Positions 1 through 64,000 of a stretch of DNA of 64,000 bases are shown here, in pieces. The translations under genes and the position numbers were made by a program. Source of the stretch: Scenedesmus sp. PABB004 (Eukaryota); assembly GCA_014905635.1 (NCBI GenBank), contig JABVCE010000007.1, positions 248,001-312,000 on the forward strand, in the 5' to 3' direction. A model generated the notes under the pieces. That model searched no databases. It was not told the origin of the DNA and saw only the letters and a program-made list of their open reading frames with translations. Every line of letters begins with the position of its first letter. The first letter of the stretch is position 1.

Positions 1-833
1 ACGTGCAGCGCGCGCAGCACCGACAGCAGCACCGCGCTGGGCTGCAGCAGCAGCTGCTCGTTGACCTGCAGCAGGTAGGGCGACAGCTGCGCGTTCCACG
101 CCGGCGCGCGCGGCATCGGGTGCAGCAGCACCTGCGGCGGCGGCACGGGTGGCGGCGTGGCGTGAGACATGGGCGGCGCGAGGCATGGGCGGCGTGCACG
201 CAGAGGCCCCCCGCCGCCGAGGCCGAGGGCGTCTGCTGTCAGCCAGCCACGCGTGGCGGCGCACCTGCAGCAGCTTGTCCAGCTCCTGCTCGTCCGGCGC
301 GCCGGCAGCGGCCGCGGAGCCGCCGCCGACCGGCGGCGGCGCCGCCTTCCTGGGCGCCGCCGCTGCAGCGCCCTCGGCCGCCGCTGCCGCCGCGGCCGCC
401 AGCGCGCCCGCGCTGCTCGCCAGGCCCCGCCGCGGCGCGCGCTGCGCCGGCCAGTGCTGCTGCTGCTGATGGCGGGGCCACGGCTGCGGCTCCGGCAGCG
501 CCTGCTGCGCCTGCTGCTGCTGCGGCTGCTGCTGCGGGGCGGCGCTGCCCAGGGCGCGCAGGCCCGCCGCCGCGAGCGCCCTACGAGCGGCGGCGGCGCG
601 CGTGAGGCCCGCGCAGCGGCCGCGTGCGCGCGGACGGCTGGCGCTGCTCCCCCCTGCCTCGCGCACCTGACGCCGGACAGGCCGTCCTGCGCCAGCGAGC
701 GCGCGCCTGCGGCGGCGCGCGGTGCATCCGGGCGGCGGCCGCGGCCGGTGAGCAGCGGCCGCGGCAGCGGCGGCAGCAGACCGCGGCGGGGCGCACCCGC
801 GGCCAGGACGGCCCGAGAGCCCGCAGGAAGCAT
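1..833 (-). CDS. Hypothetical, probably organelle-targeted protein; 5' part of a gene that runs off the window start
   Basis: ATG at 833 (MLPAGSRAVLAAGAPRRGLL..., Arg/Ala-rich transit-like). GT donor at 666. Later exons read APDEQELDKLLQ| and VLLHPMPRAPAWNAQLSPYLLQVNEQLLLQPSAVLLSVLRALH, flanked by GT/AG sites. Confidence 0.4.
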   Translation of the reverse strand, partial: MLPAGSRAVLAAGAPRRGLLPPLPRPLLTGRGRRPDAPRAAAGARSLAQDGLSGVRCARQGGAAPAVRAHAAAARASRAPPPLVGRSRRRACAPWAAPPRSSSRSSSRRSRRCRSRSRGPAISSSSTGRRSARRGGAWRAARARWRPRRQRRPRALQRRRPGRRRRRRSAAAPRPLPARRTSRSWTSCCRCAATRGWLTADALGLGGGGPLRARRPCLAPPMSHATPPPVPPPQVLLHPMPRAPAWNAQLSPYLLQVNEQLLLQPSAVLLSVLRALH

Positions 834-1343
834 CGTGGGCCGACGCCCGCCGGGCGTTGGGCGTCGGGCGCGCGGCCTGGGGCGGGGGCGAGGCGATCGC
901 AGGCCGGCTGCGACGGCTGCGCGCGCGCCTGGGGCCCTGCCGATGCGTCAGATGCGGCGTCCGTCGAGGAGCGCACTCTGCCAGCTGTGCGGGCGGCGGC
1001 GTGGCGTGCTCGCGCGCTGAGAGGGCGACGAGGGCGCAAGGGCTCCGCAGGCCGCCCGCCCCGCTCCTCTCCTGCCCAGCCGGCGCTGAGCTGATGACTG
1101 AGCCACCCCGCGCTCGCTGGCTGCTGCTGCTGAACTGCCGGGCCTGGTGCCGACACCACCACCGCTCGGCCGCAGCCCCTCCACAGGCCCCGATCGCGCG
1201 CGCCCACCGCGCTGCCCGGGTGGCTGTGCCGTGCTGACAGCGGGCCAGCGGCGGGCCGCGGCGAGCGGAGGCGCGGCGGCGCCGGCGCCGCGTCGCTGCT
1301 GCTGCTCGCGGCGCGCGACACCGCCGCGGGTGTGGCGGCGGCG

Positions 1344-1911
1344 ATGGAGCCGGCCGCCCCCGATCCCGACCGCCTGGCGCTGTTTGACGACGCGCTGGAT
1401 GCGCTGCTGGATGCGCTGCAGCCGACGCCAGAGAGCGACGCGGTGCGGCGCGGCGTGGTCGCCGAGATGGCAGACCTGGTCGCCGAGGTGCTGCCGGCGC
1501 ACCTGCACCCCGGGCTGGAGGCGTTTGGCTCCTTCCGCGCGGGGCTCCACCTGCCGGGTGCGCGCTGGAGCGGGGTGCGCGAGCGCCGCGGCCGCGCCCG
1601 GCGGCCTGGAGCCGTTTGCGCGCCCGTGCCCCGCGCCCACGCCCTCTCCGCCCTCTCCCCCCCCCCCCTCCGCGCAGGCAGCGACCTCGACTTTGCCGTG
1701 ACCGGCTGGGTGCCGGCGGCGCCGCCGCAAGGCCCCGACGAGCCGCCGCCGCCGCCGCTGGAGCTGCACGAGTGGTCGCCGCACGAGCAGTGCTGCCTGC
1801 TGGAGGACCTCGCGGACGCGCTCGAGGCGCGCGGCCTCGTGGACGGGCAGGTGCGGCCGCCGCGCCGCGCGGGGCGCGGCGCCCGCCGCTGCTGCTGCTG
1901 CTGCTGCTGCC

Positions 1912-1962
<51 letters not shown>

Positions 1963-3003
1963 GCCGCGCAGCGCCGGCGCCCACGCGCCGCCGCCGCCGC
2001 GTCGCAGGTCGAGCGCATCCTGCACGCGCGCGTGCCGGTGCTCAAGGCGGTCCACGCGCGCACCCGCCTCGCGTGCGACTTTTCGATCAGCCGCCCCGAG
2101 TGCGCGTTCAAGGCGGAGATGCAAAAGTGAGGCGCGCGGGGCCGGCGCCGCCGCCGCTGCTGCGTGGGCTGCGCGGCGCCGCGCAGGGCCGCGGCGCGCG
2201 CCGCGCCCGACCGCCGCCGCGGCGCCGGCGCGCCGCCAGGCTGCTGGGCTCGCTGGACCGGCGCTACGCGGAGCTGTACCGCCTGGTGAAGACCTGGGCG
2301 GCGGCGCACGGCCTGAACGACGCGGCGAGCGGCACGCTCAACAGCTGGAGCCTGGGCCTCCTCGTTGCCTTCTACCTGCAGGCGCGCCCCACACCAGCAG
2401 CAGCAGCCACGCGCAGACGCGCCCGCGGCGCGCGCGCGGCGAGAGCGCCCCCAGCGGGCGCGCGCCCCGAGCACTCGCCGAGCCCGCCGCCGCCGCCGCC
2501 GCCGCCGGCGCCGGCGCGCGCAGTGCGGCGAGACGCCCGCGCTGCTGCCGCCCGTGTGGGAGCTGCTCGAGCGGCAGGCGCCGAGCATGCGCGCGCCGCG
2601 CGTGCTGCAGCGCCCCGGCGTCACGTGCGCGGCGCTGAAGCGCCTGCTCGACCTCGCGACCATCGGCGCGGGGGCCTACCTCGGCAAGCGCGCGCGGCTG
2701 AGCGCGGGGGGCGAGAACCCCAAGACCCTTGCGGAGCTGCTGCTGGGGTTTTTCGGCTTTTGCGGCGCGCAGATGGCCGCCTGGACGGCGGGGCAGGAGG
2801 GCACGCGCGCGAGCGCGTGGTGGGGCCGCTGGGTCTCCGCGCCGTGGGGCGCTAAGCGCTACATCTTTTCGATTGAGGACCCGTTCAATGCGGGTGCGCG
2901 CCGCGCGGCGGCGGCGGCGGCGCTTTGCTCGGCGGCGGGGGCGGCTGGGGTCCAGACACGGCGCGTGTCGCGCCTCGGAGCGCGACCCACACCCGACTCG
3001 CGC

Positions 3004-3037
<34 letters not shown>

Positions 3038-4308
3038 GGCGCCGCGCAGTCGACAACACCGCGCGCTCGGTGGGCACGCACAACAGCCTGGCCAACGCCA
3101 CGACCGCGGGCTACATCGCGTGGGTGACCAGCAGCAGCGAGGCGCGCATGCGCGCCGCGCTCGACGCCACGTCCGGCGGCGACGCTGCGTCAGACGTGCT
3201 CGCCGCGTACGCGTGGCTCTTTGGGCCGAGTGCGGTGCTGCGCCTGCCGCGCCTGCCGGCGCCGCTCGCGGGCGCGCTCGCCGCGGCGGTGCCGGACGAG
3301 GACGCGCGCGAGTCGCACGCGGCCGCGGACGCCGCGCTCGGCGGCGCGACGGCCGCGCTCAGCCTGAGCAGCTGCCTCGTCAACGCGACCAACAACGGCA
3401 GCAGCAGCGACCCGGCCAAGGTGCAGCGCGTGCAGGACGCGCTCGAGCTGTTCAGGCGCCTCGTGGCGAGCCTCGGCGACGGCGGCAGCTGGCCGGTCTG
3501 CCTCGGTGACTACACGGCGCGGCAGCGCGAGCGCGCGGCGGCGGCGCGGCGGCGCCTGGAGGAGCAGGCCGCCGACGGCGGCGCGGCGGGGCTCGCGGCG
3601 GCCGTGGGCGAGCTGCACGTCGGCTCCGCGCCCGCGCGGCCCGCGGCCTGGCCGCCGCACCGGCAGCAGCAGCAAGTCGCGCGCGCGCCGCGCCCCGCGC
3701 AGGCCCGGCGCCAGCCGCACCAGCAGCAGCTGGGCGGCGGCGGCGACGGCGGGGCCCGCGGCCGCAGCCGGAGCAGCGGTGGCGGGGCGGCCCACAGGCA
3801 CGACGCGCAGGCGCGGGCCGCGGCCGTCGTGGCGGCGCTGTCGGCGCTGCCAAACCACCCGCCCGGCGGCAGCGCGCCTCGGGCGGTCCCGGCAGGCAGG
3901 GGCCGGGCCGGCCGGCACAGCAGCAGCGGGGGCGGCGGCGCGGACCTTGGCGCGTCGCTCTTCTCGAGCAGCGCGCCGCTCCCGCCGCGCCCGCGGCGCG
4001 GCCAGGCGGCCGCCGCCGCCGGCGACGGCGGCGCGCAGCCAGCCGACGCCGGGGCGGCACCACAGCGGCACCACGGCGGCGCCGTGCAGGCCGGCGTCGC
4101 AGGCTCGGGCGGCGGCCCGCTGCTGAGCGCGGCGCTCAAGGACGCGCTGCACGCCGCCAACGGCGGCAGCGCCGGCGGGGACGGCGGCGGGCGCCGCCCC
4201 AGGTACCGCGCCGTCCGGCACGGCGGCAGCGAGGCCGGCCAGCGGCGGCACGGCGGCGACGCCGCGCCGCGGCAGCAGCAGCACGTGCACGCCGCGGAGC
4301 ACCACTGA
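1344..4308 (+). CDS. HESO1: Terminal nucleotidyltransferase/TUTase of the Cid1/HESO1 (MUT68-like) family, multi-exon
   Basis: Spliced motifs FGSF..GLHLPG|SDLDFAV (GS and DxD), ARVPVLK..CDFSI, LYRLVKTWAAAHGLNDAASGTLNSWSL, and the PAP-associated IEDPFNA|VDNTARSV. Low-complexity C-terminal tail, TGA at 4306-4308. Confidence 0.85.
1888..1961 (+). repeat. (CTG)n microsatellite inside an intron of the nucleotidyltransferase gene
   Basis: About 24 CTG units with one interruption, lying between the GT donor at ~1851 and the AG acceptor at ~2007. Confidence 0.9.
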
Positions 4309-4426
4309 GGGACCGCGGCACGGCGCTGCGCCTGTCGGCGGCGGCTTCCCGGCGCACGGCGTCTGCGGCCGGCCGCGCGCGCACCTGGCGCCCAGGCGCG
4401 GCTCAATCGGCACGAACTCGTGGTCG

Positions 4427-4431
4427 TGTAA
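4427..4431 (+). promoter_or_regulatory. TGTAA polyadenylation signal of the nucleotidyltransferase gene
   Basis: Chlorophyte UGUAA signal ~120 nt after the stop codon. Confidence 0.55.
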
Positions 4432-4564
4432 CTTTCGCGGATCTCGCGGTGCGCCTGTGGCTCCCGCGCCCTGCCGAGCGCCTCGTGTGTGCGCCCCAGC
4501 AGCATCCGTGCAGCCCAGCGCCGCCCCCCGCCCAGCGCCCAGCTCGACCCGCGCCAGTATCATC

Positions 4565-5629
4565 ATGCAGGCCACGCTCAGCAAGCCCTGCGCCATGCGC
4601 GCTGCCGCGGCGCCGGTGAAGGCTGCCCGGCCGTCCCGCACCACCCGCGTGGCATGCCGGGCTGGCCTCGAGCCTTATCTCCAGGTGCGGGCCCCGCTCT
4701 CGCTCGGATCGCCGCGCTGGCTCGAGCGTTTCCGCCGCCCGCGGGCGCCCATTGCCGCGCGCCCGTGCTGCCAGCAGCCAGGGCCACGCCGGGCTCGCGC
4801 GGGGCAGGGCAGCAGCTGCTGCGCCGCGGGCGGCGGCGCGCAGCGCCGCCGGCGCGCGCCCGAGCTGGCGGCGCACCGGCCGGGCGGGGCGCTGCGCAGC
4901 CGGTGCAGGCGCGGTGCGGCCGGTGCAGGCGCGCCAGGTGCATCGTTTCAGCTGCCTCCCACCCGCCCGCGGCCGCGCAGGTGTGCGCCGGCACCGCGAC
5001 GATGCTGGCGGTCGGCCGCTTCGCCTTCCTGCCCCTGCACCGCCGCGACCTGGAGCGCTCCGCCGCCACGGCCGGCCCCAAGACCACCGGTGCGCCCGCT
5101 CGCCGGCGAGAGCGGCGCGGCCGCGGGACGCGCCCGCGGCCGGCACGCAGCAGGCGGCGCGCGGCGCGGCGCGCGGGCAGCGTCGGCGCCGAGCAGCGCC
5201 GGCGCGGCCCGTCGCGGCCCCCTCCGACCCGCCCCCTCTGCCCGCGCCGCGCCGCAGGCAGCACCTACTTCGACAGCCTGCAGCAGGAGGCCAGCTTCAT
5301 CACCACCACCAACGACCCCGCCGGTGCGCGCGGGCGCCGCCTGGCCGCGCACCCCGGCCACGGCAACGGCGGCCGCAGGCACAGTAGCAGCGGGCGCAGC
5401 AGCGGCAGCGGGCGCAGCTGCTGGTGCAGCGGCTGACGCCTGCCGCCCGCCGCCCCGCGCGCCGCCGCCGCCACCGCTGCTCGCCCTCCCGCCGCCGCCG
5501 CCGCCGCCGCCCCGGGCAGGCTTCACGCTCATCGACACCTTTGCGTGGGGCGCGCTCGGCCACGCGCTGGGCTTTGCCTTCCTGGCCGCCAGCTCCAGCG
5601 GCACCATCCCCGGCGTGAGCGGCCCCTGA
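4565..5629 (+). CDS. PSAG: Photosystem I subunit G (PsaG) precursor, 4 exons
   Basis: Transit peptide MQATLSKPCAMR..., then MLAVGRFAFLPLHRR..GPKTT|GSTYFDSLQQEASFITTTNDPA|GFTLIDTFAWGALGHALGF, which matches the algal PsaG pattern. Confidence 0.92.
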   Translation: MQATLSKPCAMRAAAAPVKAARPSRTTRVACRAGLEPYLQVRAPLSLGSPRWLERFRRPRAPIAARPCCQQPGPRRARAGQGSSCCAAGGGAQRRRRAPELAAHRPGGALRSRCRRGAAGAGAPGASFQLPPTRPRPRRCAPAPRRCWRSAASPSCPCTAATWSAPPPRPAPRPPVRPLAGESGAAAGRARGRHAAGGARRGARAASAPSSAGAARRGPLRPAPSARAAPQAAPTSTACSRRPASSPPPTTPPVRAGAAWPRTPATATAAAGTVAAGAAAAAGAAAGAAADACRPPPRAPPPPPLLALPPPPPPPPRAGFTLIDTFAWGALGHALGFAFLAASSSGTIPGVSGP

Positions 5630-5765
5630 AGCCGTCGCAGCGGCGGGCGCTGCTGCCGAGGAAGCCCCGCGCGCGGGGTGTACATCATCATCGCCGGGCG
5701 CTGTTTTGGGCGGCTGCCGGCGCGCGGGCTTTTTCTCGAGCCCGCGTGCACACACAACGCGGCTG

Positions 5766-5770
5766 TGTAA
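5766..5770 (+). promoter_or_regulatory. TGTAA polyadenylation signal of PSAG
   Basis: TGTAA ~137 nt after the PSAG stop codon. Confidence 0.6.
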
Positions 5771-6151
5771 CACCGGAGAGCAGCGCCACTGGCGCACAGC
5801 GCCGCGGCGGGCAGCGGCAGCGGCGGTTTCGGGCGTCACCGGCCGCCCGATAGCCGCGCGCTTTCAGCTGCCGCGGGCAACCAAAACGCGCGCTGCCCCG
5901 CCAGGAAAACGTGCCGGCTGCAGTTGCTGCTGCTCCTCAGCCCTCCTCCTCTGCGCTGCAGCGCGCCGGACTTCGAGGAGCGCCAGGCCGCGCAGCGAGC
6001 AGCGGCGGCGCCGGGCATGCGAGCCGCCTTCGACCCACGCCAGCGCGCTACAGCCACTGGATCCGTCTCGGGCCGACGAGCAGCTGCCGGCACCGCGGCG
6101 GCACCACCGCGGCGCTCGCCGCTGCTGCGGCGGCACGAGCACTGGCGCCGC

Positions 6152-7277
6152 ATGGCGGCGGCCGCACCGCGGAGCTTGGGCTCGCCTGAGGAGCACCAGC
6201 GGCAGCACGTAGAGGACCAGCAGCAGGACCTCGAGCTGCTCCTCGTCGACGACCCGCACTCCGAGTACTGCGCCAAGGCAAGGCGCTGGTCGCACGCGCC
6301 CCGCTGGCGCGCGCCCCGCTGGCACGCGCGCGCTGCGCGCCCCAGCTCCGCCCGCCACGCGCCGGCGCGCCTGCGCCGCCGGCAGGTCAAGGTCGCGCTC
6401 GCGGCCAAGGGCCTCGCGTGGACGGCGCTGCCCGCGCCGCCCTGCGGCGGCGCCGGCGCGCCGGGCGCCACTCCGCTGGGCAAGATCCCGGCGCTGTGCG
6501 TGCGCGGCGGCCCGCTGCCGCGCGAGGTGCGCGGTGCGCGCACGCCCCGCAACCAGCGCGCGCGCAGCGCTGCCAGCGCCGGCCGGCTGGCTCCGAGACG
6601 GCGCCGCGGCCTGGCCGCGGGCGCGGGCGCAGGTGGTGCTGTGCGAGAGCGAGGTGATCAACGAGTGGCTCGACGAGGCCTTCCCCCTGCCGCCGCTGCT
6701 GCCGCGCGACCCGCTGGCGCGCGCGCAGGTGTGCGGCGCGGCGCGGCCGCCCGCCCGGCCGGCCGCGCGCGCGGCTGCGCCCGCGCGCCGGCCCCCGTCG
6801 TTCAACGCCCGCCCCGCCCCGCGCGCGCGCGCGCGGGGTGCGCCGCAGGCGCGCCTGGTCAGCCGCTTCCACGACCTGTACGCCGAGCCGGCGCTACGGC
6901 AGCTCTACGGCCAGGTCGCGCCAGCAACGCGCGACGCCGCGCGCGTCGCGGACGGGCGTGCGGCCTTCGTGTCGCGGCTGGCCCAGCTCGAGGCGCTGCT
7001 CTGCGCCGAGGGCGGCGGCGCGGGCGGCGGCGGGGCGGCCGCGTACGCGGTGGGCGGCGCGCTCAGCCTCGCCGACTGCGGGTGGCCGGGCCTGCTGACC
7101 TACGCCGAGCTCCTGTGGCCCGCGCTGGGCCTGGGGCCGCTCTCGCTCGCCGCGCTGGGCCTGCCGCGGCTGGCGGCGTGGCGGGAGGCGCTGTGGCGGG
7201 ACCCCGCGGTGCGCGCGGTGCTGGACGAGCTGGAGCCCGCAGCGCGCGCATGGCTGCACGCCAAGCTGGCGCAGTGA
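6152..7277 (+). CDS. Glutathione S-transferase, multi-exon (an in-frame upstream ATG at 6017 is also possible)
   Basis: HSEYCAK|VKVALAAKGL, PLGKIPAL (cis-Pro motif), LCESEVINEWLDEAFP..LLPRDPLARAQ, YAVGGALSLADC, PRLAAWREAL. Confidence 0.85.
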
Positions 7278-7545
7278 CCGCGCGGCGGCGAGCGGCCTCT
7301 GCAACCGGTTGCGACGCAACGACCTCTCCGCACCCGCGCGCGCGCCGACCCCTGCCGCCAGGCTCGGCGGCGGCGCCGCGCGCTCACAGCGCCTTCTGCG
7401 CCGGCGCGGCGGGCGCGCCGGCCGTGGCTGGGCCCGCCGGCGCGGCGGCGCCGGGAGGGCTGCCGGCGGCGCGCAGGCTCGCATAGTACGGCTCCCCGGC
7501 CCACGCCATGAGCGCCGCGCCCGGCGCGGTGCGCCAGATCTGGCT

Positions 7546-10500
7546 CTAGAGCGGCTCGGCGGCCCAGCGCGGCAGCGTGCCGAACAGACCGTTGAGCTCG
7601 CGCAGGAGCAGCGGCAGGCGTGGCAGGTTGTGCCACTGGCCGTCGATGAGCTCGATCGCGCAGCCCCCGGGGCAGGGGCAGGCAGGCAACGCCGGCACGC
7701 CGCCGACGCCCGCCTTCCACAGCTCCAACTCCATGTTGGCTGCCATGGCCGCTGGGTGGAGGCCGCGGGCCGGGAGACGCGGCGCCGCCCGCATCGCCTG
7801 CAGAAGCGCCGCCAGCTTGCCTGCACGACCCGGGGCGGGGCACTGGAAGAGGAAGTGGGCTGCAGTCTCGGCCGCCGGGGCCGACGCCTCAGCGGCCTTG
7901 CATGCGGGGCACGCAGCGCGCAGCCGCGCAGCAGCCGTGCTGCCCCGCTGATAGCCGTGCTCCGCGGCCAAGCCCGCGCATTCAGCGCGCAGGCGCAGTA
8001 GCAACTGCGCGGCCGCGCCGCGCCGGTCATCGGAGAGGTCTGCAAGGTAGTGCCGGGGCTGGGGCTTGTGGTGCCGCAGCTCGCCGGGCCCAAAGGCCCG
8101 CGCGTAGCGCGCTGCAATGCCGCTGGCGCTGCCAGCTGCGCTGCGTCGCCACGCTGCCGTGATGTACGCTCCCGCGCGCCGCGTGATGTGCTGCGCAAAG
8201 CTCACGGCGTCCCAGGCAAACGCGCCCGCTGCAAGCCCCCAGCTGCGCGCCAGGCTATCCAGCGCTCCAGTCCAGCCCCCACTGTGGCCCCACGCCCGCA
8301 GCGCACGCACCACCAGGCGGTCAGCGGGCAGGTGGCGCAGCCTGTGCCAGTAGCGCAGCGCCGCCGCGTTGCAGGCGACGTGCAGCGGCACGACGCCCAG
8401 CTCCTGCTGCAGGCAGACGCGCATAGCGTTTGGCGGGCACCCCAGCGCCCACGCCACCGTCTGCGTCTGCCACGGGTCAAGGTGCTGCCGCTGCGCCGCC
8501 GTGTCCCGGGACCAGACCTGCGCAGCGTATGTGACGCACGGCTGCACGACCGCTGTGAGCGCAAGGCGCCGCACACAGAGAGGCAGACGCAGGTCGCACA
8601 GCACGCCCTGCTGCGCGCGCGCTGCTCGGCCAGCCTGCTGCAGCCTATGCTCCAGGTGCGCGCCCCAGCTCGCGTCGTCCGTAAGGACGACGCCGAGGTA
8701 GGTGTAGGTCTGAACCGCAGGGATGGCCAGGCCGTCGGCGGGGCCCCACCACCACTGTCGCTGTGACGTTGCCGCTGCCGCTGCCGCTACCGCTGCCGCC
8801 GTTGCCGACGACGCTGCCGGTGCCGCTGCCGCCGTTGCCGGCGACGCTGTCGGTGCCGCTGCCGCTGCCGCTGCCGCTGCCGCTGTCGCCGCCGGCGTCG
8901 CCGGCGACGCTGTCGCTGTCGCTGCCGCCTCGGCCGCCGCCGCCGCCGCGGCGCTGCGACGCGCGCGCCGTGACCGCAGCCGCGACCGCACCACCATGAT
9001 GGCCGTCTTGGACGCGTCGCTTGCATCAACGCTGGCCTTGAGCCGCCAGCGGTTGAGCGCAGCATGCGTGACGTCGGCAAGGCTCTGCATCTCCTCCGGC
9101 GAGCCAGCCACGCCAGCACAGTCGTCCGCGTACGCCAGCGCAACGAGCTTATCGTCGGGGTCCGCAGCCGGGGCCAACGTAGCGGCCCCAGCCGGCAGCG
9201 CGGTGGCCGGCGCGGGGAGCGGCACGCCTGGGTGCGCCGCCCACACCTCGCGCAGCACCGCGTCGATGAACACGGTGAACATGGTCGCGGCCAGCGTGTC
9301 GCCCTGCTCCCAGCCCATGCCCGGCTGGTAAGCCGCCGACAGCGCGCTGCGGTGCAGCACGCGGCTGCGCGGGCCGTCCGTCATCTGCGCCAGCACGCGG
9401 AAGAGCTTGCCGCGCACTCCCCGATGCCACAGCTGCCACAGCAGCCCGGCGCGCCAGACGGTGTCGCAGGCCTTGTGGATGTCCAGGAAAAGGACATACG
9501 TGTCGAGACCGGCCGCGCGACGGGCGGCCAGGCAGGACGTGAGGATGAAGATGTTGTCCTGCGCGTTGCGGCCGGGCCTGAAGCCGTGCTGGGCGTCGTG
9601 GAGGTGGCCGCCCTCCTCGAGGTGGGCGACGAGACGGGCGTTGAGTACGAGGTGGTAGAGCTTGTCCACCGCGGAGCCCAGGGTGATCGGCCGGTAGTTG
9701 GCGGGCTCGGCGCGGTCGCCGCGCTTGTAGATCGGGCGCACGACGCCGTCAGTTTGCGCCTTGACCTCTAGGTCGAACTGCAGGTTGTAGAAGGTAGCCA
9801 GCGCAGCCCAGACGGCCTCGCCGCCAAAACGCAGGAGTTCGTTGGGCACGTCGTCGAGCGGGATGGGCGCGCGGTTGTTCTTCCGCGTGCCGGCTTGATC
9901 AGCGACGTCGTCGACGGTGATGGGTGCCGACAGGCCCGCATGCCCCTCGGCCACGTGCGACGCCTCGGCGCGGAAGCGCGCGACATCTGCCTCCACCTGC
10001 TGGCGGTGCTGCTCGTCAAAGTCGGCACCGCCGCGAACGCCACGGGGTCGCCGACCGATGCGTATTGCACTGCCAGCGCGTCCGCAATCTGCTGGTCGCC
10101 GACCACCAGACCAGCGTCGGCCGCGCTACCAGGTACGCGCAGCGCGCTGGGCCCGGCGTCGCGCGCGCCCGCCTGGCCGGCCAGGCGCCGTAGCTGCGCC
10201 CAGACGCCCTTGTCGTCACGCGCCGCCTGCAGCTGAAACACACGCTCGACGTCGCGCGCGCACGCTGCGCGGTGCGCGGCGTCGACCGCCTGCTCCAGCG
10301 CGCGCTCCGCGTCGTGGCTGCGCTGCTGCGCCACAGCGAGCTGCCCCGCCGCGCCCGAGGCGGTGCCGTCGGCGGCAGCCGCCGCGCGGGCAGCCGCCAG
10401 CGCGGCATCAGCGTCGCGGCGCGCGCGCGCTGCGCGCTGCAGCGCGGGCGCGGCCGGACGCGCGCCCGTAACGCCTCCCTGCCGCGCGTCCCGGAAGCCG

Positions 10501-10866
10501 ATGCTGCCGTCGACCGCCTCCCACAGGCGCGCGCACAGTACCTGCTTGGCGAGCGTGCACGCCTCCGCCGCCGCGAGGGCCCCCACCGCGACGCTCGCGC
10601 GCAGGTTGTCGACGATGGCGGCGTAGTCACGCATGGCCGCGTCGGCAGCGTGATGGTAGTCTTGGATGGCGCTGGCCGCGGTGAACGGATCCTTGAGCAG
10701 TTGTGTGCGCGCGACGCGCCGCGGCTGCACCGGAACCGGCACGCGGCGCACGGGGTGTGGCACGCCAGTCCAGAGCAGCAGATGGTCGGAGTGCGTGATG
10801 CGCCAGCCACGCTCGACCCGCAGCACACAACGTGCAGGCCGCCCCGCGGTGGGCAGGGCCCACGCC
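7546..10866 (-). mobile_element. Non-LTR retrotransposon (APE-type LINE), 5'-truncated and frameshifted; 3' end not resolved
   Basis: RT motifs NYRPITL, QHGFRPGR, LFLDIHKACDTV, QGDTLA, LAYADD and YTYLG. C-terminal CPAC..ETAAHFLFQC Zn-knuckle. Only the C-terminal SDH remnant of the APE endonuclease (THSDHLLLW, ~10780) remains upstream. No introns. Confidence 0.9.
7546..10866 (-). pseudogene. LINE ORF2 (APE remnant, RT, CCHC) split by a 1-nt frameshift near 10028
   Basis: The upstream frame ...VGDPVAFAA continues as GADFDEQHRQQVEADVARF only after a frame change (ORFs 9768..11387 and 7546..9996). Confidence 0.75.
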
Positions 10867-11998
10867 GCCGGCGGCGCGAGGGCACGCACGGCAGGGGGAG
10901 GGAGGGTGGGGAGGGGAGGAGCGACAACGGCGGGTGAGCGGGACGGATTGGTGGCAGGCGACGCAGCACGGCCCTCGGCGCGCGCGCGGGCTGCCGCAGC
11001 CTCCTCGGCGGCGCGGGCAGCGGCGGCAGCGACTACGCGGCGCCGTCGAGCCACGCGTAGTCCGCTCCCGGCGGGGCGCCCGCGTGCGCGGGGCCCGCCG
11101 CAAGGCGCGGGGTGGTGACGCCGACCAGCGGGTGCCAGGCGCCGTCGTAGTCGGCGTAAAAGCTGACGCTGTTGTCGCCCATAATAGGTAAAGCGGCTCG
11201 GGGGCGGGGCAGCCGCGTTGGTACGCGGCGGGCGGCAAGAGCCGCAGCGGGCGCGCGGCGCGCGGTGAGCAGGCAGGCCTGCCGCAAGCGCAGCTCTGTG
11301 TAGGCAGCCAGACCGTGCCCCCCGGCAAGACATGGCTGACGGAACGCCCAGGGCGAGCGGCATGTCGCCGGGGGAGGCCTTAGACACCGCCGAAGAGAGG
11401 CCGCAGCAGCGCAGGCACCGCCGTCAGCCGCCCGCCGCCGCCCCGCTTCCGACCAGCTGCGCGGTCGCGTCGGCGGCGTTCCTCCGCGTGCGCGGAACGC
11501 GCGGAAGAGTGGCGCAAGTCGCCCGCCCGGCGACCCGCTGCACGTGTGGCGAAACCCTCCCACGTCACTCCAGCAGCACTTCGCGACCTTATATGATCGG
11601 CCGCACAGCCGAGCCTGCCGCCCCGCCCTCGATCGTCGATCGACTCGCCCGCGGACCTCGACGACCCGCGACCATGGCTCCTCCCAAGGCCACCGTCCTC
11701 CTGGCGATGAGCCTGCTGGTCCTCCTGGTGGCAAGCGGCGCGCAAGGTGCGCGGCAGGCAGCCAGGCTGGGCGGTCAGCGCGCGCGGCCGCAGCCGGCGG
11801 CGCTCGGGCCTGAGCGCGCGCCCGGATCTCTCGCCCAGGCACCCTCACTCACTCGCCGCCCCGCCGCTGCCGCTGCCGCTGCGCGCTCACTCTCTGGCGT
11901 GCAGGCCGCGCCCTGCGCGACTCATCCGCCGACGCCGACGCCCGCGACAACGTGCCGTCGCCTGCGGCGCCGGAGGCAGAGGCCGCCAAGAACACGAC
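10867..11998. repeat. Direct repeat A, copy 1 (near-identical copy at 13503-14700; partial third copy at ~15790-15894)
   Basis: Base-by-base match from GCCGGCGGCGCGAGGGCACGCAC to ...GCCAAGAACACGA. Differences are a few SNPs, small indels and a Thr-Pro repeat expansion. Confidence 0.95.
11541..11595 (+). promoter_or_regulatory. Putative promoter of peptide gene 1 (G-box CACGTG, CACGTCA, TATA-like TTATATG); duplicated upstream of gene 2
   Basis: CACGTG at 11541, CACGTCA at 11561 and TATATG at 11590, ~80 nt upstream of the ATG at 11674. Confidence 0.45.
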
Positions 11999-12053
11999 CT
12001 CCCTGAAATGTGACTGGAAATGTTTTGGGGTCTGTGCCTGGTGTGGACCTTGA
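11674..12053 (+). CDS. Small secreted Cys-rich prepropeptide 1 (73 aa; exons 11674-11746 and 11905-12053)
   Basis: ACCATGG start context, phase-1 GT-AG intron with CTCAC branch site at 11886. Product: MAPPKATVLLAMSLLVLLVASGAQG-RALRDSSADADARDNVPSPAAPEAEAAKNTTSLK-CDWKCFGVCAWCGP*. TGTAA at 12507. Confidence 0.8.
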
Positions 12054-12558
12054 CCTTGGTACCCCCCCCCCCCCCGCTCTTCTAACCCCTGTGTATTGTT
12101 GGTGTGAGTGAACCTTGACCTTGTGTGTTAGGGCTTTGCGGCCTATGCCCGGCGCTGTAGGTCAAGGTCAGTTACATCACACTGGGGCCACGGGTTAGGT
12201 CAAGGTCAGTTACACACCACACGCTCGCGCGCATTGGTCCCGCGTGTTGAAGGTCCTGGGCTGTCTGGTCTGCTTGCAGGCCAGCCCGCTGCAGCACTAT
12301 CTTTATCTTTATCTTTTTTTAGCAGCGCCCTCGCGCGCCCACGCGTGCGCGCGTGCGCTGCCTGAGCTGTTTCAGCAAGAGTTTCACTGCGAGAGCCGGA
12401 AGCTCAGAACTCCAGTGGAGTACACACCACCGTGAGCAGAAGGGTGAACACGAGAAGTTCCCAGCCTGCCGCGTGCCCTATAAAGGCTCCGCGTGCCACC
12501 GGCGCTTGTAACGAAGCACTCTGCCGCACCCAATCAGCGCTCTCGCGATCACAACACC

Positions 12559-12855
12559 ACCGCGCGTCCTTTGAGGACGGTGGCTTGACCCGTGCAACCA
12601 CGTCACGCTGGCCCGATTGGGCCACAGGGGCAGCGGGGAAAAACCAGCGCAAACCCCGCCGTACCTCACGCAACCGGCGTGGGACAAACCGCCGCCAGCA
12701 GGGGCACCACACACCAGCCGGGCAAGCCCACCCAGGCGCACACGCCGCACACGCAGCGCCGCGCCCCGCCGGCCGCCAGTTGCAGAGTCGCGCCCCCTGC
12801 AACGTGGTGCACCGAATGTTGGGAGCTTGGAGCAGGATGACTGGTAGGCGCGAGA
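12559..12855 (+). repeat. Left arm of a ~300 bp imperfect inverted repeat (right arm 14851-15158)
   Basis: CTTGACCCGTGCAACCACG...GGTGCACCGAATGTT.GGAGCTTGG...CGCGAG aligns with the reverse complement of 14851-15158, roughly 80-85% identical by eye. Confidence 0.9.
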
Positions 12856-12911
12856 AGACAGTGCAGGGCGGCCAGTGGAGACTCTGTGGACTCAACACTG
12901 CGGGGCCGGCG

Positions 12912-13607
12912 TGAGCCGGCAGCGCGTCGCGCGCGGGGTCGCGGCCCGCGGCGACCGCCGCCCCTGTGCCGGCCCGATGCCCGCCAGATCCAGCTCCCTC
13001 CAGGACCCGCGGGCAGCCCAGCCAAAAGGCCAGCCGCACGCGCCGCCCACCACCAAGAAGCCTGCCGCAAGCCCGCCCACGCTCCCCCACCGCCGCCCAC
13101 ACCCACGTGCGCGCCGCGCCCCGAGCAAGCCGCGCCCCAAGCACAGCCCAAATGGAGGTCACGCAGCAACAGCACGCCACGACTCGGCGTGCACCGTTGT
13201 GCACGCCGGGGACGCCACTCCGCCCGGCGCCGCGCCCGCGCTGCTGCTGCCCCACCGCCGCCTGTGATGCGCAGCCCCCAGCCGGCGCGCACCAGGCTGC
13301 GCGCCGGCGGGAGCCGCTCCTCCGGTGCATGGCTGGGGCGCCAGCTCGTCCAGGTCAGTCCATAGGGGCGCCAACCGTCCAGGGATCGATGTCACATCCG
13401 GCGGCGGCGCCGCCGTCGCGTAGCACATCAGTCGCGCCGGGGCCGAAGACCAAGGCGGAGAGGCCAAGTACGTAGCCTCGGACGGGACCTGCGGCGCGGC
13501 GGGCCGGCGGCGCGAGGGCACGCACGGCAGGGGGAGGGAGGGTGGGGAGGGGAGGAGCGACAACGGCGGGTGAGCGGGACGGAGTGGTGGCAGGCGACGC
13601 AGCACGG
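12912..13607. repeat. Direct repeat B, copy 1 (copy 2 at 15199-15894)
   Basis: Essentially identical ~695 bp starting TGAGCCGGCAGCGCGTCGC. Its right end overlaps the start of repeat A. Confidence 0.95.
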
Positions 13608-14316
13608 CCCTCGGCGCGCGCGCGGGCTGCCGCAGCCTCCTCAGCGGCGCGGGCAGCGGCGGCAGCGACTACGCGTCGCCAGGCGCCGTCGAGCCACGCG
13701 TAGTCCGCTCCCGGCGGGGCGCCCGCGTGCGCGGGGCCCGCCGCAAGGCGCGGGGTGGTGACGCCGACCAGCGGGTGCCAGGCGCCGTCGTAGTCGGCGT
13801 AAAAGCTGACGCTGTTGTCGCCCATAATAGGTAAAGCGGCTCGGGGGCGGGGCAGCCGCGTTGGTACGCGGCGGGCGGCAAGAGCCGCAGCGGGCGCGCG
13901 GCGCGCGGTGAGCAGGCAGGCCTGCCGCAAGCGCAGCTCTGTGTAGGCAGCCAGACCGTGCCCCCCGGCAAGACATGGCTGACGGAACGCCCAGGGCGAG
14001 CGGCATGTCGCCGGGGGAGGCCTTAGACACCGCCGAAGAGAGGCCGCAGCAGCGCAGGCACCGCCGTCAGCCGCCCGCCGCCGCCCCGCTTCCGACCAGC
14101 TGCGCGGTCGCGTCGGCGGCGTTCCTCCGCGTGCGCGGAACGCGCGGAAGAGTGGCGCAAGTCGCCCGCCCGGCGACCCGCTGCACGTGTGGCGAAACCC
14201 TCCCACGTCACTCCAGCAGCACTTCGCGACCTTATATGATCGGCCGCACAGCCGAGCCTGCCGCCCCGCCCTCGATCGTCGATCGACTCGCCCGCGGACC
14301 TCGACGACCCGCGACC

Positions 14317-14768
14317 ATGGCTCCTCCCAAGGCCACCGTCCTCCTGGCGATGAGCCTGCTGGTCCTCCTGGTGGCAAGCGGCGCGCAAGGTGCGCGGCAG
14401 GCAGCCAGGCTGGGCGGTCAGCGCGCGCGGCCGCAGCCGGCGGCGCTCGGGCCTGAGCGCGCGCCCGGATCTCTCGCCCAGGCACCCTCACTCACTCGCC
14501 GCCCCGCCGCTGCCGCTGCCGCTGCGCGCTCACTCTCTGGCGTGCAGGCCGCGCCCTGCGCGACTCATCCGCCGACGCCGACGCCGGCGACAAGCCAACG
14601 CCGACGCCGACGCCGACGCCGACGCCGCCGACGCCGACGCCGACGCCGCCGACGCCGCCGACGCCTGCGGCGCCGGAGGCAGAGGCCGCCAAGAACACGA
14701 TCTCCTCGAAGATGGACGACTGCTGGTATTGCTTGCTGCTTGGCTGGACTTGCCAAGGTTCTTGCTAA
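14317..14768 (+). CDS. Small secreted Cys-rich prepropeptide 2 (97 aa; exons 14317-14389 and 14548-14768)
   Basis: Same exon 1 and intron as gene 1. Product: [100 protein letters not shown] at 14766. Confidence 0.8.
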
Positions 14769-14850
14769 ACCCTAAACCCTGCCCGGTGCCCGCGGGGGCG
14801 GTTGGGGGCTACATGGGCGCAGGCTGAAAAATTGGCCGCCCTGCACGGCC

Positions 14851-15158
14851 TACTCGCGTCTACCGGTCATCCTTCCCCAAGCTCCTAACATTCGGTGCAC
14901 CACGTCGCAGGGGGCGCGACTCTGCGAGTGACGGCCGGCGGGGCGCGGCGCGGCGCGGCGTGTGCTGCGTGTGCGCCTGGGCAGGCTTGCCGCGGTTGGT
15001 GTGTGGTGCCCCTGCTGGTTGCGGCCTGCCCCACGTCGTTTGCGTGAGATGAGGCGGGGTTTGCGCTGGTTTTCCCCCGCTGCCCCTGTGGCCCGGTAGG
15101 GCCTGCGGCGTGGTTGCACGGGTCAAGAGGACCAGCTACCGTCCTTAAGGGGCGCGGG
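14851..15158 (-). repeat. Right arm of the ~300 bp inverted repeat
   Basis: Reverse-complement match to 12559-12855. Confidence 0.9.
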
Positions 15159-15198
15159 CCCGATGTGCGCGAGCATACGGGGTAAATGACCTTGACCT

Positions 15199-17856
15199 TG
15201 AGCCGGCAGCGCGTCGCGCGCGGGGTCGCGGCCCGCGGCGACCGCCGCCCCTGTGCCGGCCCGATGCCCGCCAGATCCAGCTCCCTCCAGGACCCGCGGG
15301 CAGCCCAGCCAAAAGGCCAGCCGCACGCGCCGCCCACCACCAAGAAGCCTGCCGCAAGCCCGCCCACGCTCCCCCACCGCCGCCCACACCCACGTGCGCG
15401 CCGCGCCCCGAGCAAGCCGCGCCCCAAGCACAGCCCAAATGGAGGTCACGCAGCAACAGCACGCCACGACTCGGCGTGCACCGTTGTGCACGCCGGGGAC
15501 GCCACTCCGCCCGGCGCCGCGCCCGCGCTGCTGCTGCCCCACCGCCGCCTGTGATGCGCAGCCCCCAGCCGGCGCGCACCAGGCTGCGCGCCGGCGGGAG
15601 CCGCTCCTCCGGTGCATGGCTGGGGCGCCAGCTCGTCCAGGTCAGTCCATAGGGGCGCCAACCGTCCAGGGATCGATGTCACATCCGGCGGCGGCGCCGC
15701 CGTCGCGTAGCACATCAGTCGCGCCGGGGCCGAAGACCAAGGCGGAGAGGCCAAGTACGTAGCCTCGGACGGGACCTGCGGCGCGGCGGGCCGGCGGCGC
15801 GAGGGCACGCACGGCAGGGGGGGGGGGGGGGGGGAGGGGAGGAGCGACAACGGCGGGTGAGCGGGACGGAGTGGTGGCAGGCGACGCAGCACGGCTGCCG
15901 GCGGCGCGGCACGCCCAGGGGGCGGGGCGCGGGCGCGTCGCGGCGACGGTGCGGACGGCGGCGGAGGCGGGCGCAGCCGGCGCGTGCCGCGTACCTTGCC
16001 GCTCTCCAGCGGGCCGACCACGCCGAGGCGGATCGTGGCGGCGATGTCGATCGACGCGGGCACCAGCAGGCTGGGCGGCAGCCAGGCGCTGCGCTTCGGA
16101 GCCACGCGCACGACGCCCTGCACCTTGACGATGCTGCGCGCGCCGCCCACGGCGTGCACCTGCGCGCTCGGGCCGTTGTTGTACGGCACCGCACAGCGTG
16201 AAGTGCGCGGCGCGCTGCCGGCGTGCGCCACGGCTGTGGCAGCTGCGGCGCGCGCCTCGACAAGCGCGGGGTGGAGGGACAGCGCCGCGACGCTCTTGCC
16301 GAGGTAGACAGCGAGCCGGAGGTCTTCGCGGCAGCTCGTGGTGATGATGGGGCTGTCCCAGACCACGCCGGCGCCGGCCAGCGGGGACCGGCCGGGGCGA
16401 CGCTGATGTTTGGGCCGTCCGCCCGCGCCGTCGCAGCGTGCCTGCGGGCCGTCCACGGCAGCAGCGGCGTCAACGTCCGCGCCGGCCTGCCACCGCCGCC
16501 GCCGCCGCCGCCAAGCCGGCAGATGGGCGCCGCGTGCCACGGCAGCAACAGCGCCAGTGGCAGCAGCGCCAGCAGCAGCGGCGGCGCCGGCGGCGGCAGC
16601 AGCAGCAGCGGCGCCAGCAGCAGCGGTGCCGGCAGCGGCGGTGTGAGCGCGAGCAGCAGCGGCAGCGGCGGCGCGAGCTTGCCGCCGCCGCCGCCGCCGC
16701 CGCCGCGGCCGCCGCCCACGAGCAGCAGCAACAGCAGCGGCGGCGGCGGCGGCGCAGGGGCGCTGGCGGCGCGTGCGCCGCCGGCTGCCGCTGCAACCAA
16801 GGCGGCGGGGCCGGCGGCGCCCAGCCGCACCCGCGAGGCGCACGCGCCGCGCGGGGAGCAGGCGCCGCCGCAGCCGCAGCCGAGCACGCTGCACGAGGTG
16901 CGCGTGCAGAACGGTGACAGCGCAATGGTGCGGGCGGCGCGCCAGCGCTCGCAGCGCCTGCAGCAGCGGGGCCGGGCGTCGCCGGCGGCCGACCGCCGGG
17001 CGTCGCCCGCCCCGGCCGCGCGCGCGCCGGCCAGCGCGCCGGCGGCCAGCAAGCGCCGGGCGGCGGCGCGCTCAGCGCGGCGGCAGCGTTGCGCGCACTC
17101 CCGTACCGAGGCGGAGGACACCTCGCGGCGGCGGCGAGCCCGTGCGGCCGCCGCGGCGGCAGCAGTCTGCCGAGGAGGAGGCGGCGGCCTACAAGCGCAA
17201 GTGCGCGGCGGAGCAGCGCCGCCGCGACTACGACGCCATTATATACCCCGCCGCCGCCGGCGCGCGACGCAGCCCCGCTGGCCGGCGCCGGCGTGGCGTG
17301 GGAGGGCCGGGGCGACCGCTGGCGAGCGCGGCGGGCGGCCGGGCGGGGGCGGGCGCGGGCGGGTAGGCCGCCCGAGCGCGCGTGCCGCCGCGCATGTGGC
17401 GACGACGACGACCTGGCCACGCGGTGCCCCAGCGCGAGCGTGACACGTCACGGCGCGTGATGCTGCTCCGAGCCCCGAGGGGTGGGGCTCAAGGCTAGGC
17501 CCGCTGCGCTCTCGCTGTGACGCTCCCCCGCCCGGCGCAGCGGACACATTCGCGAGCGACGCCTTCCCGTGCGGTGGGTGACATCCTCGCGCCGCCACGT
17601 GCTCCTCCATGCCGCGCGCCTGCGCCCGGGCGGCGCAGGGCGGCGTGGGCAGCGCCGACCGTTTCGGCCGCGCCGCGCCGCTGCCACGCGCCTCAAAGAG
17701 CCGAGCGGCGCCCCTGACGATGCGAGCGACGCCTTGGGGCATGTCAGAGGGGGCAAACGCGGGCGTGGCGGGCGGGAGGCTGGCGCCAGCGCCGTAGCGG
17801 GCCTCGACCTCAGCGACGTTGGGCGCGAGCGCGTGCGCCACGGGGCCCCCAGCCAT
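15199..17856 (-). CDS. Possible multi-exon hypothetical gene whose 3' part is repeat B; structure uncertain
   Basis: ATG at 17856 (MAGGPVAHALAPNVAEVEARYG...RLFE, then a GC donor). Complex exon VVWDSPIITTSCREDLRLAVYLGK...GPLESGK with a GT donor near 15993, then a C-rich intron tail and a CGCAG acceptor near 15776. Confidence 0.3.
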
Positions 17857-17991
17857 GGCTGCTGGCGTGGCGGGAAGGCTGAGCTGGGTGCGGGGCGGGC
17901 GGGTGTGCGCGGCCGGCGCGGCCGAGGGCGTGGTGCGCAGCTGCGACGGCGGTTTGCCCTCGGACCCCGCGCGCGCCACACTCGCCGCGCG

Positions 17992-20987
17992 CTAGCGGCA
18001 CGGCACCAGCTCGGCGCCGTCGCTCACGACCTCAAATTCGCGCGCCGGCTTGATGGAGCGGAGGTCGCTGTGGAACGCGTCGAGGTCGGCGCCGAGCAGG
18101 CGCTCAAACCCCAGCGATGCCTCCCCAGTGATGAACCAGGCGGTGCCGGCGTCGGCGACGATGGCGCCGTGGAGCTTGAGCGCGGCGCAGACCACGCGCG
18201 CGGCGCGCGTGCGGAGGCCGCCGCAGGCAAAGCCCGCCCGCAGCCGCGCGCGCATGCCCGGCCAGGGACTGCCGGGCGGCGCGCCGTCGTCGCCCGGGCA
18301 ATGGCTCGCGGGCGCGGCGTAGGCGTTGACCAGGCGCGGCACGGTCATGCGGATCGCGTGGTCGATGCGCCCACGGCGCAGCTCGGCCACCCTGACCAGC
18401 CCCACGGCGATGGGCAGCCCTGCGACGTCGCCCGACGTCCACCCGAGCGGGCGCTGCCACACGGCGGGGTCGCTCAGGTTGAAGATCGCTCCATTGAAAC
18501 AGCTCCACGCACCCGCGAGGCTGCGCGGCGGCGTGCAGCGCCAGGCCTCGTACAGCAGGCAGGTGCTGTTGTCGACGGCCAGCACGTGCCGGTCGCTGCC
18601 GCTCTCGATCGCCGCGCGCAGCGGGAATGGGTAACGCCCTGCGCGGCGGCGCGAGCCCGGAGGCGTGCACGGCTCACGTGAGCCGTGCCCGGAGGCGTGA
18701 GCTGGGCGCGGCGGCGGCCGGGTCGGGGCTGTTCGGCCGGCGCCGGCACCAGCGCGGCGTGCGAGCGCTGCACGGGCCCCGCACCGGGGTCGCTCTCCTC
18801 CAGCCACTCGGTGAACAGCGTCTGCCCGCGCGGGAAGCTCTGCCGCCGGCTGTCCACGCGGTTGATGGGGATGCCTGGCGGGCGGCACAGCACGGCACGG
18901 CGGCGGGGCGGGTCTGGCGGCTGCCGCGCCCGCACCCGCTCGGCTGCGCGCGCCGGCGCGGGCAGCTGCAGCGCACCGTAGATGTAGCTGCCCTCGTGTC
19001 CTGCAAAGTCGGCGTGGACGCCCATGTCCTGACCCCCGTCATCTGCAGAGGCGGCCACCACGGCGCCGATGATGGCCGCGCTGCGCGGCAGCACGGCAAA
19101 CGGCGCGCGCGACACGTCCGCGTGCCACGGGCTCCCGGGCGGCATGAGCACGCAGCTGCCGTCGGCGTTGCGCAGCGCGCCGGCGGCCTCGGGCGGCGGC
19201 GGCGACGGCGACGGCCGCGGCGCGGGCGAGCGCGGCGGCGCGGGCGAGCGCGGCGGCGCGGGCGAGCGCGGCGGCGCGGGCGACGGCGCCGGGCGGGGAC
19301 CCTGGGCGGCGGGCACTCGGCGCAGGTGCAGCGCGTGCACTCGTAGTTCAGGCACAGGCAGTCGCCGCCTGCGCGACGGGCGTGGGCGCGGGCGCAGTGA
19401 GTGGCGCGGCGCGTGCCTGGGTGCGCGGGCGCGCGGCGGGCGCCGCGCCGCGTGCCGGCGTGCTGCGGCGCCGGGCTCACCCTGCCTGAGGGAGACGACG
19501 TCAAAGTCGGCGCCCTTGATGCTGCGGATGTCGTCGTGGAAGGCGTCGAGGTTCTGCCGCGTCTCCCAGTCGGGGCTCGCCTGGCCTTGAAAATACCAGG
19601 CCCCGCCGTTGTCAGCCACAATCAGGCCGTACCTGGCCGGAGGGGCGCGCGCGGGCGGGTCCGGGCGCTCGGCGCGGCCGCTCGCCGCGGCAGCGCACAC
19701 GCACGCGCGCGCGCGCGCGCGCGGGGAGGGTGGGGGGAGGCACCTTTGCATGGCGCGGCAGATGGCCGCGGCCGCGGGCGTGCGGTTGGGCAGGGCGTCG
19801 CAGTCAAAGCCGGCGCGCAGCCGGAGCCGCGCGCCCATCCACAGGTCGCCCTCGCCGCCTGGGGTGAGGGGTTGCGTCGGCGCGGGCGTGTGGGCGGCTG
19901 TGGGCGGCCGCGTGCGTGCAGGCGCGGCGCGGGCCCGTCCCCCAGCCCCGCGAGCCGTCCCGCTCCGCACCGCTCCCGGCCATGTGCGACGCGGGGTACG
20001 CGTAGGCGGGCCGCGTGCGCGGCACGGTGACGCGCACTGCGTGCTCCACCGCGCCGCGGCCGAGCGCCTCGTCCACGAGCACGAGGCCCGGCAGGATGGG
20101 CAGCCCCGCGGCGTCGCCCGCGGTCCAGCCGAGCGGGCGCTGCGGGAAGGCCGGGTCGCTGAGGTTGAAGCGCGCGCCGTTGGCGCAGCTCCAGGCGCCC
20201 GCCAGGTCGCGCGGCGGGCCTTCGCAGCGCCAGGCCTCGTAGAGCGTGCAGTCGGCCTCGTCGACGGTCAGCACGTGGCGGTCGCCGCCGCACACGCCGT
20301 GCGGGCAGTCGCCGGCGGCCTGGCTGTCGCAGTCCTCGCCGCGCGGCGGCGCGGCGCACCGCGCGTACGCCCCCTCGACCGCCGCGTCGGCGGGGAACGG
20401 ATACACGCCGGGGTCGGACTCGTCGCCATACTCAAAAAACTGGCGGGCGAGTGGCGCGCGGCGTGGATGTGTGTGTGGGGGCGGGCGCGCGCTGTGCGCG
20501 GCGCCGCGCGGCAAGGGGAAAGCCGCGCGCCTGCGTCGCCCCGCGCGGGATGCGCGCGGCGTCTCCGCCGGCGCTGTTGACGACGTTGAACGGAATGCCG
20601 TAATAGATCGCCTGCCCGTCCTTGGTGAAATGCCCGGCAAAGTCTGCGTGCACCGGCGTCGCGCCGCCGACCGCTGCGATCAGCGCCCTGCGCGGGGCAG
20701 CGCGTGCGCGCGGCGGGAGGTCGGGGGCGGGCGTTGGCTGCGTGCGCGCGGCGGGAGGTCGGGGGCGGGCGTTGGCTCCCGGGGCGCTGCCGAGGCGCCG
20801 TGCGCCGGGCTGCCGTGGCCGCTGCGTGGCAGGCACCCAACAGCCCTGCCTGCGCGCGCTCTCACGCCGAGCCAGGCACCACGGGCAGGTCGTCCACGCG
20901 CACGGTCCAGGGCCCTCCGGCGAAGAGCGTGCACCCGGCCGCGCTGCTCCGGAACGGAGATAGGAGCAGGAGGACCGCGAGAAGCAT
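17992..20987 (-). CDS. Secreted protein with two tandem copies of an uncharacterised bacterial-type domain, joined by a Cys motif and a Ser-Pro linker
   Basis: Signal peptide MLLAVLLLLSPFRSSAAG. Each repeat has PW..VHADFAGH..YGIP..ESDPG.YPFP..DRHVL.VD..C.LYEAW..QRPLGWT.GD.AGLPI..HA.R.TVP..PASH..G.R.RL..G.IVAD.G..W..FH.D.RSIK...F.VVS. TAG at 17992. Apparent frameshift near 19300. Confidence 0.75.
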
Positions 20988-21767
20988 TTTGGCTCGGTTG
21001 GTCTTGCTTGGTGACGAAGGCTGCTATTTCCGTCGCGTCCGTCTGCGTGCGTGCTGCGGCGAGGGCGTGGGAGTGCGCGGGAGGTCTGTGGCGGCGTGTC
21101 GGGCAGGCGCAGGTGGCCGGGCGGCGCGCGCCGAATGCGAGCGGCCGGGTGACGGCGCTGCTGCCGCCGGTGACGCTGCAAGTCGCCGTGCTTTTTACAG
21201 GGCAGCAGCTCAGGGCCACGAACAGTCGGGAGCGCAGTGCAAAATCGCGCTCCTCCCTCCTGGAGACCGCGCCGCGTGTTGTACAAAACGACCGGCCGCC
21301 CGACGGCGGCGCCCGAACAACCCACCTGCGCCCGCCGCCCCCGCGCAGCAGGGGGGGGGGGGGGGCTTGATTGCTTGAACCCACCCCACACACAACCGCA
21401 CGCTGGGGCACGTGCACCGCTCTGTGTGCCACGCAAAACTGTGTCGCCGCCGCCGACGCAGACCGGGCGCGCGCGACGCCTCTCCCCCCGCGTCACGCAG
21501 TGCAACGAAGGCGCGGCCGCAGCCACCGGGCCGCCTACAGGGAAAAGTGAGGCATACAACAGCTGATGATGCACAACGCCGACCGCAGCGCCTCGCCCGG
21601 CGCCAGCGGCACGGCCCCCCTCGCTCTCCCACTCCCGCGACGCCGTCCTCTCGCGCTCCCAGCCCCTCCAGCAGAGCGGACAGCCCGCGCGCGCGCCGCA
21701 CAAACAGCGCGCACACCACGGGGCCGCCGAGGCGCGCCCCTCGGCCGACGGCCGCCCGCTCCCCTCG

Positions 21768-24477
21768 TCACGTGGCGCCCAGGACAAACTCCACCGCGCA
21801 GCCGTCGCCGTCGTCGTCCTCGCCGTCCAGCGACGCGGCGGCCGCGGCCGCGGCGAGGCCGGGCGCGCCGAGCTCGCCGAGCAGCGCCCCGAGCTGGGCG
21901 CAGTCGAGGTTGAGGCCCGCACAGCGCACGCGCAGCCGGATGTGGCGCACGCACGCGGCCTGCCACGCGGCGCTGGGGCCGGCGCCGCGCGGCCCGCCCG
22001 CGAGGGCCTGCAGCGCGAGCGCGAGGCTGACCAGCTCCGGCAGCTCCGCCGCCGGCAGCGCGGCGAGCGACGCCGACTCGAACGCTGCCAGCCAGGACGG
22101 CCCCGGCGCCGCGCCGAGGCGCGCGAGCGCGCCTGCCAGGTGCGCGAGCAGCTTGGGCTCGCAGGCGCGCAGCAGGTCGAGGCTGCGGTCGAGCAGGTCC
22201 GGCAGCAGGTCGGCCGGTGGCGACGGCGCGAGGCGCGCGAGCGCCCACAGCAGCGCGGCCAGGTCGGGCGCGCTCAGCGTCCGGCACCTGCGCGCGCGCG
22301 GCGCGGCGCGGCAGGGGTCGGCGCGGAGCGGCGCGGCGGGGGTCGGCACGGCGCGGCGCGGCGCAGCGCGGTGCTGGTCAGCGGCGCGGCGCCTCACCGC
22401 GCGCGCAGCTCGTCGCACAGCGCCTGCCGGAACGCGCCGCCCGGGGCGAGCCCGAGGCGCGCGAGCGCCCAGGCGACGTTGGCGAGGTGGGCGTCGCTGA
22501 GGGACGCGACCTGCGCGTGCACCTCGAGCAGCAGCGAGTCCGCAAAGCCGGCCGGCAGCGGGTGCTCGAGCTTGGCCAAGCTCCAGCACAGGCTGCTGAG
22601 CTGGCTGGCACTCAGGCGCGGCAGCTGGCCCTGGACAGCGACCAGCAGCTGGTCCTGCGGGCGGCGCGGCGCGGCGCGGCACAAGCGTCGGGGCTCGAGC
22701 CACGCCCGCAGCGCCGTGGCCCCGCCCGCAGCGCCGTGGCCCCGCCCGCAGCACGGCCCGCGCCCGCGCCGCGCCGCGCCGCGCGCACACGCACCTGCAG
22801 CTCCTCGCCGGCGCTGGCCTTGCCCCCGCTGGCGAGGCTGCCGAGCGCCCAGGCGACCGTGACCAGCTCGCTCGGCTGCATCGCCCCGAGCTGCGCCGCC
22901 GCCTCGGCGAGCAGCTGGTCGGCCAGCCGCTGCGCGTCGGCGCGCGCCACGCCGCCAGGCCCCGCCCAGAGCGCGAGGGCGTGCAGGAGCAGCGCGACCT
23001 GGCGCGCGGTGAAGGGCTTGGCCGCGCTCGCCGCCACGAGGGCGCGCCACCAGGGGCGCGTCGGCCGCAGCCGCAGCTGCGCGAGGCAGGAGACCATGGA
23101 GGCGAGCAGCTCCGGGGTGACGTCGTCGAGGCGGGAGGCCGAGGCGGCGAAGAACGCGGCGGAGAAGGCGCCGCCGGCGTCGCCTTCGGGCGCGCGCCGC
23201 ATGCGCACGAGCGCCCACAGCGCGTTGACCCAGCTCGACAGCGTCAGGCGCTCCGGCGGGGCCGCGGCCATGTGCTCGAGGCAGGCGGCGCACCAGTCGC
23301 GCGCCGCCGCGCCGCCGAGCTTGGCGCGCGCGAGCAGCATGCGCGACACCAGGCGCGGGCTGCTGCCGGGCAGCACGGCCATGGAGTGCCTGCGCGGGCC
23401 GGCGCGGGCCGGCGCGGGGGTCGGCGGCCGCGCGGTGCGCAGCCGCGGCGCAGCGCGCAGGCGGGCCGCCGCCTGCCCCATGCGCGCGCGCGCACGCGCT
23501 CACTTTTCAAACGCGGCCAGCCAGTCGTCGCCGGGGCGGCAGCGCAGGCGCACCAGGTTGACCGCGACCTCTTCGAAATCAGGCAGGTCCAAGCTCGCAA
23601 AGCGCGCGCGCAGGCTCTCCAGGAGCCCCTCCAGGCCCTCGGGGCCGTCCACCGCGCCGCGCAGCGAGGCGAGGCGCTTGAGGCTGTTGGTGAGGACGGC
23701 GTTGGAGTGCAGCGAGAGGCGGGCCGTGCTCGTGCTCAGCACCGCGGCCAGCCAGTCGCCGTCGTCGGCCGGCCGCGCCCGCGCACCCGGCGCCCCGCCG
23801 TGCCGCGCGGCGACTCCGCTCGGCGCCGCGGCGCGGAAGCGCGCGAGGTGGTGCGCGACGTGGCCCTCCGCGTCGTCATCGACGTCGGCGGCGCTCGGCA
23901 GCGCCAGGCTGCCCAGGGACAGGCTCATCGACAGGCCCTCCCCCCAGTCGCCGCTCGACAGCGGGCCGTCGCGCTCCGCCAGCTCCGCCGCGGCGCCCCC
24001 GGGGCGCGCGGCCAGCGCAAGCGCGGCGTCCGCGCCGCCGGCAGCAGCGGCGGCGGCGGGCGGGCGCTGCTCGCCGCGGCGCCAGAGGCGGCGCAGCAGC
24101 CAGGGCGGCTGTGGGGCGTCATGGCCCGGCGGCGGCGGTGCGTCGGCCGCCTGCGGCGGCAGCGGCGCGAAGTGTGCGGGGCGCGTGAGGGCGTGCGGCG
24201 GCGGGCGCTGCCACAGCGGCACTGCCGCAGCGGCGCCATCGCGCCGCCGCGGCCGCTGCCTCAGCCGCGAGGCAGCTGAGCTCCGCACCTCCCAGCGGCG
24301 CACGCGGGCTCGGACGTTGTTGCGCGGCGGCCTGCGGCGCGGAAAACGCTCGAATCGCGCCGCTGCCGCGCCGCTGCAGCGCGCTGCGGCGCCGCGCCGG
24401 CTCCCGCACCTGTCTGCAAAGCCACCAGGGCGCTGGAGAGGCCCGTGGCGCGGGGCCGGACTGCGCTGCAGGCGCAT
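21768..24477 (-). CDS. Helical-repeat organellar RNA-binding protein (OPR/FAST-RAP-like), multi-exon
   Basis: Degenerate ~38-aa repeats: LSASQLSSLCWSLAKLEHPLPAGF, LSDAHLANVAWALARLGLAPG, LSAPDLAALLWALARLAPSPP, CEPKLLAHLAGALARLGAAPGPSWL, MQPSELVTVAWALGSL. Start codon tentative. Confidence 0.75.
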
Positions 24478-24934
24478 CGAAGGTGGCGCTGCTGGCGGGG
24501 GCGCTCGCAGCGCCCCGCTGCTGGGCCGTAGAGAAGCGCGAGACCGGGCACACCAACTGGCAAGGGAGAGGCGCCGGCGCACGACCGCGCGGCGACGGGC
24601 GTGCCGCCGCTGCGCCCTGCGGCGCGACACGGCGCGGCGCGCAGAATTAAGCTGTCCTCCCGTCCGCCGCCCCCGCTCAACGCGTCCCCGAATTCCCGTT
24701 GCGCCAGGCGGCGCCGCTGCGCAGCGCTCGCACGCGGGCGACTGCGCGCTCTCGCAGCAGCCCGCCCCGCCGCGCGGCGCGCAGCTGCGGCTGGTCGGTC
24801 CGCGCCCCCGCGCCCGCCCGCCCGGCGCGCAGTCTCAGCGCGCGGGCGCAGCCGCGCGGCGGCGCCGCCGCGGCCGGACACAGCGCCGAGCAGCGAGCGG
24901 CGAGCAGCGCGCTGTGTGTGCCGGCGGCGCCGCG

Positions 24935-27900
24935 ATGGCCGCCGCGAGCGCGGCGATCGACCTCACGCAGGTGGGTGGGAGAGCCAGCGGCCCTGAAGCA
25001 GCACGCTGGCGCCGCCCACCACGCGCCGCGCTGCGCCGCGGCGCGCCGCGCCATGCCGCGCCGCGCCGCAGGCGAGCAGCGACAGCGAGAGCGACGACCC
25101 GGCGCTGGAGCTGGTCGGGCGCTTCAGGTCGCAGATCGTCGGCATTCGCTACTATTCCGGCCGCATCGGCACCAACGAGATGGTGCAGCTCGTGCGCGAG
25201 CCCTCCAACCCCTACGACGCAAAGTGCGGGGCCCGGCTGGGGCGCGCCGCCCGCGCGCGCCGCACGCCGCCCACGCGCCGCCGCGCCGCCGCAGCGCGGT
25301 GCGCGTGCTCAACAGCGCGGGCGACCAGGTGGGGCACATGAAGCGGGAGATCGCGGCGGAGCTGGCCGACCTGCTGGACGGCGGGACGCTGGAGGTCGAG
25401 GGCGTCATGCCCGGCTCGCCGCACGGCAGCGCCTTTTCACTGCCGCTCGAGGTGTTCTGCCACGCGCCGGCAGCCCACGCGGCGGCGGTGACGGCCACGC
25501 TGCGCCGCCGACTGGCCTCGCTAGGCATCGCGCTCACCTCGGGCCTCACGCCCGACGACAGCCGCGCGGCCGGCGCGGAGCGCCCCGACCTAGGCTTCGG
25601 CGGCAGCCCCGGCCGCGGCGCGCGCAGCCCGGGCGGGCGCGGGCGCGGGCGCGGCCGCGGCGGCGGCGGCCACGCGACGGTGGTGCTGCAGCGCGACCAG
25701 ATCGAGGCGAGCCTCAGCCGCCTCTTCGAGGGTGCGCGCCGCGCCGCGCCGCGCCGCGCTGCGAACGCATGCGCCGCACGGCCGCCGCGCCCGCGCCGCG
25801 CCGCCATCCCGAGCGCTCACGCCGCGCCGCTGCTCACGCCGCGCTGCGCCGCGCTGCCGCCAGACCTCTACGCGAGCGCCGCGGACCGTCCCCGCATGGC
25901 GCCGCCGGGCGAGGTGACGACGGCGCTGTTCCCGCACCAGGAGGAGGCGCTCGCGTGGATGGTGTCGCGCGAGGGCGACGCGCTGCCGCCGTTTTGGGAG
26001 GAGCGCCCCGCGCGCGGCGGCGCGGCCGTGTACGCCAACATGCTCACACACTTTGAGACAACGGCGCGCCCCGAGCCGCTGCGGTGCGCGCGCGCGCGAT
26101 GCCGGCGCCGCGCTCCACGCGCCGCGCGCGCGGCGGCGCCGCCGACCGCCCCGCCTTCGCTGCCCGCGGCGCAGGGGCGGCATCCTGGCGGACGACATGG
26201 GCTTCGGCAAGACCCTGACCGTCATCGCCCTCATCGCCGCGGCGCGGCCGGGGCAGCCGCTGCCGCCGCTGCGGGCCGGCGGCGCCGCGGGCGGCGTGGC
26301 GGCCGCTGGCGGCGCGGCGGCCGCTGGCGGCGCGGCGGCCGCGGCCGCGGCGGCGGCAGCCGCTGGCAGCGGCGGCGGTGAGGAGGAGGAGGAGGCGGCG
26401 GCGGTGCGGCCGGTCAAGCGGCGCAAAAAGGTGGGCCGGCCGGCCTGTGCGAGCAGGCGAGCGGCGGTCAGCTCGGTGGGGGCGTCGAGCTCACCCCGCG
26501 GCCGCCCGCCCGCCCGCCCGCAGGCGCGCGCGACCGCCATCACGCCGCCCGCGGCGCAGGCGCCCGCGGCGCCGCCGCGCGGGGCGCCGTCCCCCGCGGG
26601 GCCGTCGGACGCGGCGGCGCCGCATGGCGTGGCGCCGCCGCCCGCGGACGCGCCGCGCGGGACGCTCATTGTGGCACCGCTGTCGGTCCTGTCCAACTGG
26701 CAGGCGCAGCTCGAGGCCCACACCACGGGCAGCCTCAAGGCGCGCGCGCCGGCGCCGTCGCCGCCGCCGCTGCGCGTTCGCCGCCCCGCCGCCCCGCCCA
26801 GCGCGCAGCCCGGGGGCGCGGGGCGGCGCCGCCGGCCCTGCCCACGCCGCACCCGTGCGCCGCGCCGCGCGCAGGTCGCGGTGCACCACGGCGCCGAGCG
26901 CAGCCGCAGCCGCGCGTGGCTGTCGGGTCAGGACGTCGTGATCACCACGTACGCCACGCTCGCCCAGGACGCGCGGCTGCCGCGCGGGCACGGGCTGCTG
27001 GCAGTGGAGTGGCTGCGCGTCGTGTGCGACGAGGCGCACGCGATAAAAAACCCGGCGGCGCAACAGAGCAAGGTGCGCGCGAGGGCTGGGCTCGGGGATG
27101 GCCGCGGCGGCGCGCGCCCGCGCCGGCCCCGGGATGGCCGCGATCTCAGCCCGCCCCGCGCGCCGGCGCGGCGCCGCAGGCGTGCGCGGCGGTCAAGGCG
27201 CGCTCGCGGTGGCTGGTGACGGGCACGCCGCTGCAGAACAGCGTGAAGGACGTGCACGGCCTGCTGGTGGGTGGTCAGGGTTGAGGCTTATGGTTCAGGG
27301 TTTAGGCTTGACCCCTGAAAGCCCCGACCCCAGGTCTTCCTGGCGCTCAAGCCGCTCAACGACCGCACGTGGTGGCGGCGCTGCGTGGAGCGCCCCCTCG
27401 CCCGGCATGACGCCGCCGGCCTGCTCGCGCTCAAGGTGCACCTCGAGCGCCGCGGCGGGGAGTCGGCGGGGGTGCGGCGCCGCCACCCGACCGCCACCCG
27501 CCCGCCGCCCGACCGCCACCCGCTGCGCTCGCCCGGCTTGCGCCAGGTGCTGATGGGCAGCCTCGCGCTGCGCCGCACCAAGGAGTCGCGCGGCCCCGAC
27601 GGCCGCCCGCTGGTCGCGCTGCCAAGCAAGTCCGTGTCGCTGGTGACGCTGGACCTGGGCGAGCGCGACGCGGCCAACTACGCCGTCCTGAGTGAGAACA
27701 TGAAGGCCCTGGTGCGCGTGACTTCAGCGCAGCGCTCGATCAGGCCTCGCGTGGAAGCACACAGCCCTAGGCAACCGCCGCGTCGCCGCCGCGCCGCGCC
27801 GCAGGTCGAGCTGCACGTGCACGCCGGCACGCTGACCGCCAACTTCACGCATCTGCTCACCCTCATCATGCGCCTGCGCCAGGTTGGTACCTACGCGACG

Positions 27901-29885
27901 CGACGCGACGCCGCGCCGGACGGCCCAAGCACGCGCCGGCGAATCGCGCCCGCGCGCGCCGCCAGCCCCGTGCGCACCCCGCGCGCCGCCGCGCCGCGCT
28001 GCGCGCAGGTGTGCGACTCGAGCGACCTCTGCCCCGAGGCGCTGGAGGCGCTGCGTGCGGCGCTCACGGCGGCGCAGGCGGCGTCCAAGGGCGGCGCGCC
28101 GGTGCCGCGCGAGCTGCTGGAGCGGCTCGTTGCCGTGCTCGCGGGTGCGCGGGGGCGGGCGCACGGCGCTCGTCTCGGCGGGCCGGCGGCTGCATGCGCG
28201 GCGCCGCGGCCGCCGCCGCCGCCGCTGACGCCGTCCGCGCGCGCTGGTGCGCGGCGCCGCGCCGCCGCGCAGCCGAGGACGCGGGCGAGTGCGCCGTCTG
28301 CCTGTGCCCCTACGACTCGCCCGTCATCACGCGCTGCGCGCACGTCTTCTGCCGGCGGTGCGCGCGGCCGCGCCGCGCCGCCGCCGCCGCGCCCGCGCCA
28401 GGGGCACCGCCGCCCGCCGCCGCACCACCGCGCAACCCACGCCGCTGCGTGCCGCCGCGTGCCGCGCCACACACGGCCGGCCGCGCCCTGCGCACCGCGT
28501 GCCACAGGTGCATTGAGGCAGTCATTGCGCAGGACAAGCCCGTTTGCCCGCTCTGCCGGACGCACGTGGAGGCGGCGGAGCTTGTGGACCCGCCGCCGCC
28601 CCGCGACGGCGACGGCGACGGCGACGGCGGCGGCGGCGGCGGCGACGGCGCCGACGCGGCGGAGCAGGGCGGCGAGGTGCGGCGGCGCGCGCTGCTGCCC
28701 GCGTGCCCGACCCCGCGCGCCGGCCTGCGCCACCGAGCGTGCTGGCGCTGGCCGACGCGCGCAGGCGGAGGAGGACCCCACCCGTGGCAGCTCCAAGATC
28801 CAGGCCCTGCTGTCCAAGCTGCGCGCCGTGGAGGCGGAGCACCGCCAGGTCCGCGGGGGCCGGCGGGCGCACGGCGCGGCCGGCCGCACGCTGCGCGGTG
28901 GCGCCGACGCCCTCGCGCACGCGCCCCCGCGCACGCAGGCGGTCGCGGCCGCGGCGGCGGCGGGCGAGGCGCGGCCGGCGCCGATCAAGAGCGTCGTGTT
29001 CAGCGGCTTCCGCGGTGAGGCGGACGCGGACGACGCGGCGCGCGGGTGTGCGGGCGCGCGGGCGGCCGCCGAGCCGCGCCGCTCGGGGGGCCGCCGACGC
29101 CGCGCGCGCCGCCGTCTTGGCCGGCCGCCGCGCGAGCGCCAGGCATGCTCGACCTGGTGGGGCACGCGCTGCTTGACGCGGGCATGAGCTTCGTGCGCAT
29201 CGACGGCAAGGCCACGGCGCGGGAGCGCGCGGAGGCGCTGCAGGCGTTCTCAGGTGCGTGCGACCTGGCGCGGCGGCCGCGGCGGCCGCGGCGGCCGGCC
29301 GCCCCGCCCCGCCAACCCCGCCGCGCCGGGCGCCGTGCCGGTGCAAACGCCAGGCACGGGCATCAGCAGCCCGCGGGTCATGCTGGCGAGCCTGAAGGCC
29401 GTCGGCGTCGGCGTCAACCTCACCGCAGCCAACCACATCCACATGCTCGACCCCTATTGGAACCGGGCGGTCGAGCAGCAGGCAGAGGTGCGCGCGGCGC
29501 CCACACGGCCACGTCCCGGGTCTGGACCGCGAGCCCGTGGACGCGGTCCTGACTCGGCGCGACGGCGCGGCGGCGCCGCGCGCCGAGCCACGGCCGCCGC
29601 TGACCTGGAGCGCCGCGCCTGTCGGCCGTCGCGCCGCAGGACCGCGTCCACCGGCTCGGCCAGACCCGGGACGTGTTCGTGTGGCGCTACGTGGCGCGCG
29701 GCACGATCGAGGAGCGCATGCTGGAGCTGCAGGGGGTGAAAGCGAACCTCGCCTCGGCGGCGATGATGCCGGAGGTGGCCGCCGGCGGCGGCGACGGGGG
29801 CGCGGGCAGCAGCCGCGCCGCGGCGGCGCGGCGCGGCGCGGTGGGCGTGCAGGCGGGCGACATCAGGCGCCTCGTGGATCTGTGA
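24935..29885 (+). CDS. RAD5/HLTF-like SNF2 helicase with HIRAN and RING domains, many exons
   Basis: HIRAN ([28 protein letters not shown]), [46 protein letters not shown], helicase C-terminus [23 protein letters not shown]. Confidence 0.92.
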
Positions 29886-29954
29886 GGCCGGCAGCGGCGG
29901 CGCGGTGGGCGTGCAGGCGGGCGACATCAGGCGCCTCGTGGATCTGTGAGGCCG
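29835..29954 (+). repeat. Tandem duplication (period 64 bp) of the last codons and stop of the helicase gene
   Basis: GGCGCGGTGGGCGTGCAGG...GATCTGTGAGGCCG occurs at 29835-29890 and again at 29899-29954. Confidence 0.9.
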
Positions 29955-30586
29955 CCGGCAGCGGCGGCGGCGTGCCGCGCGGCAGCGGCAGCGGCAGCGG
30001 CAGCGGCAGCGGCAGCGGCAGCGGCGGCCGGCGCCCGGCGCCCGGCCGCCGCTCGTGCGGCGCGGCGGCGCAGGAGGTGTTGGCGCAGGCGTTTTTGCGC
30101 AGCAGTCGTTGTTTTGCGGACTGAGAGAGCTGGACGAGTTGCAGCGCGCGCGGGTCCCCGCGGCCCCGCGGGTCAACCCGCGTCCCGGGCGCCGGTAGCG
30201 GACGCGGCGCCGGCCCCCGCGTGCCTTGGCTCATCCCCTCTCCGCAGCGTGCCCAGACGCGAGCAGCCAGCGTGGGAGCAGCACTCCGCGCGAGCCGAGC
30301 GCGGCACGGGCGCCCGCCAGCGCGGCCGTGCGCCGCCCGGCGACGGCAGGCCGGTGGCGAGCTCCCCCGAGCATTTGCAGCAGCGGGTGCGCACCACGGT
30401 GCAGAGCACGGCAGGCGCGGGGCGGCGGGCAGGACGCCAGTACGTGGGGCGCGCCACCGCGCGTCCGAGCCCCCGCGCCCGCAGCGCTGCGGCCGTAGGG
30501 CTGACCCGGCTGCCGCCACGCCCGCCTCACCCGCCGCGCCGACCAGGCGGGCCCGCAGCGCGCCGTAGTGCGGCCTGGACGTCGCG

Positions 30587-31437
30587 ATGTCCCGCGCGCT
30601 GGCGCTCGCCGCCCTGCTGGGGCTGGCAGCCCTGGCGAGCGCCGCGATTGACGGAAGTGAGACACAGTGTCTGCCAGTGTCTCGCAGCGCTCCGAGCGCG
30701 CTCATGGCCAGCTGGGCCGCGACAGGGCAGCGGGACGGGGCGGCGCGAGCGCCGCCGGCGGCGCCCGACGCCCCCGCCCTGGCCGCCCCCCGCAGGTGCT
30801 GAGCAGAGCACCGGCGCCCGCACGCGCGTGACGGCGACGCGCGCGGCGAAGCCGACCGCCGCGCCCGGCGGCTGGCAGGCGGTCAACGACCGGCCAGCGC
30901 CCGCGAGCCGGCAGCTGCGCCGCGCGGTGGCGCGCGTCGGGGCGCGCTGGCGGCGCGCCCCGCCGACGACGCGGAGCCCGCCGCCAGGCGCGGCGCCAAC
31001 CGCGGCGAGCGGAGGGAGTCGAGCCCTGGTGCGCGCCGGGGGCGCGCGGGCCGCGGCGCCGCGCTGGCGCTCGCCGCGCCGCGCCGCGCTGCCGCCCTGA
31101 CCCGCCCATCCCTGCCCGCCGCCGGCTCTCAGCCGACAGCTGCCGCGTTACACTCAACGCCTGGGCCCAGTGCGGCGGCAAGAGCAACTGCCAGGGCGCC
31201 AGCTGCGGCGACGCGGTGCGTGCCGGCTCGTGGCCGCCGGCGCGCTGCGCGCGTGCGCGCCCGCCCCGCAGCCTGTGTGCCCCGGCCTGACGCCTGGCGC
31301 CCGCACCGCCTGCTGCGCGGCCGCAGCAATGGGAGGGCCAGTGCTGCCCCTCTGGCAGCACGTGCACGCGCAGCAGCGAGTGGTTCTACCAGTGCCAGCC
31401 CGGCAACGGCGGCGGCGGCAACAACAATAACAACAAT

Positions 31438-31499
<62 letters not shown>

Positions 31500-34400
31500 C
31501 GGCGGCGGCGGCAACAACAACCAGCAGCCGCAGCAGCCGTACCAGCCCAACGACCCCTCGCAGTACAAGCCGGAGCCGCCCGTGGCGGCCAGGAAGGTCA
31601 ACGGTGAGCGCCGCCCGCTGGCCGGCGCAGCCGTACCGCGTCGCTCGCCGCGAGGCGCAGCTGGCAGGACCAGGCCGCAGCCCCGCCACGCGCGCATGCT
31701 GGCCTGTCCGCGCGCGCACGCTGAGCGCTGTGCGGCGGGCCCGCCGCCCGCCGCGCTGTGTGTGCGCAGGCGAGTACGACTACGGGCAGGTGCTGGGCCT
31801 GTCGTTCAAGTTCTATGAGGCCCAGCGCAGCGGCAAGCTGCCGGCCGACAACCGCATCAAGTGGCGTGGCGACTCTGGCGTCAACCAGCGCGCCCCCGAC
31901 GGCCGCGACGTCACCGGCGGCTGGTACGACGCGGGCGACAACGTGAAGTTCAACCTGCCCATGGCCTGGTCCGCCGCGGTGATCGGCTGGTCCCTGGTGG
32001 ACTTCAAGGAGGTGCGCTTTGGCCGCACGTCACCAGGGCGCGGCAGCAGCGGCAGCGGCAGCAGCACGCGCGCACGCGTGACTCACACAAACCGCGCCTC
32101 CGCCCGCTCGCACGACCCACACACGACAGGGCTACGTCAAGGCCGGCGAGTACGACACGGCGCTGGACAACCTCAAGTGGGTGACCGACTATTTCATCAA
32201 GTGCGTCGGCGACGGCACCGAGATTGTGGCGCAGGTCGGCAACGGCCAGCAGGACCACGCCATCTGGGGCCGCCCCGAGGACATCACCAGCCCCGTGCCC
32301 GTCTACACCGTGACCAAGGACCGCCCCGGGTCCGACGTGGTCGGCGCCATGGGCGCTGCCCTGGCCGCCGCGGCGGTCGCGTTCAAGGCGGTCGACCCTG
32401 CGTACAGCAAGCAGCTGACCGACGCCGCGGTCAAGGCCTACAAGTGAGTGCTGCGCTGGGTGTGCCTGGCCGGTCAGCTCAGGCAGCTCAGGCAGCTCAG
32501 GCAGCTCAGGCAGCTCAAGCTGCAGCTCAGGCAGCTCAAGCTGCAGCTCAGGCACTCACCGCACCGCCAGCCCTGGCATCCGCCAGGCTGCCGTTGGCAC
32601 GGCTGCCAGCCGTCTCACGCTGCCGCCGCCGCACGCCCGCGCCACCGCGCAGCTTTGCGTCCAAGTATCCCGGCAGCTACTCCAACTCTGTCTCTGACGC
32701 GGCGAGCTTCTACCGCTCCAGCAACTACTGGGACGACGTCGCGTTCAACGCGCTCTGGCTGTACGTTGCCACCGGCAACGAGGCGTACAAGAAGGCCGGC
32801 TACGACCTGTACACCAAGCACTACCAGACCGAGGACGGCCCGGGCGTGTGGGACAACTTTGACTGGGACAGCAACTCCTGGGGCGCCGTCGTGCTGCTGA
32901 GCCGCTTCTTCCCCAACGACGCGCTCGTCAAGAGCCGCATGGACGGCTTTGTGCAGTCCTGGACCAAGGGCAGCAAGTGGGTGACGTTCACGCCCAAGGG
33001 CCTCGCCTTCTCCGGCCCCTGGGGCTCGCTGCGCCACGTCGGCAACGCCATGTTCCTGATGAAGGCATACACCGCCGAGACGCCCGGCGTGCCGGCGGCG
33101 GTCAAGAACGCGGTCGACTGCTCCGTGCGCCAGCAGCTCGGCTACATCCTGGGCGACACGGGGCGCTCCTTTGTGGTGGGCTACGGCACCAACCCGCCCG
33201 CGCGCCCCCACCACCGCGCGTCGTCCTGCCCGCCCCTGGGCGTGCCGTGCACGTGGGACTACTTCAACAACCCCGGCCCCAACCCGCACACCCTCTACGG
33301 CGCGCTCGTGGGCGGGCCCGGCTCGTCCGACGACTACACCGACGCGCGCAACGACTACATCAAGAACGAGGTCGCCACCGACTACAACGCCGGCTTCACC
33401 GGTGCGCTTGCAGCCGCCGAGGAGGGGCTCAAGTGCAGCGCCGCGCGCAAGAGCGACGACCAGACCCCGGCCGAGCCCACCGAGACCGAGCCTGAGCAGG
33501 AGCCCGTCGTCGCTGAGCCCGTCGCCGAGCCCGAGCCTGTTGCTGAGCCCGTCGCTGAGCCGGGGCCCGTCGCCGAGCCCATCGCTGAGCCTGTCGCCGA
33601 GCCCGTGGCCGCGCCTGAGCCCGAGCCCGTGGCTGCGCCCGAGCCTGGTGAGCTGGCTGGCAGCGCAGCGGCGCGCCTGCGGCTGCGGCTGCCGGCGCAC
33701 TGCTGCCGGCACATCTGCGGCGCTGCTGGCACTCCTGCGCTCACCACGCTGCTGCCCCGCGCGCCCGCAGTCGCCGCGCCCACTGGCACGGACGGCACTG
33801 ACGGCGCGACCTGCAGCGTGCAGCTCAAGGGCTGGGACCAGTGCGGTGGCAAGAGCGGCTGCACCGGCGACAAGTGTGGCGACCAGGTGAGAGAGGCAGC
33901 AGCGGCGCGCGGCCAGCACCTGCGCGCGCCAGCAGCGGCAAAAAGGCAGCAGCCGCGCGCGGTCAGCAGCTGCGCACGGCATCGCGCAGGCCGCGCCGAC
34001 CCTGCCGCCTGCCCGCCGGTGCCGCCGCAGCAATGGCCGGGCCACTGCTGCCCTGCCGGCTACAAGTGCACGCGCAACGATGCGTGGTATTACAACTGCC
34101 AGTCCCAGATGAACGGCGGCGGCGGCGGCGGCAGCAGCGGCGGCAGCGGCGGCGGCAGCAGCGGCGGCCCAAGCACGTACACGCCCGACCCGCCCGTGGC
34201 GGCCAGGAAGGTCAACGGTGAGCGCCGCCCGCTGGCCGGCGCAGCCGTACCGCGTCGCTCGCCGCGAGGCGCAGCTGGCAGGACCAGGCCGCAGCCCCGC
34301 CACGCGCGCATGCTGGCCTGTCAACGCGTGCACGCTGAGCCGCCGCCCCGCCGCGCTGTGTGTGCGCAGGCGAGTACGACTACGGGCAGGTGCTGGGCCT

Positions 34401-36825
34401 GTCGTTCAAGTTCTATGAGGCCCAGCGCAGCGGCAAGCTGCCGGCCGACAACCGCATCAAGTGGCGTGGCGACTCTGGCGTCAACCAGCGCGCCCCCGAC
34501 GGCCGCGACGTCACCGGCGGCTGGTACGACGCGGGCGACAACGTGAAGTTCAACCTGCCCATGGCCTGGTCCGCCGCGGTGATCGGCTGGTCCCTGGTGG
34601 ACTTCAAGGAGGTGCGCTTTGGCCGCACGTCACCAGGGCGCGGCAGCAGCGGCAGCGGCAGCAGCACGCGCGCACGCGTGACTCACACAAACCGCGCCTC
34701 CGCCCGCTCGCACGACCCACACACGACAGGGCTACGTCAAGGCCGGCGAGTACGACACGGCGCTGGACAACCTCAAGTGGGTGACCGACTATTTCATCAA
34801 GTGCGTCGGCGACGGCACCGAGATTGTGGCGCAGGTCGGCAACGGCCAGCAGGACCACGCCATCTGGGGCCGCCCCGAGGACATCACCAGCCCCGTGCCC
34901 GTCTACACCGTGACCAAGGACCGCCCCGGGTCCGACGTGGTCGGCGCCATGGGCGCTGCCCTGGCCGCCGCGGCGGTCGCGTTCAAGGCGGTCGACCCTG
35001 CGTACAGCAAGCAGCTGACCGACGCCGCGGTCAAGGCCTACAAGTGAGTGCTGCGCTGGGTGTGCCTGGCCGGTCAGCTCAGGCAGCTCAGGCAGCTCAG
35101 GCAGCTCAGGCAGCTCAAGCTGCAGCTCAGGCACTCACCGCACCGCCAGCCCTGGCATCCGCCAGGCTGCCGTTGGCACGGCTGCCAGCCGTCTCACGCT
35201 GCCGCCGCCGCACGCCCGCGCCACCGCGCAGCTTTGCGTCCAAGTATCCCGGCAGCTACTCCAACTCTGTCTCTGACGCGGCGAGCTTCTACCGCTCCAG
35301 CAACTACTGGGACGACGTCGCGTTCAACGCGCTCTGGCTGTACGTTGCCACCGGCAACGAGGCGTACAAGAAGGCCGGCTACGACCTGTACACCAAGCAC
35401 TACCAGACCGAGGACGGCCCGGGCGTGTGGGACAACTTTGACTGGGACAGCAACTCCTGGGGCGCCGTCGTGCTGCTGAGCCGCTTCTTCCCCAACGACG
35501 CGCTCGTCACGAGCCGCATGGACGGCTTTGTGCAGTCCTGGACCAAGGGCAGCAAGTGGGTGACGTTCACGCCCAAGGGCCTCGCCTTCTCCGGCCCCTG
35601 GGGCTCGCTGCGCCACGTCGGCAACGCCATGTTCCTGATGAAGGCATACACCGCCGAGACGCCCGGCGTGCCGGCGGCGGTCAAGAACGCGGTCGACTGC
35701 TCCGTGCGCCAGCAGCTCGGCTACATCCTGGGCGACACGGGGCGCTCCTTTGTGGTGGGCTACGGCACCAACCCGCCCGCGCGCCCCCACCACCGCGCGT
35801 CGTCCTGCCCGCCCCTGGGCGTGCCGTGCACGTGGGACTACTTCAACAACCCCGGCCCCAACCCGCACACCCTCTACGGCGCGCTCGTGGGCGGGCCCGG
35901 CTCGTCCGACGACTACACCGACGCGCGCAACGACTACATCAAGAACGAGGTCGCCACCGACTACAACGCCGGCTTCACCGGCGCGCTCGCAGCCGCCGAG
36001 GAGGGGCTCAAGTGCAGCGCCGGCGCCCAGGACGCGCCGCCCGGCGCGGCCGCGCCGCAGACGCTGGGCGCGCCCGCCGTGGCGGAGGAGCCCAGGCGCG
36101 GCAGGCGCGCGGACGCCGACGCTGACGACGCTGAGGCGCCCGCGGCCGAGCCCAAGAAGGCCAGGCACGGCGCGGAGGAGGAGGAGCCCGCCGCGGACGC
36201 GGAGGAGCCGAAGCGCCGCAGGCCCGCCGGCAGCGCCGACGAGCAGCCGGCCGCGGAGGATGAGCCCAAGCACCGCCACGCCGCTGGCGAGCAGCCCGCG
36301 GCCGCCGCCAAGCCGGAGCCCGCGCACCCCGTCGCCGCCGCGAAGCCCGCGGAGCCTGCCAAGCCCGCCGTGGCGCAGGACCCTGCGGCGGCACAGCCGG
36401 CGAAGCCCGCGGCCCAGCCGGCCAAGCCCGCGGCCCAGCCGGCCAAGCCCGCCGCTGCGGCGCAGCCCGCCGCGGCGGCTCGGCCGGCGGCGGCGGCCCC
36501 GGTCCAGGACCTCGCGCCCGAGCCGGCCGCCAGCGCGCCCCACAGCCCGGCGGCACAGGTGTCCATCGCCGCGCTGCCGGCCGCGGCCAAGGCGCCGCTG
36601 CCGGCCAAGCCCGTGGCGCCCCTGCCGGCCAAGCCCGCGGCGCTGCTGCCGGCCAAGCCGGCGGCGCCCCTGCCCGCCAAGCCGGCGGCGCCGGCACCGG
36701 CGCCCGCGGCGAAGCCCTTCATGCTGGCCTCGCTGCTGGCGGCGGTGAAGAGCGCCGACCGGCCCCAGGTGCTGGGCCCGGAGGTGCGCCCCGTGAGCAC
36801 GCGGCGCATGCTGTCCTCTGCGTGA
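30587..36825 (+). CDS. Secreted multimodular cellulase: signal, CBM1-like, polyAsn, GH9, Pro/Glu linker, CBM1-like, Gly/Ser linker, GH9, Pro/Ala/Lys tail
   Basis: Signal MSRALALAALLGLAALASA. CBM1-like W.QCGG...CC..G..C....W.Y.C occurs twice. Both GH9 modules keep FYEAQRSG, GGWYDAGD, RSFVVGYG.NPP.RPHHR and LYGALVGGP..DY.D.R.DY..NEVATDYNA. Exon 2 frame unclear. Confidence 0.9.
31420..31500 (+). repeat. (AAC)n coding microsatellite giving a 27-residue poly-Asn linker
   Basis: AAC/AAT codons in frame between the first CBM1 and the first GH9. Confidence 0.9.
31576..36022 (+). repeat. Near-identical direct repeat of the GH9 module including introns (31576-33443 and 34190-36022)
   Basis: Differences are limited to part of the first intron, the copy number of an intronic GGCAGCTCA repeat and a few SNPs (LVKSR vs LVTSR). 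Confidence 0.95.
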
Positions 36826-37718
36826 ACACACACGCACCTGCAAGGGAACCGCCCACACCATTTTGGCTGCACGCTGTGGGCGCGGGCCTGGCCTTGGGGC
36901 GTGCGCGGGCGCCGCGCTCTGTCTTCTGTGCATGGGTTGACCAGTCAGGGGGGACTTGCGCGGCTGCTCAGCCCTCGCCGCGGCGGCCTGGCTGGCTGCA
37001 GCCTGCCACGCTGGCGGGCGGCCGCCCGCGGGCGGCGGCGCCACCTTAGCGAGAGCGCGGCGGCCCCCCATTTGATCGGCGGCCAGCCGGCGCGGTTTGA
37101 ACAGCTAGAAACTCAACTGCGCCGGGGCGGGGGGACTCTCGCGGCAACCGAATCCCGCCGCTCCGCTCGGTTACTCGCGCGCCCGCGGCAGTGAGTTGGC
37201 GCCGAGACAACAACAACAGCCTGCACCGCCGCGATGCACTCCGTGGTGGTGGTTCGCCGCTCCGCACGCGCCCCCTGCCCGTGAGCAGATGCCCCCCTCG
37301 CCCGCAGTGCCGCCGCCAAGCATCCTCGCCGCAGACGTCACGCAAAACGCGCTGGCGCGCCAAAAGATCAGGGGCGCGCTGCGGTGCGTGCGTCTCACTG
37401 CAGTCCCGCTCCGCCGCCGCTGCAATTGGCGCGGCTGCGCCCTCAAAACAGCCGCACGCGCGGCACGCCGTCCCTGCTGCCGCCGCGGGTCCCTGCTGCC
37501 GCCGCGGCGCGGCGCGGCGCGTGCTGCGCCGCGCCGTGCCGCGGGTCCGCGCCGCGTCCCACGCGGCGGGCCGGGTGAGCACTTCGTTCCCGGCGCCGCC
37601 GCGCGCGCGGGGCGCACGCGCCCGCGCGCACGCCGCCCGCGCCCGCCCACGCGGGCGGGCGGGCGCGGGCGGCGGCGGGGCGCTCGCGCGCCGAGCCCCT
37701 CCAGGCGCGGCCGCCGCT

Positions 37719-39988
<2,270 letters not shown>

Positions 39989-40270
39989 CGCTGGGAGTGA
40001 GATGCGGGCGGGTTCGGGCGTCGAGCGGGACGGCGAGCGAGAGTGGGAGCGCGGGCGCGCGCGGCGGCGGCTTTCGGCGATGCCTGCCGCGGATCTGCAG
40101 CTGGGCGGACAGTTGTCACTCTCGTCCGCGCCTTTTTAGCGACGCCGTGAGCTCGCGGACCGCTAACCGAGACTACCCTGGAGGTCCCCGCCGATGGCGC
40201 AGGCGGGCAGGGGGCGCACGCCGCCAGGCTGCGCCGACGGCCGCCGCCCCGGGCGGCCGCCCCGGACGGC

Positions 40271-40664
40271 CGGCCCGCGGGCGCGCGCACGGGGCGGCTG
40301 CAGGTCCGATGATGCAGGTACACGCGCGCAGAGCTCGACGCACGCCCCGCGCCGCCGCCGCGCTGCCGGTGCCGGGCGCAGGTGCCGCGCGCGGGCTGCT
40401 GAACGCGTGCCAAGCCCAATGGAGGCGCTGGCGGGCCGCCCCGGCCTGGCGCCAGCGCACGTCGGGCTCATGGCGCAGGTCCCGGACGGCCTCGGCCTGC
40501 TGGCGGGGCCCGGCGGCGCCGGCGCGTGGCAGCAGCAGCCGGCGACGATGCAGCGCGGCGCGCGCACGACCACGCCCGGGCGCACCGAGTCGGGCCCGCA
40601 GCCGCTGGCGCCGCTGGAGCAGCTGCGCCTGCTGCAGGCGATGCAGGCGGCCCAGCAGGCGCGC
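40271..40664 (+). pseudogene. Duplicated 5' fragment (upstream region plus first ~82 codons) of the GATA gene at 47863-48259
   Basis: Near-identical to 47863-48259. ATG at 40419 ([12 protein letters not shown]...QAAQQAR), then unrelated sequence; no zinc finger. Confidence 0.8.
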
Positions 40665-41166
40665 GGCGATCACGCGCGGCGTCACCGCACCGCGGCAGCA
40701 GCGCTGCTGCCGCCGGCGTCACCAGCCGGCGAGCCTCGCGTCGCGGGCGTCCCGCGGCCGGCGTGTCGGTGTCGGAGGGAGCCATGTGTGACGCGGAGAT
40801 GCACGGCGCCCCCGCTCCGCGTTGGGGAAGGTCGCGCGGGGCCGGCGCAGGCCGGCGGGCCGGGTGAAGGCCGGCCGGCAGGCTATATCAGCCGTCCCGC
40901 CGTCGTTCCCCGCACTCCCGCTGGCTTGCTCTGGCCGTTTAGTCACGCAGCGAGAAAGCCCGCCAGCCACACGCGCAGACCGAGCCTTCGGGACGCCGCG
41001 TCCCGAGCCCGCCGCGCCCCAGCCCGCCTGTCAGGTGCGCGACGGCGCCTGGCCGCGCGACCTGCACGGCGTGCACCACCAGCGGCGCGGGCCGGCCGCG
41101 GGGCGCCGACCGCCACCGCCGCCCGCCGCTGATGCCGCACCGCCGCTGCCGCCGCTGGCCGCAGGC

Positions 41167-42730
41167 ATGATGCCGCCCGGCGCCGTGCGCGCGGCCGCGC
41201 TGCTGCTCGCGCTCCTCCTGGGCTCCTCCTCGGTGGCGCCCGCCGCGGCCGCGCGGCGCCTCGCCGGCGGCGTGAGCCTGGACCGCGACGTTGGCACGCC
41301 GCCGGTGTACGCTCAGTGGGACTACATCGTGAATACCTGGAACAAGGACCCGCAGCTAACGCCGCTGCTGTCGGTGCTCAGGGAGTTCCAGCTGCCGTCG
41401 GCGCAGGTGCGCGCGCGCCGCCGCCGCCCCGGCCCGGCCCGCGCCGCCGCCGCCGTGCCGGCACGCCGCCGCCGACGCCCGCGCCGCCGCCGCCGCAGGT
41501 TGCCATCCAGTTCAACACGCTCAGCGACACGATCTGGCACACGGGCCAGCAGTTCGATGCCGCGTCGCGCAACCCCAAGTATTGGTGGGCAGCCGGTTTT
41601 GGAGTGCCGTACAATGCCCCCATGCGCGTGGCATCGGTGTCAAAGCCCATCACCGCCGCGGTGTGGCGCACGCCCGCGCTCGCCGCGTGGCTCGACAAGC
41701 CCTTTTACGCCGCGTGGGAGACGTACGTGGGCGACCTCCCCGAGCCCTTGGACGCACGCGTCAAGGCCATCACGCCGCGCCACCTCCTCGCGCACACGAG
41801 TGGCTTTTCGAACGCCGCGATAGGGTTTGACCCCGCGTTCCAGGGCAAGAGCGTCGCCATGCAGATCGGCGGCATCCTCACCTCGACCATGCTGACCGGG
41901 GACCCGGGGTCCAACGACTCCTACTCCAACTTTGGCTACATGATCCTCGCCCGCCTCGCGGCCGGCATCCGGCGCCGGTCCTGGTCCAGCCTCGTGCGCG
42001 GCCTCTTCCCCGCGGGCGCGCCGGTCTTCAGCGCGCGCGACACGCTCGCCTGGCCCGCGACCAACGTCTCGGCGGCCGAGGTGCGGCGGCGGCCGCGGCG
42101 GCGGCGGCGGCGCGGCGGCGGCGGCGGCGGCGGGGCGCCCCTGGCGGCGGGGCCCCGCCCTCGGCAGAGCTGCACGTGCGGCGCGCTGACGGGCTGACAA
42201 CCTGCGGCCGCCGCCGGCGCAGGTCGGTATCTACTATGTGCAGAAGCCTGACACCCAGTTTGACGCGAGCGTGATGGCGGGTGCGTGCCGCGCCTTCTAG
42301 CTGCGCGCAGCATGCCAGCGGGCCCCCAAGGCCCACGGGCCGCGGCGGGCGCCGCGCCGGCCGCGCCGGCCGCGCCCGGCTCACGCCCCCCGCGCGGGCG
42401 CCCGTGCCCTCCGTTGCAGGCAACGGCGCCGTGGTGAGCAACGCCGTGACGCTCTCGTGGTTTGGAACCAACTACTGGGTCGGCGGCGTGGACCTGGTCG
42501 GCAAGAAGCTCAGCGCCGCGCCATCGAAGCCGGGACAGGAGTGGAGCTGGATCATGGACGGCAGCATGCCCGGCACGCTCGCGGCGCTCGTCCAGTACGT
42601 CAACCCGCAGGGCCGCGTCGCGAGCGCGTGCATCATCACCAACACGCGCGTCCCCGACAGCGGAGACTTTCTGGACAAGATCAACGGCGCGGCGCTCACA
42701 ATGCTCCAGACCAAGTTCAAGGACCTCTGA
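41167..42730 (+). CDS. Secreted serine hydrolase of the beta-lactamase/PBP-like family, multi-exon
   Basis: Signal peptide, SxxK (VASVSKPIT), ITPRHLLAHTSG, YxN (YSNFGYMIL), and DGSMPGT at the HxG-equivalent position. Confidence 0.85.
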
Positions 42731-42985
42731 GCACCTGCCGAGCTCGGCGTGAGCAAGCTGACAACCTACGCGGGCTGCAGCCGAGCGCGCCGGCGCGCGC
42801 CCCGCGGCGCCTGCCGCGCGCGAACGTGCCGGCCCTGAGCGCGGCGGCGGAATAACACCATTTCCACTGCGCGGGGACACGGGGGGACTACGCATGTCGG
42901 CCCGCCCTGCCTGGTTGCAGGCCGAGGTTCTATTGAGCGCTGCAGCGCATCCATCCACCACACCCGGCGCCAGGGCTGAGGAAGC

Positions 42986-43048
42986 CCTGCGCGCGTCGCC
43001 TGTTCTGCACCTGCGCGCGTCACCTGTGCTGCACCTGCGCGCGTCACC
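42986..43048 (+). repeat. 24-bp tandem repeat (~2.6 copies) between convergent genes
   Basis: CCTGCGCGCGTC(G/A)CCTGT(T/G)CTGCA units at 42986, 43010 and 43034. Confidence 0.8.
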
Positions 43049-43250
43049 AGCTGGTTCACCGCCCGACTGCAGCGGCAATTTTCTGACTCACCTGGACTCT
43101 GTGCGTTGGGGCTGGGCGGGGGCGACTGAACTCTGACTCTGGAGAGCTGGCTGTGGCCTGGCTGCGGCATCGATGTGTGGTGCTGACGTGTGAGCTGCGG
43201 ATCAGTCGTGACGTGTGAGCTGCCGACGACGGGACAACCTCAACCCGCGG

Positions 43251-43255
43251 TTACA
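43251..43255 (-). promoter_or_regulatory. TGTAA polyadenylation signal of the ArsS-like gene
   Basis: TTACA on the + strand, ~10 nt beyond the stop codon. Confidence 0.5.
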
Positions 43256-43265
43256 CGCGCGCGCC

Positions 43266-45274
43266 TCAGCTCGTCGCGCCCTGGCAGCCCGAGCCCGACC
43301 CCGCGGTGCAGCCGTAGCAGTGGCTGTCGGTGCGCACGAGCAGGCCCGCCACGTCATCGAGCGCGTCGATGTCCCACACCGTCAGCCCCGGCTTGCGGCG
43401 CGGCCGCGGCGGCGCGTCGCCGCCGTCGCCGCCGCCGTCGCCGTCGGTGCTCGCGCTCGCGCTCGCGGTCGCCGGCGGCGGCGGCCCTGGGCGGCCGAGG
43501 ATGGGGAGCTCGAGCTGCTGGTTGAAGTCGCAATCGTACAGCCGCCCGTCCCACGCGACGCTGAGCGTGCCGCGGCACATGAGCCCCGGCACGGTGCCCG
43601 CGTTGAACCCCTCCACCAGCAGCGCCATGTACTGGCTCAGCGCCCCGCTCCGCAGCAGCGAGTCGGCAAAGCGCTTGACCGGCATGTTGTTCAGGCAGAG
43701 CAGGCTGTTGAAGGCCACGCCGTGCACCTGCGACGACGCGCGGCGGACGACGCGGCGGACGACGCGGCGGCGCGTGGGCGCGGGCGGTCGCGGGCGCGGC
43801 GCGGCGAAGCACGGCAGCGGGGCGCGCGCCTGCTGCAGCTCCTGCTTGTACGCCGGCTCCAGCTTGGCCGCCGGCGGCGCGAGGAAGGCGCCGCCTGGGT
43901 TGTAGACCAGGTCCAGCACGAGGCCGCTGCCGGGCTGCCCGTACCCGGCCGCGTTGAGCAGGCGCAGGCCCTGCACGCGCGCGGCGCGGCGCGGCGCGGC
44001 GCAGCGCGGCGCGGCGGGGCGGGGCGGCGGACGGACGTCGCGCGGCGGCGGGCGTCGCACGGCGGGGTGCGGGGGCGGGGCGGGGGGCGCGGCGCGCAGC
44101 GCGCGGCGGGGCCTCGCCTCGATGCTGCGCTCGAACACGCCGTTGCCGCGCTGCTTGTCGACGTTGTCGGCGCCGTAGCAGGGCAGGCTCGCGACGACGC
44201 GCACGCGGTGCTGCGCGAGGAAGGCGGGCAGGTCCTCCTGCCCCGGCTCGCACAGCACGGTGAGGTTGCAGCGGTCGATGATCTCCAGTGACGACCCCAG
44301 CAGCGCGCGCGCCTCGCTGACGAGGTACCTGCGCGTGGCCCGCGGGGGCGGCGGCGGGCGCGCCGGCGGTGAGCCGGCGCGCGGGGGCGACGGCAGCGGC
44401 GGCGTGTGGGGGCGCGCGTGTGGGGCAGGCAGGCAGGGAGCGGCCCGGCGCAGCGGCAGCGGCGGCGCGGCGGCGCGCACCGGAACTGGGCGTTGAGCTC
44501 GGGCGCGCCGCCGGTGATGTCGAGGCAGCTGACCGCCTCGCTGTCCGCGAGCAGCTGCAGGCAACGCTGCGCGGTCGCGCGGTCCATCATCTCGGTGCGG
44601 CTCGGGCTGCTCTCCACGTGGCAGTGGCTGCACGCCTGCGACGCGCGGGCGGCGCGGCCGCCGCCGCACGGTCGGCGGCCGCGCCGGGCGCCGCTCGGCC
44701 GCGCGGCGGCCCCGAGCCGCGCGGCGGCGGCTCGCCTGGTTGCAATAGAGCCCGATGTTCAGCTGCAGCGTGGTGGTCGCGCCGCGCACGAGCGGGCCGA
44801 GGCCCGCCGCCGACAGGCGCGACGCAAAGCCCGGCAGGCCGAGGCCCTGCAGCGAGCGCTTGCGCGCGCGCGCCTCCTCGCGCGTCAGCGCCGCCTGGCC
44901 CTTGGCCGCGAGCGTCGCGAGCGTCGCCTGCAGCTCTGCGCGGCGGCCGGCCCGGTCGCGGCGTCGGGGCCCCGCTCCGCCGCAGACGCGCCGCCGGCCG
45001 CGCCGACGGCCGCGCTCGCCACCGCGCAGCGCCGCGCACCCGCGTCGGCCGCCATGCCCTGCAGCGTCTCCGGCACCAGCGAGGAGCGCTCCCCCGCTGC
45101 CGCCCGTGCGCCGCACGGCCGCCTGCGCGGCCGGCTGCGGAGCAGCGGCGCTCGCGCGGCGCCGCGCCGCGGCCGCCCGATGTCGCGAGGCGCGCGCCCG
45201 CACCTGACGCACTCGGCGCTGCCATCCCCTCGCCGCCGGGCCGCCGGGGCGCCGGCTCGGCGCGCCGCGAGCAT
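43266..45274 (-). CDS. arsS: ArsS-like radical SAM protein (arsenosugar biosynthesis family, DUF3641 C-terminal domain)
   Basis: [22 protein letters not shown] (CxxxCxxC), [83 protein letters not shown]. Confidence 0.9.
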
Positions 45275-45590
45275 CGCCGCCGCCGTCGCCGCGCCGCTGC
45301 CGCTGCTGCTGCTGCCTGCTGCCTGTCCGCACGCTCGTCGCCCTCGGTGCGTGTGCGGGAGGAGCAGCTGTGCTGTGACCGGGCCGAGCGCAGCGAGGGG
45401 AACAGCTTGCGCCAGGGCCCGAAAAACCGCTGCCCAGCCAGCACGCGGGCCCCGCGCGCCGCGCCGCTGGCTGACCGCCACCGTGCCACCACTGCACGCG
45501 TCCCGCGCCCCACGCAGAAGCTGTGCCCGCGCGCAGCAGCCGCGCACCGCCGGCCCCAGCAGCGCCGCGGGCAGGAAGCACCAATCAGCC

Positions 45591-47214
<1,624 letters not shown>

Positions 47215-48010
47215 TAGGCGGCGCGGGGCGCCGCAGAACCCAACCAGCGGCGGCGTTGGTGGCGCGCCCCGGCGGCAGCTGCGACGCTGCCGGCGCGCCG
47301 CGGGGCTCCCCTGAACGCGGGGGCTGCTCGCGGGGGGCGCGCGCTTCGGATCGCCCTCGCGGAGGGGCGTTTGATCACGCCGCGCGGCGCACTGCGGCGG
47401 CGGAGCCGCCGCTGACGCGCCGTGCGCGCGCACGTGCCGGGCAGCGTCGGCATCTCTTGCAGGCCGCAGCGGTGCAACCGGCGGCCATCCCACTCGCCTG
47501 CAGGTCGCTGAGAGCTGGGGCGCCCTCGTTCAGTTGCGCTCGCGAGCTGGCAGCCCGGCGCATCTGCTGTCGTCAGCGCTGGTGGCTGGCCAGCTCCCCG
47601 CGGCCCACCCCAGCTGCCGCGCGCCCGTCCACGGACTCTCGTAGCTTGGGCATAGCTCCAGCGAGCCTCCCGGCTCAATCACGAGCCTGCAGCGCGGCCT
47701 GAGCCCCGGCGCAGTGCGCTCGCCAGGCCCGTAGGCCGCGAGCTCGCCTCCAGACCGCGTGCCGCAGCCGGTTTGCGCTTCTACATCACTAGGCGAGCTC
47801 GGACGCGCGTGCGCGCTTGATGCAGGTGGGCAGCGCGAGGGCGCGGGCTTCGCCTACCGCGGCGGCCCGCGGGCGCGCGCAGAGGGCGGCTGCAGGTCCG
47901 ATGGTGCAGGTACGCGCGCGCAGAGCTCGACGCACGCCCCGCGCCGCCGCCGCGCTGCCGGTGCCGGGCGCAGGTGCCGCGCGCGGGCTGCTGAACGCGC
48001 GCCAAGCCCA

Positions 48011-49901
48011 ATGGAGGCGCTGGCGGGCCGCCCCGGCCTGGCGCCAGCGCACGTCGGCCTCATGGCGCAGGTCCCGGACGGCCTCGGCCTGCTGGCGGGG
48101 CCCGGCGGCGCCGGCGCGTGGCAGCAGCAGCCGGCGACGGTGACGCAGCGCGGCGCGCGCACGACCACGCCCGGGCGCATCGAGTCGGGCCCGCAGCCGC
48201 TGGCGCCGCTGGAGCAGCTGCGCCTGCTGCAGGCGATGCAGGCGGCGCAGCAGGCGCGCAGCAAGGCGGCGCGCCGCGCCGAGCACGCGCCCGCGCTGCG
48301 CCGCATCGCGACAGCGCTGGACGCGCGCGGCGGCAGCGGCAGCGGGCGCAGCTTCAGCTTTGGCGCCGGCGGCGGCGACGGCGGCGGCGAGGCCGCGCCG
48401 GCCGCGGCGGCGGAGCTGGAGGACCTGTTCAGCCGGGCGGAGGCGGCGGTGGGCGAGTACCTGGACTCCCCACAGGCGGGGCTGCTCTTCGGCAGCGACA
48501 TCAGCGACGCGCTCGCGCAGCTCTGCGACGAGCCCGGCGCGGGCGCGGGCCGCTGGGCGAGCGACGCCGGCGGCGCCGGGCGGCGCTGGGGGCTGGACCT
48601 CAGCGACGACGGGCCCGAGCCAGGCTTTGGCTGGCGGCACAGCACCGGCGGCGCCGGCGGCGCCGGCTCGCTGGCGCGCCCCCAGCAGGCCGCCGCCAGT
48701 GGCGGCGGCCGCGGCGCCAAGCGCAGCTGCGCCGGCGCGCAGCCGGCGGCGCAGATCGAGGCCGGCGACGCCGCCGACGAGCCGGGGCCCGCGCGCGCCA
48801 GCTGCCCCGGGGGCTGGGGCGCCGCGCCCTCCCGGCCGGGGCGGCTGTCCAGCTCCGCAGTCGCCGGCTTCGCGGCCTGCCTCGACCTCAGCCGCGCCAG
48901 CGACACCGACGACCCGGGCGCGGGCCGCGCCGCGCGGCGCCGCACGGACGGCTACGGCGGCCGCCTCGCGGGCACCAAGCACGCGCAGCTGCTGGACCTG
49001 AGCGGCGGCGCAGCGGGCGCGCAGCCCACGGGGACGGGCGCGGCGGCGCCGGGCGGCGCGGCCAAGCGGCAGCACCAGCTCGAGGCGCGCTCGCCGCAGC
49101 CGCCGCCCGTGGCGGCCACGAAGGCCAACAATTTGAGCTTCACCTCCTGGGCGGCGGGCGGCGGCGGCGCCCAGGAGTTCCGCTCTCCCTTCAGCAACTC
49201 GACGGCCGTCGTGGCCGCGCTCTGCCCGAGCTCGCCGGCGGGCGGCTTCAGCCCCAGCGCCGCGCTGGCGGCGCTCACCTTCACGCCGGGCGCGGCGGGC
49301 GAGCCGGCGCACGGCGGCCGCACGGGGCGCTCGCCGCGCGTCAGCGGCCGGCGGCGCTCCGGCCTCGGCGCGGGGCAGCGCACGCCGCGCGCCAGCGCCG
49401 GCGGGCAGGGCGCGCCGCTGAGCCCGCGCTTCTCGCAGGAGCTGCTGCAGCGTCAGCTGTCGGGCAGGGGCGGCGCGCCGCCCGAGACCTTTTGCCACGC
49501 GTGTGGCGCGGTGAGCACGCCGCTCTGGCGCACCGGGCCCGACGGCCCCCGCACGCTGTGCAACGCGTGCGGCTGCCGCCAGCGCAAGCGCCTCTCGCTG
49601 GCGGGCGCGCACTCGCCGCCGGGCGGCTCGCCCGCGCACAAGGCGCCGCACGTCGCGCAGCCGGGGGCCGGGCACGCAGGCGGAGCCGCGGCGGCGGCGG
49701 CGGCCGCCGCCGCAGCGCTGGCCGCGGCGAGCGCGCAGGCAGCGCGGGCCGCGCCGTCGCCGGCGCCGCTGCAACCCCCAGGGCACGTCGGCGTGAGCAT
49801 CACCACGGTGTCGGGCACGGGGCCCGACGCGCGGCGCGTGAGCAGCCAGGTCCTGGTGGTGCCGGCGGCCGAGCCGGGCGGCGGCGCGGCCGACGGCAGC
49901 C

Positions 49902-49934
<33 letters not shown>

Positions 49935-50701
49935 TGCAGCTGCTGGACTACGGCCAGGGCTTCAGCAACAGCGACGGCGGCAGCATGCCCCCCGGCGCGC
50001 AGCAGCAGCCGGGCGCGCCCTGGCAGCCGCTGCTGCAGGCTCCCCAGCTGCCGCAGCAGCTGCTGCACCTGCAGCTCCCGCGCATCCGGACGCGCACCGC
50101 GGCGGGCGCCGGCGGCGGCGCCGCACCCGCGTTTGCGGTGCCCGGCCTGCAGGCGGCGTTCGACTCCGACAGCAGCCGCAGCAGCGCCGTCGCCACGAGC
50201 AGCGGCAGTGGCGGCAGCGGCGGCAGCGGCGGCAGCGGCGGCAGCGGCGGCAGCGGCGGCGCGGGGGGCGGGCTGGCAGGCCTGAGCCTCGCACCGCCGC
50301 CGCTGCCCGTGCCGGCCAGCCTGCTGGGCACCATCGCGACGATGAGCCTGGCCGGCGGCGCGGGCAGCCCCGCCAGCAACATGAGCAGCGGCAGCATGGC
50401 CGTGCTGGGCACGCCCGTGAGCGCCGCCGCGGGCGCGCCGGCGGCGCGCGGCGGCGTACCGCAGCCGGCCGGGCACACCGTCACCACGACGAGCCTGCCG
50501 TTCGGCGGCGGCGGCGGCCACGGGGGCTGCTTCCAGCTGCCCCAGGAGACGGGGCTGCCGCCGGACGGCCTCGAGGGGCTTGGCCTCGACGCGCACGCGT
50601 GGCAGGCGCTGGACGCGCTGGACGCGCTGCTGCCGCACCACGGCCTCGACGCGGCGGGCCTGGTGGACGACGCGCTCGCAGACCTCATGGTCGTGGAGTG
50701 A
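48011..50701 (+). CDS. GATA zinc-finger transcription factor, apparently single exon and mostly low-complexity
   Basis: CHACGAVSTPLWRTGPDGPRTLCNACG (CX2CX18CX2C) followed by a basic patch at ~49490-49590. Confidence 0.88.
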
Positions 50702-51254
50702 GCCACGCGGCCTCGACGCGGCGGGAGTCGCGCGATGCAGGCGGCCGGGCGGGCGCCGGCGTGTGGCAGCCAGCGGGCCAGCAGGCCTGCGGGCCTGGCC
50801 CGGCGGCGCCGGGCGACGGGCAGATGTGCAGGAGTGCAGGTGCCGGTGTAGGTTGATGCGCAGGGCTGGTGCAGGGGAGGGGGGCGGGCAGGTCGGAGGC
50901 TGCGGCGGCGGTCCAGGCGCGCTCAGCCCTAAGCAAACCCTTGATCCCGGGAGGTTTCGTGTGAGGTGTAGAGCGTGTGAGGTGTAGAGCTAGGCGTGGG
51001 CGGGCGGCTCGCCGCGGCTGCAGACAGCCGCCGGCTCGATCGGCTGCGGCACTCTGCGGAGCTGGCAGGGGCGCGAGGGTGAGCTCAAGCGTAACAGCTG
51101 TCAGGTTACCGAGGCAGGGAAGACGCCCCGGGCGGCCGTGCGAAGCGCCCATCCTCGCCGCGCGCCAGCTCAGCACGCGCTCGCAGACCACACGGCACAG
51201 CGCGTCCCAGCGCCGCACTTCCGCTGCCGCCGCCGCCGCATCCACCACTGCGGC

Positions 51255-52679
51255 TCACGCGCGCTGCGGCTCCGCGGCGGCCGCGCCGGCGGTCGCGCCG
51301 GCGGTGTCGGCGTACTCGAAAGCTCCGCTGCGCTCGTGCTCCAGCATGTCCAGCGCGACGACGCAGCTGTGCGCGACGATTGGCTCCGGGTCGGCAGCGC
51401 AGCGCTGCAGCAGCGCCACGCTCGCGGCGTCAGCGACCGCGCCGAGCGCCTCGGCCGCCTCGTGCCGCACCATGGCGTGCTCCGACGCGTCCTGCGGGGC
51501 GGCGCGCGCGCGCAGGCGCGGCGCTCGCGCCGCCGCGCTGCCTGGCCGTGCGCGGCGCGCCGGGAGGGCCGGCGCTGCGAGCGGGCGGCGCGACACCGCG
51601 CGCACCTGCAGCACGCGGCACAGCACGTCCGCCGAGGCGGGGTGCTGCATCTGTCCCATGACGTACGCCACCTCGTGCTTCAGCAGCGCGCTGGACGTGC
51701 CAAACGCCTCGCCCAGCACCGCGACTGCCTCGGCGCCGCCCCGGTTGCGCAGCGCAAACAGCGCGCGGTAGCGCTGCGCGGCAGGCGGCGGCGGCGCGCA
51801 TGGGACGGGCGCCGCGCCGCGCGCCCGGCGCTGGTTCAGAGGCGCGGGCCGCCAGCCCGCGCGCACCTCAAACATGGGCGCCGCGGCGTCGAGCAGCGTG
51901 CCGCGCAGCTGCTCCAGCGGCGTGCCCGCCGGCAGCGCGGGCGTGGGGTCGACGCTGAAGTACGGCGACTGCTCGTCTTCCGCCCCGCCGCCGGCGCCGC
52001 CGCCGGGCGCCGCCTTTTGCTGCTCCAGGTACGCGAGCCGCCCCAGCGCCAGCTGGCACGTCTCCGCGACCTCCTGGCACGCGTCGCCCGCGTGGCGCTG
52101 CAGCACCTCGAGGCACCCCGGGTCGGCGATCGCCCCGAGCGCCTCGGCCGCCTCGTGCCGCACCCTGCGGCGCGCGTGCGCGGCGGCGCGCAGCGCTGAG
52201 CCGCTGCACGGCGGCGGCGCGCGCGGCGCGCGGCTGCGCGTGGCGGCTGCGCGTGGCGCGCGGCGGCGGCGCGCACATCGGGTGCTGCGCCGCGTCGGCG
52301 ACCAGCTGCTTCAGCACGCCCACGGCCGCGGGGTCCTGGCGCTGCCCCAGGCAGAAGGCGACGTCGTGCCGGAACAGGTCCGACTCGTCCTGCAGCGCTG
52401 CGCGTGGCGGCGGCCGGCGGCCAGCGGCGGCCGGCGCGTGTGCGGCAGCGCTGCCAGCGGCCGCCGGCGCGCGCCTGCAGCGACTGCTGGCGCCCCCGCC
52501 GCGCTGGCAGCAGGCTGGCGCCGCTCACCAGCGGTCAGGGCCGCGGTGGCGCCCGGCCCCGCGACGTTGCGGAGCGAGAAGAGGGCCCTGTACTTGTCGG
52601 GCAAGCTCGTGCCCGGCGCCCGCAGCTTGCAGCCCAGCGCCTCCACGGTGGCGTCGGGCGCCTGCACCAGCGTCGCCAT
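51255..52679 (-). CDS. DOHH: Deoxyhypusine hydroxylase (HEAT-repeat di-iron enzyme), multi-exon
   Basis: YRALFSLRN and YRALFALRN, FRHDVAFCLGQ, VRHEAAEALGAI, SVDPTP, LKHEVAYVMGQMQ, MVRHEAAEALGAV, SCVVALDM..FEYA. Confidence 0.95.
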
Positions 52680-53030
52680 GGCCCGCGTGCAGCAGCTGGC
52701 GACGCGCGGGCGCGACGCGCTGCGGCGGCGGCTGCGTGTGCGGCGGCGACTGCTGCCGCGACGAGAGCGTGGGCGGGCGGCAGGTGGCGCGGTGGGATCG
52801 CTGTGGCGCTGGCGTTGCGGACGACTGCGCCGGGCGCGCCCATGCGCTTCATCACCTGTGACGCGTGCGGCGCAGCGCGTGCGGCTCTGGCTGAGCCGCC
52901 GCGTCCGCTGCGACGCCGCCCGCTGCCCTGCCGCCGCCGCTCTCCAGTCCCCGCCCAGCGCTCAGTGGAACGCGCCGGCCCAGCGCCGCCGCTGGCGCAC
53001 CGAGCCGCCGCAGCGCCGCGCGCGGCAGCG

Positions 53031-54673
53031 ATGCTCTCAGCGCCGGCGCGCGCCGCCTGGCCGGCCCTGCGCTGCGCCCTGGGCGCCAGCGGGGCCTGGG
53101 CCGCGCCATGGGGCGCGTCACAGGGGCAGCAGCCCGCGGCGCAGCAGCTCGCGGCGCAGCAGCGCCGCGCGCTGGGCGGCGACGGCGCGCCGGCCAACGC
53201 CATGGCCCTGATCAAGCAGCTGCGCGCCTCCAGCGGCGCGCCCATCGCGGACGTCAAGGTGCGCCGTGCGGGCGGGCGGCGCGCGCACGCGGCAGGCCGC
53301 CGCACGCCCGGGCGCCGCCGCACGCCCCGCCCGCCGCCGCCCGCCGCCCGCCGCGCCGCAGGCGTGCCTCGCGGGCGCGGGCTGGGACGTGTCGGCGGCG
53401 ATGGAGGCGCTGCGGCTCAAGGGCCTCGCGGCGGCGGTGAAGAAGGCGGCGCGGCACGCGAGCGAGGGCCTCGTCGGCGTCGCGGCGGCGGGGCCGCGGC
53501 TCGTGGCTGTGGTCGAGATCAACAGTGAGACAGACTTTGTCGGCCGCTCCCAGCCGTTCCAGCAGCTCGTCGGCGCCGCAGCGCGCGCGGCGCTCGCGCT
53601 CGCGCCCGCGGGCGGCGCCGGCGCCTGCGGCGCGGTGCACGAGCTGGACGCCGCGCAGGTCGGCGGCCGCGGCGGGCGGCGGCGCCGGCGGCGGGCGGCG
53701 GCGCGGCACGGCGTGCGCCCTCACGCGCCCCCGCGCGCGCCCGCGCAGCTCGCCGCGGCGCGGCTCGAGGGCGGCGCGAGCATCGAGGAGGCCTGCGCGC
53801 AGCTGGCGGGGCAGGTCCGGGAAAACATCGCGCTGCGGCGGGGCTTCCTGGTGGCGGCGGGGCCCGACGGTGGGGCGCGACGCGGCACCGCGGCGCGTGC
53901 CCGGCCCCGGCGCGCACGGCCGCGTGGCCGGCCGCAGCCGGCGCCGCCGCCGCCGCCGAGCGCCCCGGCCCCGCCCCGCCCCGCCGCGCACACGCTGTGA
54001 CCGTGGCTGCCCCCCTCCGCGCTGCCCCCCTAAACCCAGGCGTGGTGTCCAGCTACGTCCACATGCCCGTGGCGCCGGGCGCGGGGCGCATCGCCGCGGT
54101 CGTCGCGCTGCGCGCGCCGGGCGCTGCGCTCGGCGGCGCGGGCGAGGCCGAGCTGGCCGCGCTCGGCGGCGGTCTCGCGATGCACGCGGCAGGCATGGGC
54201 ACAACGCACGTGAGCGCGGACGCCGTGCCGCCGGCCGTGCTCGAGGCGGCACGCGCGGACGTCGCGTCGGCCACGGCCGCGCAGATGCCGGGCAAGGCCG
54301 GCGCGGTGCTGGACAGGATTGTGGAAGGCAAGCTCGCCAAGTGGCTCAAGGAGGTGCGCGCCACGGTCGAATGGCGCGCGCGGGCCCGGTTGCCCGCTGC
54401 GCGCTGCCCGCTGGCCGACCCCGCGCGCCGCCGCCCTGCCGCCGCCCCGCCGGCCCACCACCGCAGTCGTGCCTGCTGGAGCAGCGCTACGTGCTTGACG
54501 ACGCCCTGACCGTGCGGCAGCTGCTCGAGCAGGCCGGCGCCCGGCTCGGCCTGCCGGCGCTGGGCGCGGACGCGCTGCTGCGCGTGCAGGTCGGCGAGGG
54601 GCTCGAGCGCGCGGGTGAGGACAAGCCCGACTTTGCGGCCGAGGTCGCGGCGATGGCCGGCGGGCGCGCGTGA
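53031..54673 (+). CDS. TSFM: Mitochondrial-type elongation factor Ts, multi-exon
   Basis: Targeting peptide, LIKQLRASSGAPIADVK|ACL, LRLKGLAAAVKKAARHASEGLV, VEINSETDFV, ENIALRR, IVEGKLAKW, LLEQRYV. Confidence 0.9.
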
Positions 54674-54853
54674 GGTTCCGGGGCCGCGGGCTCACAGGCC
54701 TAAGCCCTGGCGCTCTGCAAGGCATGCGCCGCTCTCAGTCTCTCCGGCCGCCCGGCAGTTCCGACACGCAGCGCCAGCCCGCAGCGCCGTGCGCATCAGC
54801 AGCAGCTGCCACGCGCGTGGCGGCAGCAGCAGCCCGCGGCGGCGGCGGCCGCC

Positions 54854-57188
54854 ATGCTGCCGGCGCTGCGAGCGCGCGCCGGCGTGGCCTGCCGGCGCGC
54901 GGGTGGGCTGTTTGGGCCGCCATGCAACGCACGGCCGGTTGCGCGCGCGGCCAGCGGCCCGGGCGCGGCTCGGCAGCAGTCGCGAGCCAGCCCGGCCTGG
55001 CTCGCCGCGCAGCGGGGCCGCCTGGCTGCCCGCGCGACCGGCGACGCGATGGAGGGGGGAGGCCTCGACCGCCGCCAGGCGCTGGCGGGGCTGCCAACCG
55101 TGGCGTACGGCCAGGTGCGGCGGCGACGCGGGTTGTGGCGGCGCCGCTGCTGGCCGCGCGGTGGCGGCGGCCACCGATGGCAGCAGCAGCAGCAGCAGCA
55201 GCAGCAGGGTCAGCAGCACCAGCAGCAGTGGCAGGCGCGCCGCGGCATGCGCGCTGCTCACTCGCGCGCGGCGCAGGTCGTGAGCGCCGAGGCCAACTTC
55301 GTGCGCGTCAACATCTCCCACATGGCGCCGCCCGACGGCGACGACTGCGGCGCCGAGCGGCAGCAGGCCGCCGGCGCCGAGCAGCCCGCCGGCGCCGAGC
55401 AGCCCGCCGGCGCGCCGCCGCCGCGCGCGCAGCTGCTGTGCACGGTGCGGGCGCTGCTAAAGAAGATCAACCAGCGCGTGCTGGTGGGCGACCGCGTGCG
55501 CGTGGCGGGCGTGGACTGGGGCGAGGGCCGCGGCGTGGTGGACGCGGTCGCGCCGCGGCGCAGCGAGCTGCCCGACCCCGCGATCGCCAACGTCGACCAC
55601 GTGCTGCTGCTCTTCGGCCTCACCCAGCCGCCGGTGCGCCGCCGGCCGCGCACGCGCGCCCGCGCCGCGGCGCCGCGCCCGGCGGGCTGCCCCCGACCCC
55701 GCCCCGCCGCCGCCGCCGCGGCCGCGTCAGTTTGAGGCGCACCAGGTGTCGCGCTTCCTCGTGAGCGTCGGCGCGTCGGGCCTGCCGGTCACGCTCGCGC
55801 TGAACAAGTGCGACCTGGTGAGCGAGGCGGAGGTCGACGCGCGGCTGGCGCAGGTCGCGGCGTGGGGCCACGCCGCGGTCGCGGTCTCCTGCGCGACCGG
55901 CCGCGGGCTCGACGCGCTCGCGGGCCGCCTCGCGGGCGGCGTGTCGGTCGTCGCGGGGCCGTCGGGCGCGGGGAAGAGCAGCCTCATCAACGCGCTGCGC
56001 CTCGGGCGCCACAAGCCCGGCGCGGCGGGCCTGGCGCCGCTGGGCGCGCCGCCGGGCGTCAGCGTCGCCGCGGCCGCGGGGCCGTGGCTGGCGGAGCGGC
56101 GGGCGCAGCAGGCGCAGCAGGCGCAGCAGGCGCAGCAGGCGCAGCCGCGGGAGCAGCAGCAGCAGCAGCAGCAGCTGCAGTCGGAGCAGTTGCAGCAGGC
56201 GCAGCAGGAGCAGCATCAGTGGGAGCAGGTGCAGCACTGGGAGCAGCAGGAGCAGCAGCCCGCCTCCACCTCCAGCTGGGAGGAGGAGTGGGCCGAGGGC
56301 TGTCGCGAGTACGGGAGCTGCGAGGAGGTGCTGCTCGGCGACCAGGACGGCGACGGCAGCGAAGGCAGCGGCGGCGGCGACGGCAGCGGCGCCGGCGGCG
56401 CCGGCGCCGCCCTGCGGGCGCCGGCGCCGCCCGCGTTCCTCGCTGTCGGCGACATGAGCCGCATCGGCCGCGGCCGGCACACCACGCGCGCAGTCACGCT
56501 CATCGAGCTGCCCTTTGGCGGGCTGCTCGCCGACACGCCCGGCTTCAACCAGCCCACGCTCGACCGCGTCAGCAGCGCGGAGCTCGCCGGCCTCTTCCCA
56601 GAGTTCACCGCTGCCGTCGAGGCCGCGGGCGGCTGCAGGCGCGCCGCGCGCGCGGCGCGCGGGGGCACGCCGCGCACGCGCCCGCGCGCCGGCGGCCCCC
56701 GCCGCCCGCCCCCGCCGACGGCCGCGCCGCGCGCCGCGCGCGCAGGTTTGCCGACTGCATGCACGTCGCGGAGCCGGGCTGCGCCGTCGCGGGCGGCGGG
56801 CACGAACGGTACGAGCACTACCTCAAGTTCCTGGCAGAGATCAAGGCACGCGCCGCAGCGCCACGCCGCGCAGCGCCGTGCAACGCCGCGCCGTGCAGCG
56901 CAGCGCTGCGCCGCGCCGCGTGGACCTGGCGGCGCCGCGCGCGCGCTCGCGCGCGTTGGGGCGCAGCGAGCAGCCCGCCGCGGCGCGCCGCGCGCGGCGG
57001 CGGCGCAGGTGCGCGAGGAGTGCGACGTGCGCGTGATGCAGCTGGCCAAGGCGCGGCGCGAGGGCGCGCTCAAGGCGGTGAGCGGCCGCGGCGGCGAGCA
57101 GCGCTTTGAGGCGCGGCTCAACGCCAAGAAGCACCGCACCACCAGCCGGCGGCGCACGAAGCAGAGCCTGTGGGACCTGCCCGAGTGA
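54854..57188 (+). CDS. rsgA: RsgA/YjeQ circularly permuted ribosome-biogenesis GTPase, organelle-targeted
   Basis: OB domain (VLVGDRV), PAIANVD, G4 NKCD, G1 GPSGAGKSSLIN, G2 GRHTT, G3 DTPGF, Zn site C|RFADCMHVAEPGC. Confidence 0.93.
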
Positions 57189-58093
57189 GCGCGCGCGGCG
57201 GGTGCTGGTCGTCGGCTCCCGGTTACAGGCGCGCGTGCGTGCGCGTAATGAAATCAGCGGCGCGGGCCCCGCCCGCCTGCCCACGCCGCGGCCCCGGTCG
57301 GCGTTCAAACGCTGCCCAGCTCTGCCCACGTGCCCCGCTGCCTCGATCGATCACCCGCAGCCAGCCTCGCGCCTGCACATGCTGCTGCGCCGCTGCCGCC
57401 GCCACCACCGTGGTCCCCCTCCGCGGCGGCGCGCGCACGCGGCGTGCCGGCCCTCGTTGTCCCCAGCCGCCACGGCGAGCTACAAGGTAAAAGAAGCGGC
57501 GCAGGGTGCCGCGGGGCGGGGGCCGCCGCGCCCTCGCCCCGGGCCGCCCAAAGGAATCGTCGTCGTCGCTGCAGGCCCTATGGGCCTGTCGCAGGTCGTC
57601 ACAAGCTGGCTAGCCCTGGGTCCGGGCCGCGCGCAGCCGGCGCGCGGCCGGCTTGCGTGCGGGCGGCGCACGCACGCTGCGGGCCAATGCGCGCAGCGCG
57701 TGTGCCGCGCCGCGCAGCAACAGTCGGTCAACTCAACCACCTGCCCCGAGGGCGCAGCACACGCGGCGCGGTGTCGGGGGTCGCGTCGTCGTGGGCAGTG
57801 GGCCGAGCGCGCGCAGCGTGTTGCAGCTGCGCGCTGCGAGAGGGCGCCACGAGAGCAGGGCAACCAATAAATGTGTGTGCGCGAGGGGAGAGAGAGAGAG
57901 AGAGAGCGAGTGAGAATGCGAAGAGGTCATACCCCGCTGCTGGAACAGGTGGACGTGGCCACCGGCGCGCGCCCGCCGCCGGCGCCCGGCCTGGGCGCGC
58001 TCGGCGCGCTCCGGCTCGGCACGTGCTGCGCTCGGCGCGCGCGCGCTGTTCGGCGCGCGCTCTGTGCGGCGCGTGCGCTGTGCGGCGGTGCGC

Positions 58094-59397
58094 TCAGGAC
58101 ATGTTGATGAGCTGCAGCCACGCGTCGTCCTGGCGCAGCACGAGCATGTCGCAAAAGTCGCGGCGCTGCGCCGCGCTCAGGCGCGGCAGCGGCGGCAGCA
58201 GCCGCGGCAGCCAGAAGTGCAGCGGCTCGTGCGCGTCGTCGGGCGCGGCGCCCGCGTCGGCCGCGCCGGCGCTGCTGGGCGGGCGGCAGCCGCCGACCAT
58301 CGCGTCGTACTTGCCCTGGCACCTGCACAGGGTGGAGGGTGGAGGCGGGCGCGGGTGAGCGCGGCGGGCGGAGCCAGGAGCGGGGCGGCGCCGGGCGGCG
58401 GGCAGGGAGGGGACGCGCGCGCGCGGGCGCGCACCTCGGGCACAGCGGCACCTCGCGCTTGCCGATGACCGCCGCGTGCGCGGTCGGCTCGTTGCAGCCC
58501 CTGCGCGGCGACGCGGCGGCGGCGGTCGGCCGCGCGCGCTGCTGGCGCCCGCGCTGCGCAGCCGGCGCGGGCGCGGGCCGCCGCCCGCCACAGCGCGCGC
58601 GCGCGCGCCGTGCCGCCCGGCGCCGCGCACCTGCAGGCCTGGAACCAGCCGCCGATGACGAGGCGCGTCCCCTTGATGTACTTGTCGTTCACGGGGCCCT
58701 CGGCCTCACCGCCGGCGGCGTGGCGCGCCGGCGCGGCCTGCTGCGCGGCCTGCGCCTGCGCCGGCTGCTGCTGCGCCTGCAGCTGCGCCGACGTCGCGGC
58801 GGACGGCGCCGCGGCGCCCACGGCGGCGTGGCAGGAGCCCATGGCGGTGCAGACCGAGTCCTGCGTGCACGTGGTGGACTGCTCGTCGAGCGTCTCGGTG
58901 TCGGTGCGCGCGTGCTTGCCCGCCGACGACGCGGCCTTGGCGTCGGCGCGCTGCGGCGCGCGGCGGCGGGTGAGGCGTGGTCCAGCGGCGCCGCGGGCTC
59001 GCCCGATCGCGCGGGCTCGCCTGGTCCCGCGCCCCGGCGCCGCCGGGGGGCGGGGTGGGCGCGGGGCGGGGAGCTGTCGGCCGGAGCAGCTCAAAAAGGC
59101 GGGCGCCGCCCCTGGCCTGCCAGCGACCGCCCGCGCCACCCGGTGCGCCCGTGCGCGACGGGCTCGGGCCACTGGCGCGGCCCCGGCGCGCGGCGCGGCC
59201 GGGCCGCGATGCCGCGTTTGCCGCTGGCAGCTGCTCGCCCGCCGCGGCGCGCACGGCGCCCGCCCGGGCCCGCCCGCGCTGCCAGACCCGGCCCTGCCCA
59301 CCTGCTGCGCGCTCGCGGCCGTGGGGCTCATGGGCGAGCAGGGGCTGCGCCGCTTGCGCCTGCCGTCGCCGCTCAGCACCGCCACGCGGTCGGCCAT
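58094..59397 (-). CDS. Hypothetical protein with a CxxC...CxxC putative zinc ribbon
   Basis: Spliced reading: MADRVAVLSGDGRRKRRSP..., YIKGTRLVIGGWFQACR|GCNEPTAHAAVIGKREVPLCPR|CQGKY...DAWLQLINMS*. Confidence 0.6.
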
Positions 59398-59993
59398 CCC
59401 CGATGGCGGCCACACGCCGGCCGGCCGCGCCAGCGGGGCGCCAGGCGGCGCCTGCGGAGCGGGCGCGGGGGAGGCTCCGGCACGACAGGCCCGGCGGGCG
59501 CTGCCAGCGCGCTCGGCGGCTGCCGTTCGTGGTCAAAAGAGCGGCGGGATCGCGGGGGCCGCTGCGCGCTGGAGTGGGCGGGCGCAGTTGCGCGCCGCAG
59601 CCTGGCGCTGCAGCGCGCCGCCGGCGAGGGTTGAGCGCGCCGCCGACTTGCGGCGACCGCAACACGCCCGCACGAGCACGAAAAATACGGTGCAACGGCT
59701 CGCCCCGCCGTGACCTGGCCGCCGGCGCCGTGGGGGCTGGCCGGCGCGACGAGAGCAGTACGCGGCGGCGTCGATTTGGCCGCCGCGTTTTTGCGGCCCG
59801 TCGCCGCCGCAGTCCCTCAGCCGCCCGCCCGCCGAGGGCACGCAGAGGCGGGCAACAGCTCTTTCCGCGCACACACGCCACCGCGCCGTCGGCGGCAACC
59901 GCGGCGCGCGCAGTCGACGGCGCGCGACGCGCAGCAGCGGCAGCAGCAGGGCCGCGCGGCCCCGCGCCGGGGCGGTGGGGCCTCCGCGGGATC

Positions 59994-62900
59994 ATGGAGG
60001 ACATGGGGCACGACCCCGCCTTCGTCGATGAGCCCGGCAGCGAGGACTTTGAGCACGCTGCTGCCGAGCTGCACGCCGGGGAGGCGCTCCACGAAGGCCT
60101 GGACTCGCCGTTCGAGGTGCGCGTCGTGGCGTGACGACGACGGCGCCGGGACGCAGCGCCGCCGCGCGGCGCGGCGCGCCGGCGCCCGCTGCTGCCCGCT
60201 GCTGCCGGGCGCCAACCGCCCCGCGCCCGGCCGCCGGCGGCAGCAGGAGCGGGACGGCGGGGAGGAGGCGGGCCCCTACAAGCACCACCACTCGCCGGAG
60301 CCGCCGCCGCCGCAGCCGGGCTCGCCGTCCGGCAGCGCGGGCGCCGCCTCGCTCGTGGGCGCCACGGCGGCGCTGCTGCTGCGCCTGCCCGGCGTGCGCG
60401 CGCTGAGCGTGCTCAATGCCACGCTGCTCGCGCTGCTGGGCCTCGGCGCGGCGCTCGCGGCGTGGGCGGGCGGCGCAGCGGTGCTGGCCGTGCTGCTCGC
60501 GAGGTGCGCGCGGCCCGGCGGCCGCGCCGGCGCACGCTCCCTCCCGCGCACGCGCGCGCCGCCCCCACCCCTCCCCGCCTCCCCGCGCCCCCGCCTCCCC
60601 GCCGCCGCCCGCCAGGTGGTACCTGCCGGCGCACGTCACCGCCGCGAGCCTGCCGCTGCACCTGGACTACGCCGCGGGCGCGGGCGCGGCGCGCGCGTGG
60701 GCGCCGCTGCTGCGCGCCACGCCGCTCACGGCGGCGCTGTCGCCGCCACCGCCGCCGCCGGGGCGCGCGCCCGGCGCGCCCGGCGCGCCGGGGTTGACCT
60801 TCACAGGCAGCCTCGGCCCGGGCGGCTCCTTCAGCGTGGCCAGCCCCGACGGCGGGCAGCAGGGCAGCCTCCTCGGCCCCGGCGGCGACGCGGCCGCCGC
60901 CGCCGCTGGCGCGCCGCGCCGGCGCGGCGCCGGGGGCGGCGCTGCGGCTGGCGGCGGCGGCGCCGCCGCCGCGGGCGGCGTGGACGTCGGCGGCGGCGCC
61001 GTGGTGCCGGCGGCGGACTGGCTCGTCCCGCTGCAGGGCCGCACGCGCGTCGTGATCGACCTCACCCTCCCGGCCTGGCCCGAGGCCGACCTGCTGCAGG
61101 CGCGGCGGCCGGCCGGCGGCGCCGCGGGCGGGGCAGGCGCCGCGCGCCGCCCGGCGACCGCAGCCCGCCGCACGGGCCGGCGCGCGCGGCGCGGCGTGGC
61201 GCCGCGGGCGGGGCAGGCGCCGCGCGCCGCCCGGAGACCGCAGCCCGCCGCACCGCCCACCGCCGCCGCCGCCGCGCCGCAGGTGACGGGCGAGCTGGTG
61301 TCGCAGCAGGGCATCGTCCTCGCGCGCGCGTCCCGCGCCTGGATGCCCAGGCGCCGCTCGCTGCTGCGCCGGCTCGCGAGCACGCTCCTGCTCGGCCCCT
61401 GGCGCGCGCTCGGCCTGCTGGACGACACCACGCGCGTCAGCCTGCCCCTGTTCGAGGCCTTTCAAAACCCCTCGCCCCCGCCCGGCGGCTGGGCCGCGGT
61501 GCCGGAGCTGCGCGACCCGCACCCGGCCCGGCCCGGCGGCGACGCGTGCGACGCAGCGGGCGGCGGCGGCGCCAAGGCGCCCGCGCGCGGCAAGGGCGGG
61601 ACGACGGCCGCGGGCGGCGGTGGGGGCCGGGGCACGCCGGCGGCGGAGGTCTCGGGGCCGCGCGCGATGTGGCTGCGCGTCAGCGTCGCTGGCCGCTCGC
61701 CCGGCGTTGGGCCGCCCAAGGTCTTCGCCGCCACGGCGCATCTGCGCGTGCGGCTGGGTGCGTGGCGCGCGGCGGCGCGTGCGCCGCTCCCTGCGCGCTG
61801 GCCCTGCGCACCGGCCGGCCAGCGGCAGCCGCCGCCGGCAGCGGCCGAGCGCGCCGCCCGCGCCGCGCCGCGCCCCGCCCGCCCCCCGCAGGCCTGCTGG
61901 ACTGGCTCGCGTCTGCGCTGCGGCCGTCGCTGCTGGTGTGCGCGCTGCTCGCAGTCGGGGGGCTGGGCCTCGCCGTCGGCGGCGGCGGCGCGGCGCTGGT
62001 GCTGCTGCCGCTCGCATACTGCGTGTACCGCCTGGGCGCGCCCGCGGCCGCCGGCGCGGCGCGGCGCGCCGCGCGCGGCGACGCCGCGGCGCCGGCGCCG
62101 CGCGGCGACGGCGACGCCGCGGCGCTCGAGGACGAGTGGGAGGAGGCCGGCGGCGAGTTTGGGCCCGACGACGGTGCCGGCAGCTCCGGCGGCAGCGGCA
62201 GCCCGCTCGCGTTTGGCGCCTCGCTCGACGGCGGGGCCCACCTGGACGGCCGCTTCGAGCCGTTTGGCGCCGACGGCGGCGCGGGCGCGTACTTTGAGCC
62301 CGGCGACGCCGCCGCCGACTTTTACGACGCCGCGAGCGACGCCACCGGCAGCGCGCGCAGCGCACGCAGCGGCAGCGCGCGCGGCGCCGGCGGCGCCGCG
62401 GCGGTGGAGCTGCAGCCGCTGCGCCGCGGCGGCGGCAGCAGCGCGAGCGCGAGCGCGAGCAGCGGCCGCTCCGACCACGCCGCCGCCGGCGGCGGCGGCG
62501 GCGGCGCCGTGTCTGCCATCTGGCGCATGCTGGGCCTGCAGCAGCAGCAGCAGGAGCCCGCGCCGCACGGCGGCGGCGCCGCCGCGGCGGGCGCGGCGGG
62601 CGGGCGGCGCGGGTGGGGCCCTGCCTCGGCGCTGGTGCTCGAGGGCGAGCACGACGGCCGCGGCTTTGCCGGCATCGCCGAGGGCGAGGACGAGGGCGCC
62701 GCGTCGCCGGGTGAGCGCAGCGGCGCGCGCGCGGGGGCGGGCCGGCGGCGCCGGCCGGGGCGCGGCGCCCGGCAGCGCGGCCGCGCCCGCGAATGCGCGC
62801 GTGCCGCAAGCGACCATCACCACGCCACAGGCGACCTGCCTTCCTGGCGCGGCGAGCTGCTGGCCGAGTCGGAGGAGGAGGGCGACGACGACGAGGCGTG

Positions 62901-63030
62901 GGCGCGGCAGGAGCACGCCGCCAAGGGCGCGGCCGCGGCGGGCGGCGTCGACGAGGACGAGGCCAGCACCGGCACGGGCGCGGCGGGGCTCTCGTCGCGG
63001 CGGCGGCTGGGCTACGCGTACCGCGCGTGA
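59994..63030 (+). CDS. Seipin (lipid droplet biogenesis protein), multi-exon
   Basis: TM segment then WYLP..LPLHLDY, VVIDLTLP..LLQ|VTGELVSQQGIVLARASRAWM..SLLRRLASTLLLGPW..G..VSLPLFEAF, PPKVFAATAHL, second TM segment, acidic tail. Confidence 0.75.
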
Positions 63031-63292
63031 GTGAGAGTTGTGTGTGCGTCCTGTACATCAGCGCCCGCGTCTTGCAATTGAGATCGCGCCGCGAGCGGCG
63101 CCCGCGACGCGGCGGTGCAGCGCGGCGGCGGGTCAGCGCGGCGGGTCAGCGCCCGCAGCCCCTGACCGGCTCGTGAGCGCTTCCCGGCCGCACAATCTGC
63201 GGATCGCGACCACCGCCGGCCCCTCGCGCGCTGCCAGCTGCGCGGCCGACGCCGCCATCAGCTCTCAATCAGCGCACGCCGCTGCAGCCAGC

Positions 63293-63994
63293 ATGCTCTG
63301 CGCACGCGCTCCGGCTCGCGCCGGCGTGGTGGTCCCGCGGTGCAGCAGTCAACCAGCGAGGGCAGTGAGCGCCGCGGCAGTGCGCGGCGGCGGCGGCAGC
63401 AGCGCGGAGCGGCAGCAGCAGCAGAGCGCGGCGGCGGCGGCGGCCCTCGTCGCGGCGGCGCTGCTGGCGCTCAGCCCGCCGGCGCTGGCCGAGGAGGACG
63501 AGTGCTTTGGCCCCACGTGCCTCAAGGCGGGGCGCGAGGCGATCGAAGCGCTCAAGGGCGTCAACGACGCGCAGAAGGCTAAGCTGAGCGCCGCGGAGGA
63601 CGCGTTCAGCACGAGCCCCACGCTCAAGGCGCTGCTGGAGCGGAGCGAGGCCAACCGCGCCAAGAACAAAAAGGCAATCGAGAACAAGTGCGGAGCGCGG
63701 CGGCTCACCTGCGGCCGGCCGGCCTCGCGCCGCGGCCGGCCTCGCGCCGGGACCCGGCGTCGCGCCGCGGCTGACCTCGTTCGCGCCCCGCGCGCGCGCA
63801 GGTACTGCTACCGCCAGGCGGAGCTCGGGATCGGCGACTGCGGCGGCCTGCGCCTGATCCCGGGGATGACCAAGAACGGCAAGCAGCCCACGCCCGAGTT
63901 CCTCCAAAAGGCGCTCGGGATCGAGGGCAAGATCCCAAAGCAGGAGGGCGAGGGCAAGACCATCGAGGAGCTGCTGGGGGGCGCGCCGGAGTGA
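63293..63994 (+). CDS. Small chloroplast protein, likely thylakoid-lumen, of unknown function; 2 exons
   Basis: Bipartite transit peptide ending ALLALSPPALA. Mature part LLERSEANRAKNKKAIENK|YCYRQAELGIGDCGGL. TGA at 63992. Confidence 0.7.
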   Translation: MLCARAPARAGVVVPRCSSQPARAVSAAAVRGGGGSSAERQQQQSAAAAAALVAAALLALSPPALAEEDECFGPTCLKAGREAIEALKGVNDAQKAKLSAAEDAFSTSPTLKALLERSEANRAKNKKAIENKCGARRLTCGRPASRRGRPRAGTRRRAAADLVRAPRARRYCYRQAELGIGDCGGLRLIPGMTKNGKQPTPEFLQKALGIEGKIPKQEGEGKTIEELLGGAPE

Positions 63995-64000
63995 TGCGTG

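Follow-up and report, generated by a model that had tools for sequence, protein, structure and literature searches.

Two short spliced open reading frames (ORFs) in a chlorophycean alga begin alike and end differently, each with four cysteines just before its stop codon. Do they belong to a peptide family that diversifies behind a fixed leader, or are they copies of one sequence whose ends were supplied by the DNA that happened to follow? The initial annotation of the window (the whole 64-kb stretch analysed here, a transposon-rich part of a very GC-rich genome, ~78% GC) took the former view: a pair of secreted prepropeptide genes with a conserved leader and a hypervariable disulfide core. Were that view correct, chlorophycean algae would gain their first gene-encoded family of diversified disulfide peptides, a result of importance for algal chemical ecology. 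What the evidence favours is more ordinary: an orphan secreted-protein gene, a recent tandem duplication, and C-termini drawn from rearranged non-coding DNA.

The description on which that annotation rested is accurate. Retranslation reproduced two GT-AG spliced ORFs, at 11674-12053 and 14317-14768, with the translations originally given and predicted products of 73 and 97 aa (Table 1). The two copies indeed have in common a promoter, a signal-peptide exon, an intron, and most of the acidic pro region, and thereafter each enters a different tail, with four Cys and then a stop. The tail of copy 1 reads CDWKCFGVCAWCGP (its four Cys, all TGT, include the codon at 12009), and that of copy 2 reads (M)DDCWYCLLLGWTCQGSC. 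Codon-level homology of the copies reaches 12016/14719 (K-C/M-D) and ends there. Within the common part of exon 2, copy 2 alone has a microsatellite expansion of 60 nt (14593-14652), of ACGCCG type and translated as (PT)n; its repeat unit of 3 or 6 nt keeps the frame automatically.

Table 1. Features of the locus, in window positions
Feature	Positions	Strand	Remarks
Retroelement	7549-11185	-	reverse-transcriptase ORF 7549-10125 (RVT_1 E 2.5e-18) plus upstream ORF
Block A, copy 1	10867-11950		partner 13503-14593; 99.1% identity over 1091 nt
Block A, copy 2	13503-14593		partner 10867-11950
Bounding repeat, ~105-120 nt	10867-10986, 13503-13622, 15790-15908		left, middle and right copies
Copy 1 exon 1	11674-11746	+	ATG in ACCATGG context; 24 signal-peptide-like codons + 1 nt
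Copy 1 putative intron	11747-11904	+	158 nt, phase 1, GT-AG; AAG/GTGCGC...GTGCAG/GC
Copy 1 exon 2, whole	11905-12053	+	
Copy 1 exon 2, part common to copy 2	11905-12016	+	acidic/Ala/Pro-rich "pro" region
Copy 1 unique tail	12017-12053	+	TGA stop at 12051-12053
Segment inverted in second unit	12196-12874		partner 14833-15200; starts with AGGTCAAGGTCA
TGTAA	12507-12511	+	454 nt after copy 1 stop; one of only 3 on the window's + strand
Block B, copy 1	12912-13622		partner 15199-15908; 99% over 711 nt
Copy 2 exon 1	14317-14389	+	identical to copy 1 exon 1
Copy 2 putative intron	14390-14547	+	158 nt; identical to copy 1 intron
Copy 2 exon 2, whole	14548-14768	+	
Copy 2 exon 2, part common to copy 1	14548-14719	+	includes 60-nt microsatellite expansion
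Copy 2 unique tail	14720-14768	+	four Cys (TGC); TAA stop at 14766-14768
Inverted-orientation counterpart, second unit	14833-15200		partner 12196-12874
Block B, copy 2	15199-15908		partner 12912-13622

The front half of the ORFs has several gene-like features. Among 512 open ATGs in the window, the signal-like start ranks 2-3 by its hydrophobic core (Kyte-Doolittle 3.10), and other top-ranked starts include real N-termini (GH9 and a beta-lactamase-domain gene). The two starts also passed, as 2 of 623 ATGs, a stricter filter that was written after the sequence had been seen. By heuristics devised for this analysis (a positive N-terminal residue, a hydrophobic core of at least 10, and small residues at -1/-3), the start has the properties of a classical signal peptide, and both AQG/R and SGA/Q fit the -3/-1 rule. 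Coding potential follows the proposed structure: exon 1 has a log-odds score of +0.26 per codon in the proposed frame (other frames, -0.5 to -1.3); the common part of exon 2 scores +0.32 in copy 1 and +0.06 in copy 2; and the putative intron scores below zero whichever of the six frames is read. With its 158 nt, it brings the two positively scoring frames into register, and its donor hexamer, GTGCGC, is that of a homology-verified GH9 intron (GAG/GTGCGC...ACAG/G, about 118 nt). GC3 is 0.83 in exon 1 and 0.91 in the common exon 2 part of copy 1, and a local GC dip with TTATATGA lies about 80 nt upstream of the gene start. On these features, it is plausible that a small, spliced gene encoding a secretion signal lies here.

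The same features could arise with no gene at all, if chance had brought together an ATG followed by a run rich in Leu and Val, a GT...AG pair, and frames without stops in duplicated ~78% GC DNA that would be intergenic or transposon-flanking. This alternative survives best, as a possibility that is on balance unlikely. Stop-free frames abound (223 ORFs of at least 180 aa in 64 kb), and the unspliced frame of copy 1 is likewise open, to 12006. The exon scores are only in the top 8% (exon 1) and 5.5% (exon 2) of all windows, GTGCGC-type donors are common in such GC-rich DNA, and the locus, for no part of which the searches described below found a homologue, sits between a retroelement and repeat blocks. 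Purifying selection is not seen either: after 11942, near the tails, the common part of exon 2 shows, between the copies, 6 or more non-synonymous changes and a single synonymous one. However, chance would have to provide a signal-like start that has hardly an equal in the window and ranks among real N-termini, positive coding scores in exactly the two frames that a negatively scoring intron joins, an ACCATGG start context, and the GC dip upstream.

How the two copies came to have one beginning is seen in the surrounding DNA. They lie in a tandem unit of ~2.3-2.6 kb, present twice. Each unit opens with a repeat, followed by the gene 5' half, the middle, and block B, and closes with another repeat. 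Block A, a duplicated stretch, takes in promoter, exon 1, intron, and the first part of exon 2, which is why the two copies have these in common. Indeed, 11040-11942 (903 nt) is 100% identical to the second copy, promoter, intron, and other non-coding DNA included, and it is only for this reason that the leader is conserved; what had been taken for a conserved leader reflects duplication of DNA. Block A also overlaps the 5' part of the retroelement, whose minus-strand coding potential extends to about 11180 and whose frame is shifted in copy 1 by a 7-nt indel at 11039. The match of one metagenome contig ends at 14017 (11374 in copy 1); this single contig hints that the retroelement may end ~300 nt before the ATG. 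Copy 1 of block B has no coding potential on either strand.

Direct repeats stand at both ends of the duplication and at its junction, and the junction copy is a hybrid that carries variants of both outer copies, the pattern of unequal crossing-over. The two copies would then have arisen by unequal crossing-over between the ~105-nt bounding repeats, and the colinear unit ends may owe their identity to that event or to gene conversion afterwards. The middle of the unit has been restructured: it contains a segment of ~0.4-0.7 kb that bears repeats and is inverted, together with indels and low-GC DNA. The inverted pair is 86.5% identical across roughly 295 nt, and the match also includes the 12196-12276 end; for each end, the score was reached by 0 of 500 shuffles.

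The tails would read differently because of this restructuring. They are placed where the inverted, repeat-bearing segment begins, in low-GC DNA, and the window's largest low-GC island (11967-12468) opens with tail 1. Aligned as DNA, the two tails score 7.0 (null, 7.9), a value equalled or exceeded by 409 of 500 shuffles, whereas the alignable DNA that flanks them is 86-90% identical. Judged by alignment, the tails are unrelated stretches of DNA rather than homologues that have diverged.

The tails also differ from coding sequence in composition, and the proposed hypervariable disulfide core behind a conserved leader is not supported. GC3 in tail 1 is 0.40, lower than in all 1158 windows of confirmed coding sequence; in tail 2 it is 0.68, and 0.9% of confirmed coding windows are at or below 0.70. 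Coding log-odds are -0.85 (tail 1) and -0.22 (tail 2). Tail 1 uses TGT for 4 of 4 Cys and AAA for 2 of 2 Lys, against ratios of 31:1 (TGC:TGT) and 36:0 (AAG:AAA) in confirmed genes. Young genes need not have the codon bias of their genome, however, which counts against the argument from codon usage. Both stops fall within repeat motifs: the TGA of tail 1 within a copy of the GGACCTTGACC motif (the GGTCAAGGTCA-type motif around this stop has 6 matches, 0.26 expected), and the TAA of tail 2 at the start of a telomere-like (AAACCCT)2.

Are four cysteines in both tails then a coincidence? The initial annotation held it unlikely that unrelated tails would by chance keep frame, have similar length, and contain four Cys each. 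Frame and length are uninformative, because local DNA, once its dinucleotides are shuffled, also stays open for a median of 11-20 codons. The cysteine count alone is unusual. For at least four Cys ahead of the stop, dinucleotide shuffles give a probability of 0.02-0.08 (tail 1) and about 0.05 (tail 2), and the joint chance for both tails is about 0.001-0.004 (composition-matched shuffles). Stop-free 15-codon windows with at least four Cys are 1% of all in the 64-kb window (1156 windows, 152 loci) and 5% at GC<0.55 (33/646, both tails counted).

The explanation that we prefer, and hold with moderate confidence, is an orphan two-exon secreted-protein gene or gene fragment, recently duplicated, with accidental 3' ends. 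The product would be a small, lineage-specific (orphan), secreted Asp/Ala/Pro-rich protein. In each copy, the frame would leave the common pro region, enter different, unrelated, formerly non-coding DNA, and stop after 14-18 tail codons, as expected of any frame there. A T/G-rich composition, helped by coincidence, would largely account for the four Cys per tail, which would then not form a conserved disulfide scaffold. Several observations count against accidental tails. The joint cysteine count is more than coincidence alone would lead one to expect; and the TGTAA beyond the copy 1 stop would fit a real mRNA that includes tail 1. No TGTAA follows copy 2.

A tblastn search of the 64-kb window with the leader, proposed as a way to collect further cores, returned the two known copies only; every other match had E of at least 2.1. 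An index of 5.8 billion clusters gave 13 candidates, none at E of 10 or below; 1.84 billion representatives gave 2 spurious matches, both repetitive bacterial proteins; a metagenome pattern search gave 595 matches with 1 spurious pass; and an Atlas search gave no usable match. Pfam, scanned with the copy 1 spliced product only, gave nothing above cutoff (best, GLV1-2: E 0.044, 15.1 bits vs 28.1). With no third member or relative found, and with Cys spacings that differ (C-x3-C-x3-C-x2-C in tail 1, C-x2-C-x6-C-x3-C in tail 2), the proposal of a family of diversified peptides finds no support.

Working prepropeptide genes, in which a fixed signal and pro region would precede fast-diversifying, two-disulfide Trp cores for allelopathy, defence, or recognition, are nonetheless an alternative, if an improbable one. 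The gene-like front half (start rank, coding score, GTGCGC donor) and the downstream TGTAA of copy 1 would be expected, no known family claims the sequence in profile and database searches, and the joint chance of the cysteines speaks in the same direction. Both tails also contain Trp, and neither shows the Arg/Ala/Pro-rich "junk" that GC-rich DNA typically gives when read out of frame; their first halves can be matched in frame as D-(DC)-W-x-C-[FL], a possible likeness that is not significant as DNA. Against this, hypervariable disulfide-peptide families keep their Cys scaffold, and here no spacing is common to both tails. Neighbouring neutral DNA differs by only 10-14% between the copies, yet the tails cannot be aligned; in this reading, the cores would diversify by replacement of core-coding DNA, not by point substitution. 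There are only two copies in 64 kb, from one local duplication, with non-coding DNA as identical as the leader; tail codon usage lies outside, or at the extreme of, that of confirmed coding sequence; both stops belong to repeats; the single Lys before each core, with no KR or RR, may also count against this reading; and cluster, representative, and metagenome searches gave no relatives. A more specific form, somewhat less probable still, is that both ORFs are expressed as secreted two-disulfide Trp peptides whose cores were swapped wholesale by recombination in a repeat-rich locus. If true, this would be cassette replacement of peptide cores behind a fixed signal and pro leader in a green alga, and the two forms might segregate as alleles for recognition or allelopathy.

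The two copies might instead be one locus in two haplotypes or alleles that now lie in tandem, either through unequal crossing-over between homologues with different middles or through an assembly that stitched two haplotypes together. This reading, which could be combined with any other, would account for unit ends that are 99-100% identical around a strongly divergent and inverted middle, and for the mosaic junction repeat; the matching metagenome contigs are too short to bridge the junctions. We think it improbable: the B-to-A junction passes through a real, shared ~105-nt repeat, as in a true tandem duplication, and the window contains no mark of an assembly break. Least probable are small arabinogalactan- or HRGP-like wall proteins, with a signal peptide, a Pro/Ala/Thr-rich body, and tails that would be degenerate cleaved C-terminal signals such as GPI anchors (for which any hydrophobic tail would serve): the signal-like start, the (PT)n run of copy 2, AP/SP motifs in both copies, and hydrophobic, terminal tails would agree, but a GPI signal needs small omega residues and a spacer ahead of a hydrophobic stretch, itself some 15 residues or longer, for which tails of 14 and 18 residues in all seem short, the (PT)n is a microsatellite expansion in one copy only, and the copy 1 spliced product, the sole model scanned, has no Pfam match.

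As an orphan gene with borrowed ends, the locus would neatly illustrate how proteins acquire new ends. The case also bears on annotation: in genomes of ~78% GC, controls for composition and duplication are needed before open frames and shared leaders are called peptide families.

Conotoxin-type superfamilies have a conserved signal, a pro region, and a variable Cys-rich mature peptide; they comprise many paralogues, whose signal is conserved beyond the level of nearby non-coding DNA and whose mature regions change by codon substitution, with an excess of non-synonymous change, yet can still be aligned. The ORFs here likewise read as a signal-like start, an acidic spacer, and a four-Cys peptide directly before the stop. 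Unlike those superfamilies, however, the locus offers two copies from one local duplication, a leader no more conserved than promoter and intron, a Cys framework that differs between copies, mature parts that are unrelated DNA and not diverged codons, a single Lys in place of a dibasic pair, and tail codon usage foreign to the genome's genes. Plant cysteine-rich peptides (defensin-like, RALF, EPF, LURE) are similar in that their precursors are small and secreted and their C-terminal Cys are even in number; these families have fixed Cys patterns, and the copy 1 spliced product matches none of their profiles. A 2017 survey reports that Volvox, the sole green alga included, had the fewest cysteine-rich peptides, most of them without signal peptides (PMC5557327).

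Arabinogalactan peptides and HRGPs of green plants and algae resemble the ORFs in their signal peptide followed by an Ala/Pro/Ser/Thr-rich segment, as in the (PT)n of copy 2; unlike them, the tails here are short and Cys/Trp-rich, (PT)n is confined to one copy, and the copy 1 product matches no family. A further parallel is with orphan genes that undergo 3' turnover through duplication, transposon insertion, or read-through. A possible difference is that the locus may equally be a dead fragment. The likenesses are a gene-like 5' half with no homologues found, a tandem duplicate bounded by short repeats, and new C-termini supplied by DNA that is low in GC, bears repeats, and lies at a rearrangement breakpoint.

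Two spliced open reading frames, copy 1 and copy 2, are the product of a recent tandem duplication. Self-comparison identifies two duplicated stretches, blocks A and B, together with three copies of a bounding repeat (table). Within block A, 903 nt (11040-11942) are 100% identical, from the promoter through exon 1 and the intron to nt 38 of exon 2. Of the three bounding repeats, the middle one is a mosaic of the other two, as left by unequal crossing-over or gene conversion. The segment between A and B is inverted and only 86.5% identical (12584-12874 versus 15127-14833); this inverted stretch also includes 12196-12276 versus 15205-15120, an alignment whose score was reached by none of 500 shuffles. 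The leader, which consists of a signal-like exon 1 plus the shared start of exon 2, is indeed common to both copies, as the initial annotation stated, but the 903-nt identity explains the sharing. Non-coding DNA is equally identical across the duplicated block, and thus the "conserved leader" is conserved as DNA, not as protein.

Features at the duplicated locus and in its surroundings
Feature	Position	Strand	Remarks
Copy 1	11674-12053	+	intron 11747-11904
Copy 2	14317-14768	+	intron 14390-14547
Block A	10867-11950 = 13503-14593		99.1% identical (self-comparison)
Block B	12912-13622 = 15199-15908		99% identical (self-comparison)
Bounding repeat, ~105-120 nt	copies at 10867, 13503, 15790		self-comparison
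GGTCAAGGTCA motif cluster	12045-12208 and 15187-15203	both orientations	
Telomere-like (AAACCCT)2	14766-14780		plant-type, interstitial; begins at tail-2 TAA stop
ACGCCG-type microsatellite	14594-14653		unrelated metagenome contigs give a hundreds-fold summed depth
Retroelement	7549-11185		reverse transcriptase ORF 7549-10125 (-); RVT_1 E 2.5e-18
Two tandem GH9 endoglucanase (cellulase) paralogues	30587-36822	+	Pfam; signal-like start at 30587; intron positions match

Codon-level homology between the copies stops at 12016/14719. After a shared Lys come tails of 14 and 18 residues with four Cys each, at the left-hand boundary of the restructured middle. The tails are not diverged homologues: aligned locally, their DNA scores 7.0 where shuffles average 7.9, and 409 of the 500 shuffles score as well or better. 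Alignable DNA neighbouring the tails is only 10-14% diverged in the same units, so point substitution cannot explain the lost similarity; judged from the sequence, at least one tail is a replacement. Composition sets the tails apart as well. Tail 1 stands at the start of the window's largest island of low GC (11967-12468). Over 1158 windows of 15 codons, GC3 in confirmed genes has a median of 1.0 and never drops below 0.60, versus 0.40 for tail 1 and 0.68 for tail 2. The TGC:TGT and AAG:AAA ratios of confirmed genes are 31:1 and 36:0; tail 1 has four TGT and two AAA codons. The Cys spacing of one tail is not that of the other, and the window contains no other copies of tail DNA as a repeat, beyond short motifs. 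This evidence says that the tails are non-coding, or have been coding only very recently. The proposed hypervariable disulfide core is not supported, the tails being unrelated DNA with atypical codon usage and different Cys spacing. Most likely the four-Cys "cores" arose by accident, when rearrangement let the frames read through into other DNA.

The initial annotation judged two such tails unlikely to arise by chance. In shuffles that keep local dinucleotide content, read-through to a stop has a median of 11-20 codons, so tail length and kept frame are uninformative. The four Cys in both tails do carry weight: in 2-8% (tail 1) and about 5% (tail 2) of shuffles, four or more Cys precede the stop, a joint chance of ~0.001-0.004. 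This low joint chance is the sole point still favouring a diversified family of secreted peptides, a reading that is improbable but keeps a small share of belief because of it.

Every search for relatives came back empty or spurious. The proposed tBLASTn collection of further leader copies, run within the 64-kb window, returned just these two, and protein searches gave no relatives. For the copy-1 spliced product, comparison with proteins of 40-128 aa yielded 13 word candidates but no match with E<=10, and Pfam gave nothing. An HMMER profile built from both exon-2 translations matched only two of 1.84 billion representatives, both large repetitive bacterial proteins; the ESM Atlas held no usable match. 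Scanning metagenome contigs gave at least 595 pattern matches; among the matches listed, one passed tblastn, a spurious AT-rich bacterial contig. The minus-strand ORF 13358-14491 had no relative at E<=0.001 among 8000 candidates scored. Neither keyword literature searches nor passages of PMC5557327 describe a chlorophyte family of this kind, which is not proof of absence.

Two other arrangements were rejected. The divergent middle is not an intron preceding a shared last exon in block B, because block B and the middle segment lack coding potential on either strand. Nor is it a motif-flanked invertible cassette that alters the C-terminus: the copy-1 stop lies inside the motif, so inversion leaves the protein unchanged.

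Both stops coincide with repeat motifs. The last codons of tail 1 and its TGA fall within a GGTCAAGGTCA-type motif that has six matches in the window (0.26 expected), five of them at this locus. The cluster includes a 19-nt direct repeat (12158-12176 = 12196-12214), adjoins a run of 14 C (12062-12075), and resembles one end of a small mobile or recombining element. The telomere-like sequence at the tail-2 stop, which has a weaker counterpart at 27294-27307, may mark the site of an old break or else a regulatory telo-box. The motif TGTAA is very rare, occurring three times on the plus strand and seven times on the minus strand of the 64 kb. One instance lies 454 nt past the copy-1 stop, and none follows copy 2. 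Others closely follow gene ends, at 5766, 140 nt downstream of the PsaG/K frame, and at 43251 (minus strand), past a DUF3641 frame; most genes in the window have none.

Logan contigs of four runs were aligned to 11951-14850. Short contigs identical to 14138-14554 (promoter, exon, and intron) come from three freshwater metagenomes in three studies. They include the intron, and hence represent DNA; their identity indicates that the alga, or a strain close to it, lives in lakes. One 916-nt contig is ~90% identical to 12590-13137, across the junction of the middle segment with block B, so this arrangement is repeated or variable. The stretch that holds tail 1 (11951-12144) has no contig cover in the four runs; in one run (X5), cover is confined to 12152-12491. 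The tail-2 bin may owe its cover to spill-over from the microsatellite, whose depth makes it a trap for read-based checks of the locus.

The window is GC-rich (70-84% per 2 kb). A Pfam scan of its 84 longest stop-free frames found a PsaG/K nuclear gene, a SNF2/HIRAN/RING gene, a GATA factor, and an RsgA GTPase, content that indicates a photosynthetic eukaryote. Green-algal origin is borne out by the best relatives of a GH9 exon: a metagenome protein (84%), Scenedesmus sp. PABB004 (76% over 57% of the query), Chromochloris (59%), and Monoraphidium (58%), which place it as chlorophycean near Sphaeropleales. Around the locus, 11 of 12 ORFs have no Pfam match even at E<=1, the sole match being the retroelement's RVT_1; Rfam and tRNA scans of 10500-16500 found nothing. 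No endonuclease domain is detectable upstream of RVT_1. Minus-strand coding potential of the retroelement extends to ~11180, so that its 5' coding part falls inside the duplicated block, and a 7-nt indel at 11039 in copy 1 shifts its frame relative to copy 2. The match of a single metagenome contig ends at 14017, ~300 nt before the copy-2 ATG, a weak hint that this is the end of the element, with the ORF beyond it.

The front half fares better than the tails. Both spliced models translate as initially annotated: an ATG in ACCATGG context; 24 codons of signal-like peptide; a 158-nt GT-AG phase 1 intron; and an exon 2 with an acidic Ala/Pro-rich stretch. Where alignable sequence adjoins the tails, at least six non-synonymous changes stand against one synonymous change, no sign of purifying selection. 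A codon log-odds score was trained on coding sequence confirmed by homology (1292 codons). In the proposed frames, exon 1 scores +0.26 and the shared exon-2 part +0.32 (within the top 8% and 5.5% of all same-size windows), and the intron is negative in all six frames. The two positive frames differ, and the intron joins them. This front half is likely a small orphan gene for a putative secreted protein, or a fragment of one, on moderate evidence.

Known genes of the window offer a comparison. Of the 512 ATGs that precede 25 open codons, only one has a better hydrophobic core than this start; the N-termini of a GH9 gene (30587) and a beta-lactamase-domain gene (41167) also score high. The most hydrophobic start, at 39425 (plus strand), has no assigned gene and may begin a further secreted or membrane protein. 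Introns of the GH9 genes remain open in frame, making ORF lists misleading in this genome. On the codon log-odds score, two genuine signal exons reach +0.18 and +0.59. The candidate intron reads AAG|GTGCGC...TGCAG|G; two GH9 introns, positioned by aligning to solved GH9 structures, read GAG|GTGCGC...ACAG|G (~118 nt) and CAA|GTGAGT...GCAG|C (~190 nt).
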